From Octopus vulgaris (Eukaryota), in contig OX597828.1 of assembly GCA_951406725.2 (NCBI GenBank), positions 68,014,001 through 68,078,000 of the forward strand: a DNA stretch of 64,000 nucleotides, read 5' to 3'. A program made the position numbers and the translations under genes. Below the pieces are notes generated by a model. The model did no database searches, was not told the DNA's origin, and saw only the letters and a list, made by a program, of their open reading frames with translations. Numbering within the stretch: the stretch's first letter is position 1; each line of letters starts with the position of its first letter. Positions 1 through 64,000 of this stretch are shown here, one piece after another.

Positions 1-568
1 TTGACTTCAGTTATTTTGTATTGTTCTTCCAAAACTTGTAGTTTAACTGAGAACTACTGAATTTTACCTCTCAAAGTTGGTGAAAAACTTTCGTTTCTTT
101 CCTTTTATTTTTTTTTTTTTTTACATTATTATATTATAATAATAATTATTATTGATAGTCTTACAGCTGTTTTTACCAAGTGCAGCTGTATAGTGATATC
201 TTTTCAAGTAGAAATGTTTGTATGAAAGGTAGGTAGGAATGTATGTATGTCTGTGGCACCAAATTCTTTACAACATAAAACTGTAATCTGACTGATATTT
301 TTTAAAAGAATTTCCGAAGAATTTATTATTACTGATGATGATTATGATAGACTTAACAGTTGCATATACCAATACTCCAACAAAATACATTTATGTACTC
401 CCACATGAATCCACATGAGTTCCTTCTGTCAAAAAAAAAACAAAAACCTTGTTTAATCAACATGCACGATTTGAGAAGTGTGTGTGTTAAAACAAACAAG
501 GAAACTAATCAATATCTTAATGCCTCCCCCGTCACACATAACACACATTCACAGCAACTTTAAGTTAC

Positions 569-691
569 CACCAGGAACTTGCCCCATCCTTCTCTAAGCT
601 TTAAATTTATCATAATGTCCTTCACATTGTGGCAGACAAAGAAACTTTGTTCGCTAATCCTATGAGTCTCCAGTTGTAAATTGGAATATTC
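569..691 (-). other. Candidate exon, possibly carrying a start codon (MGQVPG, ATG at 587-585)
   Basis: Acceptor ttctttttctccag at 692-705 and donor GTG|GTAACT at 568. ATG lies in AGGATGG context with an in-frame TAG upstream. An alternative frame is open across the whole exon. No protein family recognised. Confidence 0.35.
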
Positions 692-785
692 CTGGAGAAA
701 AAGAACAGTTCGTTTACTTAACGGGGCTATAAATGAATCCAAAGACAGTTTTCAGTGACATTACAATAATCATATACTGCCGTAC

Positions 786-797
786 CCTCTCCCTTGA
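786..797 (-). other. Candidate 12-nt microexon (TCAAGGGAGAGG)
   Basis: Acceptor ttgtctcattttacag and donor GG|GTACGG, followed by a 94-nt intron to the 569-691 candidate exon. Confidence 0.25.
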
Positions 798-2224
798 CTG
801 TAAAATGAGACAAAGCTGAAGTTTTACATTTCAACTATACCATGATTTATTAAATGTAATACACACACACACACACAGATTGTTAGTATTGGTCGCAATT
901 CTAACATGTAGCAGTGGTGTTTAGAGCTTTGTAAAATCATGAGCTCCAGTTGCAACTTTGATTGCAATTGTCACAACCTCTGCTCTCTTTTGAAGTTTGT
1001 CACTTTGTCAGACAAAATATTGACAATGAACTTGACTTAACATGTATATAGGGTCAAAATTGAAGACAGTGTAAAATCTGGTCTAGATTCTCCAATTCCT
1101 TACTTGCAGTATAGGGCTTATCAGACTCTGGGAGCTGACTACCTGTTCAGGTTTAAGAGTTCGTTTTCCTTGCCATTCAGTTTTTTATTTATATAAATAT
1201 ATATATATATATATTCGTTTTCTACTTCTTCCAATTAAAACCCCCAACAAATTGCTTGGTGATGCCATTTCATTGGGAACTGGTTTTTAGGGCAATATTA
1301 CGCATCAAACACATCTGCCATTCTTTGTCCATTAAAAAATATATTCTCCCTCTCTTAATCTTCCTGACTTTCTCATTCTGGTGGCATTATTGAGCTGAAG
1401 CCTCCTACCCCATCCCAATATATATGTTGGTTGTGATTTCTTGATTTTCTGACGATAATTAAATTAATTTATCAAAATAAAAAATAAAATATATATATAT
1501 ATATAAATCTTTAAAACCAAAATAAAGGGTTACTTTTAAGTTCTTGCAACAAATGCTAAAATAACAATGGCAACTTTGATAACTTAGATTTTCCTGATAA
1601 AGCCTTTGTTTAAGAGAAATTGATCTTCTCTTTAAATTGGAACCACCTCAGTTGACAATAATAATTAGTAAAGACATTAGTAAATACTTCCAATTTTTAG
1701 CAAGTTGTACTTGATGGGGGGTGACAGGGTAGATTGACTAATTGGGAAATTACAATTTTCTGGCTCCTCTTTTCCAGCTCTCAGTTCAGGTTTCTCATAA
1801 AAATGTACACCTTTAGCACCTCTCCTCTCTCTCTCCTCTGTCTCTTAATTATTGCCATTATTGCTTGACTCTCTCTGAACAAGTGCCACTTCACTTTGTT
1901 TTAACAAGGTGAAGCAGACAAGACAGATTGATATAGTGAGTGTGTGTGAAGAGAAGAAAGGAACGGGACAAAAAATATAATTAAAAAAAAAAAACACAAA
2001 AAAACATTGACAAAAATGGGTGATGAAAATCTAAAAAGGAATTTTAAAAGTAAAAAAAAAATATATAAAAAACTTAAAATACCTTGTACAATTTTTATAT
2101 TTTTAAATTTGTGATCTCAGAATGAACAAACAATAAAGAAAAAAAAAACTATTCGTGATTTTGTTATTTCTTTTTCATCTTCTTGCATGTTCCCTTTTTA
2201 GCACGGGACCGGTTCCTTTGTTAA

Positions 2225-2434
2225 CCCTTTCATTACCAAACCAGCTCTGGCTCTGAGTACAAATGTCTTGTTTTCATGAGTTTTGAATTAAAATCTTGCT
2301 CCAAACCTTAGTCACAATTTATGTTCCTAACACTAGCTTAATGATAACTAAGTTATTTTACTAAACTCTTTGTTATGTTTAAAGTAATTGAGAGAAACAC
2401 AGAGCATCTCAAAAGAAATACAGTAACGAAAGGG
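2225..2434. mobile_element. piggyBac-type MITE
   Basis: TTAA|CCCTTTC...GAAAGGG|TTAA ends. Homologous copies at 37550-37770 and 62799-63017. Confidence 0.85.
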
Positions 2435-2839
2435 TTAAGCATCCCTTTCTTTTTAGCATTTAATCCAGCCTCTTACACCTACCCTAAAATGTCATTCTAA
2501 AAATAAACATACACATTATTGATTTCAAATTTTGGCACAAAGCCAGCAATTTCGGAGGTTGGGGGCTAAGAGGATTACATCAACATCTGAGAGGATGAAA
2601 GGCAAAGTTCACCTTAGCAGAATTTGAACTCAGAACAAGGGTGGACGAAATACCTATTTCTTTACTACCCACAAGAGGCTAAACAGAGGGGACAGACAAA
2701 CGGATTAAGTCGATTATATCGACCCCCAGTGAATAGATGGTACTTATCTAATCGACCCCGAAAGGATGAAAGGCAAAGTCGACCTTGGCAGAATTTGAAC
2801 TCAGAACGTAGCAGCAGATGATGATTATATATATATATA

Positions 2840-4020
2840 TAAGCTCATCAAGTATGAAATTTGTAGAAAAGAAAAATTTCCTAATGTTCTATAAATACAA
2901 GGGATAGTTTTATTCATCAAAGTATGCACCCATTTTGTCAATATACTTTTACCATTTCAGCAGTAGTTAGTCCAGCCTGGAACTATAGAAGCTTGGCAAT
3001 CTAGAGTCAATAAAATCTTGGAAGGCCTGTTTTACAGTATCGTTGGAATTAAATTTTTTTCCTACCAAAAAGTTATCCAAATTCTGGAAGAAATGGTAAC
3101 CAGTAGGGGAAAGATCAGGTGAGTATGGTGGAAGATGGAGAACTTCCAAATCCAACTCCTGTAGTTTCACCAATGACATTTTTGTCTTGTGTGGTCTGGC
3201 GTTGTCTTGCAATAAAATAGGATTGGATCTGTTGAGTAATTTAGGCTGGGGTTTTTTTTTTTTTTTGTAAGTTTTTGCATCATTTGATCCAGTTGGCTGC
3301 AGTGTTCTTCAGCCGTGATTGAAGAGCCAGGTTTAATGAAGTCATAATGGATCACCTGTGCCAGACCACCAAACACACCAGCTTCTTTTGATGAATTTTG
3401 GTTTTTGAACTGTGTTTTGGTGGCTCGTCTTTGTCCAACCACTGTGCTGAATGTTTACAGTTGGTGTATTGGATCCATTTCACATCACATTCGATTAAAA
3501 AAGGATTCATTTTCGTGATGGAAAAGCAGCATAATGCAGGCTTCCAAACATTACTGTTTCTGATTTTCCTTTAGTTCATGTGGAACCCACTTATCCAACT
3601 TTTTCACGTTACTGATTTGAAGTAGGTGAGTCAATATTGTTTGTTTGCTGATACCAAACAACGATAATTCACAGGCACTTTGAGACTCGACGGAGGGTTT
3701 CAGTTCGTCATATCCATCTTTGTTTCTGGTCGACTGTGTTACTCATTTGTGAGGTCAAAGTTACCAGAGTGAAATTTTGCAAACCAATTTGATACTGTCT
3801 GCTGTATAATAACATTAGAATGAAATACGCCATTAATATTCTGAGCTGTACTTCCAAGAAAGAACTCATATTTCAAAACTGTACGAATTTCTGACTTATC
3901 CATCTCTAAACAAAATTAGCAAAAAACGATTTATAAATACTTTATAAAGTGCAAAATGAGTTAGAATAAAGAAATTTATGCTTTCTAACAAAAAATATTG
4001 TTAAAAAATAATAATAGCAC
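2840..4020 (-). mobile_element. Decayed mariner transposon (Hsmar1/cecropia-like transposase pseudogene)
   Basis: Translated fragments QDNARPH...LHLPPYSPDLSPTGYHFFQNLDNFL and IHYDFIKPGSSITAEE, with frameshifts and stops. Boundaries approximate. Confidence 0.85.
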
Positions 4021-4675
4021 AAAATTATATATATATATATATCTTGTCTTAACTTCTTTCAGTCTCTGGGTTGCAGCCATGCTGAGGCACCGCATTGAAG
4101 GGCTTAAGTTGAATATATCAACCAGAGTACTTATTTTTTAAAAGCCTGATATTCATTTTATTGGTCTCTTTTTGCCAAATTGTTAAGTTATGGGACATAA
4201 ACTATCACTATTTGTCAAGTGGTGGGGGACATGTTATGACTCGTACATATAGATATGTACATGTATATGTATGACAGCTTCCTTCATTTTCTATCTACCA
4301 AATCCACTCACAAGGCTTTGGTTGGAACGGGGCTATAGTGGAAAACACTTGCCAAAGGTGCCACACTGTGGAACTAAACCTGGGACTCCAAAGGACAACG
4401 AAACCTATAGAAAATAAGTCAGTGCTCCTGTATGGTCACAGTCCTATGACTGGAACAAAAGAATTAGCTTCATAGCCATGCCCATTGTCTATTTGGCTGA
4501 GCCTGTGGCATTAAGCTTTTATTTGCAACAAGGTTCAATCCCACTGTACGGCACACTTCTCCTTTGGTTTGACTTTAAAGTTGTCCTGTTTTTTTATTTT
4601 TTTTGTAGGAGATGGGTTTCCTTTTGTTTGACTCAGTGAGGCTGATTACATCCTATTATGATGAATATACATTGA

Positions 4676-5207
4676 TGGTCTCACCAAGGCAATGACTAGT
4701 GACCGAGACCTTTGGAAGAATGCTGTGCATGGGAAGACCCTGCAGGACAAGTGAGACCATAACCCGTCGCCTCTACCTGGGATGTAGCCAGTCCACTTAT
4801 GCATACCTTTCCTTCTTGGGACACAAAACTCTGCTTGCGAAGACCTGTTGAGGCAAGTGAAATCGATCAAAAATCAATGGAAATTGTAGTTGTGATACCA
4901 GTGCCGGTGGCACGTAAAAGAACCATCTAAACGTGGCCATTGCCAGCGCTGCCTTGACTGGCCTCTGTGCCGGTGGCACATAAAAAGCACCAACCGATCA
5001 TGGCCGTTGCCAGCCTCGCCTGGCACGTAAAAAGCATCCACTACACTCACAGAGTGGTCAGCGTTAGGAAGGGCATCCAGCTGTAGAAACACTGCCAGAT
5101 CAGACTGGGCCTGGTGCAGCCTCCTGGCTTCCTAGACCCCGGTCGAACCATCCAACCCATGCTAGCATGGAAAGCAGACGTTAAACGATAAGGATGATGA
5201 TGATGTA
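4676..5207 (+). mobile_element. RTE-clade LINE 3' end (ORF end plus 3' UTR with tandem units and (GAT)n tail)
   Basis: GLTKAMTSDRDLWKNAV... then a stop, followed by the very abundant ...ccatgctagcatggaaagcagacgttaaacgat(gat)n UTR. Other copies at about 9786-10046(-), 20114-20600(-), 22775-23015, 26740-27075, 27247-27392(-), 44578-45020, 47440-47795, 48098-48442(-), 50208-50355, 50905-51460(-), 53380-53757, 60688-60935, 62575-62667 and 63885-64000. Confidence 0.8.
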
Positions 5208-6135
5208 TATGTAATAAAAAAAATAGAAGGCACATCTATTCTCAATGACACTGAAGTAATGAGTGCACCAGCCTGTTAGTTCAACCACCCACTCTAAAAT
5301 TATGAAACAGCTGTGTAACAAAAAGGAAGGCAGGGAGAAATAGCGTTCATTTTGTTCAACAAACAACTGTTACAAGGTCACTCAACTTGCTAAAAATAGA
5401 AGTCAGAACTCACAAATCAGTCTGCTACCTTAAATAATACAGCTTTGGATAGGCAACAGCTTTCATTAGAGTTGTCTTCAACTCAAACTGATGTGGGACA
5501 ACACAACATCCACTTTCACTTGAAGCCATCCAAAAAATGCCTCTACACAGGTGTACAACCTGTTAGAAGTAGCAGCCAAATTTCACTGAAAGCACAATGG
5601 ACTCCTTTATATATAACTACTACATGTATATATACCTCTAATCATTGCATGTATATACATGTAACTCATGCATAAATCATATGTAAAAACGACCCCCTTT
5701 GGTCACAAATATCTAGAAAGTTCTCCGAGGCACAAGTTGAAACAAGGTTGTTTGTGGAAAACCAGTAGTTGCCCATGCATACCAGTTTCCCCTTTCCACA
5801 CCACTGGTGTTATCCAAGAGAAAGGCAAAGGTCAATACAGCTTAGCACCAGTGACATCACAACTCATTTCTACAGCTGAGTGAAGCAGAGCAACATAAAA
5901 TAAAGTGTCTTGCTTAAGAACATAACACACAGCCCAGTCTGGGAATCTAAATCACAGACTTATGATGGTAAGTCTAACACTCTAACGACTGAGCTACCTT
6001 CACTATAAATCATATGTATTTAGCACTAATTACTAAAATATCTAATGTGTAGTTTGAAGTGGGGCTTACATTTCACATTGGGACCTATTTCCATTTTTTT
6101 AGAGGTTTGACTACTAACCAGCCAGAGAATTTATG

Positions 6136-6205
6136 TTTTAATTTTATTTTTTATTTCATCTAGTTTCAGCTCATGAGCTGTGGCCATGCTGGGGCATTGC
6201 CATTT
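6136..6205 (-). mobile_element. CR1-type LINE 3' terminal stem-loop and A-rich tail fused to U6
   Basis: AAATGGCAATGCCCCAGCATGGCCACAGCTCATGAGCTGAAACTAGA matches the LINE end at 12777-12822 at about 40 of 47 positions (manual alignment). Confidence 0.9.
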
Positions 6206-6313
6206 AAAAAAATATGAACCGCTTCAAGAATTTGCATGTCATCCTTGCGCAGGGCCATGCTAATCTTCTCTGAATCGTTCCAATTTTAGAATATGTGCCG
6301 CTGTAACTAGTAC
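6206..6313 (-). pseudogene. U6: Full-length U6 snRNA retrocopy
   Basis: Minus strand reads GTACTAGTTACAGCGGCACATATTCTAAAATTGGAACGATTCAGAGAAGATTAGCATGGCCCTGCGCAAGGATGACATGCAAATTCTTGAAGCGGTTCATATTTTTTT, colinear with metazoan U6. The ACAGAGA box is mutated to TCAGAGA and there is a 1-nt deletion in the ISL region. Confidence 0.95.
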
Positions 6314-6867
6314 AATTTCTTCACTTACAAGAAATAGCAGTCAATTTCTTCCTCATTGAATCATACCAAGGACACATTAAATAATGTGATGTTACTAGAT
6401 TCACAAGATCCAGAAACAGGGCCCTAAGCACTTAAAAGATTTTGGTGCCCTCATAAAAGATTATTTAATTAAAAAAAAAATAACAACAAACCATGAAAAA
6501 ATTTTTTATTTTTCAAAACAAAACAAAACAGTAAGAGGGAAAATAATGTTTATTTTTGTATAATTCCACCTTAATTATATTTGCAAAGTTTTCTCCTACT
6601 TTTTGGAATTGCAAAGTCTTGGATCAGATCCTCAAAATTAATCTTAGGTAACACATCTGCATCTATATACCTAATAAGGATAAAAGCATCCTGAATATTA
6701 TTTTAGCAAGTTTAAAGTGATTTCTTTTGTGCCGTCAACCATTTACCATTTCTGTGGTTCCCCCCTCCTTCCCTTGATGCCCTAAGTACATGCTTATTTT
6801 GCTCAATGGTTAATCCAATGCTGTCCAGAAAATAAACAGGCTGGTTATTGGTTGGAACCCTTTAGAT

Positions 6868-7169
6868 CAATGTTTCTCAACCATTTTTCACTCATGGACC
6901 CCTTTCATTCCTATTTTACTTGGGTGGACAATTGTAATCCATTTTATGTTTAAAAAATCCTATTATATTTTTAGTCCAGTCCAAACAGTAAAGTCCAGTC
7001 TTCACTGTGAAGTCCACCCCACAACTCTGTAAAGTGGTTGGCATTAGGAAGAGCATCCAGCTCTAAAAATAACCATGTCAAAACATACACATAGGTCTGG
7101 TGCAGGCTCCTGCTTGGTCAGTTCCTATCAAACCATCCAGCCCATGCCAGCATGGAAGGTGGATGTAAA

Positions 7170-7217
<48 letters not shown>

Positions 7218-7442
7218 GTGGTGATGGTGATGATGATGATGGTGGTGGTGGTAGTGGTGATGATGATGATGATGACAGTGGCGATGATGATGATGAATTA
7301 AATATTATTATGAATTGTGATGCTACTGATTGTGTGTAGTGTTGAAGTGCAACAAATTTATTGGAGATACACTTGAACAACAAAATCTTATGTGGGGCCT
7401 CCCCCACACAAGAGCATTATGGACCCTGGTTGGGAACCACTA
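6868..7442. mobile_element. hAT (Charlie/MER5-like) MITE with nested RTE 3' end
   Basis: Ends CAATGTTTCTCAACC and GGTTGGGAACCACTA, with an imperfect 8-bp TSD ctttagat/cttcagaa. Related to 57980-58750. Confidence 0.65.
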
Positions 7443-7894
7443 CTTCAGAACATAGGTCTACTCAGTTATGATTGCCCTTGGGCTAAACCATAACAAAATG
7501 CTCCTCTAAGTCTCTCCCCCAACCCATTGTTCATCTTCAGGTTTTAACCTAATTTTTCTTGTTACAGAAATTCTCCATTTTGGTGTAATTTGATCTGAGT
7601 CTGTTGGATGTCAGCTGCTGGCTGGTTGTTGTAACTTGGGGTTAGGGTTAGGATTGGCTGATAAAGGGTTGGGGAGAGTTAGGGATGGTTGGGAAATGGT
7701 AGATCTCATGGCATTTTGGATGATGGGGGACACAAAATAAAACTACTTCTGGGATGAGGTTGAGAAACTTCTCTCTTTCTCAACGTTTTATACTTCACCC
7801 TAGCACCAAACTACCCGAGAATTTTATATATATATGTACACACACACACATACATATATGCGTGCGTAAATAGATATAATAAATAAATATGCAC

Positions 7895-7934
<40 letters not shown>

Positions 7935-7992
7935 GATGTACTTGCATAGCAAGTGACTTGATCTGAGATCGTGTGCTGGAATTAAAACAATG

Positions 7993-8155
7993 TATATATA
8001 TACAATTGCAGTGTGGAAGGTGTTTATAAGCCATTTAAGAAACACACAAAAACCGTTAGATTCACTTCAACATTTAAATTTAAATTTAGTGTTAAAGTGA
8101 ATCTAACAGTTTTTGTGTGTTTCTTAAATGGCTTATAAACACCTTCCACACTGCA

Positions 8156-8168
<13 letters not shown>
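7993..8168. repeat. Near-perfect long inverted repeat (arms about 80 bp) in (TA)n
   Basis: tacaattgcagtgtggaaggtgtttataagccatttaagaaacacacaaaaaccgttagattcactt...aagtgaatctaacagtttttgtgtgtttcttaaatggcttataaacaccttccacactgcaattgta. Confidence 0.9.
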
Positions 8169-8191
<23 letters not shown>

Positions 8192-9139
8192 GTATGTATA
8201 TACATGTGCATACATGGGTACAGGAGGTCACCAAAAGTAGACAACATGAAATATAAAAGCAAATGAGTTCAATACACAAGCAACAAGAGAAATGAATGGC
8301 AAACAGGGTGAGTAACATAAACAATGACCCTTCATCAGTTGTCAGTTGTCTATCTACTCCTCACTTCGAGCACTGAACGACAATATGAGTCTTTGAAGAC
8401 AGTTGCTCCCATAAATACCAAAGTAAAATTTGGAATTTATGGAGGGTCAAAGTTGGGAACAAAAACAGAACAATGGAGAAATATACAAGGAAACTGAACG
8501 AAAACAAACATGGAGGGTCGTTAGACCAGAACAAGAGTAAAATAGCGAATGCTGGAGAAATATTTTCTTTGACAAGAGAAAAGATAGAAGAGAGATATAT
8601 AGAATACATCCAGTCCTTAGGACAGCCCTGAAAGAAAAGAAAGTTGATCACATGAGAAAAAGAAAGATGGACGATGGTCACGCATGAGCAATGAGAGAGA
8701 GTAAATGAGAAAGAGGGGATGAGAGAGAGACAGATAGAAAAGTGTGAAGGGGAGGAATAAAGGGAATTAGAGAATGGATGAGAGAGAAAATGATAGAGGA
8801 ACATATTCTTTTATTCTATTATTCTTTTAGTTGTTTCAGTCATTTGACAGTGACCATACTGGAGCACTACTTTGGTGGGTTTTAGTCAGACAAATCAATC
8901 CCAGTGGTCAAGCAATGATGGAGGTCAAACACAGACACAAAGACACACACACACATAGATACATATATATACCTTCCTGCTTCCATATTTCCTGAGCGCC
9001 TATTAATAATAATACTGTAATTGTTCCACTGTTGTTGTTTTTTTGTTTTCCCGTTTGGATTAAAATTATATATATATATATATATGACGAGCTTCTTTCA
9101 GTTTCTGTCTACCAAATCCACTCACAAGGCTTTGGTTGG

Positions 9140-9670
9140 AGAGGGCATATGATACTTTCTTTAAACGGTTTGGGAAGTTTTCCATATGCAAGGGAACTCT
9201 GAAAAAGCATCTGCAGAAGTTTTGTGAGAGATTTCTTGCAAGGTTTTTATGAGAACAACCAGAAATCAATCTGGGCCTGTTATTGTGTTTGAATCCATCT
9301 CATCAACGGCTGATATATTCATCTCCTCAATGGTCGAGTATGTGTCGATGTAATCGATGGTTGCCTCTTTCCCTTGTAGATCTGCAGCGCTGAAAAACTC
9401 TTTAGGCTCAGCTACTTACCAGTTTCCCTGTGAAGAGGTGAAGACACTCTGGAACTGTTTATTTAGTACTTCAGTTATTCTCTTGGAGTTTGCAATTAGG
9501 AAGCCATCTTCAAACAGTAGCCCTATCTTGGTGGCACTGAGGCAGAGACTTTTTTGCAATCTTGTAGAAAGCTTTGAGATACATTTTTATATCTTCCACT
9601 GCCCCCTGGTTTATCTTTCTACACTTTCCTTTTCATGAGAGAGTTTGAGGTTTATGTTCAATTTCTAGAT
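9140..9670 (-). mobile_element. Decayed CR1-type LINE ORF2 fragment (upstream of RT)
   Basis: Minus strand reads KIGLLFEDGFLIANSKRITEVLNKQFQSVFT ... TGPD, typical of the CR1 EN-RT linker, with stops. Confidence 0.7.
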
Positions 9671-9696
9671 CTCTGTATCACACACACACACACACA

Positions 9697-9756
<60 letters not shown>

Positions 9757-10504
9757 ATATACATATATATATATATATATATTTTTCATCATCATCATCA
9801 TTTAACGTCCGCTTTCCATGCTAGCATGGGTTAGACGATTTGACTGAGCTCTGGCGAACCAGACTCCAATCTTGATCTGGCAGAGTTTCTACAGCTGGAT
9901 GCCCTTCCTAACACCAACCACTATGAGAGTGTAGTGGGTTAGGGCCAGTTTGGTGGTACTGGCAACAGCCACGCCCAACTGGTGCTTTTTACATGGCACC
10001 TGCACAGGAGCCAGTCCAGCGGCACTGGCGACGACCTCGCTCGAATATTTTTATATTATATATTATTATATTATATATACAGATTGATATAGATATATAT
10101 ACATATATGTATGTATATGTACATGTGTATGTATATATATATATTATGTATATATATACATGCATATATGTATTTTAAACTGCCGTAATGTTCGTCTTGA
10201 CCTCATGTCATTATCAAGTAGTCTATTTCAACTGAACCAATTTCAACGAATATAACACACTATACATACACGTGTACGCACACACATGCATCGTTGAAAT
10301 ATTTTTATACGTATACATGCATGATATATCTGCATGATATATCATCTACACCATTGACTTCTTATGACTGCCTCTCACATTACTAACAGCTCTGTTACTC
10401 ATTCCCACCTCTGTCTTACATCCCTTGCATCATAAATTCCTAGAACTTCTCTCTCTCCCTTTCCCTCTCTCTTTCTCATCCATACCTCTGTCACCCATAT
10501 ATTT

Positions 10505-10920
10505 CCATTTCTTTATTGCCCACAAGGGGCTAAACATAGAGGGGACAAACAACGACAGACAAAGGGATTAAATCGAATACATCGACCCCAGTGCATAACA
10601 GGTACTTAATTTATCAACCCCGAAAGGATGAAAGGCAAAGCCGACCTCCGCGGAATTTGAACTCAGAGCATAGCGGCAGACAAAATACCTATTTCTTTAC
10701 TACCCACAAGGGGATAAACACAGTGAGGACAAACAAGGACAGACACACGGATTAAGTTGTTTATGTCAACCCCAGTGCTTAACTGGTACTTATTTAATCG
10801 ACCCCGAAAGGATGCAAGGCAAAGTCGACCTCGGCGGAATTTGAACTCAGAACGTAGCGGCAGACGAAATACCGCTAAGCATTTCGCCTGGCGTGCTAAC
10901 GATTCTGCCAGCTCGCCGCC
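10505..10920 (-). mobile_element. tRNA-headed SINE with Nin/Deu-like domain, tandem copies
   Basis: Conserved gcctttcatcctttcggggtcgataaattaagtaccag core and ggcggcgagctggcagaa head. Further copies at about 2560-2820, 11557-11795, 31525-31742, 32860-33235 and 38360-38595 (all -), and 27899-28131, 36875-37285, 44288-44490, 52965-53168, 57095-57490, 59165-59900 and 60470-60680 (mostly +). Confidence 0.8.
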
Positions 10921-12151
10921 TTCATACCACTCACTGGTACAGCACCTACTTCTTGCCATTCGCCATGTCACCAACTTCATCATTCAACCTCACCTAACCC
11001 AGATCATAACCTATATACAGCGGGCAACATTGGACCACTTGTGCCAAATCCACTCTACCTTCCCCCTCTCTTTCTCCACTGCCTGTCATCCCAACTGCAC
11101 CCTCTGTGTGTCATCACACTCTTGTTCCAATTCTCTTACACATCCTGGGTCTCCGTTATCGCATAATTTCCTGGGTCACGTTGCCTTCTTGTCATCACTC
11201 TGTTATCTCTGTCGTTGTCTCGAATATACACAGCTCTCTCGGAATACTGAGTCCTCTTATCTCTCGCCCTCCTCTTTCACAGTCTTCTTATCACTATCAT
11301 TTATGCCTCTTTCTCTCACATTTCTCGAGCTATAAAGACACCACTAAGCAAGTAGAAATATAGAGTTGTGAGGAACCTTTAGCGGTGTCAAAGACTTCAC
11401 TGGACACACAAGAAGTGGGATTACAGATGGCCTACCAGAGAAGGCACATTGTATATGCTGCAGATGCAACAGAGCAATAAATACTAAGAGCGCTCAGAAA
11501 ATATATACTCTGAAATGTTCAGATGACTCCCAAGAATTTGTTGATAGAATTTGTTTTCTTATTTCTTTACTACCCACAAAGGGCTAAACACAGAGGGGAC
11601 AAATAAGGACAGACAAACGAATTAAGTCGATTACATCGACCCCAGTTGCTGCGAAACTGGTACTTAATTTATCGACCCCGAAAGGATGCAAGGCAAAGTC
11701 GACCTCGGCGGAATTGCAACTCAGAACGTAGCGGCAGACAAAATACAGCTAAGCATTTCGCCCGGCGTGCTAACGTTTCTGCCAGATCGCTGCCTCTAAA
11801 TTTGTTTACCTAGATGACTGAATTAGCAATAGAGGCAAGTATACCAAAAGTGTTGTAACCTGGAAACGGATGAGGATGTGTGACAAGAACATCTGTTGCA
11901 AAGAATCTGCTTCAACAAATTCTGACATGTGCAAAGTGAATGTTAAAACATTGATGATGATATTCACATGCACATATATTTATGCATATATCATCATCAT
12001 CATCATTATTGTCGTTTAACGTCCACTTTCCATGCTGGCATAGGTTAGACGGTTTGAGGAGGCCGCACCAGCCACCAGTCAAATCCGGCAAAGTTTCTAC
12101 ACCTTGATTCCCTTCCTAACGCCAAGGATGCCCTTCCTAACACATAAACAT

Positions 12152-12372
12152 GTCTCTGGATGCAGGCCTAGCTGTTGAGGGTGCTTCTCTCCCCTTTGTA
12201 AACATAAGGACACATGAAATGTATCAAGGCCGAAAGGAAGCGTCGATGCTTCCTAGGGCTAAATAGCGGTGGTGTGATTCCCTTTATGCGACTGTCACGT
12301 TAAGTTGACAGTACAACTGCTCTATCGTTCCACCACTGCTTATATCTCTCTGAGATATTTAGAAATTTAATA

Positions 12373-12380
<8 letters not shown>
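12152..12380 (+). ncRNA. Highly structured insert with hammerhead-like fold (non-canonical core)
   Basis: Stem II GGCCT/AGGCC, then GAAA, palindromic stem III GGAAGCG-TCGA-TGCTTCC and UA. The 5' core reads CTGGATGCA instead of CTGANGA. Several further hairpins follow downstream. Confidence 0.45.
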
Positions 12381-12433
<53 letters not shown>

Positions 12434-12445
12434 CATACATATATA

Positions 12446-12600
12446 GGGAAAGTTTACGAAAAAAAACAAAAGACGAAGACAGGTGGTGTACAAAACAAAC
12501 ATATGTATTAGTATAACACTCAGGAATAGAAAAAGTCTTTTACGTTTCGTGCCTACGCTCTTCTACAGAAAGGTACACAGAAAAAACAAGTAGAGAAACA
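12446..12600 (-). mobile_element. (TA)n-embedded repeat family with minimal variant hammerhead (copy 1)
   Basis: Homologous to 17915-18110 and 47134-47325. Motif at 12537-12572. Confidence 0.7.
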
Positions 12601-12766
12601 TACATACATACATACATACATACATACATACATACATACATACATACAGCCGAAATAGCGAGGATGATCCGGTTGTTGACTGAATATTGAAGGCTTCGTG
12701 TTTTTTGTATCATCTTCTAAATGTTTTGCGTTCTTGTCCCAGTTTGTATTTTTTTACATATATATA

Positions 12767-13837
12767 TTTTTTTTTTTCTAGTTTCAGCTCAGAGCTGCGG
12801 CCATGCTGATGCACCGCCGTTTTGTGCTACACTGTTATTGCGACGAACCTCGTCTAATATGTGGCACTTGGTGAAGAATGGAGTTTGATACAGCTACTCT
12901 CATTTGCACCTCTTGCCGTGAGGTAGGTTCATCTGGGACTCTTGACAGTAAGATGACCAGCTTTGATTTAAAAACCGCTACATCTACTTTGTGCAAGTTC
13001 CTCAGACTCTTTGGGAGAATATTAAAAAGCTGTGGGCCCTTGAAACCCAGGCTGTTGCAGAAGCTGGTCCTGAAGCGTGATGGCATTGCTGGGATCTTTG
13101 GTACTATGCAGTGTCGTCCCGTTCTAGCATTGGTGTAGCTTACAATGCCAAAATTTGGCACAATTCCTTCCAGGATCTTCCAGACATATATTACTGCATA
13201 CCTCTCCCGTCTTCTCTCCAGGGAGTAGAGTCTTAGATGTTGCAACCTTTCCCAGTAGCTGAGCTGTTGCAAAGAGACGATCTTCTTTGTGAATCTTCTC
13301 TGGATTGCTTCAAGGTCCGCTGTTAATTTTACACTGGTGGGTGACCATAGCTGTGAGCAGTAATCCAGGCGACTGAGGACGAATGTCCGCCAGAGGACCA
13401 TCATGGTTTCCTTATCTCTGGTTCTGAATGTTATTAGGATCCACCCAGCCAGTCGTCTGCACTTTGTCGCCGTCCTGGTAATGTGCACTTGGAAAGAGGT
13501 ATCATCACTCATGTCGATACCCAGGTCCCTCACAGACTTAGGCTCTGGGATTGAAATTCCCTGTGGACCGGTGTATCCTGTAAATTTAATATTCAGTTTT
13601 GGATGCTGGTAGCGCAGAGCCTGGAATTTTTCAGCATTAAACTGCATATTATTATCCTCAGCCCATCTGTAGATTGAGTCCAACTCCTGCTGCAGGTGTG
13701 CAACATCGCTGGGGTTCTGTATTTTCTGCGAGACTTTCGTATCGTCTGCATAGCTGGCCAGAGTGGCTATCCGGGCATTTGAGGGCATATCTGAGAGAGC
13801 CACTATAAAAAGCAGTGGTCCCAAGACAGTGCCCTGT
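12767..13837 (-). mobile_element. 5'-truncated CR1-type LINE with open RT C-terminal ORF (12835-13836) and poly(A) tail
   Basis: QGTVLGPLLF...YADDTK...VRDLGI...SRLDYCSQLWSP...LEAIQRRFTK...SYWERL. 329 codons without a stop, short 3' UTR, and (TA)n on both sides. Confidence 0.93.
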
Positions 13838-13839
13838 AC

Positions 13840-13919
<80 letters not shown>

Positions 13920-13921
<2 letters not shown>

Positions 13922-14766
13922 TACACATGTGGAAAATCGGTGTGTTTGTGGCGTTGTTAGCTAACTCCTCCTACATCGTTTTATTGATTTTGATGAAACT
14001 TGACGTGTGAGTAGAACTCATGTCTGGAAACCTCCTGACATACTTAGATTCTTGAAAAATCGATAATATGGCCCCTGGAAGGGACCTTTATATCAACCTC
14101 ATATAACTAAATTTTTTAAAATACCCAAGGGAAATAACCCATGCCACCTGCAGAATTTAGCGAAGTGATCAATATTTGATTCTCACGATCAGCTGACCTA
14201 ATTCTATATTTCACCACTCACAGTTTTGAACTGCTAAACATTATTATTGCACTTTCTGAATTTGAATCTTAAACCTTAAAGACTTCATTCATACATTTCT
14301 ATACATACATACTTTTTTGAATGCCTATTATTCCGATAATTCTGCATTTTTAGAGTTATAATTTCTCCATGACAGTAGATAAATTTTTTATTCCACAGTG
14401 TATTTGTAGTGGCTTCATGCAAGCATAGCGTGGATTCGATCTTCGATTGCCAAATTTCACTTAACACTTCAATAGCGTTTTTCTTATAGTAAAACAATAG
14501 TTTTTTTTTCTGTGAATGCAGTTATACCTTTCCCAGATGCCTTCGCTAAGCAGAATAATGTCTTTGCCTCTCGCCAACCTCCGAAAACCTCTCTCACCAA
14601 CCTCCAACAATCTCTCCCTCCTCCAGCTGACAGTTTTTTGTACTTTTTCGTGGTGGAAAATACACCTTTTGTGGCAGTTATAACGAAATTTCTTTCTTAT
14701 ATCAGAGTAGTAAGGCATTTCAATAGGACATCTTTACCCCCGGGAATTACCGGGTACACCAGCTAG
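13920..14766 (+). mobile_element. Non-autonomous Helitron
   Basis: 3' hairpin CCCGG-gaatta-CCGGG followed by CTAG|T at 14763-14767, plus internal gattttgatgaaacttg motif. The 5' end is lost in (TA)n. Confidence 0.7.
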
Positions 14767-14784
14767 TACACACACACACATATT

Positions 14785-15109
14785 GTGAAGGTGCATGGCT
14801 TAGTGGTTAGGACATTCGGTTCACGATCGGAAGGTTGTGAGTTCAATTACTGGCGACACGTTGTGTCCTTGAGCAAGGCACTTTATTTCACATTGCTCCA
14901 GTCCACTCAGCTGGCAAAAATGAATCGCAGCTGTATTTCATAGGGCCAGCCTTGTCACACTATGTATCATGCTGAATCTCCCCGAGAACTACGTTAAGGG
15001 TACACGTGTCTGTGGAGTGCTCAGCCACTTGCACATTAATTTCACGAACAAGTTGTTCCGTTGTTTGTATCAGCTGGAATCCTCGTCATCGTAACCGATA
15101 GAGTGCTCC

Positions 15110-15110
<1 letters not shown>
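14785..15110 (+). mobile_element. Third tRNA-headed SINE family
   Basis: A box tggcttagtgg and B box gagttcaattac. Related copies at about 5690-6003(-), 34080-34400(-) and 52190-52520(+). Confidence 0.7.
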
Positions 15111-15166
<56 letters not shown>

Positions 15167-15316
15167 GCATATATGAGTACAGGACGTCACCAACGGTGCA
15201 AATAAAACTTGAAATACGTAATTGTATGTGTGTGTGTGTGTGTGTATGTACATATATATACATACATGTAAATACACAAATAGATATTTATATGTATGTG
15301 TGTATGTGTGTGTGTG

Positions 15317-17146
15317 TACAGTATTTGCCGGTGTATAAGCCACACCCATGTATAAACCGCAACCCCAATTTTCGGTCCCCGACGGGGGAAAAACATAGGA
15401 GAAACCGGGAAATAACTGGGGCTAATGAAAAGGAAGTAATGCTGGATCAATACAAACTTCAATATTATGTGTGTTTCACACTTAACCAACATTTCCGACT
15501 GCAATCGTTGATATTCATAATTATTAATGGAAGAAGATGAAGTCCAGGCTTTAAATGCAAGACATAATAAGAGAACGTCTTTTTACTATGTGTGTTTATA
15601 TGATTTATTCATATTGTGATCTTTATATTCTTTCTTGAAAATGTGTGGTCCTGTAAAGGACGGACCCTAATGGGTAGAGACTTCATCCAAAGCTATTCGG
15701 CGTCAGACGACCCATTGAAGACCACGTGGAGTTGATCATCTGCATATGCCAGTTCATCCTCATCATCACTGGAGTCAGAAAAGATAGAAGAGATGGCATC
15801 GTCTTCCCACAAGATGTCATCTTCTGTGCCGTCGAGCGCATTGGATATGCAGCACTTCAGGAAAGCCCGCTAGATGGAATCTTCTCCCAAACCTTCAGGG
15901 TTCACTCGCAGATCATCCCCAAGTCGACTTTATTGTGCACCCGGTCTTTGTCACTTCCGGTGCATTGGCGATCCAATCCTCCCACTGGTGTTGAGACGGT
16001 CCTTAAACAGTTCGTTGATTGCAACATCAAAAGGTTGAAGAAGAGATGTCGTTCCCCCGGGGATCATTGCCACATCGATGTTCAGACGACATATCTTTGC
16101 CTTGGTTTCTTCTGACTTGTAACTCTTTCTCTGATGCAGTCCACTGATGTACCATCCCCACACTATCCGAAGCCGGTCCTCGATGAGTGCCTGGTCCATC
16201 CAGCCTTTCGCTTGGGCGGGACAATGACCCCTGCTGGAAACTTGGCGTCTTTGGGTAATGTCTCCCCTTAAAGACGACGTATAGTGCAAGCTTTCCTCCT
16301 TCAACATCCAAGTCAGCATCACCGTAAAACAGTCCTTCTCTTGACCCGTCGTGACGATTTTCGCTATCTTCTCCACCCCCTCCTCAGCAACAGTTCTCGC
16401 CATCGGAAGATCGAACACGAGAGGAGTCTGGTCTACGTTGCCGATGCGGCTCGGAGGGGGCTGATGCCATTTAGGCAGGTTAACGATAAACCGCTTGAAC
16501 CTCTCGGTCTTCTCGTCGAGATCTTCGGGTGGCCGCTGTGCAAAGTGGGTGCGACGCCTGATAGTCAGATCATGCCTGCGCATAAACCGAAAAGCCTGTG
16601 ATATGCCGGAGAGGAAGTCTCTGACGCCGATGTCTTTGGCAATCTTCTTGACCTCGATTCGGCGGGTGAGTGTCGACACCACGAGTCCGCCAGCCTCTTC
16701 TCCTTCATCCATTCGAGAAGCCCCACCTCCAATTCCGGCCACTACGCCGTCTTTCCCCTTATTGCCTTCTTCTTGGGCATCAACTCGATTGTGTCCTTAT
16801 TGGAGCGCCATCGTTGGACAACAGTTTTGCCAACCCCGAATTGACGGCCCGCAGCACGGTTTCCAAACTCCCCAGCAAACCTGGAAACCGAGAGCTTGAA
16901 GGCAGCTGTGAATGCTTATCCCGGCATGATGACTTGACCGTCGTTGAACTTGAAGAGCGAAGTAGATGAGTCGCATGGAACTTGAAGAGTGGAGCAGATG
17001 AGACAGTGAAGCTAATTACGGTTCAAACAACAGGATGTATCTTGAAAGCTTCCTTTCATCATTACCATTTTCTTTACGTATTTACGTAGGAAATATTACA
17101 AAAAACAAACAAACCGGCGCACTTACAAGTACTTTAAGGTACGGTA
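15317..17146 (-). mobile_element. pogo-family DNA transposon (POGK-like: Brinker-type DBD, CENP-B HTH, DDE_1), frameshifted
   Basis: AFTAAFKLSV..GNRAAGRQFGV..VQRWR; RFMRRHDLTIRRRT; IGNVDQTPLVFD; TTGQEKDCFTVML; IPGGTTSLLQPFDVAINELFKD. Ends TACAGTATTTGCC and TACCGTACC resemble pogo TIRs. Confidence 0.88.
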
Positions 17147-17290
17147 ATGAAATTCCAGCTGGATTTGGTCGATGGAAACTGAAAGAAGCTCGTCGTGTGC
17201 ATTGATAAACATTTTACCCATGGGCTCTTAACGAGCGTCCTCGTTCGAATTGCTTTGCTGCGCCTTTGTTTTGTTTTGTTCTGACAACGC

Positions 17291-17398
17291 AATTCCTGGT
17301 TTTTCCTGAAGAGAAAGCTGCAATATGGTATCCTTATTTAATCAGAATTTGGAAAATTGTGGCCTTTGAAACATGTGTAGAATGTAATAAAAGGAATT
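17291..17398 (+). ncRNA. Type I hammerhead ribozyme in a Penelope-like/retrozyme insert (about 17200-17440)
   Basis: CTGAAGA at 17306-17312; 12-bp stem II with one mismatch; GAAA at 17368-17371; C-ATGT-G stem III; GUA site at 17377-17379; stem I TTC/GAA plus AATTCCT/AGGAATT. Confidence 0.8.
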
Positions 17399-17672
17399 CT
17401 GTACAATCTTCGTTCAACTCCATTTCTTCCATTCACTAATTATATATATATATATATATATATACATGTGTGTGTGTTAGTGTATGTTTGTCTTCCCAAG
17501 ATTGCTTGATAATCGATGTTGGTGTATTTATGTCCCCACAACTTAGCGGTTCAGCAAAAGAGACCGATAGAATAAGCACTAGGCTACTAGAGAATAAGTC
17601 CTGAGGTCAATTTGCTTGACTAAGGGCGGCGTCCCAGCATGGCCACAGACTGAAACAAGTAAAATAATAAAA

Positions 17673-17717
<45 letters not shown>

Positions 17718-17750
17718 TATATGTATATACATACATATGTATATACATAC

Positions 17751-17805
<55 letters not shown>

Positions 17806-17851
17806 CACACATATAGATAGATAGATAGATAGATAGATAGATCCACAGCAG

Positions 17852-17891
17852 CTAGCTTAAAAGCTGCCCTATCAGGCAGCTTTTAAGCTAG
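17852..17891. repeat. Perfect 17-bp inverted repeat between microsatellites
   Basis: CTAGCTTAAAAGCTGCC-ctatca-GGCAGCTTTTAAGCTAG. Confidence 0.9.
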
Positions 17892-17914
17892 TATATATAT
17901 ATATATATATATAT

Positions 17915-18110
17915 AGTGGGGGAGATTCACAAAAGACAAAGACAGATAGTGTAGACAACAAACAGATGTATTAGTTTAACGCTTGGGAAGTGAAAATGTC
18001 TTTAACATTTCGAGCCTAAGCTCTTCCACAGAAAGGAACACAGAAAGAAACAGGGACAGAAAATAAATAGTGTGTAGTGGCTAGCGATGTATCATGGTGA
18101 TTGCCGGACA
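17915..18110 (-). mobile_element. (TA)n-embedded repeat with variant hammerhead (copy 2)
   Basis: Motif at 18000-18035: CTTT CTGTGGA A GAGC TTAG GCTC GAAA TGT T AAAG. Confidence 0.7.
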
Positions 18111-18880
18111 GAGGGCTCACACAAGAGAGCTAGGAAGAAGGGGAGATAACAAAGTAGTGGTGATCCCAAAATGAAGGTGCATCTGAATGTGTATAAGTGA
18201 GCATGTATGTGCACGTGGAAGAGGGTTGGTGACCTTGACGTGTATAGTGGTGACCTTGACATGTGCATGTGTAGGCTTGTGGATGATGGTGTGGGAGCTG
18301 GGAAGTGGTAAATGCTAGTGTGTGCGTGGTGGTGATACACACCCACACCCACACACATATATGGTAAATTGAACCAGGAATCTATGAAGTGTACCACTCT
18401 GCTAGGGATTGGTAATTGATATCCTTGTTCAACAGCTCTGCTTTGTATGCCACTTCAAGATGATTCTTAAACACTCTATCCATCAATGACCAATGTCTGC
18501 TCAGCATCTTAGTAGTAGTAGCAGTAGTAGTAGCCGTATGGTGGCGGGGAGGGGAGTATTCAGCTAGCAGTCTTTCAGTAGGAGGAATAGCGAAGAAGAA
18601 AGGAGTGGCGCAGATGCTTTATTTGTCATCAATTTTACCACTCATCCTACACATCCTTGTCGTTTTCCATGTATTTGGCCTTTCTCTTTACTATGAAATT
18701 TGTTGTTGTTTTTGCTGGTGGGCGGGGTGGGGGTGTAGGTATGATTTGATCAAGAGGGAGATGTATTATACAACAACACTGTCAGGCATACCAGTCTATT
18801 GCAGACCTTATTTTCATCATTGCGGTTGTCACTTGAAACAAAACTATTTGTTTTAGCATTTGTAAATATCGGTGTGTGTG

Positions 18881-18919
<39 letters not shown>

Positions 18920-18920
<1 letters not shown>

Positions 18921-19453
18921 AATAAAATATATGCATATATACAAACATATATGTACGTACCTACCTCTACATGTACATATACACGCATATATGTGTACAG
19001 GACACCAAAAAGACGTCGAACACATAGAGAGACGAAAAACATAGACACAAACCAAGGAACAAGACAAGCAAAAAAAAAAGGAGATACAGGACAATAAGCA
19101 CAACGAAAAATCCCCTTCTTCAGTCGCTAAGATTTCATCTACTAAACGTTTCGAAGGATATAAAATACAAAATGGGACAAGAACACAAAACATCCAAATA
19201 GACGAAACAAAAAACACGGACGGGTCATTCGAAGCCTTTAATCTTCAGTCAAGAACCGGATCATCCTCGCAATTTCGGCTGATTAATCTTGAGATTGCTC
19301 CAATCTGGCTAGCATCAAGGAAAAACTAAGCTAGCAGCATTAGATTCCTTGGAAAAAAGCTTCGAATGTATACGAAACAAGGACGGAAAAATGGACGATG
19401 TTACACGAATATAAATACAAAAAAAAAAAACGAATATAAATACAAAAAAAACA

Positions 19454-19504
<51 letters not shown>

Positions 19505-19560
19505 GGACATAACAACAGGCGTCTTTCGACTGGAAACGAATTGAATTCAGCTGGCGTATT
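18920..19560 (-). mobile_element. (TA)n-embedded repeat with two GAAA...CTGAAGA motifs (Penelope-related?)
   Basis: Partial copy at 12648-12757(+), and a related motif at about 8325-8375(-). Confidence 0.55.
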
Positions 19561-21397
19561 AAGAATAAGTATTACAGCAGACATATATATGTGTGTGTGT
19601 GTGTATATATATATATCTGAGAGATAGAGACAGAGAGAGATGAGGGAGAGATAGAGAGAGAGATCGATTGAATAGATTGGAATGTAAAATAGATAGAGTA
19701 TGACATGTATGACAATGAAAAATGTCTCTGTGATTTGGTTTTTCACTGCAGTTTGTCATGGAGAAAAATTCTTGCTTAAGACAAAATAGGATCGAAACAT
19801 CATAGTCAACTTAGGATGCATCCTTTTGAACTGATGGATGCATTTCAAAGTCTTTGGCATCAGATACCAAAGAGAGGCAACTCTGACTAGGAAACAAAGG
19901 TTCCTTTATAAGAAATCGGTCAATATCATTAGCTTCAACTATATCTCAGGCATATTTGAACGGGTGTTAACTTTGTTAGCTTTCAGTCACTGCTTTGCAC
20001 ACCTAGTAATAAATTTGTTCTGGCCTGGCAGCCAATATGTGCCATCAGCCAATAATATTGGTTTCAAATTTTGGCACAAAGTGCCTTGGCTCCTCGACCC
20101 TTGTATACTGCATAATCATCATCATCATTGTTTAACGTCCGTTTTCCATGGTAGCATGGGTTGGACGGTTCGACCGGGATCTGGGAAGCCAGAAGGCTGC
20201 ACCAGGCCCAGTCTGATCTGGCAGTGTTTCTACAGCTGGATGCCCTTCCTAACGCCAACCACTCCGTGAGTGTAGTGGGTGCTTTTTACGTGCCACCGGC
20301 ACAGGTGCCAGGGAAGGTTGACAGCGGCCACGATCGGTTGGTGGTTTTTACGTGCCACCGGCACGGAAGCCAGTCAAGGTGGCACTGGCATCGGCCACGT
20401 TCAGATGGTGCTTTTTATGTGCCACCGGCACAGGGATCACAACTACAATTTCCATTGATTTTTGATGTTGATGTACTTGACTCAATAAGTCTCCTCAAGC
20501 ACAGAGTCGAAACGGTGTTTCTTTACTTGCCACCTACACAGGAGTCAATCCAGCGGCACTGGCAACTGCCGGGTGCCAGTCATAGAATTGGTAAGAAGAT
20601 GTAAATACCAAATTGTGCTTGGCAATACATATCGCTATCCGTGAGTTAAAAACGCAACAAACCCAAGAGTAACTACACCAGGTATTGATGCTTTCTACAG
20701 GATATTGGTTGTTTGATTAGCCATAGGTTGAAACAAACAAAAAAAGCTCATCTATTCTACACACCATTATGGACTGCATATACATGCAATTATGGACTCT
20801 CGATACAACCAAGGTCTATATAATCAGAAACTACACTATGTTCATGGAATTGTTGCTGTGAAGTGGGCTTATGCCATTCTTCCAGGTCTTCGGATACATA
20901 ACATTCTTGTGTCTGTGTTGTCATCATCAGCATCATCATCATCATCGTTTAACGTCCGCCTTCCATGCTAGCATGGGTTGGACGATTTTGACTGAGGGCT
21001 GACAAACCAGACGGCCGCACCATGGAATAGGATTTGCACTATTAGGGTTGATGTGGGACTTGGACAAGAACAACTTCAGAAAGAGAATATGTAGAGATGG
21101 AGAGAAACAAGATCCATTGCCGCCTTTCCTGTGGTTGATGGGACCAGGGATTAGATTCCTTCCCAACTCCATTACTCCCTCTCTCCCCCTCCAGCTGGCA
21201 ATACCCTCCTCTCCCCAGGGAATGCTTGTGGCAGGCCCCTCCACCAGGGGGGGGGGGGGGAGTTGGAGCTACTGTATTCAAAGTTGTATATTTGCTTTGT
21301 CCTTGAGACAAATAAAGAAGTCCTGGTGGTGGTGGTGGTGGTGGTGGTGTTGGCAGTGGTGATGGTTGTAGTCGGGGTGGGAGTGGAGCGTACTCAC

Positions 21398-22238
21398 CAC
21401 CCTGCAGGCGTTGTTGTTGTTGTGGCTGTCATCGTGGTCCTCCTTGTTAGTTATCATCCATTGTCTTGTTATTGTTATCGCGGTTCTTGTGGTTGTCATC
21501 ATCATCATCATCGTCGTAGTCTTCTTTGTCGCCGCCGTTTATTATGTTTACACTTTCTTCCTCCAAGCCAGAAGTTTGTGGAATGTTGAGGGGATAGACA
21601 CACACACACACACACACACACACTCATACACACATATTCACATTTCATAGAGACAGATGTGCACTCACACACACACACATACACACACACATACACATCT
21701 CACACACACACACACATATCACACATACACATACACACACATACACATCTCACACACACACTTATACACACACATACATACACACACACATACACATCTC
21801 ACATACACACACTCATACACACACACACATACACACTCATACACACACATACACACACACACACACACATCTCACACACATACACTTGTACACACATACA
21901 TACACTGCAGTGTCAAGAAGCCCAATGAAGAGATTGATAAATTACTTGACCTCCAACAATTGTCATGGAGACAATATCTTGAAATATAAAAGTTTATCTC
22001 TGGCTTCTCCTTCTCCTCCTCCTCCTCTCCTTACCACCAACATCCACCACCACCATCACCTGTCCTCCAATACACCACTACCCTCGCCAACCCCCTTTGC
22101 CACCACCACCGCCGCCACCTCTACTCCACCGCCGCCACCATTGTAGAACAGCTGGGCTTTGTTAGTCTGACATGTTGAAGAGAAATATTATTCTTTCCTA
22201 TACAGTGCAACATTGTTGCTGGTGTGTGTGTGTGTGTA

Positions 22239-22270
<32 letters not shown>

Positions 22271-22406
22271 GAGGAGGAGAGAGGAGGGTGTCTTTTCTTA
22301 TCTGGATTTTTGTAAAAGCAACATATTACAATTATAAAAAAAAATTCAGGTTTCAAAACAAGAAACACCAAAAGAACCGGAGAACTTCCATACATGCCAA
22401 ACTGGA
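21398..22406 (-). other. Candidate non-coding/5' UTR exon rich in simple repeats
   Basis: Acceptor tttttttcctttcag at 22407 and strong donor GTG|GTGAGTA at 21397. No recognisable protein. Confidence 0.2.
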
Positions 22407-23039
22407 CTGAAAGGAAAAAAAACTAATAATAATGATGATGCTGATGATGATGATGATTTCTTTTATTTGTTACAAGGGTAAAGGATGAGGTGGGGAACAA
22501 TAAATACTGAGGCAGACATAAAATCTGGTTATTTATATAGAACAGAATCTAAGTATATAGGTGTAGACATGTAGACATGGCTGTTTGGCAAGAAGGATAC
22601 TTCCCAAGGCATAGTTCTAGGTTCAGTCCCACTGTGTGGCACCTTGGGCAAGTGTCTTCTACTGTAGCCTTAGGCCAACCAAAGCCTTGTGAGTGCACGG
22701 AAACTGAAAGGAATCTGTCGTATATATGTGTGTGTATACATACATGCATACATACATACATACATATATATATATCCTGTGCCAGTGGCACGTAAAAAGC
22801 ACCAACCGATCGTGGCCGTTGCCAGCCTCCCCTGGCACCTGTGCTGGTGGCACATAAAAAGCACCCGCTACACTCACAGAGGGCATCCAGCTGTAGAAAC
22901 ACTGCCAGATCAGACTGGGCCTGGTGCAGCCTCCTGGCTTCCCAGACACCGGTCGAACCGTCTAACCCATGCTAGCATGGAAAGCGGACGTTAAATGATG
23001 ATGATGATGATGATGATATATACATACATACATACATAC

Positions 23040-23760
23040 ATGGGAGTACCCAAAAGAAACCGGAATTTTGCAATATTATTTTATTCACTTGGTTTTACAT
23101 GTTTACACTTTTACCACCTTCAGAACATTCTCCATTTGAAGCAACGCATCAGTCCAGATGCGTTTTCCCCTATTCGAAGCAATGCAGGAATTCTTGCAAA
23201 GTGATGCCTTTTAATGCCTCTGAGCATTTTCTTCACTTCTCCCACATCTTCAAAATCCCATGGCACCAGCTTTTATCACCTGTGATGACCTTCAAAAAAA
23301 AGGTCCAGATCAACTTCCAGCAATTCCTTCAGTTCGCAACATGCATTCAGTCGAGATTGCTTTTGATCTTCTGCGAGCAACCAAGGCACAAATTTTACTG
23401 CAACTATTTTTTTTCTCATTTGCAATTCCTCACTCAGAATTCATTGGCAGGTGCTCCAGAACATGCCAGCCAAATCAACATGTTCGTTAATCATTTGGTG
23501 ATAATCCTCCAAGATCAGTTCATGTATTTTCATGTATTTTCATTGGTTCAGGCGGTCAACAGTAACCCTGAATTAGGTTAGTCTTCAAGAAATAAGTGAC
23601 CATTCCTAAAGCATGGAAGCCACTCATAAACTTGTGTTTTGCTCATAGCAGCATCCTTGTAAGCTGTTTGAAGCAGGACAACTGTTTTGGTTGCCGTTTT
23701 CCCCAGAAGAAAACAGAATTTCATGGAAGCACACTGTTCTTTCGTTTCAGCCCTTTTTCA
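23040..23760 (-). mobile_element. Decayed mariner remnant
   Basis: Minus-strand 5' part resembles a mariner N-terminus (FCFFWGKTATKTVVLLQTAYK). The 3' part ends with a mariner-like RCFKWRMF-type terminus. Heavily disrupted. Confidence 0.65.
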
Positions 23761-23769
23761 GCATTTATT

Positions 23770-24380
23770 GTACCTGTGCATCTTCTGCATACAAAGATTA
23801 GTCTCCTTGTTAACCTTCCTCTGATATTGCTGCACCTTTAATGTGTCCAATGCTTACACTGCATGCATCTTATGGAGTTTCTACCTACACCTTTTCTACA
23901 GATCGAGCAGGGCCATCTACCTGAAGAGATTTGTGATTTATCTGCCTTCCTACTTATTAAGACTTTGGTTTTTGTTAGGTTAACTCTAAGGCCTTTCCTT
24001 CAATTCTAGATCTTGCTTCCATACCTGGAACTTTTCTAGTTCAGGTAGTGATTCAGCTATAAGAAGAAGGTCAACAGCATAGAGGAGCCCCTAGGGGCAG
24101 CCTGTCTTAAATTCCTCTGTTATTGCTTGGAGGACTATGATGAACAAGAGGGAGCTGAGCATTGATCTTTGGTGAACCCCTACTAGTACCTTGAATTCTT
24201 CACGTACTTATTGCCAACATACCTTACTGGTAGCATCCCTGTACATAGCTTGAACAGCTCTCACTAACCATTCATCTGTCCCTAGTCTCTACATTAAGGA
24301 TTGGGGAACTCTATCAAAGGCTTTCTCCAAGTCAACAAAGGCCAAGAACAGACAATTATCTTTGGCTAGGTAATTTCACC
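23770..24380 (-). mobile_element. RTE LINE RT fragment
   Basis: AFVDLEKAFD-like motif, HQRSMLSSLLF, LLYAVDL, and SGRWPCSICRKGVGRNSIRC Cys-rich insert. Confidence 0.8.
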
Positions 24381-24554
24381 TGATGACAACAACGATGATG
24401 ACGACGACAATGATGACGATGATGATGATGCATATCTATATAGAAATATATTTTTTAAAAAGTACAATAAAGTACAATAATTAAAAAGAGAATATATATT
24501 TTTTTTTAAATAAGGCATGAAAGATTTTTCAGGCCAGGCTGTGTTAAACAGTTC

Positions 24555-25450
24555 TCAAATTCTGCTTGAGTGCAACTGAACTGAAGAATCTAATGTTGAA
24601 AAAAAAACCATCTTGAAGATATTCCACTCTACCTCCTGTGTGCCCCATAGCTTACATTGGGCATAGCATATGGAGTTTACATCCGTTCCTTTTCCACATA
24701 CAGAACACGACCATTTTCCTAACAACACCAAGATTCTGTCTTCTTTTCTACTTATTAACAACTTAATCTTTACCGAGTGTATCTTGGGGCTTCTCGGTTC
24801 CAGGTTTAGCTTCCATGCCTGGAATTTCCTGTTTAATTTCTCTATGGATTCAGTTATGTGAACTAAATCCGTAGTTTGCATGGACAGCTTGTCTTAAGCT
24901 CTTCTGTGATGGCTTGCAGGATAGGAATGAACAGAAGAGGGCTGAATACTGAGCCTTTGGGAATTCATGGAAGAAGTCCATCTGTCCTTCTGCAATGGCA
25001 CTTGCGGTGGTTTGGCCATGCATGTAGGCGTCCGGTGGGTGAACTGAGCCGTGATGTCCTTCTCCCAACTCCACTTCCCAACTGGCGGAAGCGTGCAGGC
25101 TGGCAGCTGAAGACCTGGGCTATGATGATCAAGGAGGACCTCTCTGTGCTCACGGGTCTGCAGATGGAACCGTGACTGGCTCGCTATCTCCAGTGAACTG
25201 GCGCAGGACCGTCGTGCGTGGGCTGCCATGGTTCGAGATGCCTTGAGGGTGGTAGAAGAAGCTGACTCAACCTGCCCAGGGTGAATGTCACCACAAGTAA
25301 AAGTACAAGTAAGAATACTGAGCCTTAACAGACCCTTGCATTCACATTGAATTTTTAGCTGAAATCCTTATTGATTCATAATTTACTTACTGCATCTTTG
25401 TTCATTGCTTACACATTCCTTACAAACCATGTGTCTACACCTAGTATCCT
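24555..25450 (-). mobile_element. RTE LINE RT fragment interrupted by a second RTE
   Basis: GKWSCSVCGKGTDVNSICYAQCKLW; QGSVKAQYSALF split at the insertion site. Confidence 0.7.
24958..25312 (+). mobile_element. 5'-truncated RTE LINE (different family) with 14-bp TSD
   Basis: LRWFGHACRR...KTW...ELAQDRRAWAAMVRD, (CAAGTA)-like tail, and TSD GAATACTGAGCCTT at 24944-24957 and 25313-25326. Confidence 0.88.
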
Positions 25451-27394
25451 TATATATGAGTACATATTCTTTTGTTTGAGAACAATAAACCTTACAAGAA
25501 TCTGTTTCAATATATATTGTGTCTTATCAAAGGTCAGAAGTAAAGAGATTCTGGAAATTAACAGCATTTATACAAAAGTTTAAAAACTAGAATACAATAC
25601 TAATGCAATGTTATACACACACACACACAAACCATTTTAAATTGGTAAAAAAGAGAAAAATTATAAATGCATTGTATGAAAGAAAAAACTATTTGAGGAG
25701 GGGACTTTTCATACAGAAATTCTATCTGGATTATTATGAAATTAATAGTACATAGTTAAATTCAAGGAGCGATTTTTTTTTTTGGTTGATAGTTATAAGT
25801 GGAACATTCCAAACAATTAAACAACCTCCATTTATAAATTATTTATAATCACAGAAAGAAAAAAATATCAGGAGAGAATAACAGACAAATGAATATTGGT
25901 AATCAATCAAATTTCCCTAATGAAGGAGTATGAAAACAGACCAATGGATAGATTAACAGACGGAGATATTTAATTATTAAATATATTACATTACAAAAAT
26001 AAAGTTTACAAATAATGAATCCTCCTCAATGTGGAAGGATTAGATATTTTGGATAAGGTGTAGGTGTAGGTGTGTGGTAAAAAGCTTGCTTCCAACAACA
26101 TGGTTCCAGGTTCAGTCTTGCTGCTTGGGCAAGTATCTTCCACTATAGTCCCAGGCCAATCAAGGCCTTGTGAATGGATTTGGTAAAAGAAGTTTGTCGT
26201 GTGCATGTGTGTGTGTTTGTTTGTGTGTGTGTGTGTGTGTGTGTGTCTTTGTGTGTGTGTGTCTTTGTGTGTGTGTGTCTTTGTGTGTGTGTCTTTGTGT
26301 TTGTCCAGCCAGTACCACTTGACGACCAGTGTTGGTATGTCTATGGTCTATGTCCATGTAACTTAGCAGTTCAGCAAAAAAAGACTGATAAAACAAATAC
26401 CAGGCTTAATGAAATGTAAGTACTGGGATTAATTCATTCAACTAAAAAAATTCTTCAAGGCAGTGCCCCAGCATGGCCACAGTCTAATGACTGAAACAAA
26501 CAAAAGGAAAAGATAAAAGAAAGAAGGTAAAACATCTTTTGGCAGTTATAAGGCAACATTGGGTTTGACTTGAAATAGGCCAGGATAAAGATGACCAGAG
26601 TATCGTGAATTGCCTTCTGGTACATTTCTGTTGTAAAATAAAATAAATTTATGACTGAGTCAAATGGAAAAGGATGGCATTGTTGCTCTTTCTTAGGGTC
26701 TCGAACTAGTGGAGAAACAAAAAAAAATTTTTTTTAAAAATCAAATGGAAATTGTAGTTGTGATACCAGTGCTGGTGGCATGTAAAAGAACCATCTGAAC
26801 CTGGCTGTAGCCAGCGCCGCCTCGACTGGCCTCAATGCCGGTGGCATGTAAAAATCACCAACTGATCATGGCCGTTGCTAGCCTCCCCTGGCACGTAAAA
26901 AGCACCCACTACACTCATGGAGTGGTTGGTATTAGGAAGGGCATCCAGCTGTAGAAACACTGCCAGATCAGACTGGAGCCTGGTGCAGCCTCCTGGCTTC
27001 CCAGGCCCCGGTTGGACCGTCCAACCCATGCTAGCATGGAAAGCGGATGTTAAACGATGATGATGATGATGATGATAAGAAAGGCAATATACCAAGATAA
27101 TGAGTTATCTTCAGTTCTGAAATTTGTTTCTAACACTTGTAACAGCAGTGCTGGCTTTCAAGATCCTGCTCCGGGCCTCTTCATCAATGTTAACAGTTCC
27201 CAATAGAGTATTGTGATGTTGAGCAATCTGTCAACTGCTTGTGGTTATCATCATCGTTTAATGTCCGTTTTCCATACTAGCATGGGTTGGACGGTTCGAC
27301 CGGGGTCTGGGAAGCCAGGGGCTGCACCGGGCTCCAGTCTGATCTGGCAGTGTTTCTACAGCTGGATGCCCTTCCTAACGCCAACCACTCCTTC

Positions 27395-27651
27395 AATTTC
27401 TGCAATTTCAACCAATCAATGACGTCTATTGATGTTAAAACATTCTGTGCCGTATGAATATGTCCCTCGTTTAAGAAACAGATTGGGTTTATTTACATTT
27501 CTGAAAAAAAAAAGTTACCCTCCCCCACCCCTAACCAACCCTAACCCTAAAACAGATTGAAATGCAATAGATCGATACTAGGGTCATAATTATGGGTGAC
27601 AATTTCATATGACACCGCTAGAAAAACCTGCCGTTCAAACCGAAAAGATCC
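27395..27651. mobile_element. Terminal part of a GGATCTTTTC-TIR element (Merlin-like) containing CCCTAA repeats
   Basis: Ends ctgccgttcaaaccgaaaagatcc and shares caatttcaaccaatcaatgacgtctattga with 29393-29658 and 43498-43919. Confidence 0.65.
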
Positions 27652-28882
27652 GTCTGAAAATAACGAGATAATCACAGGTGGTTCAAGATGGACTGGACTA
27701 GAGAATAACAAAATCTGTAATTAAAACATCGTTTCTGTAGAATGAAGCATTTGATCTTCTACGGCAAAATATGATCTCTACAGAAGCTTGGTAAGGAGTA
27801 CACTAAAGGCTAGTATATTCCCGTCGTAAGGTGTGCTAGATGTCACTGGAAATTATTGTTGAAGACGCTCTGCTACAGGATTACTAAAATATATTTCGAG
27901 AGGCGGCGAGCTGGCAGAAACGTTAGCACGCAGGGCGAAATGCTTAGCGGTATTTCGTCTGTCGTTACGTTCTGAGTTCAAATTCCGCCAAGGTCAACTT
28001 TGCCTTTCATCCTTTCGGGGTCGATAAATTAAGTACCAGTTACGCACTGGGGTCCATGTAATCGACTTAATCCCTTTGTCTGTCCTTGTTTGTCCTCTCT
28101 GTGTTTAGCCCCTTGTTGGGTAATAAAGAAATATATATTTCAAGGGGTAATAGGAATTCAAATTGAACTGCATCTCTCTTGGAATAAAAATTATGTTTTA
28201 AAAACTGCTTGTCTTTTTCTTTTTTCGTCCTAGGGCGGTTTCGTCCTCAGGGGGTTTTCTTTGGGATTTTTTCTTTCTTGGGAATTTTGTCCTAGATTTG
28301 AATATAAGATTTAAGGAGAGGTACACTTTGGTTCTACCAGTAGTTAATACTAGACTGTCAACGTACCAACCTTTTTATAATCTCATTCGTCGCCTGTTTC
28401 AATCATATTTACTAAAGAAACATCATTCATTCATACGCCTCTGTATTGGCTTACGAATGTATTGTATGAACTAATAACCAAAAGTATTTAGTGTCCCACG
28501 AGTGCTTCTTTGAAGCCTGAGCTGAGGAGTGAACAGTTATTCATAAACCACACTATACTGATACTCTAGGATTTATTTCCAACGGCTGATTACACAGGGA
28601 TTAACTCCAACACTATGTTTAATCCCCTCCTATTAAAATGTAAATCTTTCATCCAAATAATATCATTAGTTGAGAGTGTAAACAAGTACTATAATACAAG
28701 AAAGGGTGTGCCTGTCTTTTTCTGTGTCTGAACAACAATAAGAAACATTGTGTCTTTGCTACTAATTAACGAACATTATGGATCACCAAACATAGGACCA
28801 AAAGTTTGACAAATAGTTAACGTTAAAGGATTTCTAAAAGAAACACTCTATATTATTATTTCGTGTTTATTGCAAATATTTT

Positions 28883-29658
28883 GAATCTTTTCGCTTTGAC
28901 CGGCAGATTTTAAAAATAATTTCTTTGTAACTAAACACTTTTAAACTTCGTATACTGGTAGAATGTGTTTATAAAACATCTTTTTCTCTTGGCTTTCTTG
29001 AGAAAATTCTGTAGTTTGTAAGCTATTTCTTGTTTATTTTCTTGCATTTTGGCAATATTTTCATTATTTTTCTGAGTTTGAGGAAAACATTCTGAGAGGA
29101 GAATCCATGTGTGCCACTAACAGAAAAGTCTAGACTCTCCATAGTTATTGGTTTTTGCCAATTCCATTGTCGTTTCCCTGTGTTCTTGAACTTTTACAAT
29201 TATTGACTCTGTTCAAAATTGAAATTCGATTCCAAATTAATTCTTTTTTCAAACATTTTATTGATGTTTTAGAAATTTTGTCTAATTCTTCAAACTGGTC
29301 AGGGACCCAGACGTTCCTTCAAAACGTCTGGAAATTTTTGTTATATCTGTTGAGAAACGACCGTGCGTAAAGGAGTTGGTGACAGAAATGTTGGATCTTT
29401 TCACTTTGACCGGCACAAAATGTTGTTGACAAAGAACAGCAGAAATCGTATTCACCTCAATAGACGTCATTGATTGGTTGAAATTGCTGAAATGCAAGAA
29501 ATTTAACAAGAAAAAAGCTTACAAACTACAGAATTTTCTCAAGAAAGCCAAGAGAAAAAGATGTTTTATGTAACACATTCTACCAGTATACGAAGTTTAA
29601 AAGTTTTTAGTTACAAAGAAATTATTTTAAAAATCTGCCAGTCAAAGCGAAAAGATCC
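28883..29658. mobile_element. Two inverted pieces of the Merlin-like MITE (28883-29056 and 29393-29658)
   Basis: About 170-bp inverted homology, with TIR G(G/A)ATCTTTTC(G/A)CTTTGACCGGCA. Confidence 0.75.
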
Positions 29659-30149
29659 TAATTCTGGGGGGAAAGGAGTAATTAGATGTTTTGTAATACT
29701 TTTAATATTTTTTTTTTCTTTTCTTCCCATTAAAAATATGTCGCTAAATATAAAGTATAGGCCAACCACAACTTTTCTTTATATTTTAGCAAAATAAATA
29801 ATTCTTCATTTTATTCCATACAATATTTAACAAAAATAACGTGAGGCTTTCTCTTTAAATCTGAAATGTAAAATTTTGCCGGGTTTGGCAAGGATGGGCG
29901 GCTTGAATTCTTTACCATCGCTTTTTTCATAAACAAATTTAATTTATATCTAAATCTATTATACTGATATAACAGCGAGGATCAGTTATGAAAATCGCAT
30001 TAATCTTAAACCTTAAATTGATTTCACACAAATCAATAGGAATTAAAGTGATTTTTGTTGGATCGGCCTACAATTATTTTAATGTGTTGCCTGACTACAA
30101 CTACCACGATAATTACTGAATGACACATGAATTCGGGTTGTTATACGGA

Positions 30150-31100
30150 AAATAAGAGTTGTGTACAGGGAGTTTTGTTTCCAGTCGAGAATTGTAATCA
30201 AAGTGTGAAGTTAAAAACATCGAGAAATAATCTATCGCGCTTCTAATACAGACTTTAACCTTTATTTCTTGAGCAAGAAATGTCGATTTTCAGATGATCG
30301 GGATATAGTGATGTCTAAGAGCTGAATGTAAACGCTAACCGGTTCCTATTAAAGACCGCCTTCTGGATACTTTTCTAGGAATAAATGAATGAATTTTTAT
30401 TCGAAATATGAACAGGAATATATTTTACAAAAGACAAAGAAAAAAAATACGGCAAAAAGAAAAGAAAGAAAGAAATCATTTACGCAGCAGGAAGTGCATC
30501 TGTTGGTCGCAACACTACGAGACCCAACGGAATCTACTGAGGCAAGGCAGCACGAGCGAGGCCATGGCAATTGGAAAAGCCAAGCACCCTCACGGACATC
30601 ATCCGACATCTCGGTAAGGCGAGGTGCCAACGATGACAGTTACTTTACTGTTAGCGGTCCTGTCCCTCCAAACGTTTCAAACGCCACGTGTTGGAAGAAA
30701 TGGTTCACTGCTAAGTCCCGATACTAGTTCTTCACTGGAATGGTACTGGAATAAAGGAAAGGCAAATTTGTCCACAGACAGGGTTTGAAGTTAGCGGAAT
30801 AAGGAAATTCATTTGAAATTGAGTAACTGTAAATGCTTCGGTTATGTTTCTTGTATTCTTTATCGAAGACATACCCTTTCTCATAGGAAGCGGACAGGAA
30901 ACCATGTAGCTCTGATATCCTCTTCGTATCGTTATCGTTTCTATTTTAAAATATAAGTAAAACATATTAAAATTGAAAAAGACCAAAATGCTTGGGATAA
31001 TAATCTTGGATGAAGAAATGAAAATAACCAATTAAGACGTTGGTTCCAACAACGACCAGAAGAAAACAGTGACCAATTCTATCTAACTTTAAAGACATTA
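30150..31100. promoter_or_regulatory. Non-repetitive CpG-rich island, candidate promoter/first exon
   Basis: 16 CpG counted in 30481-30720 against a CpG-poor background. Donor-like sites at 30614(+), 31101(+) and 30483(-). Confidence 0.4.
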
Positions 31101-33665
31101 GTAAGTAATATTGTTTTAATTTTTCCTCTTTCTACTAAATAATTGACCCAGCTTAAATGTCTCCTTCAAAATAAAATGCAAAGAAATTTTTAGAACTGAA
31201 AGAAATTTTTCTTAACCATGCCTTTTTAATTAAATTAACAATGTCTTGAAATTTATTTAAAACACAAAAAAATATACAAGACTTTATAGTGAGTAATCGA
31301 AAAATTAATAACTGTTGAGAAATTGACTCAGAAATATTAAAATATTTCCGTTAAATAATCGATAATATTGGTTCTTCACCGATCGATATCATCGATACAG
31401 AAACTAAATTTATTTTTCGAAACTTCAGTTCCCCAACCTCCTTTTGTAAATGTGTCATTTTAATATTTCTGAACATTTTCTCGAAATTGCATGTTTAAAC
31501 ATCAAATAATAATATACATATATATATTTCTTTATTACCCACAAGGGGCTAAACACAGAGGAGACAAACAAGGACAGACAAAGGTATTAAGTCGATTACA
31601 TCGACCTCAGTGCGTAACTGGTACTTAATTTATCGACCCCGAAAGGATGAAAGGCAAAGTCGACCTCGGCGGAATTTGAACCCAGAACGCAACGGCAGAC
31701 GAAATACGGCTACGCATTTCGCCCGGTGCGCTAACGATTTTAGGCGTTGCTAAATGTCGTCTTTTTCAAGTGTTCCAATTGTGACCCCCGCCCCCTTTCA
31801 AACACGATTACTTTGTCTTTCTGAAGCTAAAAGCGCCCCTTATGCTTCAACCTGCGTATTTTTTTAAAGGACGCGTTGTCTAATGTAATCCGGATTATAA
31901 CTCCGCCTGAAAAATAAAGACGGGATGACTATGGATGAAAAATTACCTTGATTAGAGCTAATCTAGGGCTGAACAACAACTAATACAAGCGACAAGTTCG
32001 TGTGTTTGTGTGTGTGTTTACTGCTGTGGACGAAAAATGCTTAAAATAGCAGCTTTCGTTTTCGTCCTCTATAACAAACATTTTAAATAAGAGGCGGGTG
32101 GACATGGGTGGCGTGTCGTTAATCATAGGTTTTCTGCATAAAAAGCTGGCGGACTAAACAACTAATGACAGTCATCATAACCTACGGAGAATTCTATATA
32201 TGGGCTCTCTCTCACCCTCTCCCTCTGCTAGAAATAGCTGTTAAATCATTACTAAAACACCATCATAGTCACCTGGATCAATGCTGAACAGGACCTAAAC
32301 AACAAAAACAGACTACTGTTCCATCTAGGCGATGATATAACTGCTATTTCTAGTCTATCGAGTGACCACTTAAAACGATCCCTTGTGGTATACTGCGCCA
32401 CGAGTAAGTTCTGGTTTTTTTTTTTGTTATTTTTTTTTCCTATTCGATAAGTTTGGAGAAAGGGGTTGTGTTCATGACCTTTGCAGGCCTACATAGACTG
32501 CTGATTAGTTTCAGGCTAAGGGAGGTGGGTACACCAAGAGTACCAAGAGGTGGAAAGACAAGTAGGTTGGAGTTGCCAGAATGTTGGAGCTATGAGAACA
32601 ACCAACCCCAAGTAATGATAGAAAAGGCAGTGAAACAAGACAGCCCGTCCTTTAATGAGCGAATCCCATTTAGCCAAGTGTTTCTCATTTGGCTGGGGTC
32701 TAGGGTACCATGTGCATAACGGCAGTACCATCTTAGATGTGGGAGCAGTATTTTATTGCAGATCTCGTTTGAGCCTGGCAAAACATTAGCAGCCATTAGG
32801 AGCTGAAATATTTTCTGTCTCTGAAGAAAAGGGTCAGTCTTTTGGATGCAGTCCTATCATAAAGGTACTTATTTTATTGACCTCAAAAGGATGAAAAGCA
32901 AAGTCAACCTTGGTGGAATTTGAACTCAAAACTTTCAAATGAATGAAATACTGCTCAGCATTTTGTCTGCTGTGCTAATGATTCACCCAACCTGCCTTCT
33001 TAATAGCAACAATAATAATCCTTTCTACTAAAAGTGCAAAGCCTGAAATTTGGTGGGGAGGGGGACTAGTCGATTACATCAACCCCCAGTACTCCACTGG
33101 TACTTAATTTATCAACTCCGAAAGGATGAAAGGCAAAGTCGACCTTGGTGGAATTTGAACTCAGAATGCAAAAATAGACAAATTTCTGCAATGCATTTCG
33201 CATGACATGCTAATGATTCTGCCAGCTCACTGCCAACAACAACAACAACAACAACAATAATAATAATGATGATGATGATGATGATGGAAAGTAGACATGG
33301 CTTAATGTTGCTTATTCTTTGATGAATGTCTTTAGAATTGAAGAAATATAGAGTAACTGTTAAAAGTACAAAGTACAGATGAAAAGGTAAAAGAAGAAGA
33401 AGAGAAGTACAGAGAAGGTTTTACTTGTTAGACTGTGTTCCATCAACCATGAAATGAAATTCTAAATAACCTGATTACTTCTCTTTTATACTGTTTCATC
33501 ATCTTCTCACTGTTGTTTTTCTCTTTCATGTTCTTCATCATCATCAAATTACTTATGCTCAAAAGCATGCTTTTTTTGTGCCAACATTTTCTTGCATCAA
33601 CTTGCACTTTAAATGTAATGTGTGTTGTATATGGATGTAATATTTACAGGAAGTTATGATGTCTA

Positions 33666-34033
33666 CTAGCACTATGACCAGGCAACGCCGGGTCATAGTG
33701 CTAGTGCATGCATATACAGCTGCGTGTGTGCACATACACGCGAGTACTGTCCAAATCTCTGACCAATCACATACAGCTAGCTGGCATTCAATTGGCGTAT
33801 CAAGTTTCGGGCATTTTGATTGGGTTTTGGATAGAAAATTCACAAAAAAGTAACTTCTATTGATTTTTTAATGGCTTTGCAGGGTGACTGGGGAAATATA
33901 AAGATGTGCACGACCACCTTTGGGCGGTTCTGAATGACCATAGAAAGTGCGAGCCCTCTAACTGAAAAATTGTGGATTTGTATAAAGGATACACACACAC
34001 AGACAGGCATTTTACCGTTTATATATAGAGAGA
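33666..34033 (-). mobile_element. Non-autonomous Helitron with palindromic 3' end
   Basis: 5' A|TCTCTCTATATATAAACGG; 3' end within ACTAGCACTATGACCAGGC-AAC-GCCGGGTCATAGTGCTAGT. Confidence 0.7.
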
Positions 34034-34414
34034 TGACTTTGGATTTAATCGTTTAGCATTCAAAGCAACCTAACTGCATTCCATCAGTTGTGACAATGAG
34101 GGTTCCAGTTGATCCAATCAACGGAACAACCTGCTTGTGAAATTAATGTGAGACTGGTTGAGCACTCCACACAGACATGTGTACTCTTAACATAGTTCTC
34201 AGGTAGATTCAACGTGACAGAGAGTGTGACAAGGCTGACCCTTTGAAATAGAGTTACTACTCACTTTTGCCAGCTGAGTTGACTGCAGCCACATGAAATA
34301 AAGTGTCTTGCTCAAGAACAGAATGTGTGACAGGGAATCAAACTCATGACCCTACAATCAGGAGCCAAAAACCCTAACTAATAAGCCATATGTCTTCAAA
34401 ACCACCATATCCTA

Positions 34415-34802
34415 GGTGTAGGAGTGGCTGTGTGGTAAGTAGCTTGCTTACCAACCACATAGTTCTGGGTTCAGTCCCACTGCATGGCACCTTGGGCAAG
34501 TGTCTTCTTCTATAGCCTCGGGCCGACCAAAGCCTTGTAAGTGGATTTGATAGTCGGAAACTGAAAGAAGCCCATCGTATATATGTATATATATGTATGT
34601 GTTTGTGTGTCTGTGATTGTCCGCCCAACATTGCTTGACAACCAATGCTGGTGTGTTTACGTCGCTGTAACTTAGCGGTTCGGTAAAAGTGACCGATGGA
34701 ATAAGTACTAGGCTTACAAAGAATAAGTCCTGGGGTCGATTTGCTCGACTAAAGGTGGTGCTCCAGCATGGCCACAGTCAAATGACTGAAACTAGTAAAA
34801 GA
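34415..34802 (+). mobile_element. Full-length tRNA-headed SINE with CR1-like 3' tail
   Basis: Head ggagtggctgtgtggtaag...gggttcagtccc and tail GGTGCTCCAGCATGGCCACAGTCAAATGACTGAAAC. Copies at about 4045-4390(-), 17150-17675 (interrupted), 26060-26520, 42735-43090, 45919-46293, 48725-49090 and 54343-54725(-). Confidence 0.85.
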
Positions 34803-35661
34803 TATCCTACCTAAATTTTCTGCTTGTTTTATGTTCAAACAGGCCAGATCCAGCCTCTCACACCTATCTTACAATGTCATTCTAAAAGTAAACAATCACA
34901 TCATCAAAATCTTGAAGCTAAGAGATAATACATGATTAATTTAAAACCACGTGTTTGAATAAGTGTTGCATTTAACAGAGTAATCTGTTTGCTAAGGGGT
35001 TAAATGATGACTGTGAAATCGCTCTCTCTCTAATGGTTCACAAATCTGTTTAAAACATTCTCTCTTTTATCTTTCTCTCACACACACATACATATACATA
35101 CATACTCTTGTATGCATACACACATTCACAGTCTGTCACACAAACACACTCATGCACACACACTCTATTTCACACACACACAAGACAGACATACAAGTCA
35201 TACACAAGCACAACATTCACACATATGCACACAACACAAATATAACACATACAACACACACACCATACACACACACACACACACAATACACCTACACGCA
35301 ATACACACACACACACCATACACACACCTACACACACTCACAACACACACATGCACACAAACTCTCTCACACACGCACTTCATTGAGTTCACAGGGATAA
35401 AAACAATTATATCACCAGATTAAATGGTACAAACCACTTTTGGGAACCACTCAACTACATGCAGCCCTCCTATTGGTTCCCAAACTAAAGAGCTTTGGAT
35501 CCTGTCAAAATTCCAACAGGTTTTTCAGAGATAAAGTAATTTGTCTGCCATCAACTAAAAACTTGAATCATTTCATCAGAAATGTTACAGTAATTTCATT
35601 TCCTGGTGTGTTTGTTTCAGAGCTCTGTGGTGGAATTTGATCTTGTGCGATTATTCTATAA

Positions 35662-35767
35662 CTATTGTGTCTGGGGAGAGTCATTTTCTTTTTGTGCCTA
35701 ATTATGTAACACACTCACCAGTAAAATTAAGGCACAAAAAGAGAATGACTCTCCCCAGACACAATAG
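35662..35767. repeat. Inverted repeat with arms of about 42 bp
   Basis: ctattgtgtctggggagagtcattttctttttgtgcct...aggcacaaaaagagaatgactctccccagacacaatag. Confidence 0.85.
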
Positions 35768-35944
35768 AATATGCTTCAACACACCACACGAACTCGTATA
35801 AAAGAATCTTGCAAACCAAATCCAAAAACGAAATATTCTATAACTTTTTGTTTGAAGACTTATCCACTGTCCACTTCTTGTGTTTATTCTATGTACTACT
35901 GAGCTGTAGCACACCTGAGCATTGCATACAATAAGTTCATCATT

Positions 35945-36301
35945 ATTACCTCCACCTTAACGAAGTTGGCAGTATTGTTTTCAGTCATGTTTGTTTGTTT
36001 GATATCTCAAGAACTGCTGGATGGATTCGGATGAAATTTTCAGGGACGTTTGGCTTTGTGACTGGCACAAACTGATTAGATTTTAGGACTGATCCAGTAC
36101 CAGACAAGGATTCTGGATTATTTTTCCTGTTTTTTTACTTAACTTTTGAGAGCGGCCAGGTTCATTTTTAGTATTCTCGTTTGTGAGAGCAGTCGAGTTT
36201 ATTTCAGATATTCGCATTTTAAAAATCCTTTCCTGTTAAACATTGAGAGGGATATCAGTGTTGCCTTGGCGGAGGTTTGCACTCTCCGAATTGCTCTTGT
36301 T
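35945..36301 (+). mobile_element. Helentron/HINE-like non-autonomous element
   Basis: 5' attacctccacc, (GTTT)n tract, and 3' cttggcggaggtttgcactctccgaattgc..gtt subterminal inverted repeat plus hairpin. Copies at about 60100-60450 and 49480-49600. Confidence 0.7.
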
Positions 36302-37549
36302 ATTATTATTTTATCTTTTTACTATGGTGAAAGAGGTGTTGTGGTAGTCAAGGTTGAAACGACTGCAAACTAGCACCTTCTTCTCAGTCAAACTCTCATC
36401 AACTTTTCCAAATTTCACCTGAAAGTGAGGGTGCAGAGGAAAGCATCCCTACCCTGTAAATTCTTTGAAAAGTGAATCAGATTAGTAAAAATGGTATGAG
36501 TAAACAGACGGCTCTGCACAAATGCCTGCAAGTAGGAAGACAATGTCTGGGAGAGGGCACCTGCCTTCATGTTTAAGGGGATCCAAGTTTTGTGGGGTTT
36601 TCCTCAACTAGCCCTTGATAGTGTCCACCCCTCCCCCATTGAGGAATTTTGTTTTTCTTATTTCTTTTTTTTGCATGTAAACCTCACCCACCATCTTTCT
36701 ACTTTGTCCCTTCATACTGCCCTTGTTTGCTTTGCTCCCTTGGTTGCCAATAAAGAAATTATTTATTATCTGCTGTTTTAATATTGGTTTCATATTTTGG
36801 TGCAAGTGGGAGCATTTTTGGAGAGAAGTTAAGTTGATTACCAGTTGAGTTCAGAGCTCAACTGGTATTTATTAAGATGGTGAGCTGGCAGAATCGTTAC
36901 CACACCGGGCGAAATACGTAGCCCTATTTCATCTGCCGTTACGTTCTGAGTTCAAATTCCATCGAGGTCGACTTTGCCTTTCATCCTTTCAGGGTCAATA
37001 AATTAAGTACCAGTTATTCACTGGGATCGATGTAATCGACTTAATCCGTTTGTCTGTCCTTGTTTGTCCTCTCTGTGTTTAGCCCCTTGTGGGTAATAAA
37101 GAAATAGGTATTTCGTCTGCCGTTACATTCTGAGTTCAAATTCCGCTGAGGTCGACTTTGCCTTTCATCCTTTCAGGGTCGATAAATTAAGTACCAGTTA
37201 CGTACTGGGATCGATGTTATCGACTAAATCCGTTTGTTTGTCCCCTCTGTGTTTAGCCCCTTGTGGGTAGTAAATAAATAGGTATTTATTTTATCAACCC
37301 CACAAGAGTCAACTTCAGTGGAATTTCAACTCAGAATATGCAGACAGATGAAATATTGCCAAAAGTTCTGCCTGCTCTCGCCACCCTTCCACTATTTTTA
37401 TATATTAATTCATTCCTTCCTGCTATTACTTATTTTACTTACATATGGCAAACAAAGGAAATAAAATGTATATCAATAACAAAATGACGACCAATTCTGA
37501 GTGAAATGTCAGCTTAGATTCTGTCTTCTTTCTGTTTGAATATCTTTAA

Positions 37550-37770
37550 CCCTTTCGTTACTGTATTTATTTTGAGATGCTCTGTGATTCTTTAAATTAT
37601 TTTAACTACAACAAAGAATTTAATAAATTAACTTTGTTATCATTAAGCTAGTGTTAGGAACATAAATTTTAACTAAGATTTGATGGAAGATTTGAATTCA
37701 AAACTTATGAAAGCAAGACATTTATACTAAAGAGCCAGAACCGGTTTCAGCCGGATTGGTAACGTAAGGG
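37550..37770. mobile_element. piggyBac-type MITE
   Basis: TTAA TSD with CCCTT/AAGGG ends; homologous to 2225-2434. Confidence 0.85.
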
Positions 37771-39196
37771 TTAAATGTAGTGAAGAAGCCTCACCTAAGC
37801 AGTGACATTGAAGTGCTGGTTGCCATGAAAGACATCATTGAGTGACCACCAGAAATAAATACTTTAATTCAGGAAGTGATTGTCAATGACAAAAGAAGGA
37901 TTGGCAGAGGAGAATTTTCAATTACAGTTAATTGTAACTAAAAACAATTCAGAAAAATCTAGAAGCAGATTATTTTCCATGCTATAATATTCTCTAGAAA
38001 GATGTCACCACCAATTCCCTATATCCGTCTTAAGGTTTTTATGAATCATTAAAAAATATATCGTAACATTGGAGATGTAACTTGTCTGTCTTGGAAATAA
38101 CTGAGGTTGTGTGTCAACATTGAAGTAATTCCAAAATTGAAGGAATTCTATTTTAACCATTTAAAGAACACAAAAATCTGTTTAATTCAATTTTCATATA
38201 TTTTGTGACATGTCAAAATTTCCATTGTACTACCATGACCTGGTGGCCACTGGCATAGGTTTGCTGTGGAACTGTGCCAATGACCAGGTCACTGATGGCT
38301 GAAAATGGCTCTTCCTTGATGCAGAAAGTTTGGGGAGCCAGAGTGTGAGATGTATAACTTTACTTATTTCTTTACTGCCCACACGGGGCTGCACACAGAG
38401 GGGACAAACAAGGACAGACAAACGGATTAAGTCGATTGTATCGACCCCAGTGCGTAACTGGTACTTATTTAATCAACCCCGAAAGGATGAAAGGCAAAGT
38501 CGACCTCGGCGGAATTTGAACTCAGAATGTAACGGCAGATGAAATACGGCTACGAATTTCGCCCGGTGTGCTAATGTTTCTGCCAGCTCGCCGCCTGTAT
38601 AACTTTACTGTAGTATGAAATAGAAACTTAGTCCCTATATAATGGCATATAGCAGAGGGACAGCGATTTTCTTTGTTCTCCCTGGATGTGAAATGAGTAG
38701 CTCATTCCATTAACAAACTCCAGAATTCTTTAAAAAAAACAAACAAAACAGACTTCATTGGATTAAACACAAAGTGTATTTATAGTAGAACATATACGTA
38801 TGTGTCACTGCATATAAATACCAATTTTCTATGTATATTATATACACTCACACTTTATACGTACATGTATTATATACTCTCACACTATTTGCTGTGTATA
38901 CATACTGTCAACAGTTTTATATGTATATTATGTAGAAACACTGCCAGATCAGACTGGGCCTGGTGCAGCCTCCTGGCTTCCCAGACTCCAGTTGAACTGT
39001 CCAACCCATGCTAGCATGGAAAGCAGACGTTAAACGATGATGATGAATTATATACACTCACATTGTTCTTGTGTGTGTGTGGTGATTGTTGCTTATTGAC
39101 TGAAGAGGCCATCCCCTTTTAAATATCTCTCTAAACTCTGTACGATCATGCTTGAACAAACGGCAGCTTCTGCTTTGTATCCTTCCCTGCAAATAT

Positions 39197-39280
39197 GGTG
39201 ACTTTGTGATGGGCTTTCGACCAGCTCTGCACGTACATTTTCATATATTCTTATTGGCCTCTTCAGACCTCTAGTAGACC
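39197..39280 (-). ncRNA. Degenerate type I hammerhead-like motif
   Basis: GT CTGAAGA GGCCA...TGGTC GAAA GCCC ATC AC. Stem II is 5 bp; stems I and III are weak. Confidence 0.5.
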
Positions 39281-39332
39281 TACAAACTGAGTCACTAAAT
39301 GGATGTACTTTGTTTCGGTCTTGGAGGGAGTA

Positions 39333-39801
39333 TCTCTCTCTATATAAACGGCAGTTTGTCTGTCTGTGTGTCTGTCAGGTTGTACCCTCACCCTGACCAC
39401 GGCTTTCAACCGATTCTGATGAAACTTGACACACACATAGCCCAATGTCATAATTCAAAACTAACACAGCGAAAAGTTTGAAAAGTGCCCCCAGTTCTGA
39501 AAAAAATCGATAAATTCGACATGGGGTCGAGAATCTAAGCTTTTTATTTGCAACACATTTTCTGTTGTAGTTTTCGCAACTTGCAATCGATTTTCACCAA
39601 ACTCATGGTGAAGCTTAATGTTACCCTAAGAAACTTAATTCTGACGTTAGTTTTCCATGCAATACCTTGCCATCAGAAAAAATTGATAAATTGACAATAT
39701 CTTTCACAAATTGGCAGGAATTTTTTTTTAAATTCACAGCAAGCATCATGTCTGCTCCAGAGGCTCTTACATACCTGAGCAATGCCGGGCTATGCTGCTA
39801 G
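39333..39801 (+). mobile_element. Non-autonomous Helitron, both ends present
   Basis: A|TCTCTCTCTATATAAACGG 5' end; CCTGAGC-AAT-GCCGGG hairpin then CTAG|T at the 3' end; A-T target site. Confidence 0.8.
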
Positions 39802-39839
39802 TGTTCTTATATGGGTCTTGATTTTTGTCCCCTTCCATG

Positions 39840-40300
39840 TGACTGTTCATAGCTAACTAATCCAGAAGTTGATAAGAATTGGTGCTTACAGTAAACACCC
39901 ATGAATCCTCCTTCAAACTCTCTTGGCAGTTCATGCTTTCAAATAGTCTTTTAGTTTTGCATTTGGACTTCTGTTCTATTCGAATGTTTCACAACTTTTG
40001 TTGATTGTTCCAAACCACTTTTTGTCCAATGCAAGCGTTTGCCTTTATCACATCTTTATATCTCTTATATCACGGGTGTTCATTTAATGTTAGTTCATCA
40101 TAAAGTAATTACTTGAGAATCCTTGTCTCATCCATCCTAATTAGATGATCCGACTGGCATATTTCATGCAAAATAATGACTGTTTTTCAATGCTGAGTAT
40201 ATTAGTGTTTGCCAGAACAATCATGTCTTGGGTTTTTATCTGCCATTTTATCATTAGTTTGTGCCTTAAACAATCTTTCAAGTGATGCCATGTAATGGCT
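39840..40300 (-). mobile_element. Old RTE LINE C-terminal remnant
   Basis: HLIRMDETRILK*LLYDEL resembles RTE GHVxRMxDxRIPKxLLYGEL. Boundaries approximate. Confidence 0.65.
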
Positions 40301-40452
40301 CATGTTTCTGAAGAATACAGAAGACAGCTTAAAGCAACTCTCACAGATAGAAAGCTTTGTGGCAAAAGTAATTCCTCCATCCTTCCACATTCATTTTTCA
40401 AGATAGCTGAAAGCAGTGATTGCTTTTGCATTCCTTTGATGAATTTCATCAT

Positions 40453-40615
40453 CTATATATATATGTATATATATGTGTGTGTGTATATATATGTATATAT
40501 ATGTGTGTGTATATATGTATGTATATGTGTGTGTGTGTGTATATATATATGTATATATGTGTGTGTGTGTGTGTGTGCATATATGTGTGTGTGTGTGCAT
40601 ATATGTGTGTGTGTG

Positions 40616-40649
<34 letters not shown>

Positions 40650-40777
40650 TGTGTGTGTGTGTATATATGTGTGTGTGTGTGTGTATATATGTGTGTGTGT
40701 GTGTGTGTATATATGTGTGTGTGTGTATATATATGTGTGTGTGTGTGTGTATATATATATGTGTGTGTATATATATG

Positions 40778-40813
<36 letters not shown>

Positions 40814-40823
40814 TACACACACA
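40453..40823. repeat. Compound (TA)n/(TG)n microsatellite
   Basis: About 370 bp of alternating purine-pyrimidine. Similar tracts at 21598-21905, 35085-35375 and 45202-45286. Confidence 0.95.
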
Positions 40824-40824
40824 C

Positions 40825-41208
40825 GGTAGACTGTTCTTATGTTACAAGGATGTTTACAAAAGGGACATGAAGGCCTGCAACATCAATATTAGCGGTTGGG
40901 AAGCAGCTGCCAGCAACCATGGAGATTGGCGACGTACCGTAAAAGAGGGATTACAAAGGAGTGACAGAGAGAGAGAGGAGAAATGGAAAGACAAGAAAAG
41001 ACGTCAACAAGAAACTATGACATTACAACCAGCCAGGAACAGTCTTCACTACATTTGCGGTACCTGCCAGAGGGAGTGTTTGTCCAGGATAGGACTACAC
41101 AGCCACAGCAGGAAATGTATCAGGACATGAAATGTAAAAGCCGGACTAGACTATTTTATGTGCAACTCCAGTGTCTCCCGAGACAAAAAGGATGCTAACC
41201 AACCAACC

Positions 41209-41210
<2 letters not shown>
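40825..41210 (+). mobile_element. RTE LINE 3' end with C-terminal C2H2-like finger
   Basis: YKDVYKRDMKACNI...WEAAA...WRRTVKEG...YICGTCQRECLSRIGLHSHSRKC, with (AACC)n tail. Confidence 0.88.
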
Positions 41211-41240
<30 letters not shown>

Positions 41241-43497
41241 CTATATGTATATGTCTATGTATATATGTATAGATGGATGTATATATATAATTATGTTTGT
41301 ATATATAGGTATATATATGTAGGTATAGATGGATGTATATATATATGATTATGTTTGTATATATAGGTATATATATATATATATATATATATAAGTATTT
41401 GTGTATATATATATATATCTGTGAGTGTGTTTGTGTCTTTATCCGTTATCATAACTTATCTATTAGTATTGTTGTGTTTACGTACCTGTAACTTAGCACT
41501 TTGCCAAAAAGGGGCCGATCAAATAAGTGCCAGGTTTAAAACAAAACTATGGACTGGGGTTGATTTGTTCAACTAAAATTCCTCGAGAAAGTGCCCCAGT
41601 ATGGCCACAGTCTAATGAGTGAAGTAAGTAAAAGATATATATATATATATGTGTTTGTGTGTGTGTGTGTGTGTGTATCTGTGTTTATATATTCAGTGGG
41701 GTGAGGGTTGCAAATAACGTCAGAGAGCAACGAAGTGGTTTAAAATATTATTATGTCAATTATTTAACCTTTGTTTCATTAAATGTTAATAGGTCTGAGA
41801 GGTCTTTCTCTCTTAATTGGTGGACGGTGTTTGAAGTATATTTAGGTTCTGTATGGTTTTAACGAGTGCTCTTTATATACACTTGTTTTATGTGTGTTGA
41901 GGGGAGGCAGGAATGGCTGTGTGGTTGAGAAGTTCCTTTTCCAACCACAGAGTTTTGGGTTCAGTCCAATTTTGCACCAGTTTGGACAAGTGTCCAACGA
42001 AGCTGGGAGTTGGTGCCAAAAATCAGAGCAATTGTTCTCAAATGGCAGCTGAAAACTTGTGGTCAACAGTTCCTAACCTTGTTTTCATTTTCAGAAACAA
42101 ATTCTATAGCTCCAGGCCAATCGAAGTCTTATCAGTGGATTTGGCTAACAGAAATTGAAAGAAGCCCATCATATATGTGTATATAGAAAGATGTATGTGT
42201 GTATAATTATATATATATCCTCTTAACAAAGTGCTACATGCATTGACACTGTTGTCATTTTTACTGCCAACAAATCAATCCCTGAGTTTGCCCCTTTGAA
42301 GATCCCTTACTTGAAGAACAAGTAAGGACTAGCAGTGAAAAGGACATTCTGTTGTAAAACATTATATATATGGTTTTAGGGTCTCAACTCTGTTGCAGTG
42401 GGTGGTCTTCTTGAGTACAGCGAAGCAACAGAGGACGGAGATATGTGACACATTTGCTGTACTCACAAAGACTCACCCATCACAAGAGAATCAAGATCCT
42501 AAAGACCAAAGGGCCATGCGAAAAGCTCTGGTGATGGTGCCACATAAAAAGCATTCAGTTCATTCTGTAATGTGGTTGGCATTAGAAAGGGCACCCAGTC
42601 ATAGAAACCAAAGCAACACAGACGGTGGAACCTGGCGTGGCCCCAGGCCTTGCTATTTCCTGTGAAGCCATTCAACCCATGCCTGCATGGAAAAACAGAT
42701 GTTAAATGTTTGATGATGATGATGATCTATATAGGTGCAGGCGTGGCTATGTAATAAAGTTTGCCTTCCAGCCATGTAGTTCTGGGTCCAGTCCCACCAA
42801 ATGAAACCTTGGGCAAGTGTTTTCTACAATACAGTCTCAGATGAATCAAAACCTTGTGAGTAGATTTGGTAGACAGAAAACCTGAATGAAGCCTGTTGTA
42901 TATATGTGTATGTGTGTGCGTCATTGTGTCTGTACCCCACCACCACTTGACAACCTGTATTGGTTTGTTTACATCCCTGTAACTCAATGCTTCGGCAAAA
43001 AGAAACCAATAGAGCAATTAGAGGAGAAAGGGAGTGGGCACCAAACCTTTCAAGGTGATGCTCCAGCATGGCCACAGTCTAATAACTGAAAGATGGACTG
43101 TGTCAGAGTTTTGTGATCAGAAGACCAAATCCAAGAGCAAAGGAACAAATTGTCACTGAATAGTAAAATAAGATACTGCAAGATTTCAGAGGTTGCACCT
43201 GTGCCTAGTTTGGTGTGGTGACTGCTTTGATGGTGAGGGAGAAGAATGTGCAAGAGGATGGGTTGGACAGTTCTTGATAGTACCAATGCTGCTTTGCCCT
43301 TGAGGATTGTCAGTGGAGCCCTCTACTCTACAAAAGCTGGAGGTTTTATGCATCATGTAGTACACCGGTCTCAGCCAAAAAGCATTGAGGCTCCACCATT
43401 AGCCACAATGATATACTAAAAATTTATCATAGTGTCCTCTGCTCCAGCATGTGCACAAAGCCCTCTCTTGGTGCAGGACCCAACTTGAACAAATGTC

Positions 43498-43919
43498 AGA
43501 TCTTTTCGCTTTGACCGGCAGATTTTTTAAATAATTTCTTTGTAACTAAACACTTTTAAATTTCGTATACTGGTAGAATGTGTTTATAAAACATTTTTTT
43601 CTCTTGGCTTTTTAGAGAAAATTCTGTAGTTTGTAAGATATTTGTTGTTTAATTTCTTGCATTTCAGCAATTTCAACCAATCAATGACGTCTATTGAGGT
43701 GAATACAATTTCTCTGGATCTTTGTCAACAACAATTATTTGCGGTGTCATATGAATTTGTCACTATTATTTACAAATGTGTTACAAACTACAGAATTTTC
43801 TCAATAAAGCCAAGAGAAAAAGATGTTTTATAAACACATTCTACCAGTATGCGAAGTTTAAAAGTGTTTAGTTACAAAGAAATTATTTTAAAAATCTGCC
43901 GGTCAAAGCGAAAAGATGC
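43498..43919. mobile_element. Long-TIR MITE with 8-bp TSD (Merlin-like)
   Basis: About 135-bp inverted ends; TSD CAAATGTC at 43490-43497 and 43920-43927. Confidence 0.85.
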
Positions 43920-45198
43920 CAAATGTCTAAATGGCTTAAAACTGGCTCTGGTTGTAAGTTTGGTACCCAATGAGAGACTAAGTCAAAGAGTTTTCGAAAT
44001 TTTAAGCTTAAACTCTTCTTCAGAAAGTTAAATAAAAGGAAATAAAAAATGGGAGCAGCTGAGAAAAACATGTTGGTCTTTGGCAAATGAATAGGAGTGA
44101 CTGAAAGGATTGATGTTTCATGAATGCAAAAGCACATGGGATGGTAACTGTGTATAAATTATGTATGTGTGTGTATGCATGTGTAGTTTTAGTGGAAGTC
44201 ATAATGTGTGTGTGTGTGTGTGTATTTCTCAGTTCTTGTTATTTATAGTGTTAGTTTTTGTGTGTGTGTAATATCATTATCATTGTTAAGGCAGCGAGCT
44301 GGCAGAACCATTGGCCTGCCAGGCAAAATGCTTAGTGGCACTTCATTCTGATTTTCAAATTCTGTCAAGGTCGACTTTGCCTTTCATCCTGCCATAGTTA
44401 AAATAAGTACCAGTTGAACATTGGAGTCGGATGTAATTGACCTACACATTCCTCTGAAATTGCTAGCTTTGTGCCAAAATTTGAAACCAATATCATCACC
44501 ATTATTTTAAAATCCACTTTTCCATTCTTATTCTTGCAGTGGTCAGATGAATTCCTTGAGACAGATTTTCTACAGCTATTGTGCCCGTGCCGGTGACATG
44601 TAAAAGCACCATCCGTTCGTGTCCGTTGCCAGCCTCGCCTGGCCCCCGTGCCGGTGACACGTAAAAGCACCATCCGTTTCGTGGCCGTTTGCCAGCTCTG
44701 TCTGGCCCCCGTGTTGGTGGCACGTAAAAGCACCATCCGTTCGTGTCCATTGCCAGCCTCGCCTGGCCCCATGCCGGTGACACGTAAAAGCACCATCCGT
44801 TCGTGGCCGTTTGCGAGCTCTGTCTGGCACCTGTGCCGGTGGCACGTAAAAAGCACCCACTACACTCACGGAGTGGTTGGCGTTAGGAAGGGCATCCAGC
44901 CGTAGAAACACTGCCAGATCTGACTGGGCCTGATGAAGCCTTCCAGCTTCACAGACCCCAGTTGACCCGTCCAACCCATGCTAGCATGGAGAACGGACGC
45001 TAAATGATGATGATGATGATTGTCTCTTTCTGTTGTTAATTCTCATCTGCCTCTAAGGTAATATTTTACCAAGTCCTTCAAATATGAACAGTTCATTGGC
45101 AGTCGTATGTTTTCATGGAAGATAGAAAATGAATGAAAACCATTTTTGTATGAATGTCAAGTTTATTCACAGTCACCATGTGATGTCAGGAGATACAG

Positions 45199-45290
<92 letters not shown>

Positions 45291-45451
45291 GAAAAGCTTC
45301 TTTCACTTTCTATCTACCAAATTCACTCACAAGGATTTGGTTGGTCTGGGATTGTATAAGAAGCTTGTTCAAAATAGCATGCAGTGGGACTGAAACCCCC
45401 CCCCCCCAACCAAACAGTTGCACAGCAAATTTCTAACCATAGTCATGCTTT

Positions 45452-45490
<39 letters not shown>

Positions 45491-47089
45491 TCCTGTATTC
45501 ACACAGAACTACATTTTCCAGTATGTTCTTCTTCCCTTTAGGATGATACACATTGATTTGAGGGAAATTTGGCTGCTGCTTCTTGCAGGTAGACTGCTCC
45601 TGCAAAAGCTTTCCCTTCTTGATTCAGAGTAAACATTATTGTTATGTAGTCCAAGATGAGCCAAAGTCAAACAAAACTGTGATGAGAGGTGTGCCATTCA
45701 TGACAACCTATTCATTTGTATATAGGGGAATCTCTTGTTCAGGTGTGTATTGTGTTGGAGTTTTAGCTACTATTCTCAGCAGGTGAGGCAATCCTGTTTC
45801 AGCCAATGAACAATTTCCCCTATAACACTCCTCTTCCTCAAACTTTTTTGTATATTCTGTGTGGGTGGCTGAAGAAACAGGTAGAAGGGAGATTTCAGTT
45901 ACATATCAACATGATAAAAGCAGGAGTGGCTGTGTGGTAAAGTAGCTTGCTTATGAACCACATGGTTCTGGGTTCAGTTCCACTGCGTAGTACCATGGGC
46001 AAGTGTCTTCTACTATAGCCTCGGGCTGACCAAAGCCTTGTGAGTGGATCTGGAAGACGGAAACTGAAAGAAGCCCATCGTATATGTGTGTGTGTGTATG
46101 TTTGTTTGTGTGTCTGTGTTTGTCCCCCCAACATCGCTTGACAACCGATGCTGGTGTGTTTACGTCCCTGTAACTTATCGGTTCAGTAAAAGAGACCAAT
46201 AGAATAAGTACTAGGCTTACAAAGAATAAGTCCTGGGGTCGATTTGCTCGACATGGCCGCAGTCAAATGACTGAAACAAGTAAAAGAGTAAAAGCAGTAT
46301 TATTAGATTTGAGCAGGGGGTGAGAGAATTGCTACAATTAGAAATAGAATGCCTTGAATTTGTGGGTTCAAATCCTGTGGAAGCCAGCATTGTCTTTCTT
46401 CCTTCTAAGGTCAATGGAAGAAAAGACAGTAATACATTTTAGTAGATTAATAAACTGTTCCCAACAATTCTTGACCTTCAGACAATCTTCCTTATCAAAC
46501 AGACATTAAGATATTTCGTATTTTAAGGATTGGGCTTAAGAGGCTTCAGTACTATAAAGGAAGGAACATTGTGCCGTTAATTGCTGCCGGCTCTAAACAC
46601 AGGCCCACATACTCTTGAACACAGACAGACCAATTTCTAAATTTACTCTCTCGGATTAATCGCTGAAAATACTAAGGAAATGAAACCACTTCAGTCTTTA
46701 ACGTCATCAATTCCTCTCCATCTAAGTCTCAAACTCCCCCTCATTCTCTCTTTACACACACACACACACACACGTATACATAATTTATATGAGTGTATGT
46801 GTGTCTAATTATGGACATGTATATGTATGTATATATATACATATTTGTATACAAGTATATGTATATAAGTATATGTACTAGTGTCTGTATTATATGTGTG
46901 TGTGCATGTATCTATCTGTCTATCCAGCCATCCACCAACCAGCACAGCAGTTATTAAGGTCACTCCTCAACCTTGAGGTTTTAGGTTCAGTTCCACTGTA
47001 ATGCACTTTTGGCAAGTGTCTTCTACTACAGTTCCAGGTTGACCAAAGCCTTGTGAGTAGACTGGAAAATAAAAACTGAAAGAAACTTA

Positions 47090-47133
<44 letters not shown>

Positions 47134-47137
<4 letters not shown>

Positions 47138-47325
47138 GGAGAGTTTACGAAAAAAACAAAAGACAAAGACAGGTGGTGTACAAAACAAACAGATGTATTA
47201 GTATAATGCTTAGGAATAGGAAAAGTCTTTTACATTTCGAGCCTACGCTCTTCTACAGAAAGGGACACGAAAAAAACAAGGAGAGAAAAAAGTGTGTAGA
47301 GGCTAGTGATCTATCATGGCGACAC
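47134..47325 (-). mobile_element. (TA)n-embedded repeat with variant hammerhead (copy 3)
   Basis: Motif at 47227-47262: CTTT CTGTAGA A GAGC GTAG GCTC GAAA TGT A AAAG. Confidence 0.7.
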
Positions 47326-50300
47326 ACACATATATATATCATCATTTAATGTCTGTTTTCCATGCTGGCATGATTTGACAGTTTGTCAGGAGCTGACCAG
47401 CTGAAGGGCTAAAGGGCTCCCTGTCTGTTTAAGCATGGTTTCTATGACTGGATCGTTACCAGTGTCGCCTTACTGGCACGTGAAAAAACATTCAAGCAAG
47501 GTTGTTGCCAGTGCTGCTGGACTGGCTCCTGTGCAGGTGTCACATAAAAAGCATCATTTGAGTGTAGCTGTTTGCCAGTACTGCCTGACTGGCCCTCAAA
47601 CCGGTGGCACATAAATGCAGCCACTATACTCTCGGAGTAGTTGGCGTTAGGAAGGGCATCCAGCTGTAGAAACTCTGCCAGATCAAGATTGAAGCCTGGT
47701 GCAGCCATCTGGTTCGCCAGTACTGTCAGACCATCCAACCCATGCTATCATGGAAAGCAGACGTTAAACGGTGATGATGATGATGATGATGATGATTTAA
47801 TATTGCATATAGCAAATAACTGTGTAGATATTATCTAAATGTATGTGAACATATATAGGTACATGTCATACATATAACTACATATAGAAAACATGTGTAA
47901 TACGAAGATAGAGCCTGACCTAGAACTGTTTTTAATCTTCAGCTTTGATTTTTAATTTTGTTATATCTCTGAAAATTAAATATCTTCTCCTTAACCCCCT
48001 CTCCCCACCTTGTTACCTCTAACTAATGGGGAAAACCATTTTGTGGTTACTCAACATGATAGTGGTAGCAACCAAATCTTCCTCAAATCACACTCTAATC
48101 GTCATCGTTTAATGTCCGTTTTCCATGCTAGCATGGGTTGGACGATTTTGACTGAGGGCTGGCGAACCAGATGGCTGCACCAGGCTTCAATCTTGATCTG
48201 GCAGAGTTTCTACAGCTGGATGCCCTTCTTAACGCCAACCACTCCGAGAGTGTAGTGGGTGCTTTTACGTGCCACTGGCATGGGGCCAGTTTGGTGGTAC
48301 TGGCAACGACCTCATTCGAATTTTTTTACACATGCCAGTAAGGTGATGCTGGTTATGATCACGCTCGAATGTTGCCTTTTATGTGCCACTGGCACGGAAG
48401 CCGGTTAGCCACTCTGGCAACAATCACGCTCGGATGGTGCTCTAATGTCTCAAAAAGATATTTTGAGATACATTTGATAATCCAGTTTTATATATGACAT
48501 TATTAATTTTGCATCCACTTTCCATACTGACGTGGGTTTGCAGTGTCATGGTCGTAGTCCTTTATTGGAAGCCATTTCTCTTATAGACTGGCACTCATTC
48601 ATTTTATGCTTGGTTTCTTCGACTGTGTCCTTCCTACCACCAACCATTTTACAGTGTGTGCTGAGTGCATTTTACTATGGTACCACAAGACAAGATTCAG
48701 GAGACCACCCACCTTTGTTTTCTCCATGGCTGTGTGGTGAGAAGCTTGCTTCCCAACCACATGGTTCTGGGTTCAGTCCCACTGTGTGCACCTTGGGGTC
48801 TCTTCTGCTATAGCCTTGGGCTGACCCCAAAGCCTTGTGAGTAGTTTTGGCAGTTGGAAACTGAAAGAAGCCCATCGTGTATGTGTGTGTGGGTGTCTTT
48901 GTCCCCCCTCATTGCTTGATAACCAGTGTTGGTGCGTTTATGCTCCCGTAGCTTAGCAGTTCAACAAAAGAGACTGATAGAATAAGTACTAGGCTTAAAA
49001 TAATAAGTCCTGGGGTCGATTTGTTTGACTAAAAACCCTTCAAGACAGTGCTCCCACATGGCCACAGTCAAATGACTGAAACAAGTTAATAAATAAATGA
49101 ATACCCGCCAGTCACTCTAGAGGGTACACCAGGTGCATTTTGCTAGGGCACCAGCACAGGGTTCACTTTGTATAAACAGGGCAAAGCGTATTCACTGTTC
49201 TGAGATGTATACATTTGTTGAAGGCAATATGACCAAGGAGGGGAATGAAAGAGAATCATGACAGCTGAACAAGGATGGGTGGGTGAGGAGAGTGGGGATA
49301 TGATGGCAGCAACACAGTGATTGGGGGTGAAAAAGAAAATCTGCAGCAATCTCAGTCCCATGAGTATCAGATAATGGATTTTCAACTGTGTAAAGAAACT
49401 AATTGTGGTGATCATAGTTTTGATGGTGATTGTGGTGAAAGCAGAGAGTGTTGATGATGATGGTGATCGAGATAAGTATGGGAGGAGGTTATGTTTTTGC
49501 CAGTATTGGTTTGGGAAATTGGGCGATTTTCAGCATGTGTGTATATGGGTGGAAATGAGCTGCTTGGCGGAGGTCTGCGCTCTCCGAGTGCTTTTCTAGT
49601 TCCAAAAGCATTTGATCGACCTCAATGTGAATGTTTTGATGAAATGGTAATGTTGTGTAGTTCTTGCAGAATCTGGCTGGACGGAGACCTTATATTTGTA
49701 TTGTCAAAAATAAAATGGGTCAAGTTTGCCTTTCATCTTCTTGTGGGGGTCAATAAAACAAATGACAGCTGATGATATTAAATAAATCCTTCCCCCAACT
49801 TTCAAGGTTAATGTGGGGCTGAGCACCCATTTGTTCTGGGATATGTGGCTCATTTCCCCCCTCCATCTTCCACTGTTTTACCCCCATCCCCACTTTTTCA
49901 TTTCCTTTCTCATCTCCCTTCTTTCCTGTAACTTCATTGCTCTTCTGTAAGTTATCTTGAAGTTTCCTACAACTGAATAAAACCTTTGACTATTATTAAA
50001 AAATGGTGGACAGTGGAGTAGCAGAATCATCACAGCAGTGGACAAAATGTTTTGCAGGATTTAGTTACAGCTCTTGACATTCAGAGTTCAAATCCTACAA
50101 AGACCAACTTTACCTTTCATCCCTCTGGGGATGATGAAGTAAAGGGCAACAGCCTCCCTAATTCCAGGCCTTGTGATTATGCTTGAAACAATTGTTGTTA
50201 ATATGAATCGGAGTGGTTGGCGTTAGGAAGGGCATCCAGCTGTAGAAACACTGCCAGATCAGACTGGGCCTGGTGCAGCCTCCTGGCTTCCCAGACCCCG

Positions 50301-50869
50301 GTCGAACCGTCCAACCCATGCTAGCATGGAAAATGGACGTTAAACGATGATGATGTAATGCTAGAAATTTAATGTAAAGCAATATTGTGGTGGCAGTGGA
50401 AGCAGCAGGGAGTTAGCAATTATAGGGGCATGTCAGAGATTACAAGGATCAAATATGTTCCTGATTTTAGGTACGAAAAATGAGGAGAGAAGCTACATTA
50501 TATTTAAAGTGACATTGTATTTAAATATGGTGAGAGACTGTTAATGTTGTGTAATTATACATAAAATAATATATAGCATTGTATACAAGGTGGTGGTAGT
50601 GGTGGAGAAATGGGGTTGAGAGACTGGTAAAGTAAGAGGGCAGTGTAGAAAAATGTTTACAAAACATTCATTTAAACAAATACAGTGTTACCAAATGGCT
50701 GTCATACGTGTTCTGTAGTTCAGCTAGGGGGTACTAGGTGGAATGAAGTTTTAAAGTTAATATGAAATAGATATTACAGTGGTTTTTCCCACAATATACA
50801 AGCCTTGCAGATTTTAATCATATTGTTTACATTTTAATATTGTTTTGTCATTTCTCTAGAAACATACTG

Positions 50870-50909
<40 letters not shown>

Positions 50910-53900
50910 TCGTTTAACGTCTGTTTTCCATGCTAGCATGGGTTGGACGGTTCGACCAGGGTCTGGGAAGCCAGGAGGCTGCACCAAGCTGAGTTTGATC
51001 TGGCAATGTTTCTATGGCTGGATGCCCTTCCTAACGCCAACCACTCCATGAGTGTAGTGGGTGCTTTTTATGTGCCACCGGCACAGGTGCCAGGGGAGGC
51101 TAGCAACGGCCATGATCGGTTGGTGCTTTTTAGGTGCCAGGGTTAGGCTGGCAAAGGCCACGATCGGTTGGTGCTTTTTACGTGCCACCAGCACGGAAGC
51201 CAGTCAAGGTGGCACTGGCTTTGGCCACATATGGATGGTGCTTTTTAGGTGCCATGGTAGGCTGGCAACGGCCACGAATGGTTGGTGCTTTTTAGGTGCC
51301 AGGGTAGGCTGGCAACGGCCATGATCGGTTGGTGCTTTTTAGGTGCCAGGGTAGGCTGGCAACAGCCACAAATGGTTGGTGCTTTTTACGTGCCACTGGC
51401 ACGGAAGCCAGTCAAGGTGGCGCTGGTATCAGCCACTTACCGATGGTGCTTTTTAGGCTACTCATGACCCATGGTTTAGGTAATAAAATATTGAAGCTGA
51501 TTTTAACATTGCATTGAAATGAAAGTTAATTTTATGATGATTCAGTTAAATATTTCAATTTGTTCGTGTCATCATAGGTCTGGTTTACAAATTCATTTTT
51601 AAAGTTTTATTAATCATTCACAGTATCTAATAGAATACTTATGGCACATGTGCACACTTCTACAAAATTGCAAAAGGAATTGTTATATAATGTAAGCATA
51701 AAATTAATGGAAACAGCTTTCACAGTATTAAAAACAGTAATTCATTCACCATGTCACGGTTCACCTATCACATCCTCAAAACATCACAGGTTTCTGTGGC
51801 CAATAGGTATTTATATATTTTTTTTTTTAGATTTTAATTATTTCTGTGGTAAAATAAACCTTTTCACACAAAAACTACATGTTTTGGGGACTCGGCAAGC
51901 AAGCCGTTGTTCTGTGTGTTCACCATTTCTTCATACTAGAGCTTCCGACACAAATGCCAAGCATTACAGCATGTCATTTCCAAACTTCTGGCAGAGTGAA
52001 TTGTGTCATGGTTCTGTTTTCCCCACAGACGGTGCCCAACTGACCCTACTATACTGTGTAGTTAACAAAATCAAAAGCAAACAATGTGCATGTGCAAAAT
52101 TAAAAGTATAAAATGGCAAAACTTTACCCATTGCACCCTGTATATGTGTGTGTGTATGTATATATATATATATATACACACACACACTCCAGTGAAGGCG
52201 CGTGGTTAGTGTCGAGCTTACGATCGTGAAGCTGTGAGCTCAAATCCCGGACCGGGCTGCGTGTTGTGTTCTTGAGCAAGACACTTTATTTCACGTTGCT
52301 CCAGTTCACTCAGCTGTAGAAATGAGTTGCAACGTCACAGGTGCCTAGCTGTATCGGCCCCTTTGCCTTCCCCTTGGATAACATCTGTGGCATGGAGAAG
52401 GGGAGACTGGTATGCATGGGTGACTGCTGGTCTTCCATAAAGCAACCTTGCCCGAACTTGTGCTTTGAGAGGGTAACTTTCTAGGTGCAATCCCATGGTC
52501 AGTCATGACCGAAGGGGGTCTCAGACAAAAATACTCCAGTCCCCAACTGTTAAATGTTTTAGCAACTCTAGAAAAATGAAAGACAAGGCAACACTGAGTG
52601 TAAAGACTATGGTTAAATCCATTAAACATTAATCCCATTTTGTTAAATCCATCAGGCATTAATCCCATTTTGTATTGATTGTGCCAAGCCATCTACACTC
52701 TACGGATTATTGCGAGAGACTTCATATATTATTAGCTCTGTGTGTGTTATGGAAGTCTGTTTATTTCTAGGAGAGGAAGATAAGAAGTAAAATATATACA
52801 CACACACATTCATTCTCTCTCTCACATTGTTCTTTTACAAGTTCCAGTCATTGCAAGCCCTGCCCTTAAGGGATCAGATGACCATATTATCCCCAGTACT
52901 TATCTTTGAGCATTTATCTCTGTTCATCAAATTATTAGCTTTCAGTAGATATAAACAAACTTAAAGACGGCAAGCTGGCAGAATCATTAGCACGCCGAGC
53001 GAAATGCGTAGCCGTATTTCGTCTGCTGTTACGTTCTGAGTTCAAATTCCACTGGGGTCGATAAATTAAGGACCAGTTACACACTGCGGTCGATATAATC
53101 GACTTAATCCGTTTGTCTGTCCTTGTTTGTCCCCTCTATGTTTAGCCCCTTGTGGGCAATAAAGAAACATATACAAACAAAATTCACAGATGGTTAAATG
53201 GTATAAATGAAACAGGGATCTATGGATGACAGGAGCTGGGGAGCCACAATAGGTTCCAGCTGTCTGTTTTGGCATGGTTTCAATGGTTGGGTGTTCTTCC
53301 TAATGTCAACCATTTTACAGAGTGTACTGGGAGTTTTGTAAATGGCACCATACGAGTGAGATCATTGCCAGAGCAACAAGCTGGCCTTCGTGCCGATGGC
53401 ACGTTGCGCACACCATTCGAGCGTGATCGTTACCGTATTGCCTAACTAGCACTTGTGCTGGTGGCATGTGAAACATTCAAGCGAGGTCGTCGCCAGTGCC
53501 ACTGGACTGGTTCCTGTGCAGGTGGCATGTAAAAATTCACCATTTGGGCATGGCCGTTGCCAGTACCACCAAACTGGCCCTCGTGCCGGTGGCATGTAAA
53601 AGCACCCACTACACTCTCGGAGTGGTTGGCGTTAGGAAGGGCATCCAGCTGTAGAAACTCTGCCAGATCAGATTGGAGTCTGGTTCGCCAAACCTCAGTC
53701 AAATCATCCAACCCATGCTAGCATGGAAAGCGGGCGTTAAATGATGATGATGATGATGGTGCACCAGCACAAGTGCTTTATATGTGGAACCATCATGAGT
53801 GTCTCTTAACATGGCACCAACAAGGGATGCTTCTTATGTGACACCAGCTTGAGATTTTTTTTTATGTGGAACCAGCACCTGCAGGCTTGCAGGACAAGGG

Positions 53901-54550
53901 CCTCTCAACTGAGAGAGGAAATGGAACTGAGAGATTAGAGCATGATACAGAGACCAGGGTTAGCCCTCTTACTATTGAGAAGATATTTGGCTGCCTCAGT
54001 AGGACAAGGGAGGAGAGGAAGGTGGGAGAGAGTTAGAGGGCCTTCTGATAGGGAACAATGGGAGTATTATAAGTAGTATAGAGGGGGGATGTTCCATAAG
54101 AGTGTGAAGGGAGATGTTTAGAGATAGCAGAGATAGCAAGTGATGTTGAGAAGAATTGAAGTGGCTAGGAGGGAGTAGAGTAGGTATGTGAGGGCATAGA
54201 GAGTGTGCTGATAGGCACATGTGGGAGAAAGGAGGGGGCCTGCAGTGGGGTGGGGAAGATGGGTTGTGGGGAATGTTTGATTGTAAAAAGAATTGTGTGT
54301 GAGAGTCAGGGCGGAGGGCATTGTCATAAAGGATATGCCTATTACTCTTTTACTTGTTTCAGTCATTTGACTGCGGCCATGCCAGAGCACCGCCTTTAGT
54401 CGAAGAAATCGACCCCAGGACTTATTCTTTGTAAGCCTAGTATTTATTCTATCGGCCTCTTTTGCCGAACCACTAAGTTACAGGGAAGTGAACACACCAG
54501 CATCAGTTGTCAAGCGATGTTGGGGGACAAATACAGACACACAAACATAT

Positions 54551-54587
<37 letters not shown>

Positions 54588-54729
54588 CTACGGGCTTCTT
54601 TCAGTTTCCGTCTACCAAATCCACTCACAAGGCTTTGGTCAGCCCGAGGCTATAGTAGAAGACACTTGCCCAAGGTGCCACACAGTGGGACTGAACTTGG
54701 AACCATGTGGTTGGTAAGCAAGCTACTCT

Positions 54730-55300
54730 TCTCAAGCACAGCAAATTGCCAGAAATCTCAGTCCCTTGTCTATGAGGCCCAGCTTCTGAAGATACTTTCT
54801 CACCACTTGGTCCCACAACTTCCTGAGTCTACCCTTTCCACAAGTTCCCTCTACAATAATAGATCAGCACTTCTTTATACAGCTGTCCTCATCCATATGC
54901 ATCATATGACCAAACCAGCACAGTTTTCTCTCTTGTACACTACATGCGATGCCCCTCACACCCAGTTTTACTTTCAAATCATTTACGCTCTGTCATACAA
55001 CTCTGAGAAAGGCCATTTGTTACCAACAAAGGTAGAAGCTGTCTAAACTTTTCCCAGCCTTTTCTTATTTTGGCAACTATGGTTTCAGAACTTCTTCCTC
55101 CGCTGCTAACTTGATTGCTTAGGTAACATAAGCTATCTACTACTTCTAAGGGTTCCACCTGACATTTGAGTAAGTTTGTTCTCTGTACACTCTTAGTGTT
55201 TATTCTACCCATACATCTGCCACACCCAAGGACTACTTTCTCTGTAAACCTTCCCATGATGCTGCTGCACCTCTTATGTTTCTATTCGCTTGCACTGGGT
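54730..55300 (-). mobile_element. RTE LINE fragment
   Basis: CGRCMGRI...LEVVDSLCYLSNQVSSGG...KIRKGWEKFRQLLPLL. Confidence 0.8.
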
Positions 55301-55439
55301 ACACCAGTGTTTCTACCAAAACCTTTTCTTCATAGCGAGCAGGGTCATCATCTCCCTGAAGGGATCTGTAATTTGTTTGTTTTCCTATTAAGACTGTGGT
55401 CTTTGCTAAATTAGCTACAAGGCCTTTTGGTTCCAGACC

Positions 55440-56480
55440 TTACTTCCACACCTGAAATTTCCTTGGGTTTCTTTATAGTTTCTGTGGATCAAATTTCCAT
55501 GGATCAAAGTAAAAGAACATCCCTGGAAAATAATGAACAGTCTGGAAGACCTACCATGAGCATCATCCCCGGAAAAGTGGGGAAAATTCGTCAGCTTGTG
55601 TCTGAGAATTGTTGGAGGATAAACAACAAACTTGTTGATGTTGTTGGTCTGTTGTATGGGTCCTTGCTAACAATCCTCATGTCTGTCTTGAACATCTCGC
55701 ATGTCTGTGAACATGTCTTGTGAATATGTCATGTCTGTGAACATGTCATGTCTGTGAACATCACATCAAGGTCTGTCTAGATCTCAGTCAGCATGCCACT
55801 GACGACCCCTCTTTCATGTCGAAGATCATCACTAATGACAAGAGTTGGGTCTGTGCATGTGACCCCGAGACAAAGCAGCAGTCATCACATTTGAAGAGCC
55901 CTTCGTCTCCATGACTGAAAGAAGCACGACAGAGATGCAGCTCAATCAAGAGCATGTTCATCATTTTTTTTTTTTTCGACATTCATGGTATTGTCCATTG
56001 GGAATACATCCCCCAGGGACTGACCATCAGTTGAGACTTCTGCTTCAGTGTTTTGAAGTGTTTGAGGGAGGACATTTGGCGAAAGGGACCGAATCTGTGG
56101 AGCTTGGAGAATTGGATTCTTCACAACAACAATACACCCTTTCATTAACCTCCCCTCACTCATGAGTTTTTCACCAATAAACAACATGGTATCACTTCTG
56201 TACCTGACCTATTTGCCAGATTTGCAGACTTCCATCTCTTCCGCAAGATGAAAAGGCAGCTCAAAGATCATTGTTTTAACACAGTTATTGAGATCCAGAG
56301 CAAACTGCAGAAGGTCCTTGGCTTATGGAAAACAACTTCCAGGTTGGATTCCAAAAGTGGCAGGAACACTGGAACTGGTGTATTGCTGTGACTATTTCAA
56401 AGGAAATGATGTTAAAACTTAGGTAAATAAGTTATTTTTCATTAAATATAACTAGTCTGGGAACTTTTTGATACCATCTT
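55440..56480 (+). mobile_element. Decayed mariner transposase
   Basis: SLENNEQSGRP; KIITNDKSWV..DPETKQQS; FFDIHGIVHWEYIPQG; many stops and frameshifts. Confidence 0.8.
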
Positions 56481-57979
56481 ATATACAACGGGCTTCTTTC
56501 AGTTTCCTTCTAACAAATCTACTCACAAAGCTTTGGTTGGCCCAAGGTGCCACACAGTGGGACTGAATCTGGCCGGAACCATGGAGTTGGGAAGTGACCT
56601 TCTTTCCACACAGCCAACACACAAAATAAAACGTAAACAATCACCACTCCACCACCATTAATCAATACTGATAGAAAATGAACAAACGAAGAGGAGGGGG
56701 GTGTCTTGATAATGGTGAAAATAGATTTTAAAAAACCCACATGCATACAACAGTCACTACAATAAAAAACTAAATATAAAGCAAGGTAACAGGGTAGGTA
56801 TGAGGTTGTACTAAGCAGTGGTGGTGGTGGCTGAGCAAAAAAGTCATTGAATAATAAACTCTTGTGTCACTTGAACTGATAAAAAAAGTTTTGGTTTGAT
56901 CCTGACAAAAGAGGTTTAAGGTGTGTCAGTGTGTCACCGTCTTACTCATAACAGTTACCAGATTTTATTCAGCTTATTTTATATTTTCATGGTTTTTTTC
57001 TTGTCATTCTCCTTTGTTGAAGTCAATGCAATCAATTAACCCCACTCCCCTCAAAATTGTCGGCCTTGTGCCTTATTACTTTTTGCCTTTTTTTAAGGCG
57101 GTGAGCTGACAGAACTGTTCCCATGCCAGGTGGAAATACTTAGCAGCATTTCATCCGTCTTTACATTCCATTCCATGTTCAAAATTCTTGCTATGGTTGA
57201 CTTTGCCTTTCCTCCTTTTGGGATCAATAAAATAAGTACCAGCTGAACTCTGGGTCAATGAAATCAACTTACTTCAACCCCAAAATTGCTGACCTTGTAC
57301 TAAAAGTTGAAACCAATGTTTTTCATTTTTTTTGCAGTGAGCTGGCAGAATCATTAGCATACTGGGCAAAATGCTTGCTGGCATTTTCTCTTTCTTTACA
57401 TTCTGAGTTCAAATTTAGCCATGGTTGACTTTGCCTTACGACCTTTCAAGATCAATGAAACAAGTACCAGATGAGTACTTGGGTCATTATTTCTGCTTTA
57501 CACAGTTTCTTAAACTGGCTTGGTTTTCTTTTAAGGTTTCCTCATCAGTCTGAGACTTCAGACAGAAAAAAACCTTTTGCAGGATATGAGTAGTGCCTAA
57601 TGATGTAGCACTTTTTATATAGTGCCAATGCCATATTTGGGTTTAAGTTGATCAAAGAATTGCAACAATTTCTTTGGGATGGACCCCAGTGCCCTTACCA
57701 TTTCAGGAATGACTTTTGTAGTGGTGTTCCTCATTCTTGGTAGTTACACCTACAAGTTGGCATTGATGGGAATCAATTCAACTTTTTTAGCAGCCACATT
57801 ATGGTCATCTGGGACAGCTATATCAATAGTAAAAGTTTAGAGGGTCTCTTTGACCACCAATATGATGTCACTCTGTCCATGTGTACATTAAAGTCTCACA
57901 GAATTTTAGCACTGTTCTCCATGACTGTCTGTGCTCTCTCCTCTATTCACCCAAATTCTCATGTACTTTTAATCTAGAG

Positions 57980-58750
57980 CAGTGGTTCTCAACCAATTTT
58001 GTTATGGACCCCGCCCCCGATTCTTAGTTTTCCTTACTGGACCCCCATTCAATGTTTAAATAAAGCCTAGGTTATATATATATATATATACATATCAAGT
58101 AGGTACTGTAAATTTAGGGTGAATACTTGATAAGTGTAAGCACCTGTATATGCCAGAAAGTGGCAGAGGTGAGAGAGAATATATCAAATAAAATTGAAAA
58201 CAGAACACAAAGGATATCGTGGTACACGTGTTTCAAGCTTTATAAACAACCTGTTCTTACATCAGTCAACATAGTCAACTCTATGTTGCCTGGTGATACA
58301 GTATGGGCAGATTTTCGAAATCCAATGAATCTTTATACATTTATACAGTTAGGAAATTTTACAAGTGCACTTTTTTCAAGGAGATATGATAAACCTATTA
58401 TAATGGGTAATATTACATGTGCTTTTCATATTTTTTATGTTGTGATGTAATTCTTTGGACTAACAATGTTTGTGGCTGAAGAGAGCTTTAAACCATCTTT
58501 TATATCAATAATACACTGATGTTATAAGCTTGAAACACGTGTACTGCGATATCCTTTGTGTTCTGTTTTTAATTTTATTTGATATATATACATATATATA
58601 ATTAAATATTATTAGGAATTGTGTGGAAAAAAATGTTAAAATATTTGTTTTATTTAAAAGTATAATCAATTTATTGCCAATAAACTTTAATGACAACATT
58701 TTATATGCACCTCTAAGGATCATCATGTAGACCTCGGTTGTGAAGCACTG
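57980..58750. mobile_element. hAT MITE carrying a nested Penelope-like insert
   Basis: Ends CAGTGGTTCTCAACC and GGTTGTGAAGCACTG; TSD atctagag/acccagag. Confidence 0.75.
58470..58549 (+). ncRNA. Type I hammerhead ribozyme
   Basis: TTGTGG CTGAAGA GAGCTTTAAAC...GTTATAAGCTT GAAA C-ACGT-G TA CTGCGA. An inverted copy of its 3' half lies at about 58180-58247. Confidence 0.82.
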
Positions 58751-61249
58751 ACCCAGAGCTTAGAGAGGCCCCAGTTAATGTACTGACACATTGTGGTAGG
58801 CTTTGTGTGCATGTTTGTGTGATCATCCAACATGCACGAACTGTGTGCACATTCTCTACAGCTTTCCCACACAAGCAGCTCTTGTCACATTCAGCATTCT
58901 TGCAGACAGACTGCTTTATGGACCTCATCCTGAGCTACAATGATAATGGCAAGCTGGCAGAGCCATCAGCATGCCACACGCAGTGCTTGGTGGCTTTTCT
59001 TTCAGCTTTTTTATGTTCTGAGTTCAACTTCCACTTTCAGGGTCAATGAACTAAAGTACCAGTCATGTACATGGGGAAGGGCAGTGTCAGTGTCATTGAC
59101 TAAAAATTTCCCCTAAAATTATTAGTCTTTTATCAAAGTTTGAAGCAATTTTTACCTTAATTGATAAGGTGGCAAGCTGGCAGAATCATTAGCACACAGG
59201 GCAAAATGCTTAGCAGCATTTCATCCATCTTAACATTCTGAGTTCAAATTCCACTGAGGTTGACTTCACCATTCATCCTTTCAGGGTCAATAAAATAAGT
59301 ACCTATTTCTTTACTACCCACAAGGGGCTAAACACAGAGAGGACAAACAAGGACAGACAAACGGATTAAGTCGATTATATCGACCCCAGTGCGTAACTGG
59401 TACTTAATTTATCGACCTTGAATGGATGAAAGGCAAAGTCGACCTCGGCGGAATTTGAACTCAGAACGTAGCGGCAGATGAAATACTGTTAAGCATTTCG
59501 CCCGGCGTGCTAACGTTTCTGCCAGCTCGCTGCCTTTAATAAAATAAGTACCAGTTAAACACTGGGGTTGATGTAACTGGCTTTCCCACCCTTCCCTTAC
59601 ACCCTTCCCACAAAATTGCTGACCTTGTTCCAAAATTTGAAATCATTATTATTAAGGCGATAAGCTGGCAGAATCGTTAGCACACTGGACGAAATTCTTA
59701 GCAGTATTTTGCCCATCACTACGTTCTGAGTTCAAATTCCGCCTAGGTCAACTTTGCCTTTTATCCCTTCAGGGTCTATAAATTGAGTACCAGTGAAACA
59801 CTGGGGTCAATGTAATTGACTAGTCCCTCCCCACAAATTTCAGGCCTCTTTCTTCCAGTAGAAAGGATTATTATTATTATTATTATTGTGAGCTGGCAGA
59901 ATCATTTCAACACGAAACTAACTGCTTAGCAACACTTTGTCCACCTTTGCATTCTGAATTCAAATTCTGCTAAGGTCAACTCTGCCTTTCATCCTTTGGG
60001 GGTTGATAAAATGAATATCTGTTGAATACTGGGGTCAGTGTATAATCAACTTACCTCACCCCTCAACATTGCTGGCCCTGTGCCAAAGTTTGAAACCATT
60101 ATTAGTGAAGGCAGCAGTATTGTTTCCAGCCATGTTTGTTTGTTTGTCCGTTGACAAGATATCCCAAGAACTGCAGGAGGGATTTGGATGAAACTTTCAG
60201 GGATGCTTGGCCTTGTGACTGGCACAAACTGATTAGATTTTAGGATTGATCTGGTACCAGACAAGGATTCTGGATTATTTTTCCTGTTTTTTTAACTTTT
60301 GAGAGTGGCCAGGTTCATTTTTTGTATTCTCGTTTGTGAGAGCAGTTGAGTTTATTTCAGATATTCTCATTTTAAAAATCATCTCTGATTAATCATTGAG
60401 AGAATGTTGGTGTTGCCTTGGCGGAAGTTTTCACTCTGAGTGATCTTGTTAATATTATTATAAAAGAGGTGAAATGGCAGAATTGTTAGCCAGCTGGACA
60501 AAATGCTTAGCAGCATTTCTTCTGTCTTTGTGTCCTGAGTTTATGTCCTGAGGTTGACTTTGCCTTTTATCTTTTGGGGGTTGATGAAAAAAGTACCAGT
60601 TGAACACTGGGGTTGATGTAATGTGACTAGACCCTGCCCCCAAATTTCGGACTTTGTGCCTATAGTTGAAAGGATTATTATTATCATATGGCACCCGCGC
60701 CGGTGGCATGTGTAAAAGATTCGAGCGAGGTCGTTGCCAGTGCCGCCTGACTGGACCCATGCTGGTGACACGTAAAAAGCACCCACTACACTCTTGGAGT
60801 GGTTGGCGTTAGGAAGGGCATCCAGCTGTAGAAACTCTGCCAGATCAAGATTGGAGCCTGGTGCAGCCATCTGGTTCGCCATCCCTCAGTCATTCGTCCA
60901 ACCCATGCTAGCATGGAAAGCAGACATTAAACGATGATAATGGTGATGATGATATCAAAAATCTTGACCGTTATATTTGTCTTTTTTTGTTCTTTATTAG
61001 GTTTTTTTTTTTGTTTGTTTATCATACAAGAAGCATTAGTTATTTCTACAATTTTTACTCCCACGTATTCCAATAGACATCTTCTTTCTGTTTTGAGCGT
61101 TTTGTACTTTGATGTAACTTTGGACTATATTATCCTTTGCAGGCAAGATTTACAACCATCTACAAGACACAACACCCAACTAAAGAACCTATTAAAAACT
61201 GCATGGATTCAGCTGTGATGGGGAAATATACGATTAAAGAAAATCTGCC

Positions 61250-61800
61250 GGAGCTACTTTGAGAAAAGGTATATTAAAACTTAAAATAACAAATTAGATT
61301 CTGGCTGTGAATTGGAAGAGAATCTGAGGAGAAGCAGCCATTTAAGTAGTTAGGAATAGATAAAAAGGATAAAACCTAGAATTGAAGGAGAGCATTGAGA
61401 GAAGGTTCTACAGAACAGTCTAGACTAATATTAAATACAAAATTGAATGCCAGAAATAAGATTATAGGTATAAATACACCAGTCGATGGACAGTTACATG
61501 CACAGCTTCTGTAAAATAAATTGGAAGTCAACTGAAGAAGTTAGAAATAAAAGCCAGGAAACTAATCACTGTGTTTCGGAATCGCTGAAGTTGGTATGAG
61601 TAAGATTATAGTAAATTTGAATGGAAGATGGGTCTGGTACAAATAGAAAAGTATTTCAAAGGAACCGCAGTGGGTCTAGGTAAATAGAAGCAATCAAAGG
61701 TAGACTGACTAATGTAATATATTATCATCATCACCATCGTCATCCTGAACTGAATCAAAGTAAACTTTTCCTTCTATATAAGGAAATAATAAAGTATAAA
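61250..61800 (+). mobile_element. Old R4/Dong-like LINE remnant
   Basis: LILNTKLNARNKIIGINT and GLVQIE resemble R4-clade RT C-terminal motifs; heavily decayed. Confidence 0.55.
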
Positions 61801-62009
61801 CGTATGTCTAATTACAGCCAGGAAAAGGTTTAAAAAGGAGTAAAAAGTAAGGAAGAAAAAAAAAGAATGAAATTAACGTATAACACAAAATATAGCCAAA
61901 AGGGAGAAAGAAGAATTTGAAGAGAAAAAGAATCTCTTGATTCTTCATATCCTGCAAGATTGAGCAAAAAGGAAGTGAGCCACATCTGCAAAGTCACAAT
62001 GACTTTAGT

Positions 62010-62091
<82 letters not shown>

Positions 62092-62798
62092 ATATATGAA
62101 TTAAAGACCAAAATGGAAGCTTTGCCTTTACTTCCACAACATCAATATGTTGCCACAAAAACTTACGACATTAATTAAATGTGAAACGAATGTAGTTTTC
62201 TGAATTTTCTGCCTAAGCGCTGATGTTCACTTCCAAAATGTCAAAGCTGTAGTGTACGACTGGGCACCAACTACTGCAGCTCAGATTTGGGTATTGGCTA
62301 CCAAATATCTTTTTAGACCCATCATCTTATTTCGAATTTTTGACTTTCAGTTTTTAAAAATTAGTCTGACTCTTCTTCATTTTTTTATGGAGGAATTTTA
62401 TATTTAACTAATTTAATTAGCTCCAAAATATTTCTTCTGTTCTTCTTTAATTCAATGTGTAAATCTATTACTATTTTTTTTGTTGTTGTTTCCATTTCTT
62501 CCTGACTGTCTTCCCAACACCTAGGGCAAAGAAACTCGCTGTACACATTGATAGGCCATTAAGATAAACAGGTAGAGCCTGGTGCAGCCTCCTGGCTTCC
62601 CAGACCCCGGTCGAACCGTCCAACCCATGCTAGCATGGAAAATAGACGTTAAATGATGATGATGATGTGGCCATAAATTACCTTCGCAATTTGAAAAATT
62701 CAGAAAAAACACTGAAAAATAAGGGTAACTCAGCAGAGTTTATTGGAAAGAAAAAAGTCGGCAAGTAAAGTTTTATCAGAAACATCAGAACGCTTTAA

Positions 62799-63017
62799 CC
62801 CTTTCATTACCATATTTATTTTGAGATGCTCTGTGTTTCTTTCAGTTAATTTTAAATATAACAAAGAATTTAGTAAAATAACTTCGTTATCATTCAGCTA
62901 GTATTAGAAACATAAATTGTGACTAAGGTTTGGTGGAAGATTTTAATTCAGAACTTATGAAAACAAGACATTTGTACTCAGAACCAGAAGGGGTCAGCCA
63001 GGTTGGTAATGAAAGGG
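62799..63017. mobile_element. piggyBac-type MITE
   Basis: TTAA|CCCTTTCATTACC...GGTAATGAAAGGG|TTAA. Confidence 0.85.
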
Positions 63018-63705
63018 TTAATGCGGGTTCCTCCGTTCATTGCAAAGGTTGATGGATGGATTTCAGCTTTAATAGATACAATAAATTGTAAATATAATTT
63101 ATGAATCCCCTATTGTTCAAGATGCTTTCATGCAGAGGGATCAGGATTTTGTAATGCCTTTCATCACAGGTCGGCTCAGTCAGGCTGACCTGGGCTAAAT
63201 TACAACTCGGAATTCTAAATATTTGTCTGTCTGTCTGTCTCTCTGTCTGTGTGCGTATGTAATACACACCAATCTGGACCATGCTAAAATAGATGATAAT
63301 GACATATTTATACATAATCAATATGTGTGCATGTTCGTATGTATGTGTGTGTGTGTGTGTGTGTGCGCACTCACACGCATACACAGATGATATAGATAAT
63401 GTAATGATAAGTAAATGTGTGTGTTTGTATGTGAGGGTGCATGTATATTATCATTTTAACATCCACTTTTCCATGCTTGCATGAGTTGGATAGTTTATTA
63501 AGGTAGATTTTATTTTTTATTATGACTGGATGCTTTCTTGTTGCCATCTCTCACCTGTTTCCAGGTAAGATAATATTATCCCATAACCAGACATGTTTTC
63601 TCAGAATATTGAAAATGAATGACACCGCTTGTATGACAGTGACACTCCTTTACTTGATATCTATACATGGAAACAGAAACGTGTTCACACATCACACACA
63701 CACAA

Positions 63706-63738
<33 letters not shown>

Positions 63739-64000
63739 GAAAGAAGGCAGAAAATGGAGAAATATTAATGAACAACAATTGACTTCAATTATCATTTATT
63801 AATTCAATACAAATAGACTGCATCCCATCTAACAGCTGTTTCTGCTTCCAATTGTTGTGTGGTATTGCCATTGATATGCTCATTACCAACGTCACCTTAC
63901 TGGCACCTGTGCCGGTGGCATGTGCAAAAGATTCGAGCGAGGTCGTTGCCAGTGCTGCCTGACTGGCCCTGTGCCGGTGGCACGTAAAAGCACTCACTAC

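Follow-up and report, generated by a model that had tools for sequence, protein, structure and literature searches.

We identified a U6 snRNA retrocopy that lacks a promoter and is fused to a minimal LINE 3' tail, consisting of two hairpins and about the last 70 bases of the LINE, in the window, the 64,000-nucleotide stretch of the Octopus vulgaris genome analyzed here. Dispersed elements of related structure are numerous, and we estimate a probability of roughly 0.7 that they formed independently of one another: a LINE reverse transcriptase copied the tail only and probably switched next to a nuclear Pol III RNA, at its oligo-U 3' end. The first-pass annotation had offered two readings of the element, a U6-LINE chimera and an amplified U6-headed SINE. 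The former stands, as a U6 retrocopy on a LINE recognition tail with many dispersed relatives, whereas the latter does not.

A complete U6 on the minus strand at positions 6313-6208 is the sole Rfam match in the window (RF00026, model positions 1-105, 92.4 bits, E 1.8e-22). As initially described, it ends in a U-tract (T7) and is followed by the LINE tail with its A-rich end, now resolved into an AAAT linker and two hairpins (Table 1). The LINE-type hairpin CAGCTC..GAGCTG was also correctly recognized, being a perfect inverted repeat at 6180-6167. Hairpin 1 carries two substitutions compared with the donor family (L147, L134, L169). In alignments to the genes L040 and L055, the focal U6 is closest to the tandem-array gene variant A, with eight substitutions and one deletion, compared with twelve substitutions for variant B. 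Both L040 and L055 have an upstream octamer and TATA. The focal copy has neither; such promoter elements had been named as a finding that would speak against a chimera. The element thus has a T-tract-ended U6 joined in sense to a 5'-truncated LINE 3' end and, as in a processed copy, no upstream U6 promoter. It is an ordinary dead chimera, a pseudogene of a known kind, and not a SINE. Inspection of the tail for a hammerhead or HDV ribozyme did not show the cores of these ribozymes, and Rfam reports none in the window; this possibility was therefore rejected.

Table 1. Features of the U6-LINE fusion and of the related LINE in the window
Feature	Position	Strand	Basis
Whole fusion element	6133-6313		AATTT repeat on both sides
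Full-length U6 snRNA retrocopy	6208..6313	-	Rfam RF00026; alignment to genes L040 and L055
U-tract T7, U6 3' end	6206..6212	-	Sequence
AAAT linker, LINE-templated; junction and 5'-truncation hotspot	6202..6205	-	Donor LINE reads CACCAAAT then GGCGG
Tail hairpin 1	6182..6201	-	Fold; comparison with L147, L134, L169
Tail hairpin 2, CAGCTC-AT-GAGCTG	6167..6180	-	Perfect inverted repeat; fold
AAACTAG and A-rich 3' repeat of donor LINE family	6133..6166	-	Identical end in L147, L134, L169
Candidate target-site duplication, left copy AATTT	6128..6132	+	Match of an orthologous contig (organism E) ends at exactly 6132
Candidate target-site duplication, right copy AATTT	6314..6318	+	5-nt flanking repeat
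5'-truncated LINE, sister family, tail type b	12777..13840	-	ORF with RVT_1, E 8.6e-08

The LINE whose end lies at 12777-12822 had been taken as the partner of U6. The focal tail aligns to this end (12822-12765) with 83.6% identity over 61 nt (E 2.5e-11). We rejected the window LINE as the donor since the features of the focal tail match those of a sister family, represented by copies L147, L134 and L169, which have the CCCCAG loop and the ATGAAAT repeat in common with it. Judged by these features, the donor is this sister family, designated tail type a; its identity to the window LINE is 72.6% over 1068 nt. A reverse transcriptase is represented by the RVT_1 domain of the window LINE and by a homologous ORF in L153. 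Its C-terminal motifs suggest that the LINE is putatively of the CR1 type. The tail-a pattern has 3091 exact copies. Further ORFs in the window, at 15951-16796 and 2967-3308, resemble pogo-like and mariner-like transposases in their motifs.

An exact 27-mer of the U6 3' end has 166 matches, and our census covers the first 100 of these. The focal copy is not matched by the 27-mer, and true U6 copy numbers are consequently higher than 166. Seven of the 100 loci form a tandem array with upstream octamer and TATA and no tail (L131; G000 C1, about 139.42 Mb), in which genes with a variant 5' stem-loop are spaced 1.0-1.4 kb apart. L055 is a second U6 gene variant with the same octamer and TATA elements. 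Motif classification identified fused ends at 62 of the 100 loci, with six partner types: 32 are joined to one of four tails alone (tail a 11, tail b 7, tail c 6, tail d 8) and 30 to the 5' ends of two tRNA-derived SINE families (20 and 10). As a background, 9 of 1027 T4+ tracts in the window have any of the six partner motifs within the 40 nt that follow them, and the arrangement of U6 and partner exceeds chance. The remaining 38 ends were classified by eye. Of these, 8-9 are genes, about 10 have their junction inside a repeat, and 3 are fusions to a tail or SINE start that the motifs did not catch; there are also 2 U6-U6 dimers and about 10 inverted duplications, and 4 loci have short A-rich ends.

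The 5' starts of the 62 fused heads (among loci L031-L130) are bimodal: 47 heads begin within U6 nt 1-24 and 15 within nt 58-74, with no start in between (nt 25-57). The second group lies around the internal stem-loop. A third head variant, C (L034, L057, L059, L060, L129 and others), is common in chimeras, and no gene matching it was found among the 100 loci, of 166 matches. In L065/L066, L071/L072, L076, L099, L105 and L122/L123, U6 occurs in long inverted duplications with shared flanks that are centered near the 5' stem-loop. The dimers (L048, L052) are arranged head to tail, and upstream of L048 is what we take to be a tRNA-Lys-like sequence; this arrangement suggests serial jumps.

Elements of nearly the same structure are widely dispersed, with 40 scored matches and 57 exact U6-to-hairpin junctions genome-wide (gapped pattern). 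The tail is shared with the partner LINE, as in SINE families, and one pair, L003 and L021, has the linker and one substitution in common. However, it is highly improbable that the chimeras are an amplified U6-headed SINE family descended from one or a few master loci, as the first-pass annotation had suggested. The copies do not share a uniform chimeric structure comparable to that of SINEU: the same U6 heads sit on any of four tails, on the 5' ends of two SINEs or at internal junctions. Scored hits, exact U6 ends and the exact junction pattern together gave 61 distinct U6+tail chimeras, with 53 different linkers. Together with the six partner types, these heterogeneous junctions are what independent events would produce. 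The changes that copies of a master locus would have in common, as in SINEU, are likewise missing, with at least two shared non-CpG substitutions in 0 of 1431 pairs among 54 heads, 10 of which equal the gene over a 78-nt core. The head variants are mixed among the partners, with no significant association (three variants, 39 typed heads, permutation p=0.24). In addition, U6 lacks an internal promoter, and its T-tract would stop Pol III ahead of the tail. U6 is present on only 3 of the first 71 listed tail-a copies (2 of 70 analyzed together, plus L033). Kojima expects independent template switches to leave many tail-sharing LINE copies of which a minority are switched (PMC4494074), and this is the case here, where tail copies are many and those with U6 few. 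Many copies with an identical junction and shared diagnostic U6 substitutions had been proposed as the sign of a SINE family. An identical junction as a criterion would mislead, because the junction is nearly fixed by the LINE's own 5'-truncation hotspot.

The junction is located 2-5 nt upstream of hairpin 1, the position at which LINE 5' truncations peak and at which U6, U6atac and pre-tRNAs are joined. The start lies no more than 6 nt upstream of hairpin 1 in 43 of 70 tail-a copies and at 7-500 nt in another 13, and the other 14 are longer. In a resample on hairpin 2 only (n=30), which was meant to exclude selection bias and overlaps the first tail-a sample, 21 copies start at -4..+5, 8 begin farther upstream and a single one begins deeper within hairpin 1. 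Tail b shows the same peak more weakly (n=30), with 6 copies starting at 2-4 nt and none at 5-85 nt. Correspondingly, 3-5 templated nucleotides are kept in 44 of 54 U6 chimeras, a count over tails a, b and c. In predicted folds the junction falls within an A-rich linker that is single-stranded. Its position shows some freedom, as about 10 of 100 U6 ends join internal repeat positions (by eye). The sharpness of the peak provides a precise, testable site for an RNA cut or stall. In L160 and L325 the same SINE body, with different end points, occurs just upstream of tail a in one copy and of tail b in the other, which looks like tail swapping at the same junction.

T-tract lengths vary among the chimeras and are mostly 4-9. 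Extra letters are found at 37 of 54 junctions (T70, A49, C27, G9) and are absent from the other 17. The reverse transcriptase cannot be named as their origin, because the C and T may equally come from the terminators of the genes, for example T6-CTT or T5-C-T4; purine-biased non-templated addition was considered as their source and was not established. TA repeats adjoin 20 of 43 short tail copies, and microhomology to TA-rich targets may blur or sharpen the truncation peak of tail-only copies. It would not account for the joining of U6 at the hotspot, because the cDNA end there should not be complementary to the U-tract.

Heads other than U6 are found at the same position. For all 26 exact T6-AAAT-tail sites, Rfam identifies 3 U6, 1 U6atac and 6 tRNA heads, two of the latter (L205 and L217) representing a single duplicated event. 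A further truncated U6 and 5 truncated tRNA ends were recognized by cross-matches, and neither method assigned a head to the other 10 sites. The tRNA heads were called by Rfam and cross-matches, as ARAGORN at relaxed settings gave spurious calls. The heads of L205, L217 and L154, all on tail a, are divergent and tRNA-like (L205 and L217 score 32-35 bits in Rfam; L154 has no Rfam match).

The tRNA-Leu trailer followed by T5 occurs at 39 unique sites, of which 14 are fused. In 10 of these the partner is one of the six motifs, and in 4 it is another repeat (by eye); the 12 tRNA-Leu copies that lie in a gene cluster are all unfused. A cluster of intron-containing tRNA-Leu genes (L391; G000 C29, about 8.82 Mb) is followed by partial copies of the tRNA 3' end with terminator, arranged in tandem. 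The chimeric head L258 and gene L260 agree at 113 of 113 nt, intron included, but have no more than 5 nt of leader in common. L382 is identical to L387 over 119 nt, and L384 and gene L383 have 17 nt of trailer in common. The leader that tRNA heads have in common with their genes is 2-5 nt in general. With leader, intron, trailer and U-tract matching those of real genes, these tRNA heads are unprocessed primary transcripts. A search with one exact pattern returned no mature, CCA-ended copy of tRNA-Leu. Full-length pre-tRNA heads with trailer were observed on four tail types in L258, L263, L273, L286 and L384 (tRNA-Leu), L206 (Ala) and L207 (Ser); L206 has a likely target duplication overlapping the tRNA 5' end. 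Such full-length pre-tRNA copies with a minimal tail have the layout of newborn SINEs.

A control with U2 (one exact pattern) identified 1 junction, compared with 57 for U6. This single case, L348, is a near full-length U2 with a few extra 3' bases and no U-tract, joined to tail a at the hotspot. None of the best 30 U2 family matches carries the tail, and these matches look like genes with shared flanks. The best-30 sample favors intact genes, and the junction pattern was used as the control for this reason. The U2 loci L288-L317 include many near-identical genes that are dispersed over different contigs and have flanks in common; L293 and L300 agree in the upstream flank and differ in downstream type.

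It is very unlikely that the fusions arose in two events, by insertion of a LINE or SINE beside the terminator of a pre-existing U6 or tRNA gene. What such a history has in its favor is mainly the weakness of target-site duplications. The 5-nt AATTT repeat flanking the focal element is by itself no longer than chance. For the 40 of 61 chimeras with non-microsatellite 5' flanks, the mean longest shared word is 5.48 against 5.16 +/- 0.16 in shuffles (maximum 5.72), and 3 shared words of at least 8 nt compare with 1.5 expected; neither difference is significant. However, arrayed genes have not been hit (7 U6 and 12 tRNA-Leu copies), and the octamer is upstream of 0 of 53 U6 chimeras. Many heads are 5'-truncated, including the 15 of 62 that begin at U6 nt 58-74, and the shared leaders of tRNA heads end after 2-5 nt. 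The background rate of 9 in 1027 tracts also speaks against it. The orthologous contig of a relative, organism E, matches the window to exactly 6132, the predicted boundary, and then diverges for 128 further letters, as an empty site would, in a comparison of match limits on the tail side only. The contig of organism B extends into the tail, to 6170, which suggests that the site is filled in that organism.

The heads match real genes, do not have derived changes in common, and in the case of U6 and pre-tRNAs are also joined to the 5' ends of tRNA-derived SINEs. From these DNA products we infer a jump by the reverse transcriptase. The LINE ORF2 protein would bind the tail and begin target-primed reverse transcription, and would reach either the end of its template or a stall at the foot of hairpin 1; the boundary itself would be a cut RNA end or a stall site. 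Most commonly the cDNA would then be joined to target DNA, giving tail-only insertions. Occasionally, a non-templated A could pair with a 3' U, and the enzyme would continue on U6 or a pre-tRNA, so that jumps would start from the tail's 5' boundary or a SINE 5' end and land on oligo-U 3' ends. Non-LTR reverse transcriptases in vitro are described as adding non-templated nucleotides, most readily dATP, and as jumping between templates (PMC8594491, PMC10830420). Although those assays concern other enzymes, the chimeras here look as products should if the enzyme left one template at its 5' end and resumed at the 3' end of another RNA. U6 copies are left without their external promoter and are dead ends. 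Pre-tRNA copies retain internal promoter boxes and are laid out like a newborn SINE, though with a terminator ahead of the tail.

Alternatively, the LINE RNA could be cut 5' of hairpin 1 to leave a 5'-OH, ligated by RtcB to the 2',3'-cyclic phosphate of U6, and retrotransposed as a chimera in the manner of human U6/L1. We regard this as unlikely, if less so than two separate events. U6 and U6atac both occur as heads here, the sharp junction would fit a nuclease site, and 17 of 54 junctions have no extra letters. Less compatible with ligation is the finding that pre-tRNAs with an intact U-tract are common heads and that SINE 5' ends are joined by 30 of 100 U6 ends (the first 100 of 166). Pre-tRNA U-tracts and SINE RNAs are expected to carry 3'-OH and 5'-triphosphate ends, respectively. 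RtcB ligation has been demonstrated in human cells by Moldovan et al., whose account has the enzyme joining cyclic-phosphate U6 to 5'-OH L1 RNA, using U6-OH or 5'-triphosphate partners poorly, and does not exclude template switching for some chimeras (PMC6789731). A reverse-transcriptase jump is favored over ligation because the pre-tRNA and SINE ends are expected to be poor RtcB substrates and because non-LTR reverse transcriptases jump in vitro. The chimera set thereby separates two proposed mechanisms of U6 chimera formation, as heads and partners expected to be poor for RtcB point to jumping in vivo.

A broader model is possible, although we hold it to be doubtful. The LINE tail might be released as a discrete RNA of about 60 nt, with its 5' end made by cleavage or trimming at the base of hairpin 1, and might remain bound to ORF2 and serve as a general adaptor that takes up nascent Pol III transcripts ending in oligo-U. 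The genome would then be a running SINE factory, yielding proto-SINEs of pre-tRNA and tail as well as SINE tail swaps at that position, and would owe its resident tRNA-derived SINE families to this process. To our knowledge, the acquisition of LINE tails by SINEs has long been attributed to template switching, with the intermediates unseen. Here, abundant intermediates can be traced to their source genes, with tRNA heads retaining intron and trailer on a minimal tail. The fixed junction and these products bear on the origin of SINEs, as such a route would build new ones.

U6/LINE chimeras are already known in vertebrates; what is new is the capture of U6, U6atac and entire pre-tRNAs at a fixed boundary of the tail, with SINE-shaped products. 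Our literature searches, with repeat databases and supplements outside their scope, found no published U6 or pre-tRNA/LINE-tail chimeras in a cephalopod and no such hotspot, and a term search of the main text of the octopus LINE paper returned no mention of snRNA or CR1 (PMC9115989). Template switching has been proposed for module exchange in mollusc SINEs, and chimera formation for hagfish SINEs (PMC4758252, PMC7245038). The mammalian U6/L1 chimeras similarly consist of a full-length U6 T-tract joined in sense to a 5'-truncated LINE, include U6atac, and represent independent events (PMC4476161, PMC6789731). In the human examples, however, the L1 is variably truncated and target-site duplications of 6-19 bp are reported (PMC4476161, PMC6789731), whereas here the truncations peak at one point and duplications are short or absent. 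SINE partners are moreover as common here as LINE tails, and pre-tRNAs are captured too.

Also similar are the U6/L2, U6/Mon-1, U6/AnolisSINE2 and U6/RTE chimeras and one U6/CR1-like chimera of platypus, lizard and turkey, which involve tail-recognizing LINEs, short LINE parts, SINE partners and small target-site duplications (PMC4476161). According to the same account, almost all platypus U6 heads are 5'-truncated, in contrast to the 47 of 62 here that begin within U6 nt 1-24, and its description of the U6/L2-type chimeras reports neither a fixed junction nor pre-tRNA heads (PMC4476161). The crocodilian U1/U2-headed SINEs (SINEU) also have an snRNA head, a short retroposon and no internal promoter. 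However, they are described as having master copies, shared deletions and no tail-sharing LINE that could be found (PMC4494074), whereas the LINE of the present chimeras is abundant and their copies stem from separate events. Finally, tRNA/L1 chimeras and the tailless retropseudogenes of pre-tRNAs likewise show LINE machinery retroposing tRNA, with nuclear pre-tRNA as a template (PMC11838501; cited in PMC4476161). The human tRNA/L1 chimeras in that report are tRNA halves and mostly antisense (PMC11838501), whereas those identified here are in sense and are often full-length pre-tRNAs, complete with leader, intron, trailer and terminator, on a minimal tail.
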